From: an uncultured delta proteobacterium
Lineage (GTDB): Bacteria; Myxococcota_A; Polyangia; Palsa-1104
Length of the DNA: 64,000 nucleotides
Direction of reading: 5' to 3'
Assembly (NCBI GenBank): GCA_963785725.1
Contig: CAWAWS010000003.1
Location: forward strand, 224,001-288,000
In this document: in pieces, positions 1 to 64,000 of the stretch
Numbering within the stretch: the stretch's first letter is position 1
How the letters are laid out: each line of letters opens with the position of its first letter
Translations under genes and position numbers: made by a program
The notes under the pieces: generated by a model
The model's input: the letters and a program-made list of their open reading frames with translations, nothing else
What the model was told of the DNA's origin: nothing
Database searches by the model: none

Positions 1-762
1 CCGACAGTTGGTGGGCTCGGTGCGTGCCCAGGAGCCGGTCCAACGCCTTATCAATTCCAGATCACCCGCGAAAAATAGTGAGTCTTCGCTCAGGCCGGCG
101 ATCGCGAAAAACGATCGCCGTTCGGACGTGCCCATTGATGACCAGTGTTCTCCATTCCATCGAATGACGACGCCTTCATCGCCGGCAGCCCAAACTGTCT
201 TGCCGCTCGCCCATACGGCGTTCAGCGACGCATCCGTCCCGGTGGAAATGCGCCGACAGCTGTCGTCGCGGCAACGAAAAGCGAGGCCATCGCCACCGAC
301 GACCCATGCCGCCCCGCTGTCGTCCGCGGCGACCGAGCGGAGCGCGGCTGTCGTACCGATGGAAACGACAGACCAAGCATCCTTCGTTCGTCGTAGCAGG
401 GTTCCATTCTTGCCGGCCGCCCAGACTTCGCCATTGCTGCTGGCAGCGAGCGAGAGAATCGTCGCCGGCGCGCTGCCGTCGAACGACCAGCGCTCTCCAT
501 CCCAACGAAGGATCGTGCCGCCCTCGCCGGCGGCCCAGGCGCGAGCGGCTCCGCTTCCATTGACGGCGTGCAGCCAATCGCCCGTGGGCCGCGGATTTTC
601 CCAGCACCAGCGACTCGGTAGGCATACCTCGTCGACGCCGCGGGAGTGTATGGCGACCGGAGCGTCGACGCGCTGAGCCGACTTCCGTTTGGAGCAGGCG
701 CCAATCAGCGGCACCGACCCAGTCAGCAGCAGCACGAGACCGGTAAGCCCAATCGCTCGCAT
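1..762 (-). CDS. Beta-propeller repeat lipoprotein (myxobacterial WD40/YCF48-like), runs off the left edge
   Basis: Manual translation from ATG 762: MRAIGLTGLVLLLTGSVPLIGACS (lipobox), WCWENPRPTGDWL, repeats WAAGEGGTILRWDG / WAAGKNGTLLR. Absent from the ORF track, apparently because it has no stop inside the window. Confidence 0.7.
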   Translation of the reverse strand, partial: MRAIGLTGLVLLLTGSVPLIGACSKRKSAQRVDAPVAIHSRGVDEVCLPSRWCWENPRPTGDWLHAVNGSGAARAWAAGEGGTILRWDGERWSFDGSAPATILSLAASSNGEVWAAGKNGTLLRRTKDAWSVVSIGTTAALRSVAADDSGAAWVVGGDGLAFRCRDDSCRRISTGTDASLNAVWASGKTVWAAGDEGVVIRWNGEHWSSMGTSERRSFFAIAGLSEDSLFFAGDLELIRRWTGSWARTEPTNCR

Positions 763-788
763 GCGCCGACCCCGATTGTGCCGCGGGC

Positions 789-2810
789 CTAAGTCTTACT
801 CGCGTGCAGCGCCGGCAATATCGGCGCCGACTCTTCGCTGCGCGAATCCGCCGGCGCCGTCGCCAAGATCTCCTGCACCCAGCGCGCGAGCTGCTTTTGC
901 GTGGCCACCAAGCCTTCGCGCACGGCGATCTCCCCGAGCGCCTGCTCGAGCGCGTCGCAGCTGTCGAAGCGATATTCGGGGTCGTACGAGAGCGCGCGCA
1001 ACACCAGCGCCTCCAAGCCGTCGGGCAGGTCGGCGCGAAACTGCGCCAGCGGCGGCAGATGCGGCCAGCCGTCGGCGCCGAGCGTCCGCAGCCGCATGAT
1101 GTCGAGGTTGATGCGCGCGCCCGAGAGCAGCTGATACGCGGCCACGCCCACGCCGTAGACGTCGACGCGGCAATCGTACGGCAACGCCAGCCGCTGCTCG
1201 GGCGCCATATAGGCCATCGTGCCCTTGACCTCGCCGACCTCGGTCGTGAACGGGCGGAAGACGGCGTCGGTGTAGGCGATGCCGAAGTCGCTCACCTTGA
1301 CGACGCCGTTGCGACCGACGAGCACGTTGGCGAGCTTGACGTCGCGATGGATGATGCCGAGCGGCGCGCCGTCGCTGCCGCGCGCCTGATGGGCCGCGTG
1401 CAGGCCGTCGCAGACCGCGCGCAGGACGAGGATCACGAGCGGCAGCGGGATCGGCCGGCCCAGCATCGCCGCCGCTTCGTACAGCCGATGCAAGTCGGCG
1501 CCGTCGACGAACTCCATCGCGATGAACGTCGGCCCGACGCTCAAGTCGATGATCTCGATGACATTGGGATGCGTCAGCTGCGTCGCCAAACGCGCTTCGG
1601 CCACGAGGTAATCGACGATCGTCGGATTCTGCGCCAGGCTCTCCTTGATCACCTTGAGCGCGATCTGCTTCTCGAAGCCCGCCGGACCTTGCGCGCGCGC
1701 CAAGAACACGTCGGCCATGCCGCCCGAGCCGAGCAGCTTGACGATCGCGTAACGGCCGATGCGACGCGCGTTCGGCGCCGGCTCGGCCGCCACCTCGGTC
1801 GCGTCCGCCTCCAAGCCGGCGTCGGAGCTCGACGACGACGGCGGACGCGCGCGCGGCCGTTGGCTCGAGATCTTCTCGGCCGTCGCCACCTGCGAGTCGG
1901 GCGCGTCCGCTTCGTCGTCGATGGCCGTCGCCGGCTGCAGCGCCAAGTCGCGATCGGGCGCGACGCGATGATCGGTCGCCGTCACCTCCGGGCGGCGCGT
2001 CGACGCCGAGATCGGCCCGTCGCTCGGCACCGGCGCCGACGGGGCCCGGCTCGTCGGACGACGGCGCGCCAGCCCGAGCGCCGCCAAGAGCGACAGCGCG
2101 GACAGCGCCAGCCACAGCCAAAAGCGCAGCGGCGACGGGCGCGCCACCAGCAGCGTCACCGTCGTCGTGCCCAGTGTGCCGACCGCTTCGCGCGTCGCCG
2201 CCGCGTCGGCCTTGGGCTCGCCGATGAGCATGACGCGTTGGCCGCCGGCGTCGAGCCAGGCGACGGCGTGGGCGCGCGCCAGCGTCCGCCGCGCCTCGGT
2301 CAGCTCGACGCGCCGGCTCACGCGCAAGAGGCCGCCCAGCTTCTCGCTCTCTTCGCTCTGCGTCCGCTCGTGCACGGCGCGCACGTCGGTCACGAGCGGC
2401 CCGGCGGCGCCTTCGCGCAGGTAGACGCCGGCTTCGTCGGGCACGTCGAGCAGCGGCGCATCGGCAGGCACGTGCAAGAGCAGGCGCGGCGGCTGTCCGC
2501 GCATCAACTGCCGCACTTCGATCGACTCGTTGGCCAGCGGCTCCAGCTCGAGCTCGTGGCGCGTCAGGTCGCGCACCGTCGCCGCGTCGGTATAGACGAG
2601 CACGCCGAGGCGCGGCATCTCCGCCAAGGTCGACGCGCGCGTCTCGGCCAGCGCCGCCGCTTCGCGCAGCCGCACGCCGACGTCGCTGGCGAGCGCGTCC
2701 AAGTCGCCGTCGCCGAGCACCGGCGGCAGCACCAGCGCGCGCACCAGCGCCGTCGCGGCCAGCGCGCCCAACAGCGCGACGCCGAGCCAATGCCGCTTAG
2801 GTCGCGTCAC
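789..2810 (-). CDS. Membrane Ser/Thr protein kinase (two TM segments, extracytoplasmic domain, C-terminal kinase)
   Basis: LGSGGMADV, IALK, IIHRDVKLAN, DFG, GTMAYMAPE motifs. GTG start at 2810 overlaps the upstream stop (GTGA). Confidence 0.9.
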   Translation of the reverse strand: MTRPKRHWLGVALLGALAATALVRALVLPPVLGDGDLDALASDVGVRLREAAALAETRASTLAEMPRLGVLVYTDAATVRDLTRHELELEPLANESIEVRQLMRGQPPRLLLHVPADAPLLDVPDEAGVYLREGAAGPLVTDVRAVHERTQSEESEKLGGLLRVSRRVELTEARRTLARAHAVAWLDAGGQRVMLIGEPKADAAATREAVGTLGTTTVTLLVARPSPLRFWLWLALSALSLLAALGLARRRPTSRAPSAPVPSDGPISASTRRPEVTATDHRVAPDRDLALQPATAIDDEADAPDSQVATAEKISSQRPRARPPSSSSSDAGLEADATEVAAEPAPNARRIGRYAIVKLLGSGGMADVFLARAQGPAGFEKQIALKVIKESLAQNPTIVDYLVAEARLATQLTHPNVIEIIDLSVGPTFIAMEFVDGADLHRLYEAAAMLGRPIPLPLVILVLRAVCDGLHAAHQARGSDGAPLGIIHRDVKLANVLVGRNGVVKVSDFGIAYTDAVFRPFTTEVGEVKGTMAYMAPEQRLALPYDCRVDVYGVGVAAYQLLSGARINLDIMRLRTLGADGWPHLPPLAQFRADLPDGLEALVLRALSYDPEYRFDSCDALEQALGEIAVREGLVATQKQLARWVQEILATAPADSRSEESAPILPALHASKT

Positions 2811-4216
2811 TGCGCGCGCGTGCCCCACGGGTTGCCGAACTTGTCGGTGCGCTTTGGCGACGCGCCGGCGCCGTCGACGTCGACCTTCACGTCGTTCTTG
2901 CCGGCGTGGATGACGAGGTCCGCTTCGCTCGTCTTGCCGCTGCGCTCGCTCCAGGCGCGCAATCTGTAACGGCCGGCGGGCAGCGCGCGAAAGCCGAAGT
3001 GCCCGCCGTCGGCGACGGTGGCATAAGGCGCGCTCACGACGGCGATGTACGCGCCCATGTTCTCGTGCACGTTGCACTCGACGCGCACGAGGCCGGCGTG
3101 ATCGAACGTGACGTCGCGCGACTGCCCGCTCTTGTAGACGCCGAGGTCGAACGACTTGGCCTCCGACGCCGAATAGACGTTGTGATAGACGGGATCGAAG
3201 TTGGGGAAGCTCACCGTCGAGCCCACCGGCACGACGAGCAGATGGGGCGCGAAGTCGCGACCGCGCTGCTCCATCGTGCGATGTTGCGGCGCGGGCGGAC
3301 GCGGCGTGCGCCCGTCGCTCGGCGTCAGCGTCACGTAGGCGAGGCCGGGCGCGGCGCCTTTGCCGGCCGTCAACGTCCCGCTCAGCGACGGGCGCGCCGG
3401 CTCGGCCGGGCGCGGCGGCGGCTCGTCGGACGCGGCGGCGGCGCCGAGCACGCGCGGCTGCGGCGGCTCGGCCGGCACGGCGACGACCGGCGTATGCACG
3501 CGCGGCGGCGCGCTCGTCCGATAGATCGGCTCCAGATCCGCCAACGCCTCGCTGCCGACGGCCAGCTCCGCCGCGTAAAACAGCTGGCCGGCCAAGGTCT
3601 GGCTGCCGCGCGCCCGCGCCGCGTCGGCGAGCTCGAGCAGCTTGGCGGCGTCGTGCAGATCCTGCGCCCGTCGCAGCGTGGCCGCGCCGGCGTCGCCCGT
3701 CGCCGGCCGCTCGGCGTGCGGCTCGACGATGTCGGCGCGCTGATGATCGCGCAAGGCCAAGAGCTGCTGCTGCAGATCGTCGGGGATGTGGCGCGCGGCC
3801 AGCGCCGCCCGGAAATCCTCGGTCAGCGCGTCATACTCGGCGTCGCTCACGCGCATGCCGAGATGGGCGGTGCGCATGTCTTGGCCCTTGTATTTGCAGG
3901 GCCCGCCCAGGCGCTCGCACACCTGATCGACCAACATCGCCTTGAAGTGTGCCACATCGCTGCGATCGAAGCGGTGGCGGACGCGCTCGTCCTGCAAGGC
4001 GCGACCGACGAAGTCGTCGACGAGCGTCGTGATGCCGGCCTTGCCGCCCAAGACGTCGTACAGCTTCTTGACGTCGACGGGCGCCGCCGGCGTTTGCGCC
4101 GCCGCCTCGCTGCCGCCGACGACCAAGGCGCCGGCGAGCGCCAGCGCGCGCCAAAGCGCACGCCGCGGCGGACGAGTGGGCGACGACGAGGTGACGATCG
4201 GAGACACTGCTCGCAT
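2807..4216 (-). CDS. Secreted group I truncated haemoglobin fused to a cupredoxin-like domain
   Basis: Signal-like N-terminus. LYDVLGGKAGITTLVDDFV...LGGPCKYKGQDMRTAHLGM (trHb1, proximal His). C-terminal HNVYS...CNVHENM (His...Cys-x2-His-x2-Met type-1 Cu pattern). Confidence 0.8.
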   Translation of the reverse strand: MRAVSPIVTSSSPTRPPRRALWRALALAGALVVGGSEAAAQTPAAPVDVKKLYDVLGGKAGITTLVDDFVGRALQDERVRHRFDRSDVAHFKAMLVDQVCERLGGPCKYKGQDMRTAHLGMRVSDAEYDALTEDFRAALAARHIPDDLQQQLLALRDHQRADIVEPHAERPATGDAGAATLRRAQDLHDAAKLLELADAARARGSQTLAGQLFYAAELAVGSEALADLEPIYRTSAPPRVHTPVVAVPAEPPQPRVLGAAAASDEPPPRPAEPARPSLSGTLTAGKGAAPGLAYVTLTPSDGRTPRPPAPQHRTMEQRGRDFAPHLLVVPVGSTVSFPNFDPVYHNVYSASEAKSFDLGVYKSGQSRDVTFDHAGLVRVECNVHENMGAYIAVVSAPYATVADGGHFGFRALPAGRYRLRAWSERSGKTSEADLVIHAGKNDVKVDVDGAGASPKRTDKFGNPWGTRAQ

Positions 4217-4267
4217 CTTACATGCGCGGCGCCGAAATCGCCCGCCGCCCCTGTCGATGGGGCCGCG

Positions 4268-5983
4268 TCAGCGTTTGCGCGGGCGCGGCAGCTTGTATTC
4301 GGCCAGCCGCGACACCAGCGTGCCGCGCGAGATACCGAGCAGCCGCGCGGCGTGCGTCTGATTGCCGGCGCAGCGCTCGAGCGCGTCCATGATGCGCGCG
4401 CGCTCGTCACTCTCGGCGGGCAATTCGGGCGCGGGCGGCGGCGCGGGCGGCGCCGGCCGCGCGAAGCCGGCGCTGAGCTTCTCCAGCGGCAGCTCGGCGA
4501 GCGTGACCACGCCGCCGACGCAGAGCAGCGCCGCGCGCTCCATCATATTGCGCAGCTCGCGAATGTTACCCGGCCAAATGTAACGCTTGAGCTGCGCCAG
4601 CGCGTCCGCCGCCAGCGTCGGCACCGGCCGGCCGAGCTCGGTCGCCGCGCGCGCCAAGAACAGCCGCGCCAAGGACTCGATCTCCGACGGTCGCTCACGC
4701 AAGGGCGGGATCGAGAGCGTCATGCCGTTCAAGCGATAATAGAGATCGGCGCGAAACGTCCCCAGCGCCGACTCGGCCTCGAGGTCGCGATTGGTGGCCG
4801 AGACGAAGCGGACGTCGATGGCGCGCGCCTTCAAGCCGCCGACGCGTGTCACCTTGCGCTCCTCGATGACGCGCAGAAGCTTGGCCTGCAAGCTGAGCGG
4901 CATTTCGCCCAATTCGTCGAGGAAAACGGTGCCGCCGTCGGCGGTCTCGAGCAGGCCCGGCTTGGCTTGCGTGGCGCCCGAGAACGAGCCTTTTTCGTGT
5001 CCGAAGAGCTCGCTTTCGAGGAGGCTCTCGGCCAGCGCCGCGCAGTTGAGGCGTAAAAAAGGCCGGTCGCGGCGCGGCGAGCGGCTGTGGATGAGGTCGG
5101 CGAGGATCTCCTTGCCGCAGCCGGTCTCGCCGAGCAGGAGCACGCTGATGGTGCCGGCGGCGGCGCGCGCGGCCAGCTCGTGCAGCGCCAGCATCGCCGG
5201 ATCGCGCACGACCACCGACGACGGCGCGGCCGAGTCCGGCGTGGCGCGCAGCTGCCGGCAGGCGTGCGCCATCAGCGCCTCGGGCGTGCGGCCGTCGCGC
5301 GGATAGGACGCCAGGCCCATCGTCGACGCCACGTGGCGCGCGCGCAGCCGCTCGGTCAGCCGCGCCGCCTCCTTGGCGTCGACACCGACGAGCAGCGCCT
5401 CGTATTCGCCCGGTCCATACGTGCCGACGGGGTGGTCGGGACCGAGCGTCTCGGCCAGCGCCGCGTGCAGCGGCCGGTCGTCGACGCCCGGCACGTCCGC
5501 CGCGCTCAGCCTGAGCACGGAGAACACGAGGTGGCCGCGGTCGGCGCGCGCGCACTCCTCCTCCAGCCGCGCCTCGAAGAAGTCGTGGCTGACGAGCCGG
5601 CGCGGGCGCTCCGACGGCGGGCGCGCCGAGGCCACGGCGACGACGGTGATGACGCCGACTTCGATGGACTCGCCCGGCAACACGACGCGCGGCTGACCGG
5701 GGACGAGCGGCTGCCCGCCGACGCGCGTGCCGTTGACGCTGCCCAAGTCCTCGATGGTGAGCGCGGCGCCGGTGCGGATGAGCGCGTGGCGGCGTGAGAT
5801 CGAGGGATCGTCGATGCTGATGGCGGCGTCGGTGCTGCGGCCGATGAGCGCCTCGCCGGCGAGCGGCAGGTGATGCGTCGCGAACAGCGCGTCGCCGAGG
5901 ACGTTGAGCGTGAAGCCGGCGCCGGCCGGACGGCCGCGAACGGGAGCGGTCAAGACTTCGTCGCCAGGTTTCCTGCGCGCCAT
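4268..5983 (-). CDS. FHA-domain sigma54-dependent enhancer-binding protein with degenerate GGDEF-like domain and Fis HTH
   Basis: FHA motifs IGRS...ISRRHA...DLGSVNGT; Walker A GETGCGKE; ESELFGHEKGSFSGA; FLDELGE; WPGNIRELRN; NQTHAARLLGISRGTL. Confidence 0.93.
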   Translation of the reverse strand: MARRKPGDEVLTAPVRGRPAGAGFTLNVLGDALFATHHLPLAGEALIGRSTDAAISIDDPSISRRHALIRTGAALTIEDLGSVNGTRVGGQPLVPGQPRVVLPGESIEVGVITVVAVASARPPSERPRRLVSHDFFEARLEEECARADRGHLVFSVLRLSAADVPGVDDRPLHAALAETLGPDHPVGTYGPGEYEALLVGVDAKEAARLTERLRARHVASTMGLASYPRDGRTPEALMAHACRQLRATPDSAAPSSVVVRDPAMLALHELAARAAAGTISVLLLGETGCGKEILADLIHSRSPRRDRPFLRLNCAALAESLLESELFGHEKGSFSGATQAKPGLLETADGGTVFLDELGEMPLSLQAKLLRVIEERKVTRVGGLKARAIDVRFVSATNRDLEAESALGTFRADLYYRLNGMTLSIPPLRERPSEIESLARLFLARAATELGRPVPTLAADALAQLKRYIWPGNIRELRNMMERAALLCVGGVVTLAELPLEKLSAGFARPAPPAPPPAPELPAESDERARIMDALERCAGNQTHAARLLGISRGTLVSRLAEYKLPRPRKR

Positions 5984-6046
5984 CGACGCTGCAGTATAGC
6001 GGCAGATCGCGCCGCGTCGCCCGGCAAGCGTCGACCGATGCGGCCG

Positions 6047-7603
6047 CTACGGCGTCGAACGCGCGAGAACGATCCAGGCCAGCGAGCCCAAGAGCGCGAT
6101 CACGGCCGCCAACGCCATGATGAGCCAGCGGCGCTCGAGCGGCGGCAGCGACGGGCGCGGCGCGTCATGCGGCGGCGAGACAGCGTGCACATCGGGCGCG
6201 GCGTGATGGCCGACGACCGTCGACGCGGCGTGGTAGGCGGCCGGCAGCTGCGCCGGCTGCACGTCGACGATCGTCTCCTCGGCATCATCGCCCGCGCCCA
6301 ACGCCGGATAGGTCGGCGCCGGCACCGACGCGCGCGTCGCTTCGCCGGCGAAGGCGCGCGCCTCTTCGCCCGTCAAGACCGGCACCGACGCCCGCGTCTC
6401 CTCGTCCGCCAGCGCCGTCTGCGTCGGCAGAGCCGGCGACGACGGCGACGACCGCGTCTTCGGCTCCGCCGACGACGGCGGCGACGACGGCGTCTTCTGC
6501 GTCTTCGGCTCTGACGTCAGCGCCCGCGACGACGGCGACGACGGTTGCGTCCGCGGCGCGGGCGTGGCCGGCGGCGCCGGCGTCCCGCCCTTCATTGCGC
6601 CGTCAGGCGAGGGCGAGGGACGGGGAGTCTTTAGCGGCGCCGGCATCGCGCGCCCGACCGGTCCCAGCTCCTGCAGAAACCGCCGCAGCGCCACCGCGTC
6701 GCCGCTCTGTTGTCGCGTCAGCTCGGCCAACGCCGCCCACAACGCGTCACAATCGGCGAAGCGCTGCTCGGGCCACGGCGCCAACATGCGCAAGACGAGC
6801 GCGTCCACCTCCGGCGGAATGCCGTCGACGCGCGTGCTCGGCGGCGCGACGTTGCCCTCGCGGATGAGCGACATCGTCTCGATCTCGGTCTTGCCGCGAT
6901 AGAGCCGATCGAGCGTCATGAGCTCGTAAAAGACGATGCCGAGCGCGAAGATGTCGCTGCGGCCGTCGAGCTCGCGACCTTCGCACTGCTCGGGCGACAA
7001 ATAGCTGAGCTTGCCTTTGAGCGAGCCGACGCTGGTGCGCGTCTGATCTTGGCGCAGCTTGTCGGTCACTTTGGCGATGCCGAAGTCGAGCAGCTTCACG
7101 CCGCCGAGCGCCGTCACCATGATGTTCGACGGGCTGACGTCGCGATGGACGATGCCGAGCGGCTGCCCGTCGTCGTCGGTGAGCGCGTGCGCATAGGCGA
7201 GCGCGCTGGCCACTTGGCTGACGATGTACGCGGCGACGCCGAGCGGCAGCCGCAGCTGCCGCTGCTTGCAGGCTTTGACGAGCGCGCTCAGGTCGCAGCC
7301 TTCGACGAGCTCCATCGCCAGGTAATATTCGCCGTCGACCTCGCCGAACTCGTGCACCTGCACGATGCCGGGATGACGCAGCCGCGCCGACAAGCGCGCC
7401 TCGGTCGCCAACATGCGCGCGAAGCTCGGATGGTACGAATGCTCGCGCAAGATGCGCTTGATGACGATCTCGCGCTCGAAGCCCTTGGGCCCGTCGACGA
7501 CGGCGCGCGTCACCACCGCCATGCCGCCCGCGCCCAGCTCCTCGAGCAGACGATAGCGCCCGAACTTCGACTCCTGCGGATTCGACTCCCGCCCATGGAC
7601 CAT
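6047..7603 (-). CDS. Ser/Thr protein kinase with Pro/Ser-rich tail and C-terminal TM
   Basis: LGAGGMAVV, IVHRDVSPSN, LLDFGIAK, GKLSYLSPE. Confidence 0.92.
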   Translation of the reverse strand: MVHGRESNPQESKFGRYRLLEELGAGGMAVVTRAVVDGPKGFEREIVIKRILREHSYHPSFARMLATEARLSARLRHPGIVQVHEFGEVDGEYYLAMELVEGCDLSALVKACKQRQLRLPLGVAAYIVSQVASALAYAHALTDDDGQPLGIVHRDVSPSNIMVTALGGVKLLDFGIAKVTDKLRQDQTRTSVGSLKGKLSYLSPEQCEGRELDGRSDIFALGIVFYELMTLDRLYRGKTEIETMSLIREGNVAPPSTRVDGIPPEVDALVLRMLAPWPEQRFADCDALWAALAELTRQQSGDAVALRRFLQELGPVGRAMPAPLKTPRPSPSPDGAMKGGTPAPPATPAPRTQPSSPSSRALTSEPKTQKTPSSPPSSAEPKTRSSPSSPALPTQTALADEETRASVPVLTGEEARAFAGEATRASVPAPTYPALGAGDDAEETIVDVQPAQLPAAYHAASTVVGHHAAPDVHAVSPPHDAPRPSLPPLERRWLIMALAAVIALLGSLAWIVLARSTP

Positions 7604-7735
7604 TGCCGCGCCCTCCCGAGCGCCCAGCGGTTTGTGGTGGCTGCGGCCAATCCGTTACGGCGCGCGAAAAAAAGAGCGTTACGAAACTTCGGCGATCGCC
7701 ACCGTGTTTTGCACGTGGCGTTGTCAGCCATACAA

Positions 7736-7777
7736 ATTGTTCAATTGCACAATCACGCATTGAACGATCTGTTCAAT
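7736..7777. promoter_or_regulatory. Two AT-rich palindromes in the divergent kinase/ECF promoter region
   Basis: ATTGTTCAA|TTGCACAAT (7736-7753, one mismatch) and ATTGAAC-N5-GTTCAAT (7759-7777). Confidence 0.45.
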
Positions 7778-7889
7778 CGATCGCAACTCTCTCGCCGACT
7801 GCGCCGTATACGGCCTGTTTCGCCGCTGGCGCAGCCCCTGCAAAAGCGGTCGGGGCCGGCGCACAGCGCGTCGAGAGAGAGGTCCTTGA

Positions 7890-8669
7890 ATGTGCAAGAG
7901 CGCGATCGTTTCGTCGTCCGTCAACGCCGGCTCCGAGCGCGACGCCGTCGGGGCGCGCCGTCGAGCCGGACGCCAGGCGACGGCGGCGGCGCGGCTGCTC
8001 GTCGTCCGCGATCGCGCCGGCCACGACCGCGACCGGGGCGCGCAGCCTGAGGCTGAGCGGCTCGATCGCCTGGGGTGGCAGCGCCTCTTGCCCTTCTTGG
8101 CGCGCGATCAGGAGCAGTCGCGCAATCGAGCTAGCGGCAATGAATACGAGCTCGTGCGCGGCAAGCTGCTCAAGTTCTTCCGCGCCAAAGGCGCCTTGCA
8201 CGGCGAGGACTTGGCCGACGAGACGTTCGATCGGGTGGCGCGCAAGCTGGCCTCCGATCGCCTCGGCGACGTGCGCAACTCGACCGGCTACGTGCTCGGC
8301 GTGGCGCGCCTCGTCTGGCTGGAGGCGATCAAGCACGACGTGGCGCGGCGCGCGCGGCTCGACAATTGGCAAGCGACGCGCGATCGGCCTTCATTCGATC
8401 AAACGCTGCAGCGCGAGGTCGATCTGGCCGTGCTCGATCGCTGTCTCGGCGAGCTCGGCGCCGACGCGCGCGCGCTCTTGCTCGACTATTACGCGCACGA
8501 CGGCCGCGCCCGCATCGAGACGCGCGAGGCGTTGGTCGAGCGCTTCGGGCTGAACCCGGGCCGCTTGCGGACGCGCGTGCATCGGCTGCGAATTCAGCTC
8601 GAGCGACGCGTGCGCGCCGCCTTCGCCGACTTGGCGGGCGCGACCTGTCCGGCTACTGCGAGCCGTTGA
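7890..8669 (+). CDS. ECF-type sigma-70 family factor
   Basis: YELVRGKLLKFF...EDLADETFDRV (region 2) and LDRCLGELGADARALLLDYY...RTRVHRLRIQL (region 4). SD-like GAGAGG upstream. Confidence 0.75.
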   Translation: MCKSAIVSSSVNAGSERDAVGARRRAGRQATAAARLLVVRDRAGHDRDRGAQPEAERLDRLGWQRLLPFLARDQEQSRNRASGNEYELVRGKLLKFFRAKGALHGEDLADETFDRVARKLASDRLGDVRNSTGYVLGVARLVWLEAIKHDVARRARLDNWQATRDRPSFDQTLQREVDLAVLDRCLGELGADARALLLDYYAHDGRARIETREALVERFGLNPGRLRTRVHRLRIQLERRVRAAFADLAGATCPATASR

Positions 8670-9108
8670 CGTCAATCAGAATCGCCTCGAGCTGCGCCAG
8701 CGCTCGCGTCAACGGGGCCACACGCTGCCGCTGCGCCGCGCCGTCGACGGCGGGCAGCGCCAGCAGCTGATCGCGCTCGTAGCGCAGCCGTTCATATAGC
8801 GGGCGCAGCTCGCGCACGAACGCCGCCAGCGCCGCGTCGGCCGCGCGCGACGTGTGCTCGGCGAGCGCGCGCGGATCGTGATCGTAGGCGTCGGCGCCGG
8901 GCCACGTCGGCGCGTCGGCCATCGGATCCGACGGCTCCGCGGCGGTCGTATTCGCCGCCGGCGGGCGCGGCCGAACGTGCGTGTCCTCGTCGCCGTCATC
9001 CTCGTCGTGCGCGGACGCGCTCAGCTGATCGACGGGCAAGCGCTCGGTCTCCATCTCGGCCAAAATTCGCGCCATCAGCTCGCGCACATCGTCCTGTCCG
9101 TGAGACAT
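8653..9108 (-). CDS. Hypothetical protein
   Basis: ORF MSHGQDDVRELMAR... fills the gap between genes; helical C-terminus; no recognised motif. Confidence 0.45.
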   Translation of the reverse strand: MSHGQDDVRELMARILAEMETERLPVDQLSASAHDEDDGDEDTHVRPRPPAANTTAAEPSDPMADAPTWPGADAYDHDPRALAEHTSRAADAALAAFVRELRPLYERLRYERDQLLALPAVDGAAQRQRVAPLTRALAQLEAILIDVNGSQ

Positions 9109-9190
9109 ATCCGTAATGGTCGCGGGCGCGCGTCTGTTACCGCGGCGATTCACGCGCGAAACCAAATGACGCCACGCGCGTATGCAGTCC

Positions 9191-9865
9191 ATGAAGAGCC
9201 TGATCTTGGCGCTGTTGGGGCTGTCGACGATGGCCGAGGCGAGCCCGCGGCGCGTGCAGTCGGGACCGACGCGCACGTCGCTCGTCGAGCTGTACACGTC
9301 CGAAGGCTGCTCGAGCTGCCCGCCGGCCGATGAGCTCGTCGACGCGCAAGCGGCGCGCACGCCGGCGCCTTACATTCCGCTCGCGTTCCACGTCGACTAT
9401 TGGGACGAGATCGGCTGGCCCGATCGCTTCGCCAGCGCGCGCTGGTCGGCGCGGCAGCGGGCGCGCTCGGCGTCGGTGTACACGCCCGAAGTCTTGCGCG
9501 ACGGTCGCGAGGTCGACCGCGATCAGCTGCTGGCGCCGTCCACACCGGCGCGCGCGCAGTTGGACCTCGCGCTCGACGGCGCCGACGCCACCGTGCGCGC
9601 CACCGGCGGCCGCAAGCTCTACCTCGCGCTCACCGAGTCGGGCCTGGTCGTGCACGTGGGCGCCGGCGAAAATCGCGGCCGCACGCTGCGCCACGATCAC
9701 GTCGTGCGCGAGTTGTACGGCCCCGTCGACGCCAATCGCCCGCTGCAGCAGACGATCGCGATCGCGCCCGAATGGAACAAAGCGCAGCTGGCGCTCGTCG
9801 CGTTCGTCGAGGACGAGCGCGGCGAGGTCTTGAACGCCGTGCGCTTGCCCATCGTCGCGCCGTAG
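9191..9865 (+). CDS. Secreted DUF1223 thioredoxin-fold protein
   Basis: Signal peptide; VELYTSEGCSSCPPAD, LAFHVDYWD, YTPE, GENRGRTLRHDHVVR. Confidence 0.88.
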   Translation: MKSLILALLGLSTMAEASPRRVQSGPTRTSLVELYTSEGCSSCPPADELVDAQAARTPAPYIPLAFHVDYWDEIGWPDRFASARWSARQRARSASVYTPEVLRDGREVDRDQLLAPSTPARAQLDLALDGADATVRATGGRKLYLALTESGLVVHVGAGENRGRTLRHDHVVRELYGPVDANRPLQQTIAIAPEWNKAQLALVAFVEDERGEVLNAVRLPIVAP

Positions 9866-9938
9866 CCGCTTCATATTCTCATCATCTCTTCATCATTCAT
9901 TTTGAAGCGGCGAACGCGCTGGCGAAGTACACGAGCAG

Positions 9939-10466
9939 ATGTCGCGCTCGTCGTATGCGAAGGACGCGTGGTTCGCCGCCATGTATCGCGAGCAGTTGCC
10001 GTTCGTGCGGCGCAGCGCGCGCAAGCTCGGCGGCGCGACGATCGAGGTCGACGACGTGGCGCAAGAGGTCTTCCTCGTCGCCGCGCGCCGGCTCGACAGC
10101 TTCGACGCGCGCACGGCCCAGCTGACGACGTGGCTCTACGGCATCACGCTCAACGTCGTGCGCAGCTGGCGTCGCCGCGCGCGCTCGCGCATCAGCGAAG
10201 ACGCCGGCGCCGAGGTCGTCGAGCCCGTCGGTGAAACGCCCGATCGCACGCTCGTCATCGATGCTTGGAACATTTTACACCGCGTCTTCCGTCAAATGTC
10301 TCCGGCCAAACGCGACGCGTACATGCTCGCGGAGTTCGCCGGGCTCAGCTGCGCCGAGATCGCGGCGGTCGTCGGCGTAAAAGAGGAGACCGTGTGGTCG
10401 CGATTGCATTATGCGCGACGTGAATTTCGCGCATTGCTCGATACACACGAGCGCGCCGCCGCTTGA
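9939..10466 (+). CDS. ECF RNA polymerase sigma factor
   Basis: DDVAQEVFL, TWLYGITLN, EIAAVVGVKEETVWSRLHYAR. Confidence 0.9.
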   Translation: MSRSSYAKDAWFAAMYREQLPFVRRSARKLGGATIEVDDVAQEVFLVAARRLDSFDARTAQLTTWLYGITLNVVRSWRRRARSRISEDAGAEVVEPVGETPDRTLVIDAWNILHRVFRQMSPAKRDAYMLAEFAGLSCAEIAAVVGVKEETVWSRLHYARREFRALLDTHERAAA

Positions 10467-10469
10467 ATA

Positions 10470-10492
10470 CGAACATTAAGATTTAATATTCG
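10470..10492. promoter_or_regulatory. Imperfect AT-rich inverted repeat upstream of the phosphatase gene (operator or terminator)
   Basis: CGAACATTAA-GAT-TTAATATTCG, one mismatch. Confidence 0.3.
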
Positions 10493-10536
10493 CGCGTAAA
10501 TGGCCCCATTTCGCCGCTCATCGAACTAACGGCGCA

Positions 10537-12015
10537 ATGAAAAGGGCTGCTGCATTTCTCGCTTGTTTCTTCGCGTCCTCAGTCGCGCATGTGGCCGCGG
10601 CACAAAGCATTACCTATGGTCCGATCATCGGCCGCGGAATCACGCCCGACCAGATGATCGTCAAATGGGGAACCGACACGTCGACGGGCACGAGCTCGCT
10701 GTCGTTCGGTCATAAAGGCGGCGCGCTCGGCGCCACGGTCGGCACGGAGACGCAGAACGCGAGTAAGTCGTTCGATCATCAAACGGTGTTGACGGGTCTG
10801 CAGCTCGACGCCGCGTACGACTATCAGATTCAGGCCGGCACGAACACGGTCAGCCACGAGCTCACGACCTGTCCGGCGGCGGGCGGGCCGATGGATCTCG
10901 TGTTCTACGGCGATAGTCGCAATGATCTGTTGTCGACTGCGGGGCAAACCGAGCACGCCAAGGTCGTCGCACAAGTGTTGGCGCGCGCGCCCGACATGGT
11001 CTTCGAGAGCGGCGATCTCGTGTATGACGGCATGTATGCCGGTTATTTGAGCGAATTCTTTCCCGTCGTCTCCACGCTGGCAGCGACGGTGCCGTTCATG
11101 GCAGTGCCGGGAAATCACGACAACGACGATCCGCTCAGCCTCGATCTCAATGGCACGAGCGTCGTCAGCGCCAACTTCGCGCTGCTCTTTCCCAGCCCGC
11201 AACCGACGACCTCGTGGCTGCCATACACGGCGTTTACGTGCGGCAACGCGATGTTCATCGGGCTCGACTCCGAGGAATTGATCGCGAGTGGGCAAGATAC
11301 GGCGCAGCTGGCGTTCTTGAATGCGCAGCTGGCGGCGGCGAAAGCAAACGCCACGCTCGACCACGTGTTCGTCTGGTTTCACGTCTCGCCCTATTCGCCG
11401 GCGTCGGGGCTGACGGCGCACGGCGACAACGCCAACGTCATCAGCCAATGGGTGCCGCTGTTCGACGATCCGGCCAACAAAGTGACCGCGGTCTTCACCG
11501 GGCACGATCATTTGTACGGCCGCATGAGCAACGGCTCGCACGTCGTCTACATCGTCTCGGGCGGCGCGGGCGCCGCGAGCTCGAGCATCGGCGGCACCAG
11601 CGCGGCGACGACGGAGAAGGCGGTCGCCGGGTTCGGCTTCGTCGCCGTGCATGTCGCCGGCAAGAGCGTCAGCGGCACGGCTTACGACGACACGGGCGCG
11701 CCCGTCGACACGTGGTCGACGCAAAGCAGCGGCGGCTCGGCCGGCGGCGGCGGAACCGCCGGCGGCGGCGGCTCGGCCGGCGGCGGCGGAACGGCCGGCG
11801 GCGGCGGAACGGCCGGCGGCGGTGGCGGCTCAGCTGGCGGCGGCGCGGCCGGCGGCGGAATCGCCGGTGGTGGCGGCGCGGCCGGCGGTGGCGGCACGAC
11901 GAGCGGCAGCGGCTGCAGCACGAGCGGCGCACGCGCCTCGAGCGACCTGCTCGGCTTCGCGCTCGTCGGCCTCGCGCTCGCGCTTTATCGCCGCCGCAAG
12001 ACTCGACTTCGATAA
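10537..12015 (+). CDS. Purple-acid-phosphatase-type metallophosphoesterase with Gly-rich linker and MYXO-CTERM-like anchor
   Basis: YGDSR, GDLVY, GNHD, GHDHLY. Tail SGCSTSG...LLGFALVGLALALYRRRK. Confidence 0.88.
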   Translation: MKRAAAFLACFFASSVAHVAAAQSITYGPIIGRGITPDQMIVKWGTDTSTGTSSLSFGHKGGALGATVGTETQNASKSFDHQTVLTGLQLDAAYDYQIQAGTNTVSHELTTCPAAGGPMDLVFYGDSRNDLLSTAGQTEHAKVVAQVLARAPDMVFESGDLVYDGMYAGYLSEFFPVVSTLAATVPFMAVPGNHDNDDPLSLDLNGTSVVSANFALLFPSPQPTTSWLPYTAFTCGNAMFIGLDSEELIASGQDTAQLAFLNAQLAAAKANATLDHVFVWFHVSPYSPASGLTAHGDNANVISQWVPLFDDPANKVTAVFTGHDHLYGRMSNGSHVVYIVSGGAGAASSSIGGTSAATTEKAVAGFGFVAVHVAGKSVSGTAYDDTGAPVDTWSTQSSGGSAGGGGTAGGGGSAGGGGTAGGGGTAGGGGGSAGGGAAGGGIAGGGGAAGGGGTTSGSGCSTSGARASSDLLGFALVGLALALYRRRKTRLR

Positions 12016-12313
12016 GCCGTCGCGCGTCGCCTCGAGCACGCGCGCCCTCCTTCCGCCACGACGCGCCTGCGCGCTGTCTCCTGTGCGTGACACGCCATTG
12101 GGTGCGCGCCGCCGTCGCCGCCTCGTCGGTGTAAACGGCCGCTTTGCGCTGTAACTGTGGGCTTTCATGGTGTTGGCTCGTCCCCCACGGGGCGCTGACG
12201 CAAGTATGCGACAATCCGTGGGCACTCTCGTCGCCGACGCTGGTCTCGGCCCTGCATTATCGCGGCGCTACCGGAATGCGTCACCTTCACTGCGCGAACG
12301 AGAGGGACCCGAA

Positions 12314-13795
12314 ATGAGAGTTGTCATTGGATCGCTGATGAGCGTCATCTTCGCCACCACCCTCGGCTGTGGCGGCAACGGCACCATCGCCGGCGGCGGT
12401 GCCGGCGGCGGCGGCTCCACCAGCAACGGCGGCGGCTCGACCAGCAACGGTGGCGGCGGCGGCTCCGGCAACGGCGGCGGCTCGACCAGCAACGGCGGCG
12501 GCGGCGGCTCCAGCAACGGCGGCGGCGGCGGCACGCCGGTCGGCAACAGCGGCCCTTACGATCGCATCGGCTACTTCGCGCAGTGGGGCATTTACGGCCG
12601 CAATTTCCCGGTCAAGAGCATCGTCGACAACGCCGAGGCCGATAAGCTCACCGTCATCAATTACGCGTTCGAGAACATCGACCCCGTCAACTTCACCTGC
12701 CTCATGGCGACCAAAGCGTCGGGCACCGACGGCAACGATCCGTCGCAAGGCGACGGCGCGGGCGATCAATTCGCCGACTATACGAAGTCGTTCGACGCGA
12801 CGACGTCCGTCGATGGCGTGGCCGACGTTTATAGCGACACGCTAAAGGGAAACTTCAATCAGCTGAAGAAGCTCAAAGCGAAATATCCCAACTTGAAAGT
12901 GGTCGTGTCATTGGGCGGCTGGACGTTCTCCAAGTTCTTCTCCGACGTCGCAGCCTCGGACGCGTCGCGCAAGAAGTTCGTCGCCTCCTGCATCGACATG
13001 TACATCAACGGCAACATTCCCGTGTCCGATGGCGCCGGCGGACCGGGCACGGCGGCGGGAATCTTCGACGGCTTCGATATCGATTGGGAGTGGCCGGGCG
13101 GCGATACCGGACATCCCGGCAATCATTACAGCGCCAGTGACAAAGCCAATTATGGGCTGCTCTTGTCCGAGTTCCGCGCAGAGCTGGACGCGCTCGGTAA
13201 GCATTATGTGTTGAGCGCGTTCTTGCCGGCCGATCCGGCGAAGATCGCGGCGGGCATCGATCTGCCGACCGTGTTCAAGGCGCTCGATTACGGCGACGTG
13301 CAAGGTTACGACTTCCACGGCGATTGGGAGCCGACGCAGACCAACGACGGCGCGGCGCTCTACGATCCGGCGGGCGATCCGGCGACGGCCAAGTTCTCGG
13401 GCGACATCGCCATCAACGCCTATTTGTCGCAGGGCGTGTCGCCGAATCAGATCACGCTCGGCTTGCCGCTCTATGGCTACGGCTGGACGGGCGTCGCGGC
13501 CGGCAGCAACAACGGGCGCTTCTCGACGGCGACCGGCCTCGCGAGCGGCGTTTGGGTGCCCGGCACCAACGACTACAAGGTGCTCAAGCCGATGTTCCCG
13601 ACCGTCTATCACGACACGACGGCGATGACCGCGTGGGGCTACGACGGCACCAACTTCTGGACCTTCGATGACCCGTGGGTGTTCGGTCAAAAGGCCGCTT
13701 ACATCAAGAGCAAGCAGCTGCGCGGCGCCATGGTCTGGGAGCTCGACGGCGATGACGGCTCGCTCATCGCCGCGCTCGACGCCGGCCTGAAGTAA
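12314..13795 (+). CDS. GH18 chitinase, lipoprotein
   Basis: Lipobox TLGC, Gly/Ser/Asn linker, GYFAQWGIY, SLGGWT, FDGFDIDWEWP (DxxDxDxE), GAMVWELDGD. Confidence 0.92.
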   Translation: MRVVIGSLMSVIFATTLGCGGNGTIAGGGAGGGGSTSNGGGSTSNGGGGGSGNGGGSTSNGGGGGSSNGGGGGTPVGNSGPYDRIGYFAQWGIYGRNFPVKSIVDNAEADKLTVINYAFENIDPVNFTCLMATKASGTDGNDPSQGDGAGDQFADYTKSFDATTSVDGVADVYSDTLKGNFNQLKKLKAKYPNLKVVVSLGGWTFSKFFSDVAASDASRKKFVASCIDMYINGNIPVSDGAGGPGTAAGIFDGFDIDWEWPGGDTGHPGNHYSASDKANYGLLLSEFRAELDALGKHYVLSAFLPADPAKIAAGIDLPTVFKALDYGDVQGYDFHGDWEPTQTNDGAALYDPAGDPATAKFSGDIAINAYLSQGVSPNQITLGLPLYGYGWTGVAAGSNNGRFSTATGLASGVWVPGTNDYKVLKPMFPTVYHDTTAMTAWGYDGTNFWTFDDPWVFGQKAAYIKSKQLRGAMVWELDGDDGSLIAALDAGLK

Positions 13796-13854
13796 GCGCC
13801 AGCCGCAACCGTCACAGGAGCCTCGCGCCAGTTCCGCGAATCGCCGGCCAGGCT

Positions 13855-13870
13855 TGGCCGCTCGCTTGCA
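13855..13870 (+). promoter_or_regulatory. Putative sigma54 (-24/-12) promoter
   Basis: TGGCCGCTCGCTTGCA = GG-N10-GC with TTGC, directly upstream of the response regulator. Confidence 0.5.
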
Positions 13871-13882
13871 AAACCATCCGGT

Positions 13883-14233
13883 GTGAAACGCATTCTAATC
13901 GTGGATGACGACGCCGAGCTGCGCGACCTCTATGCGCGCTATCTCGACGACGCCGGGTACTGCGTCTCGATCGCGCGCGACGGCGCCGAAGCGGTCGACG
14001 TGGCGACGATGGTGCAGCCGCACGCGATCGTGATGGACGTCGCCATGCCGCTCATGAGTGGCCGCGAGGCGGCGGGGCTGATTCGCAACGACATTCAGAC
14101 GGCGTCGATTCCGATCGTGGCGCTGACGGGCGAGCGGCTCGACGAGGTTGAGCGCGGCAGCTTCGACACGCTGCTGGAAAAGCCGCTGACGCCGCCGGCG
14201 CTGGCGGAGGTGCTGGCCGGGATCACCCACTGA
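13883..14233 (+). CDS. Single-domain response regulator (CheY-like)
   Basis: ILIVDDD, IVMDVAMP, VALTG, LEKP. Confidence 0.92.
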   Translation: MKRILIVDDDAELRDLYARYLDDAGYCVSIARDGAEAVDVATMVQPHAIVMDVAMPLMSGREAAGLIRNDIQTASIPIVALTGERLDEVERGSFDTLLEKPLTPPALAEVLAGITH

Positions 14234-14377
14234 CCGCCATCCTCCGCGCGTTATCGCTTTTGTTCCGCTAGCTTACCTACCCTCAAGTCGGGTGACCAGC
14301 GGCCGATGATCTGGGTGGGAACGTGAGATTCAGGTCGCGCGCGTGGCGAGCGACGGTTTTTCATGGGAGTTGGGCGC

Positions 14378-14920
14378 GTGGCGAAGGTCAAAGGGACGAA
14401 CGTGCTCGGGACGGTCAAGGCGCTCAAGGCCTATCGCGAGCAGGCGACCGCCAAGCTGCCCGAGCGACTGATGCACTATCTCGACGATCGCATCCTCGTC
14501 TCGAGCTGGTATCCGGAGGTCGATCAGATCGAGATGCTGCGCGTGCTCGCTTCGCTGTTACCGCGGACGCCGAGCCCGTGGCCGCTCATGGGTCGCATGG
14601 CGGCGGCGCAGGATCTGGCCAGCGTCTATCGCAACCAAATTCGCCCCGATTCGCCGCAGCAGTCGCTCTTGGCGTCGGCGAGCCTGTGGCGCAACTATCA
14701 CGACACCGGCGAGATGGCGGCGACGGTCGACGGGCCGACGGCGGTCCTCTTGCGACTGCGCGGCTACCACGGCGCGTGCAAAGAAATGTGTGAAATCTTG
14801 TGCGGCTATTTGGGCGAGATGGCGGCGCAGGCGGGCGGGCGCGACGTCACGGCGACGAAGCTCGACTGCGTGCTCAAAGGCCAGCCCGAGTGCAGCTGGC
14901 GCATCGCCTGGAGCAAATGA
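14378..14920 (+). CDS. Myxobacterial DUF2378/V4R-like protein
   Basis: KVKGT...ILVSSWYP...LWRNYHDTG...CVLKGQPECSWRIAW. Confidence 0.65.
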   Translation: MAKVKGTNVLGTVKALKAYREQATAKLPERLMHYLDDRILVSSWYPEVDQIEMLRVLASLLPRTPSPWPLMGRMAAAQDLASVYRNQIRPDSPQQSLLASASLWRNYHDTGEMAATVDGPTAVLLRLRGYHGACKEMCEILCGYLGEMAAQAGGRDVTATKLDCVLKGQPECSWRIAWSK

Positions 14921-15193
14921 AGCCGCCATCGCGTCACGCAAACGGCCGATTGTAAATTCAGCGCAACATTCTCCGTTTTTGGGAACTCTCGGCGAGTCGT
15001 CTTGCATGAAGGGCGCGTGAGCTTTTCATGCTGCGCTCGTCGCTGCGCCGGCAATCGCGCCTTTTGGCGCCGCGCAAGAGCGGCCATCGCCATCGACACG
15101 CGGCTGCCGCAGTCTTGTTGCCGACAAGTCGCTTCGCACGTCGTCCAGCCCCGATATGGTGCGCGCCATTAACGGGATTCCTGGAGACTGCTC

Positions 15194-17158
15194 ATGCGAT
15201 TGCGTTCGCTCGTACCGCTCGCCTTGACGACCCTGCTCGCGCTCGCGCTCACCGGTTGTGGCGATGACACCACGTCGCCCGGCGGCACCGGTGGCAACGG
15301 CTCCTCGGCCGATCTCTCGGCGCCGGCGAGCGCCGACTTGAGCGCGCCCGCCGATCTGGCCACAGCGAGCGGCGACATGACGCAGCCGCCGGCGAGCGGC
15401 GATATGGCGCATGCGCCGGGCGCCGATATGACGCCGCCTCCGCCGCCGCCGGCCGATATGGCGTTGTTGGACCTGGCGCAGCCGCTGCCGCCCGATCTCG
15501 CGGTTCCGCCGACGCCGGTGCTGGTGACGACGGTCGATCCGGGCGTGCTGCCGATCGCGGTCACGATCAACCAAGGCACGGCCATCGGCCAAGGCGCGGG
15601 CAATGGCGCGACGCCGTCGACGCTGACGTACACGCGCGCGGACACCAAGAACGTCGAGACCATCGTGAGCGCGACCAATCCGTTCCAGTCGACGGCGACG
15701 GTGCCGGATACGGCGGCCGGCTTCTGCGACTACTCGGGCGCGACGCCCAAGCGCGTCTCGTATCAGACGGGCAATAAGTTCGAGACGGCGGCCGGCGGCG
15801 ATCCGATGGTGCCGATGGCGCCTTTCTATTTCCCGCTCGTTTATACGTCGACGGTGACGCCGACCGGCAACGCCTTTGGCGGCAAGGCGCCGATCCTCGG
15901 TCTATTCGATTGGCGCCCCAAGGATATCGACGAAGCGCTCGTGGCCGCGGAATCGGACGACAATGGCCAGACTTGGTATTTCATGCAGACGGTATTGGAG
16001 CTGAATCCCGATTATACCAACCCGATTAGCGGCGGTTATTCGGCGACAGCCACGAACGCCGCCACCGGCTGCCCGAGCGCGATTACGGGCACCAACGCCA
16101 ATACGACGTCGCCCAACGGCTCCATCGCCGACGACGGCTGGGGTCATGCGGCGATCATTCAATTGCCGGGAACGGGAAACGCGAAGACGGGACAGTTCCT
16201 CTATATGCTCGATCGCAATCCCAACAATATGCCGGGGACGAATACGCCGGTCGTCGATAACGCGCCCTTGCATGTCATCAACTTGACGGGCGCGTCGCCC
16301 AAATTCCCCATTTGGAACACCAATAGCACCGGCATCGGCGCCAATGACATCAAGTCGATCTCGAGCGCGCTCGCGAACACCACGAATACGGCGACGCCGT
16401 TCACGGTGCAGGATTCGGTCGGTCTGCTCAATCCCGACGGCATCATGGCGGTCTTTCCGACGGCGCCGACGGCGGCCCTGAATTCGCCGGTGACCATCCT
16501 CTACGTGCAGAAGATCGTCAACGGCGATACGACGATGCCGGCGGCGCAGCAGTGCAACAAGGCGCCCTTCAGCGGCAAGAACAATCACGACATCTCCAAT
16601 GTGCGCATGGCGACGACGACCGACGGCGTCAACTTCACCGACCTCGGCATCGTGCAAGGGCTCAACGATCCGACGACGGTCGACTACAACGGCACGCGCT
16701 GGGTGAGCCCGCGCGGCACGCTGCTCGACATTCACGGCGACGGTAGCGTGTGGGGCCTGTATTTCTCGGCCGGCAACTGCCTCGACGGCGACTCCGATGC
16801 CTTCCACTATATCGGCTACGCGGAGTCGACCGATAAGATGCATTGGACGGTGTTCAACGACATCAACCATCCGATCGCGTCGATCAATACGATTACGGTC
16901 AAGAATCAGGCCGGCGGACAGACGGTCACGATTCCGGCGAACGCGCCGGTCTTCCCGACGCAGCCGTGGTTCGCGCAGCGGCTGTATGCGCCGACGGCGA
17001 CGCAGATCGACGCGACGCACTTGAGCATGACGTTCGCCGGCTATGGCGTGCAGACGCCGGGCACCGATCTATTGAACTATCGGCAAATCGGCAATGTCGT
17101 GTTGACGGTCAGTCAGTCGTTGCCGGCCGGTGTTCCCAATAACATCAACGCGCACTAA
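15194..17158 (+). CDS. Large lipoprotein with D(L/M)(A/S)xP linker and possible glycoside-hydrolase-like beta-propeller
   Basis: LTGC lipobox; AESDDNGQTW, ATTTDGVNFTDLG, IGYAESTDKMHWT (Asp-box/GH43-like segments). Confidence 0.6.
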   Translation: MRLRSLVPLALTTLLALALTGCGDDTTSPGGTGGNGSSADLSAPASADLSAPADLATASGDMTQPPASGDMAHAPGADMTPPPPPPADMALLDLAQPLPPDLAVPPTPVLVTTVDPGVLPIAVTINQGTAIGQGAGNGATPSTLTYTRADTKNVETIVSATNPFQSTATVPDTAAGFCDYSGATPKRVSYQTGNKFETAAGGDPMVPMAPFYFPLVYTSTVTPTGNAFGGKAPILGLFDWRPKDIDEALVAAESDDNGQTWYFMQTVLELNPDYTNPISGGYSATATNAATGCPSAITGTNANTTSPNGSIADDGWGHAAIIQLPGTGNAKTGQFLYMLDRNPNNMPGTNTPVVDNAPLHVINLTGASPKFPIWNTNSTGIGANDIKSISSALANTTNTATPFTVQDSVGLLNPDGIMAVFPTAPTAALNSPVTILYVQKIVNGDTTMPAAQQCNKAPFSGKNNHDISNVRMATTTDGVNFTDLGIVQGLNDPTTVDYNGTRWVSPRGTLLDIHGDGSVWGLYFSAGNCLDGDSDAFHYIGYAESTDKMHWTVFNDINHPIASINTITVKNQAGGQTVTIPANAPVFPTQPWFAQRLYAPTATQIDATHLSMTFAGYGVQTPGTDLLNYRQIGNVVLTVSQSLPAGVPNNINAH

Positions 17159-17205
17159 GCGTTCCCACGTTCGCGCGCGTTCCCGCCTGAATCAATCGGT
17201 CTCAT

Positions 17206-17853
17206 TCAATCCAGCTTGACGTTGGGCAGCGGCGCCGCCGGCGGAGTCGGCGGCGCCGCCGGCACGTCGCTCGGCGGCGGCGGCGGCACGTCGCTCGGCG
17301 GCGGCGGCACGTCGCTCGGCGGCGGCGCGGTGGGCGCGGCCTCGTCGGCGGGCGACACATGCGGATCGGCGCAGGTCGCGCCTTGCGCGCCCACGGCGTC
17401 GTTGTAGTAGTTGATGGCGTCGACGGCGTGGCCGTTAGCGCGATTGCGCAACAGCCGGCTCGTGCCGGCGAAGCTGACGCCGACGACGGCGCTGCCGACG
17501 CCGGCGCCGAGCCAGGCCCACTCGTGCTTGCGGTCGATGAAGCCGGCGAGCCCGCCGAGCGCGGCCGCGCCCAAGATATTGCCGAAGAGCGAGAGGCTGC
17601 GCGCGGCGCGACCGTTGGATTCGGCGGCTGCGGCATGTTGCCGCGCCTCGGGCACGCAGCCGACATAGTGCGAAAGGCCGCTCCAGCTCAGCCCTTGCGC
17701 GACTTTGCGGCCGCCGGCCCAGGCCGCGTAACTCTCGTGATAGCGCAGCGTCACTTCGCCGCGTGCGACGGCGCGTGGCACATAAGCCGTCTGCTGCGCG
17801 CAGCCGCCGACGACGAGCGCCAGCGCCGCGCCGCGCACGAACGGCGACGTCAC
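17206..17853 (-). CDS. Hypothetical membrane lipoprotein with Pro-rich tail
   Basis: VGGC lipobox, two hydrophobic segments, PPSDV repeats; GTGA overlap with the upstream gene. Confidence 0.65.
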   Translation of the reverse strand: MTSPFVRGAALALVVGGCAQQTAYVPRAVARGEVTLRYHESYAAWAGGRKVAQGLSWSGLSHYVGCVPEARQHAAAAESNGRAARSLSLFGNILGAAALGGLAGFIDRKHEWAWLGAGVGSAVVGVSFAGTSRLLRNRANGHAVDAINYYNDAVGAQGATCADPHVSPADEAAPTAPPPSDVPPPPSDVPPPPPSDVPAAPPTPPAAPLPNVKLD

Positions 17854-18521
17854 GACGCGCCTCCCGTCGCGCAGGCCGAGGTCGGCATGCGCAGCCAGTC
17901 GTTGAGCGCGTTGACCTGATCGATCGCTTCGGCGTTGGCGCGGCTGTTTTCGGGGCGCGAGTTGGCGAGACCAAAGGTGACGGCGGGTAATGCGACGACG
18001 CTGATGCCGGCAATGATCAATAAGACGCCGAGCAATGAGGCGGGATTGAAGCCGCCACCGCTCAGGCTACTGCCGCTGCTCGCCGTGGCGTGGCCGCCGC
18101 CGCTCGAGCGAATGGGCGCGCCCGCTTGGGTCGTCGGTCGTGGCAGCGCCGGCGGCGTCAGCGAATGGTAGCCCAGCGTCGGACGCGCGCTCGCGGCGGC
18201 CGGGCGAATCGTCGGTCGCGGCACCCAGAAGCGGCGGCCGGTGGCGACGTCGACGTTCAGCGCGACGGAGAGCTGAACGAGCGGCCCCGGCTCCTCGTCG
18301 ATGAGCTCGTCGCCGTCGCTGAGGTGCAGCTGATTGGACGGCGAGACCCAGGCCAAGAGCGCGGCGCAGGCCGGCGAAATGGCGACACCGGCCGGATCGA
18401 GGACGACGTGATCCTCGGCCCAGACGGCGCGCGGTCGTCCATCCATTGGCGCGACATAGTGTGAGGTGTACGTGCAGCCGGTGACCAAGAGCGACAATGA
18501 AATGACTGTTCGAATGGACAC
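17850..18521 (-). CDS. Hypothetical membrane lipoprotein (start uncertain)
   Basis: LVTGC lipobox; hydrophobic segment then ANAEAIDQVNALND, similar to ANGHAVDAINYYND in the downstream gene. Confidence 0.55.
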   Translation of the reverse strand: MSIRTVISLSLLVTGCTYTSHYVAPMDGRPRAVWAEDHVVLDPAGVAISPACAALLAWVSPSNQLHLSDGDELIDEEPGPLVQLSVALNVDVATGRRFWVPRPTIRPAAASARPTLGYHSLTPPALPRPTTQAGAPIRSSGGGHATASSGSSLSGGGFNPASLLGVLLIIAGISVVALPAVTFGLANSRPENSRANAEAIDQVNALNDWLRMPTSACATGGAS

Positions 18522-18591
18522 AAGGCGAATGACTCGGACAGCTGTCACTGCAGTTGCCTGCCCGATTGTTTCATTGACCTGAGTGTGATCG

Positions 18592-20058
18592 TTATCGCAC
18601 TGATGGCGGAAATGCGGGTAATGATCCGCGGAAGGGTTGGACCGTCTGCCAATAATAGAGATAGACCTCGCGAACGGCATAAGCGAAACCGATGGCGAAG
18701 AGCACGAGCGCGGGCACGGCCAGCCAACGCAGCGACGGGCGACGACGCGGGCCACGCGCGCGAATGACCGCGAACAGAGAGAGCAAGAAGAGCGCGAAGA
18801 GGTGATAGCGACCTTGTACGCCGTAGGGATAATCGGCGCCGACGTGCGAGAAGATGAGATAGAGCGCCAGGATGGTGAGCGGAATCGTCGCGCATACGGC
18901 GGCGAGCGCCAGGCGCCAGGCCCAGCGTAGACGCGGCGACGGATCGGGCGCGGGCGCGAGCGGCGGCTGCGAATAGAGATCGGCGGCAATCGCCAGCATC
19001 AAACCGCCGAGGACGGCGAGCAATCCCGGCAGCGCCATATCGAAGCGCGCCGTGCCTGCCAAGAAGGTCGTCCATTTGCCGTTGATGAGCCGCGGCGCGA
19101 AGTCGGGCTGCGTCTTGTCGTCGATGACATAGTGCAAGTAGCCAATGAAGACTTTGAAGATATGAAATGGATGCGCGAGCAAGAAGAGCGCTTGGCGGTT
19201 GGGATCGGCGAAGCTCGGCATCCATAAGCGGTTGGCGTTCTCCGATAGCTGGCGCAGCAGGAAATAAGGCGTCAGCGGCACCAGCAGCGTCAGCGACAAG
19301 AGCCATTGCCGCCAGCCGAGGCGCGGCTCCGACAAGCGCGCCACGTGCGGCAGCGCGCAGCCGCCAAAGAGCGCGTAGACCGGCTTGACCGCGGCCATCA
19401 GCGACGCCATCGCCGCGATGGCGAGGACGGCGCGCCACGACGGCTGCGCCAACGCCGCGACGAGGATCAACATCGTCAGCACGAACAGGCCGGCGTCGTG
19501 ATTGATGCACGCCGTCTGCTGAATGACCTCGGGAATCGAGAAGAATCCGAGCGCCGTGAAGCGACCGCGCGGCAGCGACAAGAGCAAAAAGAGGAGCGTC
19601 AGATCGACGACGATCGCGGCCGTCAGGCGTGCGGCATAGGCGCCGCGGAAGGCGCCGCCGACGCGCATCGTGCCGTCGAGGTGCTCGGCGACGACGCGGT
19701 TGACGAGCGCTTGCACGACGAGCCCCGACGGAAAATAGAAGCACTCGTAGTTCCAGCCGTCGGCGCGCTGGTCGTTGGCGCGGATGTGGAGGCCGCGCGC
19801 GAAGTAGTGGCTCATCGGCTCGCGCGTGCCCTGCAAACGCTCGATGGTGTGCGCGGTGATGACGACGGAGGCGGGCACGGTGTCGCAGTCGTAGTGGCCT
19901 TGGCTGAGCGCCCACATGCGAAAGTAGTGACCGCGCTCGTCGGGGCCGGAAAACATCGGCAACATCGTGGCGTAGACGAGCTGCGCGACGAAGATGGCGG
20001 CCAGCCAGCTCCACTGCAGCGGCGTCAGCGGTTGCCGCCCGTAAAGCGCGCGAAACAT
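18592..20058 (-). CDS. DUF2142-like multi-TM protein (probable GT-C glycosyltransferase)
   Basis: PMFSGPDERGHYFR, KPVY, GVQGRY motifs; many TM segments. Confidence 0.75.
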   Translation of the reverse strand: MFRALYGRQPLTPLQWSWLAAIFVAQLVYATMLPMFSGPDERGHYFRMWALSQGHYDCDTVPASVVITAHTIERLQGTREPMSHYFARGLHIRANDQRADGWNYECFYFPSGLVVQALVNRVVAEHLDGTMRVGGAFRGAYAARLTAAIVVDLTLLFLLLSLPRGRFTALGFFSIPEVIQQTACINHDAGLFVLTMLILVAALAQPSWRAVLAIAAMASLMAAVKPVYALFGGCALPHVARLSEPRLGWRQWLLSLTLLVPLTPYFLLRQLSENANRLWMPSFADPNRQALFLLAHPFHIFKVFIGYLHYVIDDKTQPDFAPRLINGKWTTFLAGTARFDMALPGLLAVLGGLMLAIAADLYSQPPLAPAPDPSPRLRWAWRLALAAVCATIPLTILALYLIFSHVGADYPYGVQGRYHLFALFLLSLFAVIRARGPRRRPSLRWLAVPALVLFAIGFAYAVREVYLYYWQTVQPFRGSLPAFPPSVR

Positions 20059-20136
20059 CGGCCGCAGTCTAACGTAGCGGCCCAGGGCTGGCCACCGCGC
20101 GCTCGGCGCCGGCGTCAGCGACGGCAGACCGCGCGG

Positions 20137-20562
20137 CTAGGGCTTCGGCGGGTCGCGTTGCAGGCGACGGCGCACGAGCTCGTCGGCGAGCTGCGCGACC
20201 TCATCTTCCACGTGCTGTCGCATCTTCTTGTAGAAGGGAAAGCCCAGCGCCGCCGGCAACAGTCGATAGATGCCGGTGTCACCGGTCTCGCCGACGGCAA
20301 CAGGCACGCCATTTTCCAGCACGTGCCAGGTCAACGTCTCGCCCGATTGCTCGAGCAGCTGCGACAAGGCTTCGCTCGCCAACGCCAAGGATTGCAGCCC
20401 GTCCACGCCGCCGGCTCGCTTGATCGTGACCTCGCCGGCGCGATCGACTCGATAAGGGCAATACCAATTGCGGCCGTCATCATAAGGGACGCCGATGGCG
20501 ACTTCGACGCGCCGGCCGTCGCGGTCGAGCAGTAAACGCGTCGCGATCCACTGTTCGCTCAT
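20137..20562 (-). CDS. DUF6968-like protein
   Basis: IATRLL...VAIGVPYDDGRNWYCPY...GVDGLQSLALA. Confidence 0.6.
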   Translation of the reverse strand: MSEQWIATRLLLDRDGRRVEVAIGVPYDDGRNWYCPYRVDRAGEVTIKRAGGVDGLQSLALASEALSQLLEQSGETLTWHVLENGVPVAVGETGDTGIYRLLPAALGFPFYKKMRQHVEDEVAQLADELVRRRLQRDPPKP

Positions 20563-20647
20563 GCGCATTCTTTACCTTCGTTCCCGCTCGCGCCGTGTAA
20601 CTTTCGCTGGATCTTCAGTCGTCAAGTGGCACGCTTGCGCGGAAGAC

Positions 20648-22888
20648 ATGCGCGCGCGCTGTTCGTCGGCCTTCGGCTTCCTGGTCGCGCTGGCGCTGCC
20701 GGCGCTGCTCGTCGGCTGTCGCGCCGCCGCGCCTCCGCCCGTCGTCGCCCCGACGTGGGCCGCCGGCTCGGTCGCGCGCTTCGTCGATCCCTTCATCGGC
20801 ACCGGCGGCGCGGGCAACACGTTCCCGGGCGCGCTCGTTCCCTGGGGCATGATCGCGCCCAGCCCGCACACGCGGCAGGCGCTCATCAGCGACGTCGGCG
20901 CCGACGGATCCATCGCCGCCGCCGGTTATGTCGCCGGCGATCCGCAGATTCACGGCTTCGGCATGACGCATCTGTCGGGCGTCGGCTGTCCAGACTTGGG
21001 CGCGCCCGTCGTCGCCGTCGAGACCGGCGCCGTCGCCACCGACTTCGACAGCTACGGCAGCGCCTACACCAACGAGCGCGCCTGGCCCGGCTATTACGCG
21101 GTCGATCTGGCGAGCGGCATCCGCGCCGAGCTCACCGCCGGCACGCGCGCCGGCATCCTGCGTTTCTGGGACGACCAAGGCACGCTCACCGTCCTCGTCG
21201 ACGTGGCGCGCCCGCTGTCGTGGAACGGCGGCACCGGCCACGTCGAGCTCGGCGACGACGGCGAAGTGAGCGGCTGGGTGCAGACCGGCCTCTTTTGCGC
21301 CAAGTCGAATCATCAAAAGGTCTATTTCGCCGGCCGTTTCAATCGCGCGGCCAAAAAGAGCGGCACCTGGGTCGACGATCAGCCGAGCGCCGCGCGCACG
21401 GCCGACGGCAGCGCCGGCGCCTGGTTCCAGTTCCCCGCGCATGCGTCGGTTGAGCTGCAAATGGCCGTGTCGTACGTCGACGCCGACGGCGCGCGCGCCA
21501 ACTTGCACGCCGAGCTCGACGGCACCTCGTTCGACCCGCTGCGGCTGGCGGCGCAGGCGGCGTGGGAAGCGCAGCTCGGCCGCGCCGTCGTGGCCGGTCA
21601 CGGCAGCGACGACGACCAGACGATCTTCTACAGCGCGCTCTATCACGCGCTCATCCACCCGAGCATCGCCAGCGACGTCGACGGCCGCTACCAGAAGTTC
21701 GGCGGCGGCGGCATCGGCACCGACACGGCGCACCCGCGCTATCACGTCTTTTCGCTGTGGGACACCTATCGCACCGTGCATCCGCTGTTGACGCTGCTCT
21801 ATCCCGAGCGACAGACGGAGATGCTGCGCTCGCTCGCCAACATGACGCTGGAAGCGGGCGTGCCGCCGATGTGGGAATTGGCCGGCAGCGAAGTGCAGAT
21901 GATGGTCGGCGACCCGGCCGACATCGTGCTCGCCGACGGTGTCGTCAAGAACGTCGCGCCCGAAGCGGCGCTCATGGCGACGGCGTGGCCGCTCGCGCAA
22001 GCGGCCGCGCTCGACACGTCGGCGACGCCGCATCGCGCCGGCAACGCCGCCTATCGCGCGCTCGGCTATGTCGACATCGACGAGCAGGCCAGCGTCTGGG
22101 GCCCGGTGTCGACGACGCTCGAATATGCGGTCGCCGACTTCGCCTTGAGCCGCTGGGCCCAATCAGCGGGCGCGACCCTCGACCCGACCTTGGCGGCGCA
22201 AGCCAACAATTGGTCGACGCTCGTCGATCCGACGACGCAGCTGTTTCGCCCGCGCCACCCCGACGGCAGCTGGCTCGATCCGTTCGATCCCGACGCCATC
22301 GACGGCGCGCATCCGCAGCTGAATTCGGGCGGGCCCGGCTTCGTCGAGGGCACGGCCTGGCATTACGCGTTCTATGCGCCGCACGCCATCGCCGCGCAGG
22401 CGACCGCGACCGGCGGCGCCGACGCCTATGTCGCGCGCTTGCAGTCGCTCTTCGACACCCAGCGCTTCGTCATGTGGAACGAGCCCGATATGGGCTTCCC
22501 TTACCTGTTCACGCAATTCGCCGGCGCCGCCTGGCACACCGCCGACGCCGTCGCCGCCGCGCGCAAGACCTATTTCACGAGCGCGCGCGACGGCCTTCCC
22601 GGCAATGACGACTGCGGCACTTTGTCCGCTTGGTACGTCTTCTCCGCGCTCGGCTTCTATCCCGACATTCCCGCCGGCGACGATTACGCCATCGGCACGC
22701 CGCTCTTCGACAGCGCCACCTTGAGCATCGGCAATAGTCGCTTCGTCATCAGCGCCACTCGGCAATCCCCCGCGAGCATTTACGTCGGCAGCGCCACGAT
22801 CGGCGGCCGCGTCCTCGGCCAGCGCCTCGCCTATGCCGACCTCCTCGCCGGCGGCACGCTCACGCTCGCGCTCACCGACGCGCACTGA
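20648..22888 (+). CDS. GH92 alpha-1,2-mannosidase, lipoprotein
   Basis: VDPFIGT, TFPGALVPWG, THLSGVGC, FSLWDTYR, TLEYA, EG..WHY, NEP, PGNDDCGTLSAWYVF. Confidence 0.93.
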   Translation: MRARCSSAFGFLVALALPALLVGCRAAAPPPVVAPTWAAGSVARFVDPFIGTGGAGNTFPGALVPWGMIAPSPHTRQALISDVGADGSIAAAGYVAGDPQIHGFGMTHLSGVGCPDLGAPVVAVETGAVATDFDSYGSAYTNERAWPGYYAVDLASGIRAELTAGTRAGILRFWDDQGTLTVLVDVARPLSWNGGTGHVELGDDGEVSGWVQTGLFCAKSNHQKVYFAGRFNRAAKKSGTWVDDQPSAARTADGSAGAWFQFPAHASVELQMAVSYVDADGARANLHAELDGTSFDPLRLAAQAAWEAQLGRAVVAGHGSDDDQTIFYSALYHALIHPSIASDVDGRYQKFGGGGIGTDTAHPRYHVFSLWDTYRTVHPLLTLLYPERQTEMLRSLANMTLEAGVPPMWELAGSEVQMMVGDPADIVLADGVVKNVAPEAALMATAWPLAQAAALDTSATPHRAGNAAYRALGYVDIDEQASVWGPVSTTLEYAVADFALSRWAQSAGATLDPTLAAQANNWSTLVDPTTQLFRPRHPDGSWLDPFDPDAIDGAHPQLNSGGPGFVEGTAWHYAFYAPHAIAAQATATGGADAYVARLQSLFDTQRFVMWNEPDMGFPYLFTQFAGAAWHTADAVAAARKTYFTSARDGLPGNDDCGTLSAWYVFSALGFYPDIPAGDDYAIGTPLFDSATLSIGNSRFVISATRQSPASIYVGSATIGGRVLGQRLAYADLLAGGTLTLALTDAH

Positions 22889-22948
22889 CACACGTTCTAG
22901 CGTGCTTGCGCCATCCCCAGCGCGTCACTTTGCGTTAGTTTTCCCGCC

Positions 22949-24133
22949 ATGTTTGCTCGTCACCCCGCGTTGCTCGCGGTCTTCGCGCTCGCGGCGCTCG
23001 GCTGTTCCGGCGGATCGAGCGCGCACGCCGACGGCAGCGCCAGCGTCGACGCGAGCACCGGCTTCGACATGGCCGCCGGCACCGCCGCCGATATGGCCGC
23101 GCCCGTCGGCCACGTCAGCACCGACATGGCGCTGCCGGCGTTCGCCGTCGGCGTGACCACGCGAACCTTCGTCGACAACTCGCGCCCGACGCCCGCCAAC
23201 GGCACCGCGCCGGCGCAGCCCAATCGCACGCTCGTGACCGAAATTTGGTACCCGACGCCGGGCGCCGTCAACGCCACCACGGCCACGCGCGACGCGCCGT
23301 TGGCGCCGGGCGGCCCGTTTCCGCTCGTGCTCTTCGTGCACGGCTCGTCGTCGAGCCGCACCGTCTACACCTACTTGACGATCGGCCTCGCCAGCGCCGG
23401 CTACCTCGTCGCCGCCGCCGATTTCCCGCTCACGGCGCTGGACACGCCCGGCGGCGAATCCGATCTGCACGTCAGCGATGAAGTCGGCGACCTGAGCTTC
23501 TTGTGCGACCAGCTCAAAGCCGCGTCCGTCGACACGACCGACGCGCTGCACGGCGCCGTCGACGGGCTCGGCTACGCCGTCGTCGGCCACTCGACCGGCG
23601 GCGCCGTCGGCGAATTGGCCGCTTTCGCGCCCACCGACAGCGCCATCACGCACGACCCGCGCGTCAAGGCCGTCGTCCCGCTCTCCGGCGACGCCTGCAT
23701 GTTCAATGCGGCCTTCTTCAAGACCCGCAATACGCCCATCTTCGTCATCGGCGCCACTGACGACTTATTCGTCCCCGTTAGCGACAACGGTCAATGGGTC
23801 TTCAATAACACCAGCGCGCCCCATCTCATGGCCACGCTCATCGGCGGCTCGCACGTCTATTACACCGACTTCCCGCTGCCCGACGCGCTCGCCGGTCCCG
23901 TCCCGACGGGCCCGACGTCACCGCTGGCGACGACGCTGAGCGCTTACGGCGACGCGTCCGAGTGCCTGCCCGTGCCCGCCGCCGGCACCGATCCGCAGAT
24001 GGATTTCGCGACCGAGCACAGTAATGTTTTGCAATTGGTGACCGCTTATTTGGACGCGCAGCTACGCTCGGCGACCGACAATCTGAATGCGCTGATCGCC
24101 GCCAATAATCCGCTCATCGTCTTTCAGCAGTAG
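22949..24133 (+). CDS. Alpha/beta hydrolase lipoprotein (PAF-acetylhydrolase/chlorophyllase-like)
   Basis: LGC lipobox, IWYP, PLVLFVHG, LASAGYLV, GHSTGG nucleophile elbow. Confidence 0.82.
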   Translation: MFARHPALLAVFALAALGCSGGSSAHADGSASVDASTGFDMAAGTAADMAAPVGHVSTDMALPAFAVGVTTRTFVDNSRPTPANGTAPAQPNRTLVTEIWYPTPGAVNATTATRDAPLAPGGPFPLVLFVHGSSSSRTVYTYLTIGLASAGYLVAAADFPLTALDTPGGESDLHVSDEVGDLSFLCDQLKAASVDTTDALHGAVDGLGYAVVGHSTGGAVGELAAFAPTDSAITHDPRVKAVVPLSGDACMFNAAFFKTRNTPIFVIGATDDLFVPVSDNGQWVFNNTSAPHLMATLIGGSHVYYTDFPLPDALAGPVPTGPTSPLATTLSAYGDASECLPVPAAGTDPQMDFATEHSNVLQLVTAYLDAQLRSATDNLNALIAANNPLIVFQQ

Positions 24134-24134
24134 C

Positions 24135-25310
24135 TCATTTCGTGAGGCGCTTGACCACGCCCGCGTTGGCCAGGCCGCTGCCCTCTTCGGTCCAATAGAC
24201 GTAGCTGTCGTCGACGGCGATGGCGATCGGCGACGCCAGCCCCGCCGCGAGCAGGGTCGGCCGCCCGTTGCACCCGCCGATGGCGCAGCTCGACAAGGTG
24301 CCGCCGAAGTATTCGACCCAATAGACGTTGGCACTGTCGATAGCGAGCCCGCGCGCGCCATTGATGCCGTCAGCGAGCAAGATAGGCGAGCTGCCGCAGC
24401 CGCTCTTGGCGCACTGATAGATCTTGCCCGAGAAGATCTCGGGCGAGGTCTCCGGATTATTGTTGGTCCAATAGACGTTATCGGCGTCGACGGCGATGAC
24501 GCTGACGTACGAGCGCGTCGTCGCGACGATCGTCGGCCCGGCGCCACAGCCGCTCTTCGGGCACGTATAAATCGTGCCTAAGCTGTTGGTCCAGTAGACG
24601 TTCGTGTCGTCGACGACGGCGCCCGACGCGACGCCGTGGCCGGGCGCGCCCACGACCGGCGGCTCCCACAAGGTCGTCGCCGTGCCGCCGGCGAGCGGCC
24701 CGCTGTCGATGGCAGCATTCGAATAGTCCGTCCAATAAATGCCACTGCCGTCGACGGCGATCGATTGAAATTGGCCGCCGCTGAAGAGCGCCATCGGCGC
24801 CGCGCCGCAGCCGGTCACGGCGCAGCTGTCGAGGCTGCGCGAGCCGTCGCCATTCGTCACGCTGAAGTACGCGACGCCGCCGGCGACCGCGAAGGCGGCC
24901 GGGCTGGGCGCGTCTTGGATGTCGGAGATCTCGTCGCCGATGACGACGAGCGCGGCGTTGGCGACGGGGCTGGTCACGACCTGGCCATGCACGTAAATGC
25001 CGGGGGCGGGCGGCTCGACGTCCGTCAGCACGCCCAGGTTGCGCCAGTAAACGTTGACCGCGTCGACGACGATGGCCGCCGGGTTCGACTGCGCGCCGGC
25101 GATGACTTGGCAGGCGTGACCGCAAGCGCCGCACTGCGGATCGGTGCCGAGATCGCCGCAGGTGATCTCGAGGTCGGGCGCCGGCGGCGCTGGCGCGGCG
25201 TCGCCGGCCGCGAAATCGGCGGGCGCGCCGGCATCGGGCGGGCCGCCCGCGTCCAATCCGCGACCACAGCCGGCGACCAGCAACAGGAGAGGCAAAGCAC
25301 GCGCGAGCAT
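24135..25310 (-). CDS. Beta-propeller lipoprotein with IAVDxxNVYW repeats
   Basis: SD GGAGG; VAGC lipobox; CGACGHAC motif; six to seven (I/L)(A/V)VDxxxVYW blades with CxxxGC inserts. Confidence 0.8.
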   Translation of the reverse strand: MLARALPLLLLVAGCGRGLDAGGPPDAGAPADFAAGDAAPAPPAPDLEITCGDLGTDPQCGACGHACQVIAGAQSNPAAIVVDAVNVYWRNLGVLTDVEPPAPGIYVHGQVVTSPVANAALVVIGDEISDIQDAPSPAAFAVAGGVAYFSVTNGDGSRSLDSCAVTGCGAAPMALFSGGQFQSIAVDGSGIYWTDYSNAAIDSGPLAGGTATTLWEPPVVGAPGHGVASGAVVDDTNVYWTNSLGTIYTCPKSGCGAGPTIVATTRSYVSVIAVDADNVYWTNNNPETSPEIFSGKIYQCAKSGCGSSPILLADGINGARGLAIDSANVYWVEYFGGTLSSCAIGGCNGRPTLLAAGLASPIAIAVDDSYVYWTEEGSGLANAGVVKRLTK

Positions 25311-25433
25311 CGATCCTCCGCGCCCGAGCGTAGCGCGTCCGCCCGCCGTCGCGCGTGACCTGGCGCATGCCATTGCCGAGTCCATGTAAGCACGACACGC
25401 ATACGACCGACCAAAGACGGGCGCGAGCAGGCG

Positions 25434-25467
25434 ATTGTAAATGGTATCAAATGATACCATTTGTAAT
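25434..25467. terminator. AT-rich hairpin between two minus-strand genes (terminator or operator)
   Basis: AAATGGTATCA-AA-TGATACCATTT perfect 11-bp arms, extendable by ATTGT/GTAAT with G-U pairs. Confidence 0.45.
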
Positions 25468-25546
25468 TGGGACGCCTATTCAAGAGCGCCGAACCCCAGT
25501 CGCATGCGCGGTCGACGGCGCACGCGCGAAAATATTCAGCTCGTCG

Positions 25547-27013
25547 TCAACGCTTGGGGGTCAGCGCGACGGCGACCATCGTCGACCCGTTCGTCGCCGT
25601 GCACGACACCGACATTTGCAGCTGCGCGCGATGCAGCACCAGCGCCTCCGTGCCCGATATCGCCGTCTCGGCGTCGACCTCCCAGCCGAGCCCCTTGGCC
25701 CACGTCTTCATCGGCGCGCAGGCGACGCTCGTGCTGCCGCTGCCCGAAAACATGAGCGACGCGATGCCGTTGGTGTCCGAGCAAGCGATCATGCTGAACC
25801 CGGGCGGCGTCGGCACGAGGATCTGGGCGAACCGCCCGCAATGCGGCTCGCCCGTCGCCGGCGCCGCGACCGCGGCCACGACGTCGTTCGTCGCCGCCGC
25901 CTTCGGGTCGTCGCCGCTCGCGTGGCGCACGACACGCGTCGCCAGGTAGCCGACGCCGACCACCGCCGCCACCGCGCCCACGGCCAGGAACGCGAGCACG
26001 CCGAGCACGATCCACAGCGCGTGACCCGAGCCTTTGCCGACGTGCGCCCCCGTCGCCGTCGTCTGCGGCGCCATCTGGCCGACCGCCTGGCTGATCGACG
26101 CCAGCGACGACATCTGCATCGTCGCCGCCGTCGGCGGCGCGGTCGCCGGCTCGGCCGTGCCGGTCATGGTGCCGCCGAGCCGGCCCATCGTCGCCGCCAC
26201 CTCCGCCATCGTGGGCCGCTGCTTCGGATCCTTCAGCAGCATCGCCGCCAGCGCCTCGACCAGCTGCGGCGGCGCATCGGGCACGACGCTCGTCAGCGAC
26301 GGCGGCGGATCGTGAACGTGCGCGTAGAGCAGCTGCATCGTGTCGTTGGCGTCGAACGGCAGCCGCCCCGACAGCATCTGATAGAGCATGACGCCGAGCG
26401 AGTAGACGTCGGCCTTGTCATCGACGTTCGTCGACGAGCGGCACTGCTCGGGCGCCATGTACGCCGGCGTGCCCATCAACATCTGCGTGCTCGTCTTGAG
26501 CGGCCCCGATTGCAGCTCGGCCGCCATCTTGGCGATGCCGAAGTCGAGCACCTTGGCGCGCTCGCCGCCCGTCGCCTCCGGATCGGGCACGATGAACACG
26601 TTGTCGGGCTTGAGATCGCGATGGACGATCTGCTTGTCGTGCGCCGCCGCCAGCGCCGACGCCGTCTGCCGCGCGATGCGCAGCGCCTGCGTGCCCAACC
26701 CTTGCGGCGCCTTGCGAATGCGATCGGTCAGCGACTCGCCTTGCAAGAGCTCCATGACGATATAGGCCGTCCCATCCGCCAAGTGCCCCATGTCGAAGAT
26801 CTCGACGAGGCTCGGATGGTTGATGAGGTTCGTCGCCCGCGCCTCGTTGAAGAACCGCTGCGCGATTTGCGCGTTCCCCGCCGCGCTCGCCAACAGCACT
26901 TTGATGGCGACGTGACGGCCGATCTGCTCCTGCACGGCTTCGTAGACGGCGCCCATCCCGCCTTCACCGAGCTTGCGCGTGACCTTGTAGCTGCCCACCA
27001 ACTGCCCGATCAT
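25547..27013 (-). CDS. Ser/Thr protein kinase with TM and small Cys-containing external domain
   Basis: [41 protein letters not shown]. Confidence 0.93.
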
Positions 27014-27083
27014 GTGTCCCCCTACGCGGCGATCTTATGGCCGATTTGGCGCCGGTTCTGCGATCACCATCACCAGCCCGACG

Positions 27084-27113
27084 ACGCCCAAACACGCCCA
27101 AACACGCCCAAAC
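27084..27113. repeat. 10-bp tandem repeat ACGCCCAAAC x3
   Basis: Read directly; intergenic, upstream of the kinase start. Confidence 0.85.
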
Positions 27114-27116
27114 ATG

Positions 27117-27977
27117 TTAGACGGCGCGGCGAATGCGCGCCAAAAAGCCGTCGGGCGCGTGCCGCTCACGCACGCTCAGCGACGGCAGATGCGCGTAGCC
27201 GATCCAGCATTCGCAGGTGGCGCGCGTGCAGGCGCGCGGTCGCAGCAGCGCGGCCAGGTCGTCGCGATAGAGGTTGCCGAGGACGTCGTCGACGAAGTGG
27301 CAGCGACGAACGTCGCCGTCGCCGTCGATGCTGACGACCGCGTCGCCGGTGCGGCAAGCGAGCCCGCGCGTGCGATGGCGGCGCGTCTCGAGCGCGAAGT
27401 CGGGATCGATGCGCGTAAAGCGCGTCAGCTCATCGGGCGTAAAGCGCGGCAGCGGCTTCTCGGCGTTGAGCCACATCGGCACCGTCGGCGGCAGCTCGCG
27501 GCGCAGCGCCTCGGCGTCGGCGAGCCGCGCCGGCGCCGCCACCATGCCGAGCGAGAGCCGCGTGCCTTTCGCGCTCAGCGCCGCGACCTTGGCGACCAGC
27601 GCGGCGCGCGCGATCTCGGACGGATGCCACGACAGCCACAGCGCCAGGCGTTGACGATCGGCGGCGTCGAGGAAGTCCATCGGGCCCGAGCCGTTCGTCT
27701 GAATCGCCACCAATTCCACGTGCGACAGATGCGACAGCTGGGCCAACGCCTGGCGATACCAGGGCCAGATCAGCGCTTCGCCGTACGGCGTAAACAGGAG
27801 CTGCAAGCGCCACTCGGTCGCGCGCTCGACCCAGGCGACGAAGCGGGCCAGCGCCGCGCGATCGGCGTCGAGGTTGGCCTGACGCGTCGGGCGCTTGGCG
27901 AACGGGCAGTAGGCGCAGCCGTAGTTGCAGCTGTCGAGCGGGCCGCGCCATAAAATGCCGAGGCTGCGGGCGCTCAT
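27117..27977 (-). CDS. STM4011-family radical SAM protein
   Basis: ILWRGPLDSCNYGCAYCPFAK, FTPYGEAL, C-terminal CHFV...CTRATCECWIGY; ATGA overlap. Confidence 0.88.
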   Translation of the reverse strand: MSARSLGILWRGPLDSCNYGCAYCPFAKRPTRQANLDADRAALARFVAWVERATEWRLQLLFTPYGEALIWPWYRQALAQLSHLSHVELVAIQTNGSGPMDFLDAADRQRLALWLSWHPSEIARAALVAKVAALSAKGTRLSLGMVAAPARLADAEALRRELPPTVPMWLNAEKPLPRFTPDELTRFTRIDPDFALETRRHRTRGLACRTGDAVVSIDGDGDVRRCHFVDDVLGNLYRDDLAALLRPRACTRATCECWIGYAHLPSLSVRERHAPDGFLARIRRAV

Positions 27978-29308
27978 TCGGCCGCCCATGCGGCGCGCGC
28001 GTGGCGCACCGCCGGCGACTGCAGCCAATGGCCGAGCACGTCGGCGCGCTCGACGCCGGCGTCGGTCAGCCGCACGCTGTCGGCATCGGCCGTCGCCAGC
28101 CGTAGCGCCAGCAAGTCTTGCAGCGCGGGCAGGTCGGCGAGCACGTCGCCGCCGAAGCGGGCGCGATAGTCGGCGCGGACGAGGCCGCAGTCGAGCAGCG
28201 AGAGCAGCACGTAGCGGCGGCGCTGCTCGTCGCCGTCGAGGACGAAGCCGTGGCGCGCGACCGCGAAGTCGTCGTCCGATTGCGCCATCCATTCGCCGAT
28301 GCGGCTGCGCACGCCCGCCTGCGACACGGCGAAGGGGCTCGCGTAGTGGACGCTGCGCGTGTACGAACGCGCGCCGGCGCCGAGGCCGACCATGCCGTCG
28401 TCCTGGCAGCGATAGCGCGTGCTCGTGACGACGGGCGTGCCGGGCGCGACGAACAGGCGCATCGAGCGCTGCTGCCAGCCGCGACCGCGCAGATGATCGC
28501 GGCCGGCGCGATAGAGCTGCAGCCGCTCGTCGCGCCAGGCTTCCTTGCGGCCGAGCACCGTCAGCGGACGAACATAGAGCGGATACAGGTAGAGCTCGTT
28601 GGCACCGAGCGCGAGCGCGCGATCGATCGACGCGCACAGCGTCGCCGCCGTCTGTCCCGGCAGGCCGTAGATGAGGTCGACATTGCGCGTGGGAATGACG
28701 TCGCGCAGCCGCTCGAGCGCGCGCTCGACGTCGCCGAGGTCCTGCCGGCGCTGCACGGCCGCCGTCTCGGCGGTAAAAAAGCTCTGCACGCCCATGCTGA
28801 CCCGCGTCGTGCCGTGCGCCGTCAGGACGGCGAGCTTCTCGTCGTCGAACGTCGCCGGCGAGATCTCGACCGAGGTCGGCACGTTGCGCGCGCCCAGCCG
28901 ACGCGCCACGGCGAGCAGCCGGTCCAACAACGGCGCCGCCAGAAACGTCGGCGTGCCGCCACCGACGGCGAGCTGCGCGAAGCGCGCCGGCGCCAGCCGC
29001 TCGCCGACGATCGCCGCCTGCCGCTCGACGGCCGCGACGTAGCGCTCCTCGAGCCCGCCGCGCGGCTGCACCTGCGTGAACAAGTTACAGAAGCCGCAAC
29101 GCTGCTCGCAAAAGGGGACATGCAAATAGAGGAACAGCGCCGCGCGATCTTCGTGCGCCCACAGCGTCTTCAGATCGAGCGGCGCGAGCGCGCGATAGGC
29201 CGTCTTGTGCGGATAAGAGTAGGCGTACGACAGATAAGCGTTCGATTCGAGCAGCGCCGACAGGCTCTCGGGCGCCGTCCGCAGCGGCTGGGGCGACGCG
29301 CCGGTCAC
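27974..29308 (-). CDS. STM4012-family (HemN-like) radical SAM protein
   Basis: YAYSYPHKTAY, LYLHVPFCEQRCGFCNLF, GGGTPT, RVSMGVQSF, NVDLIYGLPGQ, LYLYPLYVRPLT. Confidence 0.9.
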   Translation of the reverse strand: MTGASPQPLRTAPESLSALLESNAYLSYAYSYPHKTAYRALAPLDLKTLWAHEDRAALFLYLHVPFCEQRCGFCNLFTQVQPRGGLEERYVAAVERQAAIVGERLAPARFAQLAVGGGTPTFLAAPLLDRLLAVARRLGARNVPTSVEISPATFDDEKLAVLTAHGTTRVSMGVQSFFTAETAAVQRRQDLGDVERALERLRDVIPTRNVDLIYGLPGQTAATLCASIDRALALGANELYLYPLYVRPLTVLGRKEAWRDERLQLYRAGRDHLRGRGWQQRSMRLFVAPGTPVVTSTRYRCQDDGMVGLGAGARSYTRSVHYASPFAVSQAGVRSRIGEWMAQSDDDFAVARHGFVLDGDEQRRRYVLLSLLDCGLVRADYRARFGGDVLADLPALQDLLALRLATADADSVRLTDAGVERADVLGHWLQSPAVRHARAAWAAE

Positions 29309-30123
29309 GAGGCGGCGCTCGTCGCCGGCGGCAGGTCGACTTCGGCGTAGGGGACGGTCCAGACATTTTCGTGCGCGAGGCGATGGCCTTCGAGGCCGTC
29401 TTCGCCGAAGCAGGTGCCGTGGTCGCTGCAGACGATGCCGATGGCGCCGCCGCGCGCGCGCAACGCGGCGACGAAGGGCGGCAGGTGACGATCGAGCTCG
29501 ACGAGCGCGGCCAGCTGCGTGGCCGCGCTCTCTTGCCGCGCGCCGCGGACGAAGATGCGCGTCGGCGGATGCGTGGCCGCGGCGTTGATGAAGAGGAAGA
29601 TGCGCTGCGCGCGCGGGAACGCGGCCAGGCGCTCGGCGGCGAGCGTGAATTGCAGCGCCGAGGCTTTGCGGCTGGTGACGCCCATGTCGCGCGACCAGTG
29701 GGCTTCGTCGAAGCGCTCGGGCAGGACGGCGCCGAGCGGCGCGGCCGGGTTGAAGAACTGCGTGCCGCCGATGCAGATGGCGCGATAGCCGGCGGCGCGA
29801 CTGGCGGAGACGAGGTCGGGCGCGTCGAGGATGAGCGTGTCGCGATCGACGCTGCGCGCGCCGGCGTAACGCATGGCGAAGTCGCGGCGATGCGGGCCGG
29901 GGCCGATCGGCGTCGGCAAAAAGCCGGCGAAGAAGGCTTGATGCGCGGCGAACGTGAAGGTCGCCGGCGTGTGGCGGCGCTCGAAGCCGGCCGGCACCAG
30001 CGCCGCCAGATTCGGCATGCGCCCCGACGCCAAGGCTTCGCTCGCCACGTCGTAACGAAGCGCATCGAGCGTCAGCATGAAGAGGTCGCGGCGGCCGAAT
30101 TCGCGCTTGAACGACAGGCTCAT
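29305..30123 (-). CDS. STM4013/SEN3800-family alkaline-phosphatase-superfamily hydrolase
   Basis: LTLDALRYD, RHTPATFTFAAHQAFFAGFLPTP, CSDHGTCFGEDG..GHRLAH. Confidence 0.85.
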   Translation of the reverse strand: MSLSFKREFGRRDLFMLTLDALRYDVASEALASGRMPNLAALVPAGFERRHTPATFTFAAHQAFFAGFLPTPIGPGPHRRDFAMRYAGARSVDRDTLILDAPDLVSASRAAGYRAICIGGTQFFNPAAPLGAVLPERFDEAHWSRDMGVTSRKASALQFTLAAERLAAFPRAQRIFLFINAAATHPPTRIFVRGARQESAATQLAALVELDRHLPPFVAALRARGGAIGIVCSDHGTCFGEDGLEGHRLAHENVWTVPYAEVDLPPATSAAS

Positions 30124-30211
30124 CGCGGCGCGTCTTTCGTGCCGCGTGCGCCGACCCATCGATTCGCGAGCGCTCCGGGCCGGACGCTCACCTTCGCGCG
30201 CGCACGCTCGC

Positions 30212-30820
30212 TCACGACGCGAGCTCGGTCAGCTGCGCGATCGCGCGGCAAGCGGCGGGCGCGGCGAACCAGCGCGTGCGCACGAAGACGCCTTCGATGC
30301 CGGCCGCGCGCGCGCCGGCGACATCGAAGGCGGGGTGGTCGCCGACCATGAGCGCGTCGGTCGCGGCGCAGTCGGCGAGCGCCAGCGCGCGCTGGAAGAT
30401 GGCGGCGTCGGGCTTGCGCACGCCGAGCTCGCCCGAGACGACGACGCCGGCGACGCGTCCGGCGAGGCCGGCGGCGGCGAGCTTACCGCGCTGCAAGGCG
30501 GCCGGCCCGTTGGTGACGACGACGACCGGGCCGGCAAACGCGCGCAAGAGCGCGTCGGCGTCAGGCTTGAGCCGCGTGTGGCGCGCAAAATCGCGCAGGA
30601 ACCGGCGCCGCAGCGCGCGCGCCGAGCCGCCGACGCGCGCGGCCAGCTGCGCGAAGAAGGCGCGCTTGTCGCCGTAACCACCGCCGTCGCAGACGACGAG
30701 CGCCTCCAAGACGTCGTCGGGCAGCGCCGGCGAGAGCGCCTCCAGCCAAGACGCCAGCGCGCGATCGCGATCGACGAGCGTGTTGTCGAGATCGACGAGC
30801 AGCGCGCGCGGCTTTTTCAT
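30212..30820 (-). CDS. HAD-family hydrolase
   Basis: VDLDNTL, VVTNG, KPDAAIF, MVGDHPAFDVAGA; ATGA overlap. Confidence 0.9.
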   Translation of the reverse strand: MKKPRALLVDLDNTLVDRDRALASWLEALSPALPDDVLEALVVCDGGGYGDKRAFFAQLAARVGGSARALRRRFLRDFARHTRLKPDADALLRAFAGPVVVVTNGPAALQRGKLAAAGLAGRVAGVVVSGELGVRKPDAAIFQRALALADCAATDALMVGDHPAFDVAGARAAGIEGVFVRTRWFAAPAACRAIAQLTELAS

Positions 30821-31914
30821 GACGCGCCCAACTGCTGCGGCATCGCGCGCGCGCCGAAGACATCGCGCAAATACAGATCGTAGGTGTCGCAGCCGTCGGC
30901 GGACAACAGCCGCGGCAAGTAGTCGCCCCAGGCGTTGCATTCGAGCACGAACGGGCGGCCGCGCGTGTCGAGCATGACATCGACGCCGACCGTGTGATGG
31001 CCGGCGAAGCGGGCGGCGGCCCGCAGGCAGGCCGACTCCAGCGCGGCGAACGCCTCGGCGCCGACGCGCCCCTGCACGACGGCGACGTCGAGGCGGCGCG
31101 CGTCCAAGTGCAGATTCGTGATCGTGCCCCGTCCGACGCGCGCGACGGCGAGCGCCAGGCGACCGCGCATGACGACGACGCGCAGGTCGAACGGCCCGTC
31201 GGCGACGCCCAGCTTCGGCAGCCAGCGCTGCACGATGGCGCCGTCGCCGAGCACGCGATCGAGCAGGCGATCGATCTCGGCGCGCAGCTGATAGCGGCGC
31301 AACCGTTTACGATTGATCAGCCGATCGCCGGCGAGCTCGGCCGTCGTGACGACGAGCTCTCGACCGCGCTGCCGCCGCAACGCCAGCACGCCCGCGCCCG
31401 ACGAGCCCCAGCGCGGCTTGACGAACACCGCGTCGTGCCCGGTCGCGTCCAGCTGCGTGCGCAGCGCGTCGGCGCTCGACACTTCCGGCAGCAGCGCCGG
31501 CACGGGAACGCCTGCCGCCGCCAGCCGCTCGTGACAGACGCGCTTGTCCGTCATCCCGAGGATGCTCGCCGTCGGATGTGTCGGCACGAGCTGCGGCGTG
31601 TGCGCGTCGAGCGCATGCAAGAACGTCGTCAGCCCGGCGAACCAGCCGCGGCCGGCGCGCCATTCGTCGCGCGCGCGCGGCCGCGTGTCGCCGCCGAGCC
31701 GCGCCAACGCAGCCCACGTCGCGCCGTCCGCGCCCGGCGAGTCGACGCGCAACACGTCGCCCGCTTGCCCGGCCGCGGCGACGACGCGCGGATCCGCCAA
31801 CGCCGCCGCCCACGAGACCAGCCGCGCGTCGACGCCCTGTCGCGCGGCCGCCGCCGCCAACGCCGCGGTTCGCTTGTCGCCGGGCGTGCCGACGATGACG
31901 AGCCGCGCCGTCAC
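30817..31914 (-). CDS. STM4014-family ATP-grasp protein
   Basis: LRVDSPG, DKRVCHERLAAAGVPVP, FVKPRWGSSGAGV, FDLRVVV, ITNLHL, GVDV...ECNAWGDYLP; TAGTG overlap. Confidence 0.85.
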   Translation of the reverse strand: MTARLVIVGTPGDKRTAALAAAAARQGVDARLVSWAAALADPRVVAAAGQAGDVLRVDSPGADGATWAALARLGGDTRPRARDEWRAGRGWFAGLTTFLHALDAHTPQLVPTHPTASILGMTDKRVCHERLAAAGVPVPALLPEVSSADALRTQLDATGHDAVFVKPRWGSSGAGVLALRRQRGRELVVTTAELAGDRLINRKRLRRYQLRAEIDRLLDRVLGDGAIVQRWLPKLGVADGPFDLRVVVMRGRLALAVARVGRGTITNLHLDARRLDVAVVQGRVGAEAFAALESACLRAAARFAGHHTVGVDVMLDTRGRPFVLECNAWGDYLPRLLSADGCDTYDLYLRDVFGARAMPQQLGAS

Positions 31915-33134
31915 TACTCGGAGACCTCGATATAGCGATCGTCCTCTTCTTCGCCCTCTTGCTGATCGGAGACGTCGAGCGACGGAATGCCGAGCGCGCG
32001 CAGCTTCGTCATCATGCCCGCCGACATATAATGATGACGCAAGTTGAGATGCTGCAGCTTGCGGACGTGCGGGCTCGCCAAGAGCGCCTCGGCGCCGGCG
32101 TCCGACAGCGTGCCCATCGACAGATCGAGCGACTTGACGCGCGCGAGCAGCGGCGACTTGGCGAGGGCGACGGCGATGTCGTCCTGAATCAGCGAGTCTT
32201 GCAGGCCGAGATGCTCGAGCGCGGGAAACTTGTCGCCGGCCAAGAGCGGCGCCAGATCGTCGGCCGTGCAATCGCCGCCATAGTTCTCGTCGCCGAGCCA
32301 GAGCACCAGCGTCCGCAGCTTGGGCAGCTTGGCCGCGATGACGTCGGCCACGGTCTTGGCCGACAAGCCGCCCGTCTGCAGCGTCAGCGACGTCAAATTC
32401 GCGCTCGCCAGCTTCGTCAGCCGCAGATCTTCGCCGCCGCGAATGACGAGCTCCTCGAGCTGCGGCATTGCCCGCACCAGCGCGCCGCAGTCGGACTGCT
32501 GAATCCAGGAGATCTCCTGCTCTTCTTGCACGACGTCGCCGAAGAACAGGCCCTTGAGCGCCTGAAGCGTGCCGCCCTGCTTCGCCAAGAGCGCGACCAC
32601 GTCATCCGACGGCTCGGGCGAATCGCCGAACCAGTTGCCGATGACGAGCCCGCGCAGCTCGGCCGCCTTCGGATCTTTGAACAGCGCGTCCATGCGATCG
32701 TTGAAGATCGAAGCCTCTTCTTCGTAATCGAGCCGCACCGCGAAGACGTACTTGTCGAGCTCGCGCAGCGCCGGGAATTTGCGGCGACCGCCTTGGCTCG
32801 CGCTCTCTTCGTCGGCGGCGTCGGGCGCGAAGTCGACCACTTTGTAGTTCATGAAGCGGTCGAGATGCTCGTGCGTGCCGATGTGCACGGGCGGACGAAA
32901 CGCCGGCGGCTCCGACGAACCGGGCTCGATGTAGCCCTTCTTCGTCTTCTCGCGAATGAGCTTGGCGACGTCGGCCGCGGCCTCTTCGGCGCTGGCGGTC
33001 TCGGTCGTCTTGGAGACGCCGCTCGAGCCGATGCGGCCGTAGGTGACCGTGTAGGAAGCGCCGTCGAGGGCGATCTCCCAGAACTTGCTCGAGCTGCCTT
33101 CGACGAGCTCGAAGCGACGCTTGTTTGCGCTCAT
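31914..33134 (-). CDS. WGR-domain/STM4015-family leucine-rich-repeat protein
   Basis: SSKFWEI...VTYGRIGSSG...KTKKGY (WGR); EQEISWIQQ, LWLGDENYGG, LDLSMGTLSDAGAEAL, RYIEVSE. Confidence 0.85.
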   Translation of the reverse strand: MSANKRRFELVEGSSSKFWEIALDGASYTVTYGRIGSSGVSKTTETASAEEAAADVAKLIREKTKKGYIEPGSSEPPAFRPPVHIGTHEHLDRFMNYKVVDFAPDAADEESASQGGRRKFPALRELDKYVFAVRLDYEEEASIFNDRMDALFKDPKAAELRGLVIGNWFGDSPEPSDDVVALLAKQGGTLQALKGLFFGDVVQEEQEISWIQQSDCGALVRAMPQLEELVIRGGEDLRLTKLASANLTSLTLQTGGLSAKTVADVIAAKLPKLRTLVLWLGDENYGGDCTADDLAPLLAGDKFPALEHLGLQDSLIQDDIAVALAKSPLLARVKSLDLSMGTLSDAGAEALLASPHVRKLQHLNLRHHYMSAGMMTKLRALGIPSLDVSDQQEGEEEDDRYIEVSE

Positions 33135-33169
33135 TGGGGCAAAAGTGTCGGCGCGCCGGCCGGCCGCTG

Positions 33170-34405
33170 TCAACCGCGCGGCTTGCCCGTCGTGATCGGC
33201 ACGCCCGCGGCATCGACGGGGTTTTCGGCGTCGGCGCGGCGAATCTCGTTGGCGACTTCGACGGCGACGGCGGCGGCCGCTTCGGGCGCGGCGCCGGCGG
33301 TCAGCTCCTCGTAGACCTTCTCGGCGCGCGCGTCGCGGGCGCGCAAGGCGCTGTCGTCGGTGTCGTCGCCGGGCAGCTCGACGCGCAGCTCCTCGATGAT
33401 CATGCGTAGGCCGGCGGCGACCGGCAGCGCCAGCAGCGCGCCCAAGATGCCGAGCAGCTTGCCGCCGACGAGCAGCGCCAGGATGACCGCCGTCGGCGAC
33501 AGGCGCAGCGCGCGACCGTAGACGCGCGGCACCAAGACGCGACTCTCGAACTGCTGATAGGTCATCATGGCGAAGAAGACGACCGCCGCCATGCCGACAC
33601 CGCGCGACAGCGCCGCCAACACCGCCGGCGCCGTCGCCAAGAAGCCGCCGATGAAGGGGATGACGTCGGTGAAGCCGGCGAACACGGCCAGCGCCAAGGC
33701 GTTCGGCAGCCGCAGCGCCTCCATGAGCACGAAGACGAAGACGGCGATGGCGGCCGACGTGATCAGCTGACCGCGCATGTAGCCGCCGACGATCGTCTCC
33801 AAGTTGAGCGTGATGCGCGCCAGCCGCACGTGAAAGCGGCGCGGCACCCAAGCGTAGACGGCGCCGCGCGCGTGATCGCGGCCGGCGGTCAGATAGATGG
33901 AGAGGACGATGGCCGTGAAGCAGTAGCCGACGACCTCGACGATGCTCGACGACAGGGCGAGCGTGTCCTCGGCGCTGCCGCGCAGGAGCACTTGGTCGAC
34001 GCGAAACGCGCGCACCGTCGGCGCCAGCGAGCGCGTGATGCGGCTGCGCTCGAGGACGGCGGCCATGCGTCCTTGCAGCTGCGGCGCGTGCGTGACGATC
34101 TCGACGAGCTCGCGCCCCATCGCCGGGATGGTCAGCGCCGCCAGCACCGCCGAGACCGCGACCATGCTCACGAACACGACGGCCAGCGCGCCGTTGCGCG
34201 AGAAGCGGCGCCGCTCGAGCGCCGCGACGGCCGGGCCCAGCGTGCCGACGATGACGAGCGTGACGACGAGCATGATGAGGATCGGCCACAGCCGCACCAG
34301 CAGATAGATGACGCCCGCGAAGACGCAGATCTTGAAGAGCGCGGCGCTCGACAGGTCGTGGATGATCTTGCCGCTGCCGGTGGAACCGTCGTTGCGCTCA
34401 CTCAC
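33170..34405 (-). CDS. AI-2E family transporter
   Basis: GGYMRGQL, DVIPFIG, YQQFESRVLVPRVYG, GILGALLALPVAA. Start could be ATG 34423. Confidence 0.88.
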   Translation of the reverse strand: MSERNDGSTGSGKIIHDLSSAALFKICVFAGVIYLLVRLWPILIMLVVTLVIVGTLGPAVAALERRRFSRNGALAVVFVSMVAVSAVLAALTIPAMGRELVEIVTHAPQLQGRMAAVLERSRITRSLAPTVRAFRVDQVLLRGSAEDTLALSSSIVEVVGYCFTAIVLSIYLTAGRDHARGAVYAWVPRRFHVRLARITLNLETIVGGYMRGQLITSAAIAVFVFVLMEALRLPNALALAVFAGFTDVIPFIGGFLATAPAVLAALSRGVGMAAVVFFAMMTYQQFESRVLVPRVYGRALRLSPTAVILALLVGGKLLGILGALLALPVAAGLRMIIEELRVELPGDDTDDSALRARDARAEKVYEELTAGAAPEAAAAVAVEVANEIRRADAENPVDAAGVPITTGKPRG

Positions 34406-34516
34406 GCGACTAGAGTACGGCATTCCGCGACATTGCCGTGGGACTGACGACAGGCCGCGCTTTTTGCGCCCGCGCGCGAGTCGCTGCCGGACGACGGTTC
34501 GTGCGACAATGAGGCG

Positions 34517-34978
34517 ATGCGTCATTACGCACTCGTCCTCGCGCTGACGTCGCTGTCGAGCGGGCGTGCCATGGCCAGGGACGAAAATCGGCCGCGCGCG
34601 CAGAACCAGATCCACCACATCAAATCGATCGTCGTGCATGCGCCGAAGTCGAAGCCCGATGGACAGCCGTGGGACCCGCGCGGGCCGGACGAGCTGCCGG
34701 ATCTGTACGTGCAGATCGCGCGCGGCGGCTCGCGGGTGGCGACGACCGACGTCCGGCGCAACAGCTTGGACGCCACCTTTCGGCTCGACTTCGCGGCCGA
34801 TCCGAAAGATGGGCCGCTCGTGCTGACGATTTGGGACAAAGATCCGGTGAAAGACGAGCTCATCGGCAGAGTAGCCATTGACTTCGAACGGCAACCGGAG
34901 GGTGGCACGCGCGTCTTTTCGTTCGCGGACGGCACGGGGTCGATGACGCTGATCGACAATCCGACCGGTCGAAAATAA
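34517..34978 (+). CDS. Secreted C2-domain protein
   Basis: Signal peptide; WD...PDLYVQI, TTDVRRNSL, LTIWDKDPVKDELIG (C2 Asp-loop pattern). Confidence 0.7.
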   Translation: MRHYALVLALTSLSSGRAMARDENRPRAQNQIHHIKSIVVHAPKSKPDGQPWDPRGPDELPDLYVQIARGGSRVATTDVRRNSLDATFRLDFAADPKDGPLVLTIWDKDPVKDELIGRVAIDFERQPEGGTRVFSFADGTGSMTLIDNPTGRK

Positions 34979-34992
34979 ATGGCGACCCGGGC

Positions 34993-35031
34993 TCGGCTCG
35001 GCGGCCGGCGACGCGCGGCGGGCCGAGCCGA
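34993..35031 (+). terminator. GC-rich hairpin after the C2 gene
   Basis: TCGGCTCGGC ... GCCGAGCCGA, 10-bp arms; no U tract. Confidence 0.3.
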
Positions 35032-35193
35032 AATGCGGACTTACCATCACTATTCGGCGATTGCGCGCGCGCGGCGACAGGTGTGGTCAGGTAGTTGCCG
35101 ATTACCGTCGGTGAAGGCGGGCCCACGCGCTCCGCTTCGTGTATGATTTGCTCGCAAGCGACACTGCATTCGACCGCTCGGTGAGATGAGGCC

Positions 35194-36789
35194 ATGGACG
35201 ATTTCCTGCTCGCACGTGTCATCGACGGGCGCTACCTGATCCGTCGCCGACTCGGCCGCGGCAGCGCCGGTTCCGTCTTCGAAGGGGAGCATCTGCAGAC
35301 CAAGCGGCGCGTCGCCGTCAAGGTGCTGCATCACGCGTTGGCGGCGTCGGCGGAGTATCGCATTCGCTTCGAGCGCGAGGCGCAGTCGGCGAGCCGGCTG
35401 TCGCATCCGGCCTGCGTGTCGGTGCTCGACTTCGGGCGCATCGCCAAGATCGAGCCCGCCGGCGGCGCCGACGAGCTGCTCGGCGTGCCCTACCTCGTCA
35501 TGGAGTTCGTGCGCGGCGAGCTCCTGATGGATCGCATCGCCAAAGGGCCGCTGGCGGCGCCCGACGCGCTGCTGATCACGCGCGGCGTCATCTCCGGGCT
35601 GCGCCACGCGCACGGGCTCGGTATCGTGCATCGCGACGTCAAGCCCGAGAACATCATGCTCGCGGCCGTCGGTGACGCGACGCCGCTCGTGAAGCTGCTC
35701 GACTTCGGCCTGGCCAAGGACATGGCGCCCGACGAGCTCGGCGAAAAAGAGGCGCACGGCGAGCAAGGGCTCATCTTCGGCTCGCCCGGCTATCTCAGCC
35801 CCGAGCAGGCCGCCGGTTACGCGGCCGACGCGCGCTCCGACCTGTATTCGCTCGGCGTCGTGATGTTCGAGATGGTGTCGGGGCGGCCGCCGTTCGTGCG
35901 CGCGCAGCTGGCCGACGTCGTGCGCGATCACATCCTGACGCCGCCGCCGTCGCCGCGCGAGCTCGTGCCGTCGCTGTCGCCGCAGCTCGAGGACGTGATC
36001 TTGACGCTGCTCGAGAAGGAGCCGGAGCGGCGTTTTCAGACGGCGGACGAGCTGCAGACGGCGTTGAACTTCTGTCCCGAGTGGGAAGGCTCGGGCGCGG
36101 CCGATCCGGCGTGGTCGTCGCGGATTCGGCTCGTCGACCAGGCGACGGCGATGAAGACGCCGCCACCCGATCCGCCGGCGCCGCCGCCGGTCGCGGCGAC
36201 CGCGCCCACGCAGCCGCTGCCGCCGGCGCAGTCGCCGCAGTCATTCGTACCGCCGCGGCCGCAGAATGTGCTCTCGCCGTCGGTGGAGCTGGCGGTGAAC
36301 AACCTGCGGCCGACGTTCTGGCGCAACCTGACGCTGTTCGCGGTCGTGGTGGCGATCGGCGCCGGCATCGGCTTGTCGCGCCATCGCTGGAAGCCGGCGC
36401 TGCAGTCGGTGGCGGTCGGCGGCGTTGCCGTGCCGGCGCCGGTGGCCGAAGGCAGCAAGCTGTCGCCGGCCGGTCGCCGTCACCTCGACGTGGCGCTGGA
36501 TTTCAGCCGCAAATTCTGGTGCTCGGCGGCGATCGACGAGCTGGAGACGGGCATGCACGAGGTGCCCGAGCTGCGCGGCGATCCGCAGCTGACGCGCATG
36601 ATGATCCCCTGTTTGCGCGCCAAGACGCAGGACAAGACGCTCGAATTCCTCGTCACCGTCGTCGGGCGCGACGCCAAGCCGGAGCTGCAGTCGGCGCTGA
36701 CGGAGGACTTGAAGCCCGACGTCCGCGACGGCGTGCAGCGCGCGCTGGCGCGCATTGCCAGCCGCGCCGACGCCACCAAAGCGCGCTGA
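35194..36789 (+). CDS. Ser/Thr protein kinase with TM and external helical domain
   Basis: LGRGSAGSVF, VAVK, IVHRDVKPEN, LLDFGLAK, GSPGYLSPE. Confidence 0.92.
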   Translation: MDDFLLARVIDGRYLIRRRLGRGSAGSVFEGEHLQTKRRVAVKVLHHALAASAEYRIRFEREAQSASRLSHPACVSVLDFGRIAKIEPAGGADELLGVPYLVMEFVRGELLMDRIAKGPLAAPDALLITRGVISGLRHAHGLGIVHRDVKPENIMLAAVGDATPLVKLLDFGLAKDMAPDELGEKEAHGEQGLIFGSPGYLSPEQAAGYAADARSDLYSLGVVMFEMVSGRPPFVRAQLADVVRDHILTPPPSPRELVPSLSPQLEDVILTLLEKEPERRFQTADELQTALNFCPEWEGSGAADPAWSSRIRLVDQATAMKTPPPDPPAPPPVAATAPTQPLPPAQSPQSFVPPRPQNVLSPSVELAVNNLRPTFWRNLTLFAVVVAIGAGIGLSRHRWKPALQSVAVGGVAVPAPVAEGSKLSPAGRRHLDVALDFSRKFWCSAAIDELETGMHEVPELRGDPQLTRMMIPCLRAKTQDKTLEFLVTVVGRDAKPELQSALTEDLKPDVRDGVQRALARIASRADATKAR

Positions 36790-36848
36790 GGTCGTAAGCC
36801 AGACGTTCATCGTCGTGAATGACAACGGCTCGGGCGGGAGGTGACGGC

Positions 36849-37679
36849 GTGGCGGACAGCAAGCTTCCCGACGAGATTTCGGGCTGGCGCGGACAGACGA
36901 TCCTAGGCGCCCGCAGTCGCGGCGGAACGTTCGCTGCGCGCGATTGGCGCGACCTGGTGCTCGACCCCGCCGGCGCCATCGAGACCAAGGCAGCGGAGAT
37001 CGCCGGAAGCGCCGCCCGCTGGTTCTCGCCGGCGGCGCTCGCTTCGTTGAGCGCGGCCGACGGTCATTACAGCTACGTCCAGTCGATCAACAGCGAAGAC
37101 ACGGTGACCTGGGCGGCGTTCGGACCGCGGGCATCTTCGCGAGCCATCGGCGAGATCGTGAATCTCGCGTTCGGCCTGGAGCCGCGTCCCGCGGAATGGG
37201 AGCGTCTGTATTGGCAGCGCTGGCCTCATCCACACACTCGGCGCACGACGAACGGACCGGAGCCGGACGTGACGCTGCGTGCGCACGACGACGGCTGGGG
37301 CTACGTCGTCGAGGCGAAATGGGCCGCCCAGCTCGACAAATCGCAGGGAAAAGGCGGCGGCCTGACGCAGCTCGAAATGCGCACGCACGTCGCGCGCACG
37401 CTCACCGCCGACGCGCGCAAGCGGGGCGTCCTCGTCATCGTGCCCAGCCCGGCGCGCTATCCCCACGCACGGCGGGGAACGTTCGCCGAGTATTTCGCGG
37501 TCGACGAGGACCGCTATGTTCCGCGGGACCTCGCGCGCGCCCAAGAAGCGCGGGCGCTGACGTGGGAGCAGATCGTCGACGTGCTCGCGCGCACCGACGG
37601 TCGAAGCGAGCTCACCGACTATCTCGCCTGGCGCCTCGAGTGGCTGCCGAGCCGAACGACGCGCGCCCGCCGCCGTTGA
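36849..37679 (+). CDS. Putative PD-(D/E)XK restriction-endonuclease-like nuclease
   Basis: SD GGAGGTG; SEDTVTWAAF; EPDVTL...VVEAKW...QL; LTWEQI. Confidence 0.6.
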   Translation: MADSKLPDEISGWRGQTILGARSRGGTFAARDWRDLVLDPAGAIETKAAEIAGSAARWFSPAALASLSAADGHYSYVQSINSEDTVTWAAFGPRASSRAIGEIVNLAFGLEPRPAEWERLYWQRWPHPHTRRTTNGPEPDVTLRAHDDGWGYVVEAKWAAQLDKSQGKGGGLTQLEMRTHVARTLTADARKRGVLVIVPSPARYPHARRGTFAEYFAVDEDRYVPRDLARAQEARALTWEQIVDVLARTDGRSELTDYLAWRLEWLPSRTTRARRR

Positions 37680-37727
37680 GGGACGACGACGATCAGTCGT
37701 GATGCCGCCGGCGGAGCGCCATCGACT

Positions 37728-37755
37728 CGAGATAGTTCAATATTGAACTATCTCG
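37728..37755. repeat. Perfect 28-bp palindrome
   Basis: CGAGATAGTTCAAT|ATTGAACTATCTCG between convergent genes. Confidence 0.9.
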
Positions 37756-37758
37756 CGC

Positions 37759-38316
37759 TCACCACTGCAGATTGAAGCGCGCCTTTTGCGTGCTCAAGCG
37801 ATCGGGCTGACCGACGACGCCCTTGACGCTGCAGGTCTCGAACAGCGCCTGAAACGTCGGCATCTGGCTCACGAAGACGCACATTGGAATGGGATATTCG
37901 GGCAAGAACTCCACCTCCATCACGCCCGAGCGCTCGCTCTTCGCGATGTACTTGAAGTCGACGCCGCGGATGAAGCTGCCGACGAGCGAGTTCATGCGCT
38001 TGAACAGCGTCGCCGGCGAGGTGCCGAACAGCTTGAGCACCGTCTCGACGACGCCCATGTATGGTTTGCGCGCGTCGTTCGTGCCTTTGCGCGCCAGCTC
38101 GCGCACGGCCGCCATGCCGCCGATCGCCTCCATCGCCTCGCTGATGTGCAGCATGGCGAGGAAGTCCATCCAGCTGCCGGCGAGCGGCGGGTCGGCGATG
38201 AGCGCGGCCGTCGCCGGCGGCACGCGCGCGACGACGGCGGCGAGCTGATTGTCTTTGGCGAGCACGGCGAGATACGAGCGGAACGTCATGGCCTTCAACT
38301 GGATGCCTGAGCTCAT
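37759..38316 (-). CDS. Myxobacterial DUF2378/V4R-like protein
   Basis: QLKAMTFRSYL...DPPLAGSWMD...KLFGTSPATLFKR...RFNLQW; SD GAGGAG. Confidence 0.55.
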   Translation of the reverse strand: MSSGIQLKAMTFRSYLAVLAKDNQLAAVVARVPPATAALIADPPLAGSWMDFLAMLHISEAMEAIGGMAAVRELARKGTNDARKPYMGVVETVLKLFGTSPATLFKRMNSLVGSFIRGVDFKYIAKSERSGVMEVEFLPEYPIPMCVFVSQMPTFQALFETCSVKGVVGQPDRLSTQKARFNLQW

Positions 38317-38648
38317 TCACTCCTCGGCGACGCGCGACTTCATACGGCATCTAGTTTAGCCGACTCTCGTGAGAATGTTACGGCGCGATGAGCGAGCGTA
38401 TCGGTCGTATCTTTCGCGCAATATCGATATGTCGCGGGAATGGGTACGGATATGTCGCGGCAATCGGTGCCGGCGAAACGGCCGGGGTTGCGGCGACTAT
38501 CGACGGCCACGGTGCGGCGAAGTCGCGCCGCGCGCCGCCTCGACGACGGGTGCGGAAATTATCGCGCTGTTGCGGCATACTGCCGGCGCGGCTTCGCAGC
38601 CATGAGCGGCTTCGCTCGGGCCCAACGTGTGATGAGGAGAATATCGAG

Positions 38649-38996
38649 ATGACGAAACATTCGTCGAGCCATTTGACCGAGGCCGACCGGGAGCGACTGC
38701 GGAAGGCGCTGACGCGCAAGCGCGACACGCTCGTCGCGGCCGAGAAGAGCAACGAGCCTGGGCGGCGCGGGCTGAACGAGCTCGAGCCCGAAGACGGCGA
38801 TCTGGCCGAGCAGGTCATCGAGCAGGACTCGGCGCTGCTCGTCGGCCAGCACGACGACGCGCTGCTCGCCGACGTCGACCGCGCGCTGGCCAAGCTCGAC
38901 GCGGGCACGTACGGCACGAGCGAGAAGACGGGCGCGCCGATTCCGCTGGCGCGACTGGAAGCGATTCCGTGGGCGCGTAATAACGTCGGCGAATAG
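38649..38996 (+). CDS. TraR/DksA-family regulator lacking zinc-finger cysteines
   Basis: Coiled coil with EDGDLA; DRALAKLDAGTYGTSEKTGAPIPLARLEAIPWAR; SD GAGGAG. Confidence 0.85.
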   Translation: MTKHSSSHLTEADRERLRKALTRKRDTLVAAEKSNEPGRRGLNELEPEDGDLAEQVIEQDSALLVGQHDDALLADVDRALAKLDAGTYGTSEKTGAPIPLARLEAIPWARNNVGE

Positions 38997-39091
38997 GCCG
39001 ACTGGGATCGGCGTCCGGGCCGATCGTCGCGACGTGCGATCCACGTCGCTCCGTCCTTTCTAACGCGCGATTCCCAACGTGAGCGTACGAA

Positions 39092-40489
39092 TCAGCCGCC
39101 CGCCGCCGGGGTCATGACGAGCGTCTTGCCGGCGCAGCTCGTCGCGACCTGGCTGCCGGTCCGCGTCGCCTTCACCGCCAGCCCATCGCACGTCACCGCG
39201 ACCTCGCCGGTATAAACCGCCGTCGGCGCCGCCAGCAGCTGCGTCCCCGCCGTGCCCTGCATTTGTACCGTCAGCGTAAGAGTCGGCGGATCGAACGTGA
39301 ACGACTGCAGCTGGCCGGCGATCGCCTGCGGATACGCGCGCGCCACCAAGCTGACGGCGGCCGCGCGCAGCGTGCGCGTAAACGCCACTTGCCCGCTCGC
39401 GTCCGTCGTCGGCGCCTCGTCATATAAACCCCAGCAGGACGGATTGCCGCACGTCGACGGCCACTCTTCATATAGCCATAATGACGCCGATAACGCGTGC
39501 ATATCGAGGCTCGTATAAGCCGCGGTCAACCAGGCGGCGCCGACCGGGTCGGCCGGATCATTCCCGAATTCGGTCACCATGACCGCGGCGTCGGCTTCCT
39601 GCGCCTCGCCGACGATACCGCTGACGCTCTCTTCGATCCGCGAGTCCTGTCCGACCATCCAATTGCCCTGAAATACGCCGGTATATAAATGCGGCGAATA
39701 GACCGTATCGTGAACGGTCAGCGGATCGGGATTGGCGAAGTCGATGACATTGCGCAACGCATCGGGCTCGAAATAGATCGGCAATTCCGGCGCCGCCGCG
39801 CGCACGGCCGGCGCCACCACACCGTAGAATGTCGCCAACTGCGCCTGCGTCGCCAAGGGCTCGTTCATGAGCTCGAGGCCGATGATTCCCGGCTGACGCT
39901 CGATGAGCCGCGCCAATTCCCCCGCCATATTCGCGTAGTCCTGCGTCAGCGTCGCGTCGGAGACGAAGCCGTTGAAGGCCGCTTGCACGGCGGCGCTCGT
40001 CGACGCTTGATTGCCGGCGCGCTCGTCGGCGTCGACCGCCGGCAGCGCGGGAGCGTGCGCCCAGAACGGCGCACCGTCGGCGCCGATATATTTGGACCAC
40101 GCGTCCTGATGTAAATCGACGAATGTATAGACGCCCTGTCGATAACAATCGGCCGCGAGCTGCAGGACCATTTCCACGTAAGCGCCATCGATATTGCCGC
40201 GCGTCGGCTCGAGCAAGCTCCAATTGATGGGCAATCGCAAGGCGTTCATGCCGAAGTCTTGACCGACGACGCGGCAATCGTCGGCCGTGAACGGCGGCAG
40301 CGGCAACGACGCGTGATAAGGATCGAAGAAGCCGGCGGCGCGAATATTGACGCCGCGCAAGACGACGGCGCGCCCCGATTGATCGACGAGCTGCGTGCCG
40401 TTGGAATAGACCGGCGCGCGATGATGCGACGCGCTACAGCCGATATTCGATAACAACGAAACCGATAACGACATAAGCCATAATCGCAT
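39092..40489 (-). CDS. GH5 endoglycoceramidase-like lipoprotein
   Basis: GRAVVLRGVN, RLPINWSLLEP, DLHQD, ELMNEP (acid/base), SPHLY, VTEFG (nucleophile), RAYPQAIAG. Confidence 0.88.
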   Translation of the reverse strand: MRLWLMSLSVSLLSNIGCSASHHRAPVYSNGTQLVDQSGRAVVLRGVNIRAAGFFDPYHASLPLPPFTADDCRVVGQDFGMNALRLPINWSLLEPTRGNIDGAYVEMVLQLAADCYRQGVYTFVDLHQDAWSKYIGADGAPFWAHAPALPAVDADERAGNQASTSAAVQAAFNGFVSDATLTQDYANMAGELARLIERQPGIIGLELMNEPLATQAQLATFYGVVAPAVRAAAPELPIYFEPDALRNVIDFANPDPLTVHDTVYSPHLYTGVFQGNWMVGQDSRIEESVSGIVGEAQEADAAVMVTEFGNDPADPVGAAWLTAAYTSLDMHALSASLWLYEEWPSTCGNPSCWGLYDEAPTTDASGQVAFTRTLRAAAVSLVARAYPQAIAGQLQSFTFDPPTLTLTVQMQGTAGTQLLAAPTAVYTGEVAVTCDGLAVKATRTGSQVATSCAGKTLVMTPAAGG

Positions 40490-40503
40490 TGATTATTCCT
40501 TCA

Positions 40504-41463
40504 TCAGCCGGCGTCCCAATATCCGATTTCGGGCGCGTCAGCGGGTGTGGCGCGCGCGTGTTTCTTCAGCGCGTCGACGAAGAAGCGCACCTTCGTCGGC
40601 GTAAACGGCGACGGCGCATGGAGCACATAGACCGCTCGCTGCACGCGCGGGAAAGCGTCGAGGACCCGCACCAATCGCCCTTCGGACAGGTCCGGCTCGA
40701 CGAGATAGCGCGGCAGCTCGGCGATTCCAACGCCGGCCAGCGCCGCCGCGCGAATCGACAGCGCGTTACTGAGCTGCAGCTTACCGTCGACCGCCAAATA
40801 GCCGCGCGTCGAATCGCCCGACTTCGACTTGAACCGCCAAGGCATCGTTCGACCATTGACGCGACACGGTAAACATTCGTGACGCGTCAGCTCGGCCGGG
40901 CTCTTGGGAATTCCCTTACGCGCTAGATATTCGGGGCTCGCGCAGAGATAGCGCACATCCTCGTCCAGCTTGCGCGCCACCATTTCATCGGGCGGATTGG
41001 GCGCGGTCCTGACCGCGATATCGATCTGCTCTTTGATGAGATCGACGACTTGATCGGTCATATCGAATAGAACGCGCACGCGCGGATATTGCCGCTGAAA
41101 CGCCAATACGACCGGTAAGACGCGCAAATGGCCGAGCACGACCGGCGCCGTAATACGCAGTGTCCCTTTGGGCTCGGGATCGTTTTGCTGCAGCTCGAGC
41201 TCGCTGGCGTCGAGCTCTTCGAGGACGCGGCGCGCGCGCTCGCAATAGAGAATGCCGATCTCGGTCAGCTGCACGCGCCGCGTCGTGCGATGGACGAGCC
41301 GCGTCTTGAGGCGCTCCTCCATGCGCGACACCAGCTTGCTCACCGCCGACGCCGTCAACCCCAAATCCTTCGCCGCCGCGGCAAACGACGAGCACTCGGC
41401 GATGGCAATGAGCGCCATCATCCCGCGCACGGTCTCGGGAGCGACCGCGAGGTTCCGCTTCAT
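40504..41463 (-). CDS. LysR-family transcriptional regulator (CrgA-like)
   Basis: SFAAAAKDLGLTASAVSKLVSRMEERLKTRLVHRTTRRVQLTE, GTLRITAP, CASPEYL. Confidence 0.93.
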   Translation of the reverse strand: MKRNLAVAPETVRGMMALIAIAECSSFAAAAKDLGLTASAVSKLVSRMEERLKTRLVHRTTRRVQLTEIGILYCERARRVLEELDASELELQQNDPEPKGTLRITAPVVLGHLRVLPVVLAFQRQYPRVRVLFDMTDQVVDLIKEQIDIAVRTAPNPPDEMVARKLDEDVRYLCASPEYLARKGIPKSPAELTRHECLPCRVNGRTMPWRFKSKSGDSTRGYLAVDGKLQLSNALSIRAAALAGVGIAELPRYLVEPDLSEGRLVRVLDAFPRVQRAVYVLHAPSPFTPTKVRFFVDALKKHARATPADAPEIGYWDAG

Positions 41464-41693
41464 ACGGTCACATTATCGCGAAAGCGACGCGGCGTCCTAG
41501 CGTGCCTGCGTAATCCGCCGGCGGAATCGCGCGGCGATTGAGCCGGCCGACGAGTGCCGGGCGATTGGCGCGCGGCGACTGAGGCGCGATTGCTGACTGC
41601 CGTTCATCACAGTCGCGAACCGTCGCCGGATTATCAAGTCGTCGCCGGCGATACACGATGTTTCTTACCTCGCAGCGCCAGGAGACTCGGCAA

Positions 41694-42713
41694 ATGACGA
41701 CGAATATCGAGCAGCAGCAGTCGAGAACGATTATTTCGCGGACGACACGAGCGTGGCTGGCGGCAGCCTTGGCGCTCATCGCGGGCGGTTGCGGCGCGGC
41801 GCCGAAAGCGGGCGCGCGCCACGCCGAGCTGCCGCCGGAGCTGATGACGCACTTCGACGCCAAGGCGGCCGAGCTGCCCGAAGGGCTCGCCATTCGCGAC
41901 CAGCGCGCTTATGTGGGCTTCGCGCCCAGCGGCGCCATCGCCGCCGTCGACCTGAAGACCGGCGGTGTCACCCGCTTCGCCAAGCTGCCGTCGCCGGTGC
42001 CGGGGAAAGGGTTCATGACCGGCCTCGCCTTCAGCGGCAGCGGGCTGTATGCGGCGCTGGTCTCGTTCGTGCCCGAAGTCGCCGCCGGCATCTATCGCGT
42101 CCCGGCGAGCGGCGGCGCGGCGACGCTCTTCGGACACCACCCGCACATGCTGTTTCCGAACGGCATCGCGCCCGCCGCGCGCGGCACGCTGTACGTCACC
42201 GACTCGGCCGCCGGCGCCATCTTCCGCGTCGCCGCCGACGGCACCACCGAGGAGTGGCTGCACGACGACCTCTTGCGCGGCGGCAAAGACGCGTGCGGCC
42301 CCGGCAAAGGCGTCGGGCTGCCATTCGATATCGGCGCCAACGGCATCGTCATCAAAGACGGCGCGCTCTATGTCACCAACACCGATAAGGCGACGTTGAT
42401 TCGCGTGCCCATCGGCGCCGACGGCGGCGCCGGCGCGCCGCGCGTGCTGGCCGGTCCCGACTGCGATCGCCTGAGCGGCGCCGACGGACTGACGGTCGCG
42501 CCCGACGGCGCCTTCATCGTCGCCGCCAATCACCTGGGCGCGCTCGTGCGCATCGACGCCGCGGGCACGATCGAGACGCTCTACCACGGCGCGCCGCTCG
42601 ACTTCCCGGCGAGCGTCGCGTTCGTCGGGGGCACGCTCTTCGCCTCCAACTTCTCGTTCCTCGACGCCGCGACGACGCAGGCGGCGCCCGGCCTCATCCG
42701 CATCAGCTACTGA
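41694..42713 (+). CDS. SMP-30/gluconolactonase-like beta-propeller lipoprotein (copy 1)
   Basis: AGGC lipobox, PEGL, FPNGI, LYVTDS, GANGI, GADGL; SD AGGAG. Confidence 0.8.
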   Translation: MTTNIEQQQSRTIISRTTRAWLAAALALIAGGCGAAPKAGARHAELPPELMTHFDAKAAELPEGLAIRDQRAYVGFAPSGAIAAVDLKTGGVTRFAKLPSPVPGKGFMTGLAFSGSGLYAALVSFVPEVAAGIYRVPASGGAATLFGHHPHMLFPNGIAPAARGTLYVTDSAAGAIFRVAADGTTEEWLHDDLLRGGKDACGPGKGVGLPFDIGANGIVIKDGALYVTNTDKATLIRVPIGADGGAGAPRVLAGPDCDRLSGADGLTVAPDGAFIVAANHLGALVRIDAAGTIETLYHGAPLDFPASVAFVGGTLFASNFSFLDAATTQAAPGLIRISY

Positions 42714-42760
42714 GCCTCACGCCCTTCATCCCTGCGAATCGGAGAGCCGCCATGACGCCA

Positions 42761-42870
42761 ATGATTAGCCACCGTATCACTTTCGCGAAAGCAATCAGCC
42801 GCCCTATCGGCTTGGCCAAGGTGATGAGCCACCGCAGCAATCTCGTGAAAGTAATTAGCCACCGTATTAC
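42761..42870. repeat. Four 30-bp-period units with core TTAGCCRCCGTA and palindromic spacers
   Basis: Units at 42761, 42791, 42821, 42851; spacers TTTCGCGAAA, CTTGGCCAAG, TCTCGTGAAA. Confidence 0.85.
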
Positions 42871-42919
42871 TTCGGCGCTGCTGTTGCTGCTGACGCTCAG
42901 CCAACGCCGCTTGGCCGCG

Positions 42920-43873
42920 ATGAGGCGCCGTACCAGTTTGGCGGCGCTGCTGTTGCTCGGCGCGGCGGTCGGCTGCTCGTCGGCGGCCTGGCCGACGGCA
43001 CCGACGACGGCCGACGAGCTGGTGCATCTCGACGCGGCGCAAGGTCAGCTGTCCGAGGGCTTGGCGCTGCACGACGGCGCGGCCTATCTCGGCTTCGCCG
43101 CGTCGGCGCAAGTGGTGGCGATCGACCTGGCCGGCGGCAAGCTGACGCCCTACTCGTCCTTGCCGACGCCGGCCGCGGGCGCCGGCTTCGTCACCGGCTT
43201 GGCCTTCTTCGGCGACGATCTGTACGGCGCGCTCGTCTCGTTCGTCCCCGACGTGCAAGCAGGAATCTATCGCGCCGCGAGCGCCGGCGCGCCGGCGACG
43301 CTCTTCGCCAAGGACCCGGACATGATCTTCCCCAACGGGCTGTGGTTCGACACGGGCGGCCTCCTCTATGTCACCGACTCGGCCGCGGGCGTCATCTTTC
43401 GCATCACGACGGACGGAGTCGTGAGCAAGTGGGCGAGCGATCCGCTGCTCGTCGGCGGCAAAGACTACTGCGGCGCCGGCAAGGGCGTGGGCGTGTCGTT
43501 CGACATCGGCGCCAATGGCATCGTCCGCAAAGGCGACGCGTTCTATGTCACCAACACCGATAAGGCCTCGGTCATTCGCATTCCCATCGCCGCTGACGGA
43601 TCGGCCGGCCCGGCGACGGCCTTCAGCGGACCCAGCTGCGCCGACCTGAGCGGCGCCGACGGCATCACGCTCGCGCCCGACGGCGACTTCGTCGTCGCCA
43701 GCAACCACTTGAGCCAGCTCCTGCGCGTCGACGGCAAAGGCGTCGTGACGCCGATCTTGTCCGGCGCGCCGCTCGACTTCCCGACGAGCATGGTCTTCCA
43801 GAACGACGAGCTCTACGTCAGCAACTTCGCCTTCCTCGACGCGCTGAACCCGGGCCTGTTGCGCATCAAATAA
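42920..43873 (+). CDS. SMP-30/gluconolactonase-like lipoprotein (copy 2, tandem paralogue; alternative start 42752)
   Basis: AVGC lipobox; segments nearly identical to copy 1 (LY.ALVSFVP, YVTDSAAG, FDIGANGI, YVTNTDKA, LSGADG). Confidence 0.82.
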   Translation: MRRRTSLAALLLLGAAVGCSSAAWPTAPTTADELVHLDAAQGQLSEGLALHDGAAYLGFAASAQVVAIDLAGGKLTPYSSLPTPAAGAGFVTGLAFFGDDLYGALVSFVPDVQAGIYRAASAGAPATLFAKDPDMIFPNGLWFDTGGLLYVTDSAAGVIFRITTDGVVSKWASDPLLVGGKDYCGAGKGVGVSFDIGANGIVRKGDAFYVTNTDKASVIRIPIAADGSAGPATAFSGPSCADLSGADGITLAPDGDFVVASNHLSQLLRVDGKGVVTPILSGAPLDFPTSMVFQNDELYVSNFAFLDALNPGLLRIK

Positions 43874-44067
43874 TCAGCCGCCGGATTACTTCAGTCGGGC
43901 GCCCTATCGAGTCGCTCGTGCCGCGTCACTTCCGTAAGCTGACGCTGCGAGTAATTGGCCACCGTATCAACCAGCCGGCAGTTAGCCGCCGTACTGATTT
44001 AGTTAGCCACCGTATCAATCGGCCGGTAGTTAGCCGCCGTACTGGTTTAGTTAGCCACCGTATCAAC
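43870..44067. repeat. Second array of TTAGCCRCCGTA-core repeats
   Basis: One unit over the stop codon (43870) plus cores at 43955, 43982, 44003, 44030, 44051 (27/21/27/21 spacing). Confidence 0.85.
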
Positions 44068-45373
44068 CGCAGTGAGGCGCATCGTGGACAAGCTTCGCAT
44101 TCTCGCGCTGCACGGCTATCACGGCAGCGCCGCTATCTTGCAGAGCCAGCTGCGTCCGCTGGCCGAGGCGTCGAGCCCGCTGGCGGACTTCGTCTATGTC
44201 GACGCCCCGTCGCTGGCGAACGGCGACTTCGGTTGGTGGCACGCCAGCGGCAAGGAGGGTTCCATCCGCTACCAGGGTTGGTCGCGAACGCGCGATTGGC
44301 TGAAGCAGCTTTGCGCTACGAAAGGTCCGTTCGACGGCGTCTTCGGCTTCAGCCAAGGCGCGGCGCTGACCGCGCTCCTCGTAGGACTGTGCGCGGCCGA
44401 GCCGCGGCGTCCCGAGGCGCAGCTGCACTTCGACTTCGCCATGCTGGTCGGCGGCTTCGCCAGCGGCGACGCGCGTCATGCGCCGCTCTACGAAGCCCTG
44501 CGCGGCCACGAGCTGCCGACGTTGCACCTCATCGGCCGCTCGGATTCGATCGTCTCGAGCACGCGGTCGCACGCGTTGGCGCGGCGCTTCGAATCGCCGC
44601 TGATTCTCGAGCATGACGGCGGCCACGTCATCGCGGCCACGCCGCCGATTCGCCGCGACGTGCACGCATTCCTCGAGCGAATGGCGCAGCGGCGGCGATT
44701 GCGCCGTGAAGGACGAGCCGGTCGAACGGCGACCGCAGTCGCGCAGGCGGCGCGGCGTCCGACGTCAGCGTCGCCATCGCAATCATCCCCGCCGTGGCAA
44801 TCGTCGCCCCACTATTCGCAGTCGCCGTCCTATTCGTCTTCGCCGTCGCATTCGCCGTCACGTTTGTCCTCGCCGTCGCCATCGCCGTCGTCCTATTCAT
44901 CCTCGCCATCGCAAGGGCCGTCACGTTTGTCCTCGCCGTCGCCATCGTCACCGTCCTATTCGTCCTCGCGCTCACAATCGGGATCCATCGCGCTGCCCGC
45001 CGGGCCGCTCGACGTGCCGTTGTGGAGCGGGCGCGCGCATCCGGCCTTGCGCATCCACTGGCCGACCGGCGCGCGCGCCGCGTCTTTGCCGGCGCTGCTC
45101 GTCTTCCGCGGCGGCGCCTACGCCACCGATCACGGCAGCGGGGAAGGCACCGCCGAGTGGGCTGCGCAGCACGGCCTCATCGGCGTCGAAGTCGAATACG
45201 CCACGCGCGCCACGCGGCAGTCATACCCCGCCGGGTATGCCGACGCGGCGCGCGCCATGCGGCTCGTCCGCAAGCACGCCGCCGAATGGGGCATCGATCC
45301 CGCGCGCGTCGGCGTCGTCGGCTATTCCGCCGGCGGCCACCTGGCGTCGCTGTTGAGCACGCAGCCGGCCTTA

Positions 45374-46706
45374 GGGCCCGCGAATGGTCGAGTCGATCGA
45401 GTTGGGCGAAAGAAGATCGCGCTCGGGGATCGACAAGGACCGTCTGGCGTGATTTATCTTCGGAGTGGACGCCGAAGAGTTGGTTCGTCAGAAGTGGCGA
45501 CTGCTGAATCCGACGATGGACGAACGCGCTCGTCGACTGTGGGCCGGCGCTGAGGCGGGCGCCATCGGCTACGGAGGTGTGGCCGCCGTGGCGCGGGCGA
45601 CGGGGATGGCAATCAGCACCGTGCGCAAGGGTCGCGACGAGGCACGTGCCGGCGCGCGTCCCGAAGACGTAGTCAAGGTTCGGCGCAGTAGTGGGAAGCG
45701 ACCGTTCGAGGTCGCGCATCCGACGGTATGGCCCGCGCTCGAGAGACTCATCGATCCAGTCACGCGGGGCGATCCGGAGTCGCCGCTCCGGTGGACGAGC
45801 AAAAGCACGCAAGTGCTGTCGGCCGAACTGTTCGCTCGGCACGTGATTCGGGTCAGCGACCGGACCGTGGCCAAGTTGCTCCGCAGCCACGGATACAGCC
45901 TTCAGGCGCCGAACAAAGCGGTCGAGGGAGCGCAGCACCCGGACCGCAACGCGCAGTTCGAGCACATCAACGCCAAGGCCCAGGCCTGCGTCGAGCGTGG
46001 CGTGCCGGTGATCTCCGTCGACACGAAGAAGAAAGAGCTGGTCGGCAATTTCAAGAATGGCGGCCGCGAATGGCAGCTCAAAGGCGAGCCGGAGTTGGTG
46101 GACGTCCACGACTTTCCGTCCGACGCGGTGGGCAAGGCTATCCCGTATGGGGTCTACGACGTGGCCGCCAACGACGGTTTCGTGAGCGTCGGCGTCAATC
46201 ACGACACCCCGGTCTTCGCGGTAACTTCTATCGAAGCCTGGTGGAGGCTGCTGGGTCAGAAACGTTATCCGAAGGCGCGAGAGATTTTCATCACCGCCGA
46301 TGCGGGCGGCAGCAACAGCTATCGATCACACGTGTGGAAACAGCAGCTTCAGCGGCTGGCAGACAAGCTCGGGCTGGCTGTCCACGTGAGTCATTTTCCG
46401 CCGGGTACCAGCAAGTGGAACAAGGTCGAGCACCGACTGTTTTCGTTCATATCGATCAACTGGCGAGGGCGACCGCTGCGGTCGTACGAGACGATCATCA
46501 ATCTGATCGGCAACACGACCAACGTCGGTGGGCTGGTCGTGCGCGCGCGCCTCGATCGTCGCAACTATCCTATCGGCAAGAAGGTCTCAGCGAAGGAGCT
46601 TCGCGAGCTGAAGATCGACAGACACGACTTCCACGGCGATTGGAACTACGTGATCAAACCGCGCAACGCGCAAGGCTGATCGGCCGACTTGTGCATTCGC
46701 GGGCCC
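45374..46706 (+). mobile_element. ISAzo13-family insertion sequence, 1333 bp
   Basis: Terminal IRs GGGCCCGCGAATG / CATTCGCGGGCCC (13 bp perfect, imperfect to about 27 bp); TTA direct repeats at 45371-45373 and 46707-46709. Confidence 0.92.
45465..46679 (+). CDS. ISAzo13-family (Rhodopirellula-type DDE) transposase
   Basis: RGDPESPLRWTSKS, HPDRNAQFEHIN, ISVDTKKKELVGNFKNGG, ITADAGGSN, PPGTSKWNKVEHRLFS, FHGDWNY. Confidence 0.95.
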   Translation: MDAEELVRQKWRLLNPTMDERARRLWAGAEAGAIGYGGVAAVARATGMAISTVRKGRDEARAGARPEDVVKVRRSSGKRPFEVAHPTVWPALERLIDPVTRGDPESPLRWTSKSTQVLSAELFARHVIRVSDRTVAKLLRSHGYSLQAPNKAVEGAQHPDRNAQFEHINAKAQACVERGVPVISVDTKKKELVGNFKNGGREWQLKGEPELVDVHDFPSDAVGKAIPYGVYDVAANDGFVSVGVNHDTPVFAVTSIEAWWRLLGQKRYPKAREIFITADAGGSNSYRSHVWKQQLQRLADKLGLAVHVSHFPPGTSKWNKVEHRLFSFISINWRGRPLRSYETIINLIGNTTNVGGLVVRARLDRRNYPIGKKVSAKELRELKIDRHDFHGDWNYVIKPRNAQG

Positions 46707-47281
46707 TTACCCGGCGATGGCGCCGACGATCTGGCCGCGCAGGTCTCGGCGCGCCCCGACCTCGTCGTGCTCGCTTATCCGCTCATTTCGTTCGTCGATC
46801 ATTATCGGCGCGGCGCCTTCGTCGGCTCGGTCGAAAACTTCTTCGGTCGCAGCGACATCAGCGATGACGAACGCCGCCAATTCTCCAACGAGCTGCACGT
46901 CACCGCCACGCACCCGCCCGTCTTCGTTTGGACGACCGAGGACGACGCGCTCGTGCCGTATACCCATTCGCAGCGATTCGTCGCGGCTTGCCGGCGCGCC
47001 AACGTGCCGGTCACCTATCGGCTGTACGCGCACGGGCCGCACGGCCTCGGACTGGCGCTCGACGAGCCCGGCGATGTGGCCGGCTGGACTACAAAGCTCG
47101 CCGAATGGCTAAAGCAGCAATGGAATCTGCAGCCATAACCCCACGCCCTCGCGAATAGAGCGTAAGCGCGCAATCAGGTCGGCGGATTGCAGTCATTGCG
47201 CCGTGACGTAAGCCGCGGAGTGCGTCGTAAAGAGGGAACATTGTCGAAGCCTTAATGGTAATGAATGAATTGGAGGCTTCG

Positions 47282-48226
47282 ATGATTGAACGTGCGCGCT
47301 CGGGTTTGGCTGCCGTCCTCTTCTTCACGGCGAGCACGTCGCTGGCCGCGGCGCCGAGCCCGAAGGACAAGATCTTCGCGAAGCTGGAGGCGCACGACAT
47401 GAGCGGCGCCGAAGCGGCATTGGCCCGCTGGAAGGCCGACAAAGGCGAAGCCGATCCCGAATATTGGGTGGCCGGCGCCAATGTTTATTTCGAAATGGGC
47501 TATCAATCGACGCTGGCGCTCGAGAGTCTGCCGGCCGCTCAAGACAAGGTCGGAGACGGCAAGAGCGTCGTTTTCTCCGACAAAAAGAGCGGTAAGCCGG
47601 TGGGCGTCATTACCGCGGGCGCACCCCATATCGATATGCCGACGATCAAGAAGGCGATCGGCTATCTCGACGAAGGGGTGCGCCGCTTTCCCAATCGACT
47701 CGATATGTTCGTCGGGCGCGCGCACCTCTATCGCACCATCGGCGATCTGCCGGGCGAGTTGGCGGCGCTGACCAGCTTGACCAAAGATCCGCAGGCCAAA
47801 GCCGCGCCTTTCAAGGACGGCGACGCGCCGCTCACGCGCTCTCTCGAGGATTGGCAGGTCACGATGCTGAACACTTACGCGCGCGAGCACTTCGACGCCG
47901 ACGGCGACGAGCAGTGGCGCGACGGCATCGCGGTGGCCACGCTGTTGACGAAGCAGTTTCCCAAGCGCGCCGAGGGCTACAACCTGCTCGCAGTGGGCGC
48001 GACGATGCAGGGCGATTGGAGCGCGGCCAAGCGGCAGTTCGAGGCGGCGCTGAGCGTGGCGCCGCGCGACGCGCTGGTCGTCGGCAATCTCGGCTACTGC
48101 TTGGAGAAGCTGGGCGACAACAAGGGCGCGATCGCGCAATACGAGAAGGTCGTGGCGCTCGACAATGACGCGAGCGAGGTGGCGCGCGCCAAGAGCCGGC
48201 TGGCGGCGCTGCAGGGCGCGAAGTAG
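47282..48226 (+). CDS. Secreted TPR-repeat protein
   Basis: SD GGAGG; signal peptide; AKRQFEAALSVAPRD, NLGYCLEKLGDNKGAIAQYEKVVALD. Confidence 0.8.
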   Translation: MIERARSGLAAVLFFTASTSLAAAPSPKDKIFAKLEAHDMSGAEAALARWKADKGEADPEYWVAGANVYFEMGYQSTLALESLPAAQDKVGDGKSVVFSDKKSGKPVGVITAGAPHIDMPTIKKAIGYLDEGVRRFPNRLDMFVGRAHLYRTIGDLPGELAALTSLTKDPQAKAAPFKDGDAPLTRSLEDWQVTMLNTYAREHFDADGDEQWRDGIAVATLLTKQFPKRAEGYNLLAVGATMQGDWSAAKRQFEAALSVAPRDALVVGNLGYCLEKLGDNKGAIAQYEKVVALDNDASEVARAKSRLAALQGAK

Positions 48227-48456
48227 GCACACCCGCCTGCACGCGGTCCGCATGGCCGCACCGCGATCGCGACCGAGCCGTCAGCCGACGCCGCGCGCGG
48301 CCACGCGTAAATCAGCTATTCGCCCGCGCCACCGACGAGAACCGCGTAGCCCCGTCATCCACAGCCGGCGGCGACGCCAACTGCGCCAGCCACTCATCTG
48401 CGCGATTGCTGCGTGCGTCTTCGCACACTTGGCGCGGCGGCGACCTTCGCCACGGC

Positions 48457-48472
48457 TGGCCGCGCGCTTGCA
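48457..48472 (+). promoter_or_regulatory. Putative sigma54 (-24/-12) promoter
   Basis: TGGCCGCGCGCTTGCA = GG-N10-GC; predicted TSS just upstream of SD GGAGGA of the 48496 gene. Confidence 0.55.
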
Positions 48473-48495
48473 ATATCGGCGGCGCGGAGGATCCC

Positions 48496-48822
48496 GTGAA
48501 GACCTTATCGACGCTCATGCTCGGCCTCGCCATCGTCGCCGCCCCGCTCGCCGCCCACGCCGACGGCCAATACCAAACCATCGACTCCGTCAATCGCCGC
48601 GGCGACACCGCCATCGCCATCAGCGGCGTGCTCGTCGGCGACTCGACCTCGACGCCCAGCTACATCAGCAACAGCAGCTCTGTCAGCCTCGTCGATGCCT
48701 GCGAACGCGGCGCGCTCCTCATGATGGCGCATCCGGGCCGCTACTTGCTCAGCATGTATGCCACCAACAACGGCTGCACGCTCACGCCCGCGCCGGCGCC
48801 CACGCCCGCCAAGACGAACTGA
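48496..48822 (+). CDS. Small secreted protein (paralogue A)
   Basis: SD GGAGGA, signal peptide ending AHA, motif ACERGALLMMAHPGRYLL...GCTL. Confidence 0.75.
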   Translation: MKTLSTLMLGLAIVAAPLAAHADGQYQTIDSVNRRGDTAIAISGVLVGDSTSTPSYISNSSSVSLVDACERGALLMMAHPGRYLLSMYATNNGCTLTPAPAPTPAKTN

Positions 48823-48833
48823 GGAGAATGCCC

Positions 48834-49157
48834 ATGCTGCGTACCCTTTGTGTGCTCGTGCTCGTCGGTATCGGCTCCATCGTCGAGGCCGACACGCTGC
48901 CGGCGGCGGTCACGCTCTCGACGGTCGATCAGTTCGACCGCCAATTCAACGATATGACGTTCGTCGGAATCGTCAGTGGGCAGTCGACGGCGAGCACCTT
49001 CAATGTCAGCGCGTACGACAGCACGGGTCTGACCGGCAACACCTGCGAGCGTGCCGCGCTCTTGATGATGAGCCGGCCGGGCCGATTCCAGCTGCTCATC
49101 TCGCCCGATGACACGGACTACGGCGTTCATTGCCGTTTGATTCGGTTGACCCAATGA
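48834..49157 (+). CDS. Small secreted protein (paralogue B)
   Basis: SD GAGGAG, signal peptide, motif TCERAALLMMSRPGRFQL...HCRL. Confidence 0.75.
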   Translation: MLRTLCVLVLVGIGSIVEADTLPAAVTLSTVDQFDRQFNDMTFVGIVSGQSTASTFNVSAYDSTGLTGNTCERAALLMMSRPGRFQLLISPDDTDYGVHCRLIRLTQ

Positions 49158-50806
49158 TTCGGCGCGCGCTCGTCATCGCGGCGCTCGCCACCGCCGGCTG
49201 CGGCGATCCGCCGCTCGTCAAGGTGCAACCCACGCCTGTCGACGCCGACGGCGACGGCTACAACGCCAGCGTCGACTGCAATGACCACGATCCGACCGTG
49301 TGGTCGCTGCAGCCGTTCTATGTCGACGGCGACGGCGACGGCTTCGGCAGCGGCGCGCCGAGCACGCTGTGCGCCGGCGCCACGCCGCCCAAAGGCTACG
49401 CCGTCAAGAACGGCGACTGCGCGCCCGCCGACGCCACGCGCTGGCAGACGCTCGACTACAGCGCGGTCGACGCCGACGGCGACCACTTCTTCGTCGCCAA
49501 ATTCGGGCAGCTGTGCAGCGGCGCCGAGCTGCCGGCCGGCTACTCCGCCAGCGCCGTCGTCTCGCCCGACTGCGACGACACGAACCCAAACGTGTGGACG
49601 CAAGGCAGCTTCTATCGCGACGCCGACGGCGACGGCTACACGCTGTCGCCACCGGTGAGCCTCTGCGCGGGCGCCGCGCCGCCCGCCGGCTACGCCGCCA
49701 CGTTCGCCGGCCCCGACTGCGACGACACCAACCCGGCCATCTTCAAGCCCTGGTCGGTCTACGTCGACGGTGACGGCGACGGCTTCGGCACCGGCGCGCT
49801 CGTCGTCGTGTGCCAGGGCGCGAGCTTCCCGAGCGGCTACTCCGCGCTCGACACCGACTGCAACGACGCCAACGCCGGCGTCTGGGCCTCGCTCAACTAC
49901 GGCTTCCGCGACGCCGACGGCGACAGCTACACCATCGCCACCGCGGGCACGTTGTGCACCAACGGCAGCTTGCCCGCCGGCTACCTCGCGTCCGCCCACG
50001 GCAGCGACTGCAACGACGCCGACCCCACGGTCTGGCAGAGCTACAACGCCTGGACCGACAGCGATGGCGACGGCTATGGCGGCGGCAGCGAGCAGCAGCT
50101 GTGCGCCGGCGCGCAGCTGCCGAGCGGCTACGTCACGCGCGGCGGCGACTGCGCGCCCACCGACGCCACGCGCTGGCAGACGCTCGCCTACAGCTATCGC
50201 GACGCCGACGGCGACGGCTACACGGTCGCGCAGAGCGGCAGCTTGTGCAGCGGCGCGGCCCTCCCCGCCGGCTACGCGACGAGCGCCGGCAAAGGCGCCG
50301 ACTGCAACGACGCCGACCCGAGCGTCTTCGTCGGCCTCACGGCGTACGTCGACAGCGACGGGGACGGCGTCGGCAGCGGCAGCGCGGCCACGTTCTGCAC
50401 CAGCGGCGCCACGCCCGCCGGCTACGCGCTCACCGGCAGCGACTGCGCGCCCAGCGACGCCACCCGCTGGCAAGAGCTGCCCTACAGCTTCGTCGACAAC
50501 GACGGCGACGGCTACACCGTCGGCATGAGCGGCCAAGTCTGCGCCGGCGCCGCCTTGCCCAAGCCTTACGCGGCCGCGGCCAACGGCAACGACTGCAACG
50601 ACGCCGACCCGAGCGTCTACCGTTACGTCGTGCTCTACACCGACAGCGACGGCGACGGCGTCGGCGTCATGCCGCGGCAAATCCCCTGCTTGGGCGCGAC
50701 CATCCCCGCCGGCTGGTCCATCTACGGCGACGACGTCAACGACAACGACCCGACGCAGCAGCTCGACGACGGCGACATCGACGACCTCCTCGCCATCCTC
50801 TTCTAA
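49154..50806 (+). CDS. Lipoprotein with about 11 DxDGDG[YF]...C...GY...DCND repeats (MopE-like putative metal-binding motif)
   Basis: TAGC lipobox, repeats of about 50 aa; ATGA overlap with the upstream gene. Confidence 0.85.
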   Translation: MIRRALVIAALATAGCGDPPLVKVQPTPVDADGDGYNASVDCNDHDPTVWSLQPFYVDGDGDGFGSGAPSTLCAGATPPKGYAVKNGDCAPADATRWQTLDYSAVDADGDHFFVAKFGQLCSGAELPAGYSASAVVSPDCDDTNPNVWTQGSFYRDADGDGYTLSPPVSLCAGAAPPAGYAATFAGPDCDDTNPAIFKPWSVYVDGDGDGFGTGALVVVCQGASFPSGYSALDTDCNDANAGVWASLNYGFRDADGDSYTIATAGTLCTNGSLPAGYLASAHGSDCNDADPTVWQSYNAWTDSDGDGYGGGSEQQLCAGAQLPSGYVTRGGDCAPTDATRWQTLAYSYRDADGDGYTVAQSGSLCSGAALPAGYATSAGKGADCNDADPSVFVGLTAYVDSDGDGVGSGSAATFCTSGATPAGYALTGSDCAPSDATRWQELPYSFVDNDGDGYTVGMSGQVCAGAALPKPYAAAANGNDCNDADPSVYRYVVLYTDSDGDGVGVMPRQIPCLGATIPAGWSIYGDDVNDNDPTQQLDDGDIDDLLAILF

Positions 50807-50888
50807 CGGCATCGACGAGCGCCGATATCGTATCCGCTACGTTACTGGCCCGATATCCAACTAGCCTATCTTCGTTATGATCAAGGCC

Positions 50889-52262
50889 ATGTCTACGGTC
50901 TTCGACGCCCTCGTCATCGGCACCGGTCAGTCGGGCCCATCGCTCGCGGTGCGGCTCGCCAACGCCGGTAAACGCGTCGCCATCGTCGAGCGCAGCCGCT
51001 TCGGCGGCACCTGCGTCAACAACGGCTGCATTCCGACGAAGACGCTCATCGCCAGCGCCCGCGCCGCCTGGGTCGCGCGCCGCGCCGGCGAATTCGGCGT
51101 GCACGTCGGCGGCGAGGTCCGCGTCGACATGAAGGCCGTCAAAGCGCGCAAAGACCGCCTCGTCGCCGAATCCTCGACGAGCGTCGAGGCGTGGCTGCGC
51201 GAAACCAAAGGCCTGACGGTCATCAAAGGCCAGGCGCGCTTCACCGCGCCGCACACGATCGTCGTCGGCGACGAAACCATCGAGGCCAAACAGATCTTCA
51301 TCAATGTCGGTGGTCGCCCAGTCGTCCCCGAGGTCCCCGGTATCCACGACGTTCCTTATTTGACGAGCTCGAGCATGATGGACGTGGACTTCTTGCCCGA
51401 GCATCTCGTCATCGTCGGCGGCAGCTACATCGGCCTCGAGTTCGCGCAGATGTATCGTCGCTTCGGCAGCCGCGTCACGGTCCTCGAATCGGGTCCGCGC
51501 ATCATCTCGCGCGATGACGACGACGTCGGGCAGGCGATCGAGGAGATATTGGCGGCCGAAGGCGTCGACATTCGCACCGGCGCCGGCGCGCTGAAACGCG
51601 TCGCGCGCGACAACGACGGCATCCGCGTCGAGATGAGCGACGGGACGACGATCAGCGGCTCGCACCTGCTCATCGCCGTCGGCCGCCGCCCCAACACCGA
51701 CGATTTGGGCCTCGATCGCGCCGGAATCGTCACCAACAAGCGCGGCTACATCCAAGTAGACGACGAGCTCCGCACCAACGTCGCCGACATTTGGGCCATT
51801 GGCGACTGCAATGGACACGGCGCCTTTACGCACACGTCTTATAACGACTTCGAAATCGTCGCCGCCAATCTGCTCGACAACGATCCGCGCCGCTTGAGCG
51901 ATCGCATCCTCGCGTACGGGCTCTTCATCGATCCGCCGCTCGGCCGCTGCGGAATGACCGAGCGTGAGGTGCGCGCGACGGGCAAGAAGGCGCTCGTCGG
52001 GCGCATGGCGATGACGCGCATCGGCCGCGCGCGCGAACGCAGCGAGACGCAGGGCTTCATGAAGATCCTCGTCGACGCCGAGAGCAAACGCATCTTGGGC
52101 GCGGCCATTCTCGGCATCGGCGGCGACGAGGTCATTCACGTGCTGCTCGACGTCATGTATGCGCGGGCGCCGTATACGTTGGTGCAGCGCGCGATGCATA
52201 TTCATCCGACCGTCTCCGAATATCTGCCGACGGTGCTCGGCGAGCTGCAGCCGCTCGAGTGA
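50889..52262 (+). CDS. FAD-dependent pyridine nucleotide-disulphide oxidoreductase (mercuric-reductase-like)
   Basis: IGTGQSG, GGTCVNNGCIPTK, VGGSYIGLE, AIGDC, HIHPTVSE; no C-terminal Cys pair. Confidence 0.9.
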   Translation: MSTVFDALVIGTGQSGPSLAVRLANAGKRVAIVERSRFGGTCVNNGCIPTKTLIASARAAWVARRAGEFGVHVGGEVRVDMKAVKARKDRLVAESSTSVEAWLRETKGLTVIKGQARFTAPHTIVVGDETIEAKQIFINVGGRPVVPEVPGIHDVPYLTSSSMMDVDFLPEHLVIVGGSYIGLEFAQMYRRFGSRVTVLESGPRIISRDDDDVGQAIEEILAAEGVDIRTGAGALKRVARDNDGIRVEMSDGTTISGSHLLIAVGRRPNTDDLGLDRAGIVTNKRGYIQVDDELRTNVADIWAIGDCNGHGAFTHTSYNDFEIVAANLLDNDPRRLSDRILAYGLFIDPPLGRCGMTEREVRATGKKALVGRMAMTRIGRARERSETQGFMKILVDAESKRILGAAILGIGGDEVIHVLLDVMYARAPYTLVQRAMHIHPTVSEYLPTVLGELQPLE

Positions 52263-52503
52263 CGAAGCAGCTCAGCGCGTGTAAGGCCGCGATAGGTGTC
52301 GCTTCTATGATCCGCTGACGTCGCCGCGTCATCCCCGCCGAGGCCATCTGCCCCGTCGCCGTCGCCGTGTGCCCCGGGGATCGACTCCACAGCCGATCGC
52401 CAACGACAGGTTGCGTCGCCGGCATTTTCGCTTCAATTGCGCCGCTTAGCGGTGTCGCGGCGGCCGCGTGCCGACAGGCTTCGGGCTTGCAATATTGCCG
52501 CGC

Positions 52504-53517
52504 ATGCGGACGTTCGTGCTCTTGAGTTGCATGCTCGCAATGGGCTGCAGCGGCAGCGGAACGGCGACCCGAGACGCCGGCGGCGGCCAAACGACGACGC
52601 CGGGCGGCGGCATGACGCCGGTGCAGTGCACGCACTTCGTCGAAGCGGGCGCCATCGTCGTGGCCGGCGGCATCGCGCACGCCGACGGCACCCGCGAAGC
52701 GGTGCCGCCTTGCAACGGCGTCGACGGCGGCGTCGCCGACATGTCGTCGCCGCAACTGGATTTGGCGGTGCCGCTCGATCTGACCACGCCGATCGCCGAT
52801 TTGGCGACGCCGCCGTCGTCGCCCGATCTCGGCGGCCCGACGCCGCCCGGCGCGCCGACCGACATGGCCTCGACGGCGATGAGCCCCGGCGTCGGCGGCT
52901 GGACCGAATGGACGAACCTGTTGACGCCGAATGGCGCCAGCTTCCTCGAGGTCCGCTTCACGGTTCCGCCGGTGCCGAAGACGGCCAGTCAGCAGACGAT
53001 CTTCTTATTCCCCAGCTTCACCGCCGATACCAATCCGCCGATCATTCAGCCGGTGTTGCAGTGGGGACCGAGCGCGGCCGGCGGCGGGAAATATTGGTCC
53101 ATCGCCAGCTGGTATCTCGACGCCAACGCCAACTCTTATTACGGCAAGCTCGTGAAAGTGAACGCCGGCGACGTCATCGACGGCAAAATCGCCGGCACCA
53201 GCTGCGCCAACGCCATCTGCGCCAGCTGGACGATCACGACGACCGACATCACGCAGCCGACGCTGGTCAGCACGCTCACGACGGCCGCCGGCGGTTACGC
53301 GTACACGCAGGCGCAAGGCGGCGTGCTCGAGGTCTACAGCGTCTCGACCTGCGCCGAATATCCCGCCGGCCCGACGAGCTTCACGGACCTCGTGCTCGAC
53401 GATGAGAGCGGCGCCGCCGTGACGCCGCAGTGGATTCAGGGCACGGCGAACCTGATCTCCTCGTGCACCTACGCCATCACGACGCCGAGCAGCTCCGAAA
53501 TCGACCTCGCTTACTGA
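52504..53517 (+). CDS. Lipoprotein with G1-peptidase/concanavalin-like beta domain
   Basis: AMGC lipobox, D(L/M)A linker, FTVPPVP, IIQPVLQWG...WSIASWY, VNAGDVI, VLEVY. Confidence 0.55.
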   Translation: MRTFVLLSCMLAMGCSGSGTATRDAGGGQTTTPGGGMTPVQCTHFVEAGAIVVAGGIAHADGTREAVPPCNGVDGGVADMSSPQLDLAVPLDLTTPIADLATPPSSPDLGGPTPPGAPTDMASTAMSPGVGGWTEWTNLLTPNGASFLEVRFTVPPVPKTASQQTIFLFPSFTADTNPPIIQPVLQWGPSAAGGGKYWSIASWYLDANANSYYGKLVKVNAGDVIDGKIAGTSCANAICASWTITTTDITQPTLVSTLTTAAGGYAYTQAQGGVLEVYSVSTCAEYPAGPTSFTDLVLDDESGAAVTPQWIQGTANLISSCTYAITTPSSSEIDLAY

Positions 53518-53619
53518 TTCCGGCAAACGCGAAACCCAAGCGGATTGCGCATACGGTGAACGCATTCGGCGCGCAGCCCGATTGCGCATTTCCGACGGCC
53601 GCGTAAGCTCATCTGCGCC

Positions 53620-54015
53620 ATGGCCGCCGTGCTCATCGAAGGGTTCAGCGCCGACGAGCTGCTGGCCTTTCCGCGCGAGCGCTTGCGCGAATTACTCGAC
53701 ATCGGTCGTCCCATCGTCTTTCGCGCCGGCTCGGCGACGGTGCTGGCCGAGGCGCACGTCGTCGCGCGCCGCCTCGTCATCGATCTCGCTCATATCGACG
53801 GCGGTGGAGAAGGCGTGCTGCCGACACTATGGCGCTTCGGTCAGGCCTATGCGCGCGCCGAGGAGCTCGCCGAAATCGAATGGCTCGTGCATGCCACGCG
53901 CTGCGCTAAGCCGAACCCGCGCCTGCCGAGCGTGCTCACGCGCATGGGCTTTCAGATCGAAGACCTTCCCGATCGCGGGCTCGTCTATCGCCGCCGGGAA
54001 ACCATCGCGCCGTAG
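53620..54015 (+). CDS. Hypothetical protein, possibly GNAT-like fold
   Basis: LAHIDGGGEGVL...NPRLPSVLTRMGF; plausible ORF with TAAGCT upstream. Confidence 0.5.
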   Translation: MAAVLIEGFSADELLAFPRERLRELLDIGRPIVFRAGSATVLAEAHVVARRLVIDLAHIDGGGEGVLPTLWRFGQAYARAEELAEIEWLVHATRCAKPNPRLPSVLTRMGFQIEDLPDRGLVYRRRETIAP

Positions 54016-54094
54016 TCATTCGATGTGCCCGCCGATGAATCACGACTCGCAGGTTACCGGCCGCCGTTCGCGTCTGCGCGATGACGTCGGCGTC

Positions 54095-55039
54095 ATGAGC
54101 GGCGGATGGCAGCGAATCTCGCGCTTCGTGCTCTTGGTTTGGCTGTGCATGTCCGGCTCCGCCGCGCGCGCGCAAGCGCAGGCCGCGCCGCTCGAGGTGC
54201 TCGTGCTCGGCTCGGGCGGACCGGGCGCGGCCGGCCGCGCCAGCTCGGCGTACCTCGTGTTCGTCGACGGCGTGGCGCACATCCTCGTCGACGCCGGCCC
54301 CGGATCGTTCGCGCGCCTCGGCGAGGCCAAGGCCTCGCTCGCCCACACCGACCTCGTGCTGCTCACGCATTTGCACATCGATCATAGCGGCGAGCTCCCC
54401 GGGCTATTCAAAGCGCGCGCCGTCGCCGGCTCCGATCCCATTACGTTCGATATATGGGGTCCCATGGGTTCGCCCAAGCATTTACAGGACGCTTATTTCC
54501 CGGCGACGAGCGAGCTCGTGCAATTGCTATTCGGGACGAAGGGCGCGTTCGCCTATCTGCGCGACTTCTCGGCGCCGATGACGCTGCACGCGCACGACAT
54601 CGTCGCGCCCGATGCGCACGCCGAGGCGCGCACCATCGTCGAGCACGACGGCTTGACGGTGCGCGCGATCGCCGGCCATCACGGCGACGCGCCGGCGGTC
54701 ATCTATCGCATCGAGCACGGCGGAAAGAGCGTCACGTTCTCGGGCGACATCGACGCCAAAGGGCTTCCCGCATTGCGCAGCCTGGCTAAAGGGACCGACC
54801 TATTGGTGTTCAATAGCGTCGTGCTCGATCCGCCGGGATCGCCGTCGATTCTGTACACATTACACACGCCGCCGCAGTCGATTGGTCAGCTGGCCAAAGA
54901 CGCGAACGCGCATAGTCTCTTGTTGAGCCATCTGACGCCGACGATTGACGACCATGTCGACGCCGTCACGAAGTCGATTCGACAGCGCTATACCGGTTCA
55001 CTGACGTTCGCCAAAGACGGGATGCGCGTTCGTCCTTAG
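54095..55039 (+). CDS. Secreted MBL-fold metallo-hydrolase (RNase Z/arylsulfatase-like)
   Basis: VLGSGGP, LVDAGPG, LTHLHIDH (HxHxDH), FSGD, HTPP, LLSHL. Confidence 0.88.
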   Translation: MSGGWQRISRFVLLVWLCMSGSAARAQAQAAPLEVLVLGSGGPGAAGRASSAYLVFVDGVAHILVDAGPGSFARLGEAKASLAHTDLVLLTHLHIDHSGELPGLFKARAVAGSDPITFDIWGPMGSPKHLQDAYFPATSELVQLLFGTKGAFAYLRDFSAPMTLHAHDIVAPDAHAEARTIVEHDGLTVRAIAGHHGDAPAVIYRIEHGGKSVTFSGDIDAKGLPALRSLAKGTDLLVFNSVVLDPPGSPSILYTLHTPPQSIGQLAKDANAHSLLLSHLTPTIDDHVDAVTKSIRQRYTGSLTFAKDGMRVRP

Positions 55040-55073
55040 TTGCGTGACGGCTCAGCGGCTCGGCATGCCGGCA

Positions 55074-56588
55074 TCAGCGACGGACGAGGCGGGCGAACAG
55101 CGCGCGCGGCGGGACCTCGGCGACACCGGCGAAGCGCGACTCCGCCGTCTCGACGATCGTGAAGTCGGCGCCGAAGAGCGGCTCGAGGTCGGCGACGTCG
55201 AGCGGCTGCGTGCCCCAGCGCGTGCCCTCTTCCGTCGCGTGCTGTTTGAGCAGCAGCTGGCCGCCCGCGACCACACGACGCGCCACTTCCGCCGCGTAGT
55301 GCGGCCACTGCGCCCGCGGCAGCGCGTGCAGACAGCCGCGATCGACGACGACGTCGAATTGCCCCCACAGCCGACTGGCGTTGATGTCGTCGAGCAGCCA
55401 GGCGATGGGCAGCGACTGCGCGCGCCGCTTGGCCAGCTGCAGCGCCGTCGCCGAGACGTCGCTGGCGACGACCTCGAAGCCGTGCTGCGCCGCGAAGATG
55501 GCGGTCGTGCCCGGGCCGGTGCCGAGGTCGAGCAGGCGGCGCGCGCCGTGCTGCGCCGCGCGCGTCAACGCCGCTGCCAAATCATCGTCGAGCGCTTCGG
55601 TGAACCAGGGCTGACGCTCGAGCGGCAGCGACGCATATTGCCGCTCCCATTGGTCGACGACATCGACGCGCTCCGGCGCCGCGCTCGACCACACCAGCTC
55701 GACGACCTTGGCGATCTCGCTCGCCGCGTGCGCCGCGCCGAAAATCGGCGTGCGCGCGTGCGGCGCCGTCGCCACTTCGACGCCGAAGCGCGGCTGCACG
55801 ACGAAGAAGCCGTCTTCGCGCAGGAGCGCCAGGTTGCGCTGCACGCTCGGCGCGCGATAGAGCGCGTCGTTCATCGAGGGCGCGAGGATGACCGGCGCAC
55901 GCGTGCTCACGACCGTCGCCGCCACGAGATCGTCGGTCGCGCCGCCGGCGATGCGCGCCAACGTCGCCGCGCTCGCGGGATAGACGACGACGAGCTCGGC
56001 CCACTGCGACAGCCGAATATGCGGCGCCGGCTGCGCCGCGGCTTCGTCGCTCGCGGCCCAAAAGCTCGACAGCACCGGCCGATGCGTAATCGCCGCCAAG
56101 CTCTCGGCGGTGACGAACTTGTGCGCCGACTCGGTCATGATGACGGCGACCTCGAACCCGCGCGCGATGAGCAGCCGCGCCAACGCCGGGACGTCGACGG
56201 CCGCGACGGCGCCGCTGACGGCGAGGACGACGCGCCCGCGCGGCTCGACGACGCTGGCGCGACGCGCGGTCGCGGCGGCCGCGGCGTTGACGAGCGCGCC
56301 GGCGGCGACGAGCACGTTGACGACGTCGACGAGCACCTCGTTCTCGACCGCGGCGTCGACGGCGCGCACGCGCTCGAGCAGCTGCGCCGGCGAATGCGGC
56401 GCCGCGAAAATATCGAGCACCAGCCGCACCAGGTCGGCCGAGCCATCGGTGAACGCCCGCGCGACACCGTCGCTGCCGATGACCGTGAGCGTGTCACGGC
56501 GATCGACGAGCACGGCGCCGTTGCTGCGAATCCAAGCAGTAACCAAATCGGCGGAAGCGGCTGACCCGACCGGGCCAGTGGTGCTCAT
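55074..56588 (-). CDS. RRE-like + HFCD (LanD/EpiD-type) flavoprotein + class I SAM methyltransferase fusion
   Basis: N-terminal beta3-alpha3-like segment ending LVAAGALV; AVSGAVAA, MTESAHKFV, PHI, PASAAT, APSMN (HFCD); LLDLGTGPG, SDVS, FDVVVDRGCLH (MTase). Confidence 0.82.
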   Translation of the reverse strand: MSTTGPVGSAASADLVTAWIRSNGAVLVDRRDTLTVIGSDGVARAFTDGSADLVRLVLDIFAAPHSPAQLLERVRAVDAAVENEVLVDVVNVLVAAGALVNAAAAATARRASVVEPRGRVVLAVSGAVAAVDVPALARLLIARGFEVAVIMTESAHKFVTAESLAAITHRPVLSSFWAASDEAAAQPAPHIRLSQWAELVVVYPASAATLARIAGGATDDLVAATVVSTRAPVILAPSMNDALYRAPSVQRNLALLREDGFFVVQPRFGVEVATAPHARTPIFGAAHAASEIAKVVELVWSSAAPERVDVVDQWERQYASLPLERQPWFTEALDDDLAAALTRAAQHGARRLLDLGTGPGTTAIFAAQHGFEVVASDVSATALQLAKRRAQSLPIAWLLDDINASRLWGQFDVVVDRGCLHALPRAQWPHYAAEVARRVVAGGQLLLKQHATEEGTRWGTQPLDVADLEPLFGADFTIVETAESRFAGVAEVPPRALFARLVRR

Positions 56589-56872
56589 CAGGCTAATACT
56601 TCGAAGTCGCAGCCGCTGGGGCAATCGGCCTGCGAGCAGGCGAAGGTCGGGCACGTCTTGCCCGAGCCGTTGGTGGCGAAGCAGGTGCCGGCCAAGGCTT
56701 GGTCGCCCATATCGTCAATGACGGGGCAGGTGCCGGCGAGATCGGCGGTCGTCGTGGGCGAGCCGTCGTTGCTGCTCGTCTTCATGCCGCCGCCACACGA
56801 GAGAAAGCCGGCCATCGCCAATGGAATCGACTTGAAGATCAGCTTGCGCGGGAAAGCATAAGAGCGCTTCAA
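56588..56872 (-). CDS. Small Cys-rich peptide/lipoprotein, candidate RiPP precursor (94 aa)
   Basis: TTG start after GGGGG; MKRSYAFPRKLIFKSIPLAMAGFLSC, two LAGTC repeats, CPTFACSQADCPSGC; its TGA overlaps the ATG of the fusion enzyme. Confidence 0.65.
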   Translation of the reverse strand: MKRSYAFPRKLIFKSIPLAMAGFLSCGGGMKTSSNDGSPTTTADLAGTCPVIDDMGDQALAGTCFATNGSGKTCPTFACSQADCPSGCDFEVLA

Positions 56873-57050
56873 AATGAACCCCCAATCAGTGTTGCCAATC
56901 GCAAGGTAACACAAAGCGCGCGGAATTCGCCGTTACACACGCGAACGACTGCCTCACAAATGAAACAGTCGCGCGAAAACGTTAGTGGGCTCGACATTTG
57001 CTCGATCATCGTCTCCAATGTCCGCCGAAGCCCACAAAAAGGGGGAGACC

Positions 57051-57356
57051 ATGAATGCACCGCATTGGTGGACGGCATCGCATCAGCAGTCGTGGGACAA
57101 GCTGAAGAGCGCCGTGGTCGACGAGTGGAGCAAGGTCGCGGACGCGGCGGGGAAGCTGGAGAAGTCGGTCGCCGAGCAGGCGCTCAAGTTTGGGCACGGG
57201 GCCAATGACGTCTACCGGAGCGCCGGCGTGTGGAGCAAAGAGGTCGAGGCCAAGCTGAAGGCCGACTGGGAAAAGACCCATCAAGACGCGGCGGTCACTT
57301 GGGACAAAGTGCGCGACGCGGTCAAGCACGGCTTCGAGAAGACCACTAAAGCTTGA
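57051..57356 (+). CDS. Small conserved hypothetical protein (Trp/Lys-rich helical repeats)
   Basis: SD GGGGAG; SWDKLKSAV / TWDKVRDAVKHGF internal repeat. Confidence 0.7.
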   Translation: MNAPHWWTASHQQSWDKLKSAVVDEWSKVADAAGKLEKSVAEQALKFGHGANDVYRSAGVWSKEVEAKLKADWEKTHQDAAVTWDKVRDAVKHGFEKTTKA

Positions 57357-57391
57357 TGTTCAGTCGTCCCCTTATGACAAGGAGAGTCCTC

Positions 57392-57628
57392 ATGAATAGC
57401 TTCCGCATTGCAGTGTCGGCCTGTCTCGTGTCGTTCGCGCTCACGGCTTCCGCCGGCGAGGCCAAGCAGAACCACCACTGCAAGATGGCCGATGGCACGA
57501 TGGACATGGCCAAGACCAAGCGCGAGTGCAAAGCAGCCAAGGGCACGTGGGCCAAGGATGCGGCTGGCGCTGGCGATGCCGCCGCGGCCAAGCCGGACGC
57601 CGCGACGCCGCCGCCGGCCGCGAAGTAA
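57392..57628 (+). CDS. Small secreted protein with two Cys
   Basis: SD AGGAGA; signal peptide; HHCK...KRECKAAKGTW. Confidence 0.65.
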   Translation: MNSFRIAVSACLVSFALTASAGEAKQNHHCKMADGTMDMAKTKRECKAAKGTWAKDAAGAGDAAAAKPDAATPPPAAK

Positions 57629-57637
57629 GCGTCCCGC

Positions 57638-57666
57638 ACGTCGAGGGCCCGCGCGGCCCTCGGCGT
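57638..57666. terminator. Hairpin between convergent genes
   Basis: ACGTCGAGGGCC-CGCGC-GGCCCTCGGCGT, 12-bp stem with one G-U pair. Confidence 0.55.
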
Positions 57667-57760
57667 CGCGTTCAATCTCATTCACACTAAAGATGGCGAT
57701 TGCAGTCGTGGCGCGGCCGCTTCATCGCGGCGCGCGCGGAAGGCTTACGTCTACTAAGGA

Positions 57761-59761
57761 TTACGGCTGGCCGTCGCCAAACACGCGGCCGCTGGGAATC
57801 GGCGCCGGCAAGCTGCGCGCGGGCACGTTCGCGGCCGGCGGCGCATTGACTTGCACTTGGCAGACGCCGCGCAGATATTCCGCCGTCACGGGTAGGTCGA
57901 TCGCTTCGGTCAGGCCGGTCAGCGGCGTCGGATTGGCGAACGCGGTGAAGCCGTCGCCGCCGGCGGTGATGTACGTCGTCGAGATGACGGTGATCGGCGT
58001 CGTCGTGTCGGTCGGATCGAGCGCAATCCACTGTCCGCCCGCGGTCTGCCCGGCGACCCCGCTCGTCGGATCGATCCACGGCGCGCCACTGAACAGCTCC
58101 ATCTTCGTAATCGTGATCTGATTGACGTCGGCATTGGGCGCGTAGTGATAGCGCAGCCCGGCGATCATCATGATCTTCGTGTACGGCTGGCCTTGCCACT
58201 GCTGTAACAAGATCTGCTTCAGCTGCGCCGGCGTCACCGTCACGGCGTCCACGACGTCGGCGAACGGCTGCACCGTCTCCAGCTTCTCGTACGTAATCTT
58301 GCCCGCCAGCGACAGCGGCTCACTGTCGGGATAGAGCCGCGCCGCCTGCACGCCGCCGCGAATTCCGCCGGCGTTCATGAGCGCGATCGTCGGCGCCGCC
58401 GCGGTCGCGCCCGTCCAATGCTGCTGCCCGTACCACAGCATGCCGTCGGCGACGACGTCGCCCATCGGCGACTGCCCGCTGACGGCGTCCGTCGACGGCG
58501 AGAGGTCGACATCGAGCGCGCCTTCGACCACGTCGGCGGTCGCGCGGGTCAGCTGCACATATTGGTTCACCAGCTGATTGACGGCGGGATCGGGCGTCCC
58601 GCGCGTCACCACGTGCTGCGTGGCCACTTTGTGCGTCGTCGTATTGTTATCGAGATCGACGGTCAAATCGAGCGCAGTAATGATGCGACCATAAGAGGCG
58701 GCGCTGGAGACCACTTTGCCGTTGATGACGCAGTTGTAAGCGCGGTGCGTGTGCGCGCTCAAGATGGCGTCGACGGCGGGATCCATGTTCATGGCCATCG
58801 TGTAGACGGGGCCGCTGGTGTCGTTGCATTCGTCGTAAGTCGTGTTGCCCGGCGGCGAGTCGCCTTGGTGCACGAGCACGATGATGGCCGCGGCGCCGGC
58901 CGCTTTGAGCTTGGGCACGAGCGCGTTGACGGTCTGCGTCTCGTCGAGGAAGTCGAGCCCGGCGACGTTCTTGGCGGTGACGATGGCGGGCGTGCCTTCG
59001 AGCGTCATGCCGACGAACGCGATCTTGACGCCGCCCACGGTCTCCATCGCCCACGGCGGGAAGATCGTGGCGCCGCCGTCGGCGAACTCGACGTTGGCGG
59101 CCAAATATTCGAAGCTGGCGCCGGGAAAGCCCATATCGGTGACGCAGCTGTTGGGATCGCCGCTGATGCAGCCGCCGTTCTGATAACGGTCGAGCTCGGT
59201 GAGGCCGTTGTCGAACTCGTGGTTGCCGACGGCGTTGAGCTTGAGGCCCATCAAGTTCCACACGAGCACCGACGGCTCGTTGTGAAACTGCTGCGCCAAC
59301 AGCGGCGACGCGCCCGTCAAATCGCCGGCCGATACGACGACGTTGTTCGGTACTTCGGCTTGCAGCTGCTTCAAGTGCGCGGCGATGTAAGCGGCGCCGC
59401 CGGCTTGCACCAACTGCACGCCGCCGTCGAGCGGCTGGCCCAAATCGCCGACCTCGGGATCGCTCGCTTGCGCGAGGACGCCACCGTTGAAGACGTCGGG
59501 CGGGCCGAGATGGCCGTGAAAGTCGTTGACGGCGAGGACGCGCACCGTCAGTTGATGCGGCGTCGGCGCGGCCAGATCGTCGCCGGCGGACGCGCTCAGA
59601 TCGGCGGGCACGGCCATGTCGGCGACGCCGCCGTTGCCACCGGTCGGCGCGGCTAAATCGTGCGCGGTCGGATGCCCCGGCGACGTCGTGTCATCGCCGC
59701 AGCCGGCGAGCAGGAATCCGCCGGCGAGCGCGGCGGCGAGGAGTCGTGAGCGAGTGAGCAT
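57761..59761 (-). CDS. Bifunctional metallophosphatase/5'-nucleotidase lipoprotein
   Basis: AVNDFHGHL, SAGDLTGASP, GNHEFD, LAANV, LVHQG, SAHTH, MNAGGIR, VQPF, GGDGF. Confidence 0.93.
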   Translation of the reverse strand: MLTRSRLLAAALAGGFLLAGCGDDTTSPGHPTAHDLAAPTGGNGGVADMAVPADLSASAGDDLAAPTPHQLTVRVLAVNDFHGHLGPPDVFNGGVLAQASDPEVGDLGQPLDGGVQLVQAGGAAYIAAHLKQLQAEVPNNVVVSAGDLTGASPLLAQQFHNEPSVLVWNLMGLKLNAVGNHEFDNGLTELDRYQNGGCISGDPNSCVTDMGFPGASFEYLAANVEFADGGATIFPPWAMETVGGVKIAFVGMTLEGTPAIVTAKNVAGLDFLDETQTVNALVPKLKAAGAAAIIVLVHQGDSPPGNTTYDECNDTSGPVYTMAMNMDPAVDAILSAHTHRAYNCVINGKVVSSAASYGRIITALDLTVDLDNNTTTHKVATQHVVTRGTPDPAVNQLVNQYVQLTRATADVVEGALDVDLSPSTDAVSGQSPMGDVVADGMLWYGQQHWTGATAAAPTIALMNAGGIRGGVQAARLYPDSEPLSLAGKITYEKLETVQPFADVVDAVTVTPAQLKQILLQQWQGQPYTKIMMIAGLRYHYAPNADVNQITITKMELFSGAPWIDPTSGVAGQTAGGQWIALDPTDTTTPITVISTTYITAGGDGFTAFANPTPLTGLTEAIDLPVTAEYLRGVCQVQVNAPPAANVPARSLPAPIPSGRVFGDGQP

Positions 59762-60053
59762 CGTGGGCGCACGCTAGTCGACATCGCGTGGCGGGCTCAT
59801 GACGCCTCGGGCAAATCGCGCTTACTTCGGGCGGTGCGACTGCGTGCCAATGGACGGCGGACGCAGCTGTGCGCGCAATGGCGGCTGGCGCGATGAGTTG
59901 TCGACTGCCATGACGTCATCACTCTCTATCCACGTGCAGGCGCCACTCGACGCGCACCGTTTTCACGCGGGCGCGGCCGCGCTACGAGCCGCAATCGCGG
60001 CGAAACCCGCTACCATAGAGGCGACTGGGCGCGCTCGTCCCGAGGTCGAACCG

Positions 60054-61577
60054 ATGTCGAACCCTCCATCCGCCGCGCGATTCGGGAGCTATTGGCTCAC
60101 GCGCTTCGTCCTCTTGCGGCTGCTCGGCTGCGTCTACGCCGTCGCCTTCTTGGCGGCCGCGCGCCAAGTGGTGCCGCTCATCGGCGCGCACGGCCTCTTG
60201 CCGCTCGACTCCTTCTTCGTCGAAGTCCAAAGCGCGCTCGGCTCGAAAGCGGCGGGCTTTCTGCGCATTCCGTCGCTGTTTTGGCTGGCGCACTCCGACG
60301 CGACCTTGCAAGTCGTCGCCTTTATCGGCTGCGCGCTCTCGTGTGTCGTCATCGCCGGCTACGCCAATGCGATCGTCATGACCGTCTTATGGCTGCTCTA
60401 TATGTCCTTCGTCCACGTCGGTCAGGATTGGTACGGCTACGGCTGGGAAATTCAACTGCTGGAAACGGGATTCCTCGCCATCTTCTTATGCCCGCTGCTC
60501 GACGCGCGCCCATTTAGCCCGCGCCCGCCGCCGCTCGTCGTCATTTGGCTCTTTCGTTGGCTCATCTTCCGCATCATGTTCGGCGCCGGTCTCATCAAGC
60601 TGCGCGGCGACGATGCGTGGCGCGATTTGACGGCGCTCTATTATCACTTCGAGACCCAGCCGATTCCCAATCCCCTCAGTCGCTGGTTTCATTTCCTGCC
60701 GCACTGGATCTTGCGCGCCGGCGTCGGCTTCAATCACGTCGCCGAATTGGTCGCGCCTTGGTTCGTCTTTCACCCGCGTCGCGCGCGCCATATCGCCGGC
60801 CTCATCATCGTCGCGTTTCAATCGACCTTGATCGTGAGCGGCAATCTTTCGTTCCTCAATTGGCTGACGATCGTCCCGGCGCTGGCCTGCTTCGACGACA
60901 GCTTTTGGTCCAAAGTCCTGCCGCGCGCGCTCGTCACGAGAATGACCGCGACCTCCGCGAACGCTGTCGCGCCCAGCCGCGCGGCGCGCTCGATCCGCTG
61001 GACGCTCGTCGCCGTCATCGGCGTGCTCAGCATTCAACCGATAGTCAACATGATTTCGTCGCGGCAGATCATGAATACGTCGTTCGATCCGCTCGATCTC
61101 GTCAACACCTACGGCGCATTCGGGACAGTCGGGCGCGAACGATTGAACGTCGTCTTCGAAGGCACCAACGGCGATCCCAATGACCCCAATTCGACATGGA
61201 AAGAATATCCTTATCGCGCGCTGCCGGTGGATATCGATCGGCGGCCGGTGCAAATCGCGCCTTATCAACCGCGGCTCGATTGGCAGATGTGGTTCGCGGC
61301 CATGAGCACGCCCGATCAATATCCGTGGACGCTGCATCTCGTGTGGAAGCTGCTGCACGGCGACGCGGGCGCCATTGGGCTGTTCGCGGCCAATCCGTTT
61401 CCCGACAAGCCGCCACGCCATATTCGCGCCGTCTCTTATCGCTACCGTTTTGCGCGGTCGGACGAGCACCATTGGTGGACGCGCGAACGGCTCGGGCTCT
61501 GGCTTCCCGCCATGTCGATCGACGATCCGCGGCTGCGCGACGCCTTGCACGCGCTCGGCTGGCTCGACGACAAGTAG
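60054..61577 (+). CDS. Lipase maturation factor family membrane protein
   Basis: LIGAHGLLP, GQDWYGYGWEIQLLETGF, GAGLIKLRGD, HFETQPIPNP, SGNLSFLNW, YGAFG, PRLDWQMWF. Confidence 0.93.
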   Translation: MSNPPSAARFGSYWLTRFVLLRLLGCVYAVAFLAAARQVVPLIGAHGLLPLDSFFVEVQSALGSKAAGFLRIPSLFWLAHSDATLQVVAFIGCALSCVVIAGYANAIVMTVLWLLYMSFVHVGQDWYGYGWEIQLLETGFLAIFLCPLLDARPFSPRPPPLVVIWLFRWLIFRIMFGAGLIKLRGDDAWRDLTALYYHFETQPIPNPLSRWFHFLPHWILRAGVGFNHVAELVAPWFVFHPRRARHIAGLIIVAFQSTLIVSGNLSFLNWLTIVPALACFDDSFWSKVLPRALVTRMTATSANAVAPSRAARSIRWTLVAVIGVLSIQPIVNMISSRQIMNTSFDPLDLVNTYGAFGTVGRERLNVVFEGTNGDPNDPNSTWKEYPYRALPVDIDRRPVQIAPYQPRLDWQMWFAAMSTPDQYPWTLHLVWKLLHGDAGAIGLFAANPFPDKPPRHIRAVSYRYRFARSDEHHWWTRERLGLWLPAMSIDDPRLRDALHALGWLDDK

Positions 61578-61630
61578 TTGGCGTCGTTGGTCACAGCGAC
61601 GCCTGCACACATGCACGCACCCATTAGCCG

Positions 61631-61793
61631 CTAGGGGCTGTTCTCAATCAGCTCCCGTCGCCAAGCTTGCTGCGGGCCGCGTCTGCTTCGTTGCTCATCG
61701 CTCAGTTACCGCCAGTAGCTTCGCTCTTCGCGCCTCGCAGCCGCGGCTCCTCGCGGCGCTTGGCTCGGTCCGCCAATTGAGAACAGCCCCTAG
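61631..61793. mobile_element. MITE-like element, 163 bp
   Basis: Perfect 18-bp terminal IR CTAGGGGCTGTTCTCAAT / ATTGAGAACAGCCCCTAG including flanking CTAG; non-coding interior; intergenic. Confidence 0.75.
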
Positions 61794-61860
61794 TCGGAGG
61801 GCGCGCCGGCACGGTATCCTGTAGCCGGCCAGTCGACTCTTTGCGCCGGAGGAGAACGGA

Positions 61861-62253
61861 ATGGGAATCGAGAATCGCAAGACGCCGCGCTATCCCTATC
61901 GCGCGTCGCTGGAGATTCTGACGACGAAGGGGCCGGCGGCGGCGGAGACGGCGCGCGCGGTCAATCTGTCGACGGGCGGCGTCTGCTTCGAGCATCCGCT
62001 GGTGCTGTCGGCGAACGGCAAGATTCGCGTGCGTTTTCCCGCGCCCGAGCCATTCGAGGTCATGGCCGAGGTGCGCCACGCGACGCGCGTGAGCACCGAA
62101 GTCGGCGGCATGGAGCTCGATCCCATTTGGCTCGTGGGCGCGCAGTTCTGCAACGTCGACTACGCGCAGCAGCAGCGGCTCGAAAGCATGATGGCGGCGC
62201 TCGTCGCGGCCGCCGCCGGGCGCGACCTGCCGGACGGGGACGACGATCTGTAG
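61861..62253 (+). CDS. PilZ-domain protein
   Basis: ENRKTPRY (RxxxR), NLSTGG (D/NxSxxG), AEVRH, VGAQF; SD GGAGGAG. Confidence 0.85.
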   Translation: MGIENRKTPRYPYRASLEILTTKGPAAAETARAVNLSTGGVCFEHPLVLSANGKIRVRFPAPEPFEVMAEVRHATRVSTEVGGMELDPIWLVGAQFCNVDYAQQQRLESMMAALVAAAAGRDLPDGDDDL

Positions 62254-62366
62254 CGCCCGCCGAGCGCGAACCCGCGCCGGCGTCTCTCAAAGATTCATTT
62301 CGGCGATGGACGCCAATGGCGGGCGCTAGCAGTGATGGCGGCGAGCGCACTCACGCGCCGTCATTG

Positions 62367-64000
62367 TTATGGGCAGAACGTGACCAAGAACTGCGTATCC
62401 GACGGGCAAGCGCGCAGGCCGTTGGCGTCGTCGTAAGAATAAGCATACGCGCTCGGGCACATCGAATGAACGGCCGCGACATAGCTCGTATGCGTGACCG
62501 AGCGCGGATCGGCGGTATTCCGGCAAGCGTCGGCGGTCATGCAGCCGTTGGCCACCGTGCATTGACCGGTCGAGGGATCGATCGGCGTCGGGCAGCACAT
62601 ATGCAATGCCGGATCGACGCTCTCGGATAAGCCCACGCCCCACGGCGCCGGATAGTTGAGCTTCTTGCACGGCGAAATGCAGCCGATGACGTTGCCGGCG
62701 CTATCGCGGACGCGCTCGTCTTCGGCGCTGTATTGCGGGAACGCGCCGCCCTCGGACAAGTTGTCGCCGCTCGGGCAGCCGTTGACGGACAAGGCCGAGC
62801 AGTCGGTGACGAGGCAGCCGTTCTGACCGGCGCCGTCGCCGACCGGCGTCACTTTGAACGGCAACGTATAGCCGTCGACTTGGCTGATGTTGTAGAACGT
62901 CGCCGCGCTGCCGCCGACGGCCGAATAGGTGACCTCGAACTTGGAGTCGATCGGCGGCTGGCAGCCGTTGGCCGGACAGGGAACGCCGCCGCCTTGACCG
63001 TTGTCGCCGATGGAGCAGTTGTGGCCAGTGCCGTCGCAGCCGAGCTTGGGCCAGAAACGCACGGCCGAGACGCCGGCGGCGGGAATGTTGTAGTCGTGCG
63101 ACGCGCCTTGGCCGAGCTCGATATTCTGCGCGTCGGTGACGGCGGTGTCGTGCGCGATCCAAATGTTCTGGCTGCAGTTGTTGGCGATACGCAGTCGCGT
63201 CGGTAAGGAGCCGACCGTGCCGCCGCCGCCGCCACCCGATGTGCCGCCGCCGCCGCCCGAGCCGCTCGTCGTGCCGCCCATCGAGCAGACCGCGCCCGTG
63301 TTGTTCTTGCACTGCGTATAAATGACTTGGCTCGGGTCATTGAAGCAGGAGCCGTCGGTCGGGCAGCAGTCATAACCGGTGGGGCAGTTGCATGCCGAGA
63401 GCTGCGAGCCGCTGCATTGACCGGTGGTCGTCGTGCCGCCGACTTTGCACGTCGCACCCGTGTTGTTGTTGCACTGCGTATAGACGACTTGGCTCGTGTC
63501 ATTGAAGCAAGAGCCGTCGGTCGGACAGCAATAATAGCCGTTGGGACAATTGCAGGCCGCGACTTCACTGCCGGTGCAGGCCGCGCCGTTGACGGTGCCG
63601 GTCGTCGTCGTGCCACCACCACCGCCGCCGGAGGTCGTGCTCGACGAACCCATCAAGCAGGTGGCGCTGGGATTGTTCGTACACTGTGTGTAAATGACTT
63701 GGCTCGTGTCATTGAAGCAGGAGCCGTCGGTCGGACAACAATAGTAGCCGTTGGGACAATTACAGGCGGACAACTGACTGCCGCTGCATTGCGCGGTCCC
63801 GGTCGTCGCGCCCATCTTGCAAGTGGCGCCCTGATTGTTCGTACATTGCGTGTAGATGACTTGGCTCGTGTCGTTGAAGCAGGAGCCGTCGGTCGGACAG
63901 CAATAATAACCGTTGGGACAGTTGCAGGCGGAGAGCTCGCTCCCGGAACAGGCGGCGCCGTTGACCGCGAGGCTGGCGAGCGCGGCAGGTTGTCCACTCG
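62367..64000 (-). CDS. Thaumatin-family protein with N-terminal Cys-rich repeats (5' end beyond the window)
   Basis: IANNCSQNIW, RFWPKLGC, FYNISQVDGYTLP, CISPCKK, CPSAYAYSYDD, FLVTFCP; at least four CxGSxxxACNCPxGYxCCPTDGSCFND repeats; frame open to the window edge. Confidence 0.85.
   Translation of the reverse strand, partial: SGQPAALASLAVNGAACSGSELSACNCPNGYYCCPTDGSCFNDTSQVIYTQCTNNQGATCKMGATTGTAQCSGSQLSACNCPNGYYCCPTDGSCFNDTSQVIYTQCTNNPSATCLMGSSSTTSGGGGGGTTTTGTVNGAACTGSEVAACNCPNGYYCCPTDGSCFNDTSQVVYTQCNNNTGATCKVGGTTTTGQCSGSQLSACNCPTGYDCCPTDGSCFNDPSQVIYTQCKNNTGAVCSMGGTTSGSGGGGGTSGGGGGGTVGSLPTRLRIANNCSQNIWIAHDTAVTDAQNIELGQGASHDYNIPAAGVSAVRFWPKLGCDGTGHNCSIGDNGQGGGVPCPANGCQPPIDSKFEVTYSAVGGSAATFYNISQVDGYTLPFKVTPVGDGAGQNGCLVTDCSALSVNGCPSGDNLSEGGAFPQYSAEDERVRDSAGNVIGCISPCKKLNYPAPWGVGLSESVDPALHMCCPTPIDPSTGQCTVANGCMTADACRNTADPRSVTHTSYVAAVHSMCPSAYAYSYDDANGLRACPSDTQFLVTFCP

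Follow-up and report, generated by a model that had tools for sequence, protein, structure and literature searches.

The window analysed here, a 64,000-nucleotide stretch of the genome of an uncultured delta proteobacterium, carries two overlapping genes whose features all lie on the minus strand. The first is a precursor gene (56585..56872) that begins with TTG and comprises 95 codons if a TGA close to its end is read as selenocysteine (Sec); with that TGA taken as a stop, the open reading frame (ORF; 56872-56588) encodes 94 amino acids and ends in CDFEVLA. Its parts are, in order, a leader, a lipobox-type Cys26, an acidic linker, six further Cys, V-L-A-U, and the true stop. The leader or signal region (residues 1–25; 56798..56872) is the predicted RRE-binding site and export signal, and Cys26 (FLS-C-G; 56795..56797), the sole invariant Cys, is the predicted lipidation site. 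The first TGA (56588..56590) would encode the last residue, being very likely read as selenocysteine, given the TGA-stop pair, a SECIS-type hairpin, and the presence of selA/B/C/D, while the second TGA (56585..56587) is the true stop codon, a position occupied across the family by TGA (54), TAG (26), or TAA (1). A candidate bacterial SECIS with a 7-bp stem and a GGUC loop from 16 nt past the UGA lies at 56561..56578, that is, 3′ of the precursor stop codon and within the opening stretch of the enzyme ORF.

The second gene (55074..56588) encodes a 504-residue fusion with an uncertain start codon. It comprises an RRE (PqqD-like) domain (residues about 14–102; 56283..56549), assigned from a structure model and structural comparison; a LanD-type HFCD domain (residues 119–296; 55701..56234), assigned by Pfam and motif alignment; and a TPMT-like class I SAM methyltransferase (residues about 314–504; 55077..55649), assigned by Pfam, motifs, and structural comparison. 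Residues 1–10 have a mean pLDDT of 47 in the predicted structure, and the true start could lie farther downstream than the annotated ATG. Both ORFs and the three-domain architecture were already recognized in a preliminary description of this DNA and are real, as judged by ORF calling, Pfam, and structure comparison; the dehydratase reported there as absent was likewise not found among the 16 window ORFs scanned by Pfam. The overlap between the precursor TGA and the enzyme ATG, also reported there, is present, but it is a by-product of the sequence TGATGA, which itself contains ATG, with the second TGA (56587-56585) following directly.

A TGA immediately followed by a second stop closes all 81 distinct precursors of the family, compared with none of 103 enzyme genes and 53 of the 2406 TGA-ending genes in this genome. 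The first of the two codons is TGA in 81/81 precursors and the second is variable, with TGATAG or TGATAA, free of any ATG, in 27 of 79. This pattern is independent of placement, occurring in precursors located upstream, downstream, or on the opposite strand of the enzyme. Beyond it, 16–20 nt from the UGA, lies a hairpin of 7 bp, with covarying stem positions and a loop of the GGUC type; in the family alignment 91.2% of cells are paired, 83 cells are altered on both sides, and the covariation is 0.50, versus 0.21 for shuffled and at most 0.15 for slid alignments. By a strict rule the hairpin is found in 70 of 80 precursors versus 87 of 184,649 genome TGAs (a laxer rule yields 80/80 and, being lax, was not used as a test), and a U-rich tail follows 0/80 hairpins. 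The window hairpin has an MFE of −11.8 kcal/mol and is not, by itself, unusually stable (z −0.31 over 45 nt and −1.32 over 25 nt, not significant). It fits the criteria for bSECIS elements, namely a 3–9 nt loop with G first, a 4–16 bp stem, a distance of 16–37 nt from the UGA, and an MFE of at most −7.5 kcal/mol (PMC13188914).

The host encodes selA, selB, tRNA-Sec (selC), and selD, all over cut-off. No Sec formate dehydrogenase (FdhA) was found in this genome to serve as a positive control. Its place was taken by a CxxU gene that resembles AhpD and scores over cut-off for TIGR01926; the same GGUC hairpin stands 17 nt past its in-frame TGA, and it is the only other selenoprotein candidate within the scans run. 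In a test covering 50 of 80 genome loci, selA was present in 46 of the 50 enzyme-bearing genomes and at least one Sec part in 49; genome G329 (locus L029), for which a completeness figure is absent, carries the TGA-stop pair and hairpin, yet selA, selB, and tRNA-Sec were not found there. Within the phylum, 9 of 301 genomes match the enzyme, and all nine carry selA versus 190 of 301 overall. These co-occurrence counts include kin and hence are not independent. Cultured carriers exist among Nannocystis and Enhygromyxa strains, such as Nannocystis exedens DSM 71 (locus L046) and Enhygromyxa salina SWB007 (L022).

Because of the TGA-stop pair, the covarying hairpin, the host Sec genes, and the hairpin of the AhpD-like selenoprotein gene, we consider that the window precursor very likely ends V-L-A-Sec. 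The reading in which SelB and the hairpin decode the TGA as Sec, with the next codon terminating, has strong genomic support, and we hold it with high confidence. The preliminary description, noting that the peptide does not end in Cys, had called for trimming or a different substrate; the substrate residue is very likely a C-terminal Sec at a misread stop, not a Cys exposed by trimming, and with Sec as the last residue that obstacle very likely disappears.

The same signature was recovered in a held-out set of 25 genomes with no precursor visible beside the enzyme, which were searched with a covariance model of the RNA and a leader HMM (seeded from 37 of the family peptides, with at most 150 candidates scored per genome). 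All 26 RNA-model matches begin with TGA-stop, 25 of them closing a precursor-type ORF and one being cut by a contig end. Among the complete leader matches, 16 of 18 end in TGA-stop, and the two leader-like ORFs without that end are L256 and L274. No precursor was found among the up to 150 candidates scored in each of five of the 25 genomes (G207, G304, G319, G339, and G360). The hairpin element follows precursors in all orientations, also far from the enzyme. A plain DNA pattern, TGA-stop-GGT, was too unspecific in the 25 genomes and was replaced by the covariance model. RNA-model matches at window position 6118, at L091:1717, and at L282-L284, together with weaker ones in the window's own genome, are not precursors. 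At L100:2937 the hairpin is present and a clear leader is absent.

A precursor with the conserved leader is linked to the enzyme at 77 of 111 loci, which substantiates the coupling originally proposed. The leader consensus is LxxPAxLAVT (YAFPRKL in the window), and P8 and C26 are invariant in family alignment A4. By a simple rule, a basic n-region, a hydrophobic h-region, and an [AGS]-Cys lipobox occur in 92 of 93 precursors; export with lipidation at Cys26 is predicted. The seven Cys of the window peptide (positions 26, 49, 64, 74, 79, 84, and 88) and its LAGTC repeats (residues 45–49 and 60–64), which had attracted attention at the outset, are present here but are not family traits, since in 19 of 92 precursors the lipobox-type Cys is the last one. 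The internal Cys, even in number in 91 of 92 precursors, probably form disulfides. Cores range from 18 to 127 residues, and no Ser/Thr position is conserved close to the C-terminus. Section 2.1 of PMC8549060 gives an AA1-AA2 substrate rule for EpiD; of the 93 precursors, 59 comply with it at the dipeptide before the Sec position, the background among internal dipeptides being 243 of 3342 (7%). The other 34 miss it, for example a clade ending G-S-S/G. Among the neighbors of the 111 loci there is no third conserved gene; the commonest are kinases (17 loci), HisZ-like proteins (14), PurA (11), and NIF3 (10), and their distribution tracks lineages.

With respect to the enzyme, Pfam gives no match in residues 1–112 and a profile search of the N-terminal domain against PDB sequences returned only noise. 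Its structure model (pLDDT 84.6) displays the three-strand, three-helix fold of a PqqD-like RRE, as the preliminary description had suspected, with TbiB1 as the best Foldseek match and structural comparison Z scores of 10.9 (MccB), 10.2 (TigE), and 9.8 (PbtF). Weak PqqD and Lant_dehydr_N matches appear in 7 and 9 of 81 members, respectively, and ESM Atlas features below 0.9 (PqqD 0.84, MftB 0.85) served as a lead only. This domain is predicted to bind the precursor leader, which is conserved and linked to the enzyme.

The central domain matches Flavoprotein PF02441 (residues 119–296, E 2e-27). H190 (81/81 enzymes) and N240 (79/81) align with His67 and Asn117 of EpiD in an ungapped match to EpiD 67–145, a PSMN motif is present, and the clamp reads GxEVA instead of LACG; EVA-type clamps occur at 107 of 111 loci and ACG anywhere in the region at two. 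The best NCBIfam matches, TIGR00521 and TIGR02113, score 142 and 99 bits, below their cut-offs of 219.7 and 261.4, and the CypD model NF033753 scores 32 bits versus a cut-off of 215. A separate CoaBC with LACG is encoded by this genome, and Pfam detects no radical SAM domain in the fusion. The initial assignment of an HFCD with His and PxMN motifs, lacking the ACG clamp and the CoaB domain, is thus upheld: the domain is LanD-like, not CoaC. The third domain had been read, correctly, as a TPMT-type SAM methyltransferase (match at about residues 324–478; TPMT 28.1 bits versus a cut-off of 26); it contains W314, LDLGTGPG, and DRGCLH with the invariant H421, and its nearest structures are YtkW (9w6x), Rv0560c (7bgg), and Ecm18 (4nec), all below 35% identity.

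Taken together, we moderately favor a two-gene system in which a fused enzyme binds the leader of a Sec-ended, lipoprotein-like precursor, decarboxylates the last residue, and methylates selenium. Sec would be inserted at the TGA by means of SelB and the hairpin, and termination at the following codon would release ...V-L-A-U-COOH. The RRE, whose fold comes from the model, would keep hold of the LxxPxxL leader at the precursor's N-terminus inside the cytoplasm, after which oxidation of the selenol by the flavin-dependent HFCD would yield a selenoaldehyde, and loss of CO2 from this would leave a 2-aminovinyl selenol; by analogy with the mechanism of EpiD, this oxidative decarboxylation of Sec is probable. 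In the weakest step, the TPMT-like domain might cap the eneselenolate to a methylseleno-vinyl amide, there being no dehydro residue to close an AviCys ring; we infer that selenium is the methyl acceptor. Export, lipidation at Cys26, and pairing of the remaining Cys as disulfides would follow. Each enzyme would act on between one and about five precursors, some of which are encoded at a distance. Decarboxylation followed by a methyl cap, as first proposed, is still the best chemistry, but the substrate residue is very likely Sec, not Cys.

The methyl cap is where the most serious competitor departs: Sec would be inserted and decarboxylated without a stable Se-methyl product, the methyl group going to the N-terminus or a disulfide, the eneselenolate pairing with Cys, or the enamide hydrolyzing to release methylselenol from a peptide acting as selenium carrier. 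We regard this as a minority possibility, roughly a one-in-several prospect. Enamides and eneselenols are reactive, and the closest methyltransferase structures include Ecm18 (4nec, disulfide to thioacetal) and the N-/O-methylating Rv0560c; TPMT is described as producing methaneselenol (PMC10844679). Against this, the 19 precursors without Cys past the lipobox therefore offer no disulfide target, and the methyltransferase is absent precisely from the loci whose precursors end in Cys. Four of five methyltransferase-less loci carry same-leader precursors that end GxGCC and lack the hairpin (two of the four loci being near-identical), the Cys/Sec pairing being based on the leader and the terminal position and not on an alignment over the whole length. 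On a quick tree this clade (SH-aLRT 99) is nested within the full-length family, and the switch from Sec to Cys coincides with loss of the methyltransferase just once. Within the reading as a new RiPP class, we lean slightly towards a sulfur-only sister system that is derived and has dropped the methyltransferase.

An HFCD that leaves no vinyl product is an unlikely second alternative; the peptide would end in Se-methylselenocysteine, bound or protected by the flavin domain, or would be decarboxylated and reduced in CoaC style to a selenocysteamine amide. The Foldseek ranking puts CoaBC and HAL3 on a par with SpaF and TvaF. Yet the catalytic His and Asn are retained, the clamp lacks the Cys that serves CoaC in reduction, and S-alkylated peptides are reported not to be turned over by EpiD (PMC8549060), which would make a conserved active site pointless if methylation came first.

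Trimming to an internal Cys after a plain TGA stop, followed by decarboxylation and S-methylation, is improbable: a Cys does lie 2–7 residues from the end in many precursors, and directly before the TGA in 12 of 93, but 19 of 92 have no such Cys, Cys numbers are even, no protease recurs among the neighbors scanned at the 111 loci, and the invariant TGA-stop and covarying hairpin stay unexplained. Just as improbable is an eneselenol that closes an aminovinyl-selenocysteine ring, the Se analogue of AviCys, onto a dehydro residue supplied from elsewhere; LanB- and LanC-like proteins are encoded on other contigs of the genome, but no dehydratase recurs among the neighbors scanned at the 111 loci, the C-terminal region offers no conserved Ser/Thr, and the methyltransferase would be left without a role. 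Least credible of all is a regulatory double stop and hairpin (terminator or translational coupling) beside an enzyme that has no link to the peptide and is a metabolic paralogue of CoaC type, since the ATG within TGATGA that overlaps the enzyme start in the window is outweighed by the constancy of the first TGA, the free orientation and distance of the element, the missing U-rich tails, the genome's own CoaBC, and the RRE. Two further ideas, that cleavage exposes the lipobox Cys to the HFCD as its substrate and that a PEARL enzyme adds Cys in a tRNA-dependent manner, were dropped as unnecessary once the TGA-stop pattern was found.

The preferred system, Sec insertion followed by decarboxylation and Se-methylation, shares the HFCD fold and the His/Asn pair with the LanD enzymes of AviCys RiPPs (EpiD, 1g63; MrsD, 1p3y; TvaF, 6jls; SpaF, 7cfu; CypD, NF033753) and the E-[IV]-A clamp with MrsD; in 59 of the 93 precursors, the two residues ahead of the predicted terminal Sec also follow the AA1-AA2 preference of EpiD. 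It differs in its fusion to an RRE and a methyltransferase, its predicted Sec substrate, and its lipoprotein-like precursor, and the dehydratase or cyclase that supplies Dha/Dhb in lanthipeptides, linaridins, and thioamitides is missing from the window and from the recurrent neighbors scanned, so no ring is expected. CoaC/CoaBC (TIGR00521, TIGR02113) have the same fold, but the window enzyme lacks the CoaB domain and the LACG clamp. TPMT-type methyltransferases (PF05724; YtkW, Rv0560c, Ecm18) share the fold, an N-terminal W..PW segment, and the D-[RS]-G-x-[FL]-H motif and are described as methylating anionic Se substrates (PMC10844679); the window domain differs in being fused to a RiPP enzyme, with a peptide-bound eneselenolate as its predicted acceptor.

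Terminal Sec, as predicted for the window precursor, is also found at or beside the C-terminus of KCU-star (NF033934) and SaoC (NF040734), in which a stop presumably follows Sec directly, so that UGA-stop decoding has precedent. Their Sec lies in a Cys-Sec pair, the table in PMC13188914 mentions no lipobox, leader, or modifying enzyme for them, and neither model matched the precursors scanned. The selenobacteriocin SbtA-SbtM thio(seleno)oxazole system (TIGR04081; Table 1 of PMC13188914) likewise has a Sec-containing RiPP precursor adjoining its maturase, but it has an internal SGUG with two Sec and, judging by the title of ref. 90 in that review, a radical SAM maturase, in contrast to one predicted terminal Sec, a flavoenzyme, and a methyltransferase here; TIGR04081 matched none of the eight in-frame precursors scanned, a reference from L015 having been left aside as out of frame. 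The precursor and enzyme family is missing from the 119-family table of the 2026 review (PMC13188914) and from NCBIfam release 20.0, and it is easily overlooked because the peptide seems complete with TGA as its stop and nothing downstream is available for Cys/Sec homology alignment.

We therefore propose, with a modest preference over the alternatives combined, a new class of RiPP whose C-terminal Sec, inserted by the ribosome and specified by a SECIS past the stop codon, is consumed as substrate to leave a methylseleno-vinyl amide on hypervariable myxobacterial surface lipoproteins. In known selenoproteins Sec is mostly a catalytic redox residue; here, if the proposal is true, it would be raw material for post-translational modification. 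This would be the first HFCD to act on Sec, for which no report was found, and would yield an organoselenium end group without a report found in the literature; an enzyme tolerant of such varied core lengths could attach a vinyl-selenide handle to proteins. In a genome whose scans showed no Sec formate dehydrogenase and only one other selenoprotein candidate, such a pathway may also partly explain why some large-genome myxobacteria retain the Sec machinery.

Both open reading frames matched the preliminary description of a Cys-rich, 94-codon peptide beside a 504-aa flavoprotein/methyltransferase fusion. The precursor ORF (window 56872-56588, minus strand) has seven Cys and two LAGTC motifs. 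In the enzyme ORF (window 55074-56588, minus strand), a Pfam scan placed a PF02441 flavoprotein domain at 119-296, preceded by an N-domain without annotation and followed by a class I methyltransferase domain only slightly above the TPMT cut-off. This architecture recurs as a family, with flavoprotein and methyltransferase in one ORF at 111/160 fetched loci and together in 108 of 120 matches listed; named records come from Polyangiaceae, Kofleriaceae, Nannocystaceae, Myxococcaceae, and Sandaracinaceae. The system is widespread across Myxococcota-type genomes and stranger than first proposed.

The N-terminal RRE proposed earlier was borne out by structural modeling: the AlphaFold model (pLDDT 84.6) combines a three-stranded core with three helices, and its closest structures are all RiPP proteins that carry an RRE, namely MccB (Z 10.9, rmsd 2.8, 80 aligned), TigE (Z 10.2), and PbtF (Z 9.8), then BmdC, MibB, TbiB1, and ThcOx; Foldseek retrieved the same set, but with no E < 0.001. 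In the HFCD domain, H190 is invariant and N240 occurs in 79/81 homologues, and an ungapped alignment (query 190-268, EpiD chain 67-145) equates them with His67 and Asn117, described as catalytic in section 2.1 of PMC8549060. The clamp is GxEVA (E271 and A273 invariant), aligned to FEIAT of the decarboxylase MrsD, whereas the source genome's own CoaBC (contig C16) has LACG there; the enzyme is not a CoaC, and its top PDB matches by sequence are TvaF and SpaF. The methyltransferase, with an invariant H421, lies nearest YtkW, Rv0560c, and Ecm18.

A precursor was found at 77/111 loci, and at 56/74 loci with 1 kb or more of sequence on each side (leader HMM plus RNA model). The leader HMM gave 76 matches in the 192 kb lying up to 1 kb from the enzyme versus 2 in the 686 kb farther out, both barely past that limit, although this test is partly circular because the HMM was seeded from 37 of these leaders. 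The Cys-richness initially ascribed to the peptide is not a family feature: only the leader LxxPAxLAVT (Pro invariant) and one lipobox-type Cys are conserved, and the remaining sequence is acidic, with 18–127 residues and 0–12 Cys. Core Cys counts are even in 91/92 precursors (the odd one resembles a misplaced lipobox call, and one further precursor has no such call), and disulfides formed after export are therefore suggested. Nine loci (L013, L014, L015, L025, L040, L065, L075, L113, and L122) carry tandem arrays of 2–3 precursors, each with its own double stop and hairpin (described below). L014, L015, L025, and L113 presumably adjoin a ribosomal protein operon, and at L009, L020, and L045 what we take to be a macro-domain-like gene directly follows the enzyme, lying between enzyme and precursor in L009 and L045.

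The DNA 3' of the peptides was examined because their ends resembled EpiD substrates minus the final residue. TGA closes 81/81 distinct precursors (86 matches minus 5 duplicates), and the next codon is also a stop in 81/81 (TGA 54, TAG 26, TAA 1), versus 0/103 enzyme genes and 53/2406 TGA-ending long genes of the source genome. Translational coupling could have accounted for such a TGA-stop, but 79 placed precursors vary in orientation (51 upstream on the same strand, 13 upstream opposite, 12 downstream, 3 downstream opposite) and 27 of them carry TGATAG or TGATAA, which rules it out. At L014 and L015, the ATG within TGATGA starts the next precursor, so the SECIS there doubles as N-terminal coding sequence.

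Past this TGA, read here as C-terminal Sec, comes a hairpin with a 7-bp stem and a loop that begins 16–20 nt downstream and in most copies reads GGUC; it satisfies all four bSECIS constraints set out in PMC13188914. Across 78 aligned copies (two near-duplicates excluded), 91.2% of stem cells are paired, with both-side changes in 83 cells; covariation was 0.50, versus 0.21 when shuffled (0/500 reached it) and at most 0.15 with slid partners, although kinship may inflate the shuffle test. The window's hairpin has −11.8 kcal/mol, though its z-score is −1.32. A strict hairpin rule was passed by 70/80 family copies versus 87/184,649 TGAs genome-wide, of which two have a second stop and the window's alone lies within a plausible gene. 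A U-rich tail after the hairpin was found in no family copy.

The covariance model was also run on 25 held-out genomes whose enzyme loci had shown no adjacent precursor, and it returned 26 matches (E ≤ 0.01) spread over 14 of them. Every match begins with the TGA-stop; 25 end a precursor-type ORF, two of which show no leader, and the remaining one is interrupted by a contig end. The leader profile, independent of the RNA model, gave 25 rows: 16 TGA-stop, 2 not, 1 cut off, and 6 generic lipoproteins. The two without TGA-stop and hairpin (L256 in G356 and L274 in G357; 180 and 341 aa) have a leader resembling that of the family and are perhaps non-substrate relatives. Combined, the searches placed Sec-type precursors in 19/25 genomes (up to five each) and found none in 5/25; the genome G299 has a Cys-type precursor. 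The covariance model also matched 5/5 genomes with the enzyme, three of them close to copies used in training, versus 2/42 without it, neither match a precursor, and 18/20 full-length loci of a further family sample, several repeated from before, carry the precursor with TGA-stop and hairpin.

The source genome has selA, selB, tRNA-Sec, and selD, all above cut-off. Its AhpD-like gene (L189:1217-1800, G000:C5:206959; TIGR01926, 88.9 bits, cut-off 81.8), of a CxxU selenoprotein family tabulated in PMC13188914, has an in-frame TGA placed as in CxxU, followed after 17 nt by a GGUC hairpin, and is an internal positive control; gene callers would end it at that TGA. selA occurs in 46/50 genomes checked (50 of 80 genome loci), and three of the other four have selB or tRNA-Sec. 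The fourth, G329, holds an intact precursor (L029) with TGA-TAG and hairpin, yet selA, selB, and tRNA-Sec were not found; either an incomplete assembly or a recent loss would explain this. Among 301 genomes sampled evenly across the phylum, selA was present in 9/9 enzyme-matching genomes versus 190/301 overall, and in family f3 the enzyme occurs in 4/23 genomes, all among the 7 with selA, in counts where kin are non-independent and enzyme carriers tend toward large genomes.

According to PMC8549060, EpiD accepts AA1-AA2-Cys with V/I/L/M/F/Y/W and A/S/V/T/C/I/L, respectively, and does not turn over S-alkylated peptides. The two residues preceding U obey this rule in 59/93 precursors (71/93 if Gly is allowed at AA2), including the window's L-A-U, versus 243/3342 internal dipeptides. 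A sister system of some 25 shorter homologues has RRE and HFCD but no methyltransferase (L174:3447-4576 in G299, L286, L287, L291; proteins P0111, P0112, P0123-P0147). These form one clade (SH-aLRT 99) nested in the full-length family when HFCD domains are placed on a quick tree rooted with CoaBC. At 4/5 such loci (two of the four near-identical), the precursor shares the leader but terminates in GxGCC and is followed by no hairpin; the signal part of these peptides ends in an AxA-type sequence, a GCG motif lies internally, and no lipobox follows the leader. Such Cys endings, without methyltransferase or hairpin, supply a Cys/Sec pair and tie the methyltransferase to selenium, on the strength of a single evolutionary event. 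The sister product could be an ene-dithiol or ene-disulfide, by analogy with the holomycin HFCD.

Elsewhere in the window, a presumably transposase-like ORF (45465-46679, plus strand) apparently splits a hydrolase gene spanning 44072 to 47138, and two tandem paralogous, secreted-looking ORFs (48406-49157, plus strand; 138 and 111 aa) share a CERxALLMM motif and had no Pfam match. A lipoprotein-like protein with Cys/Asp-rich DADGDG repeats (49130-50806, plus strand) weakly matches PF11617 (MopE), and a thaumatin-domain protein (62367-63815, minus strand) has repeated CNCPxGYYCCPTDGSC units. LanB- and LanC-like genes lie elsewhere in the genome (G000:C47:159155-162520 and C26:86330-87958), the LanB match being fragmented with one in-frame TGA.

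From what is directly established (gene anatomy, folds, catalytic residues, TGA-stop, hairpin covariation, Sec machinery, and precursor-enzyme linkage), Sec is very probably inserted at the precursor TGA. The enzyme would then bind the leader and is likely to decarboxylate Sec oxidatively to an aminovinyl selenol; the whole path through Se-methylation of that selenol is somewhat favored, and the precursor would be exported and lipidated. The enzyme would operate like those of LanD pathways, yet outside the AviCys classes because no dehydratase was found in the window or among the recurrent neighbors scanned, and the system is distinct from SbtA/SbtM. The family is absent from the selenoproteins in Table 1 of PMC13188914, and none of the Haft and Tolstoy 2025 families tabulated there matches; NCBIfam 20.0 models cover neither the enzyme nor the 8 in-frame precursors scanned. 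A full-text search, with most subscription papers outside its coverage, found no account of the system, novelty being judged against PMC13188914, PMC8549060, PMC11350588, PMC13326102, and PMC10844679. Speculatively, the product may be a hypervariable, lipid-anchored surface protein bearing a small hydrophobic selenium cap, with a role in signaling, recognition, or selenium handling.
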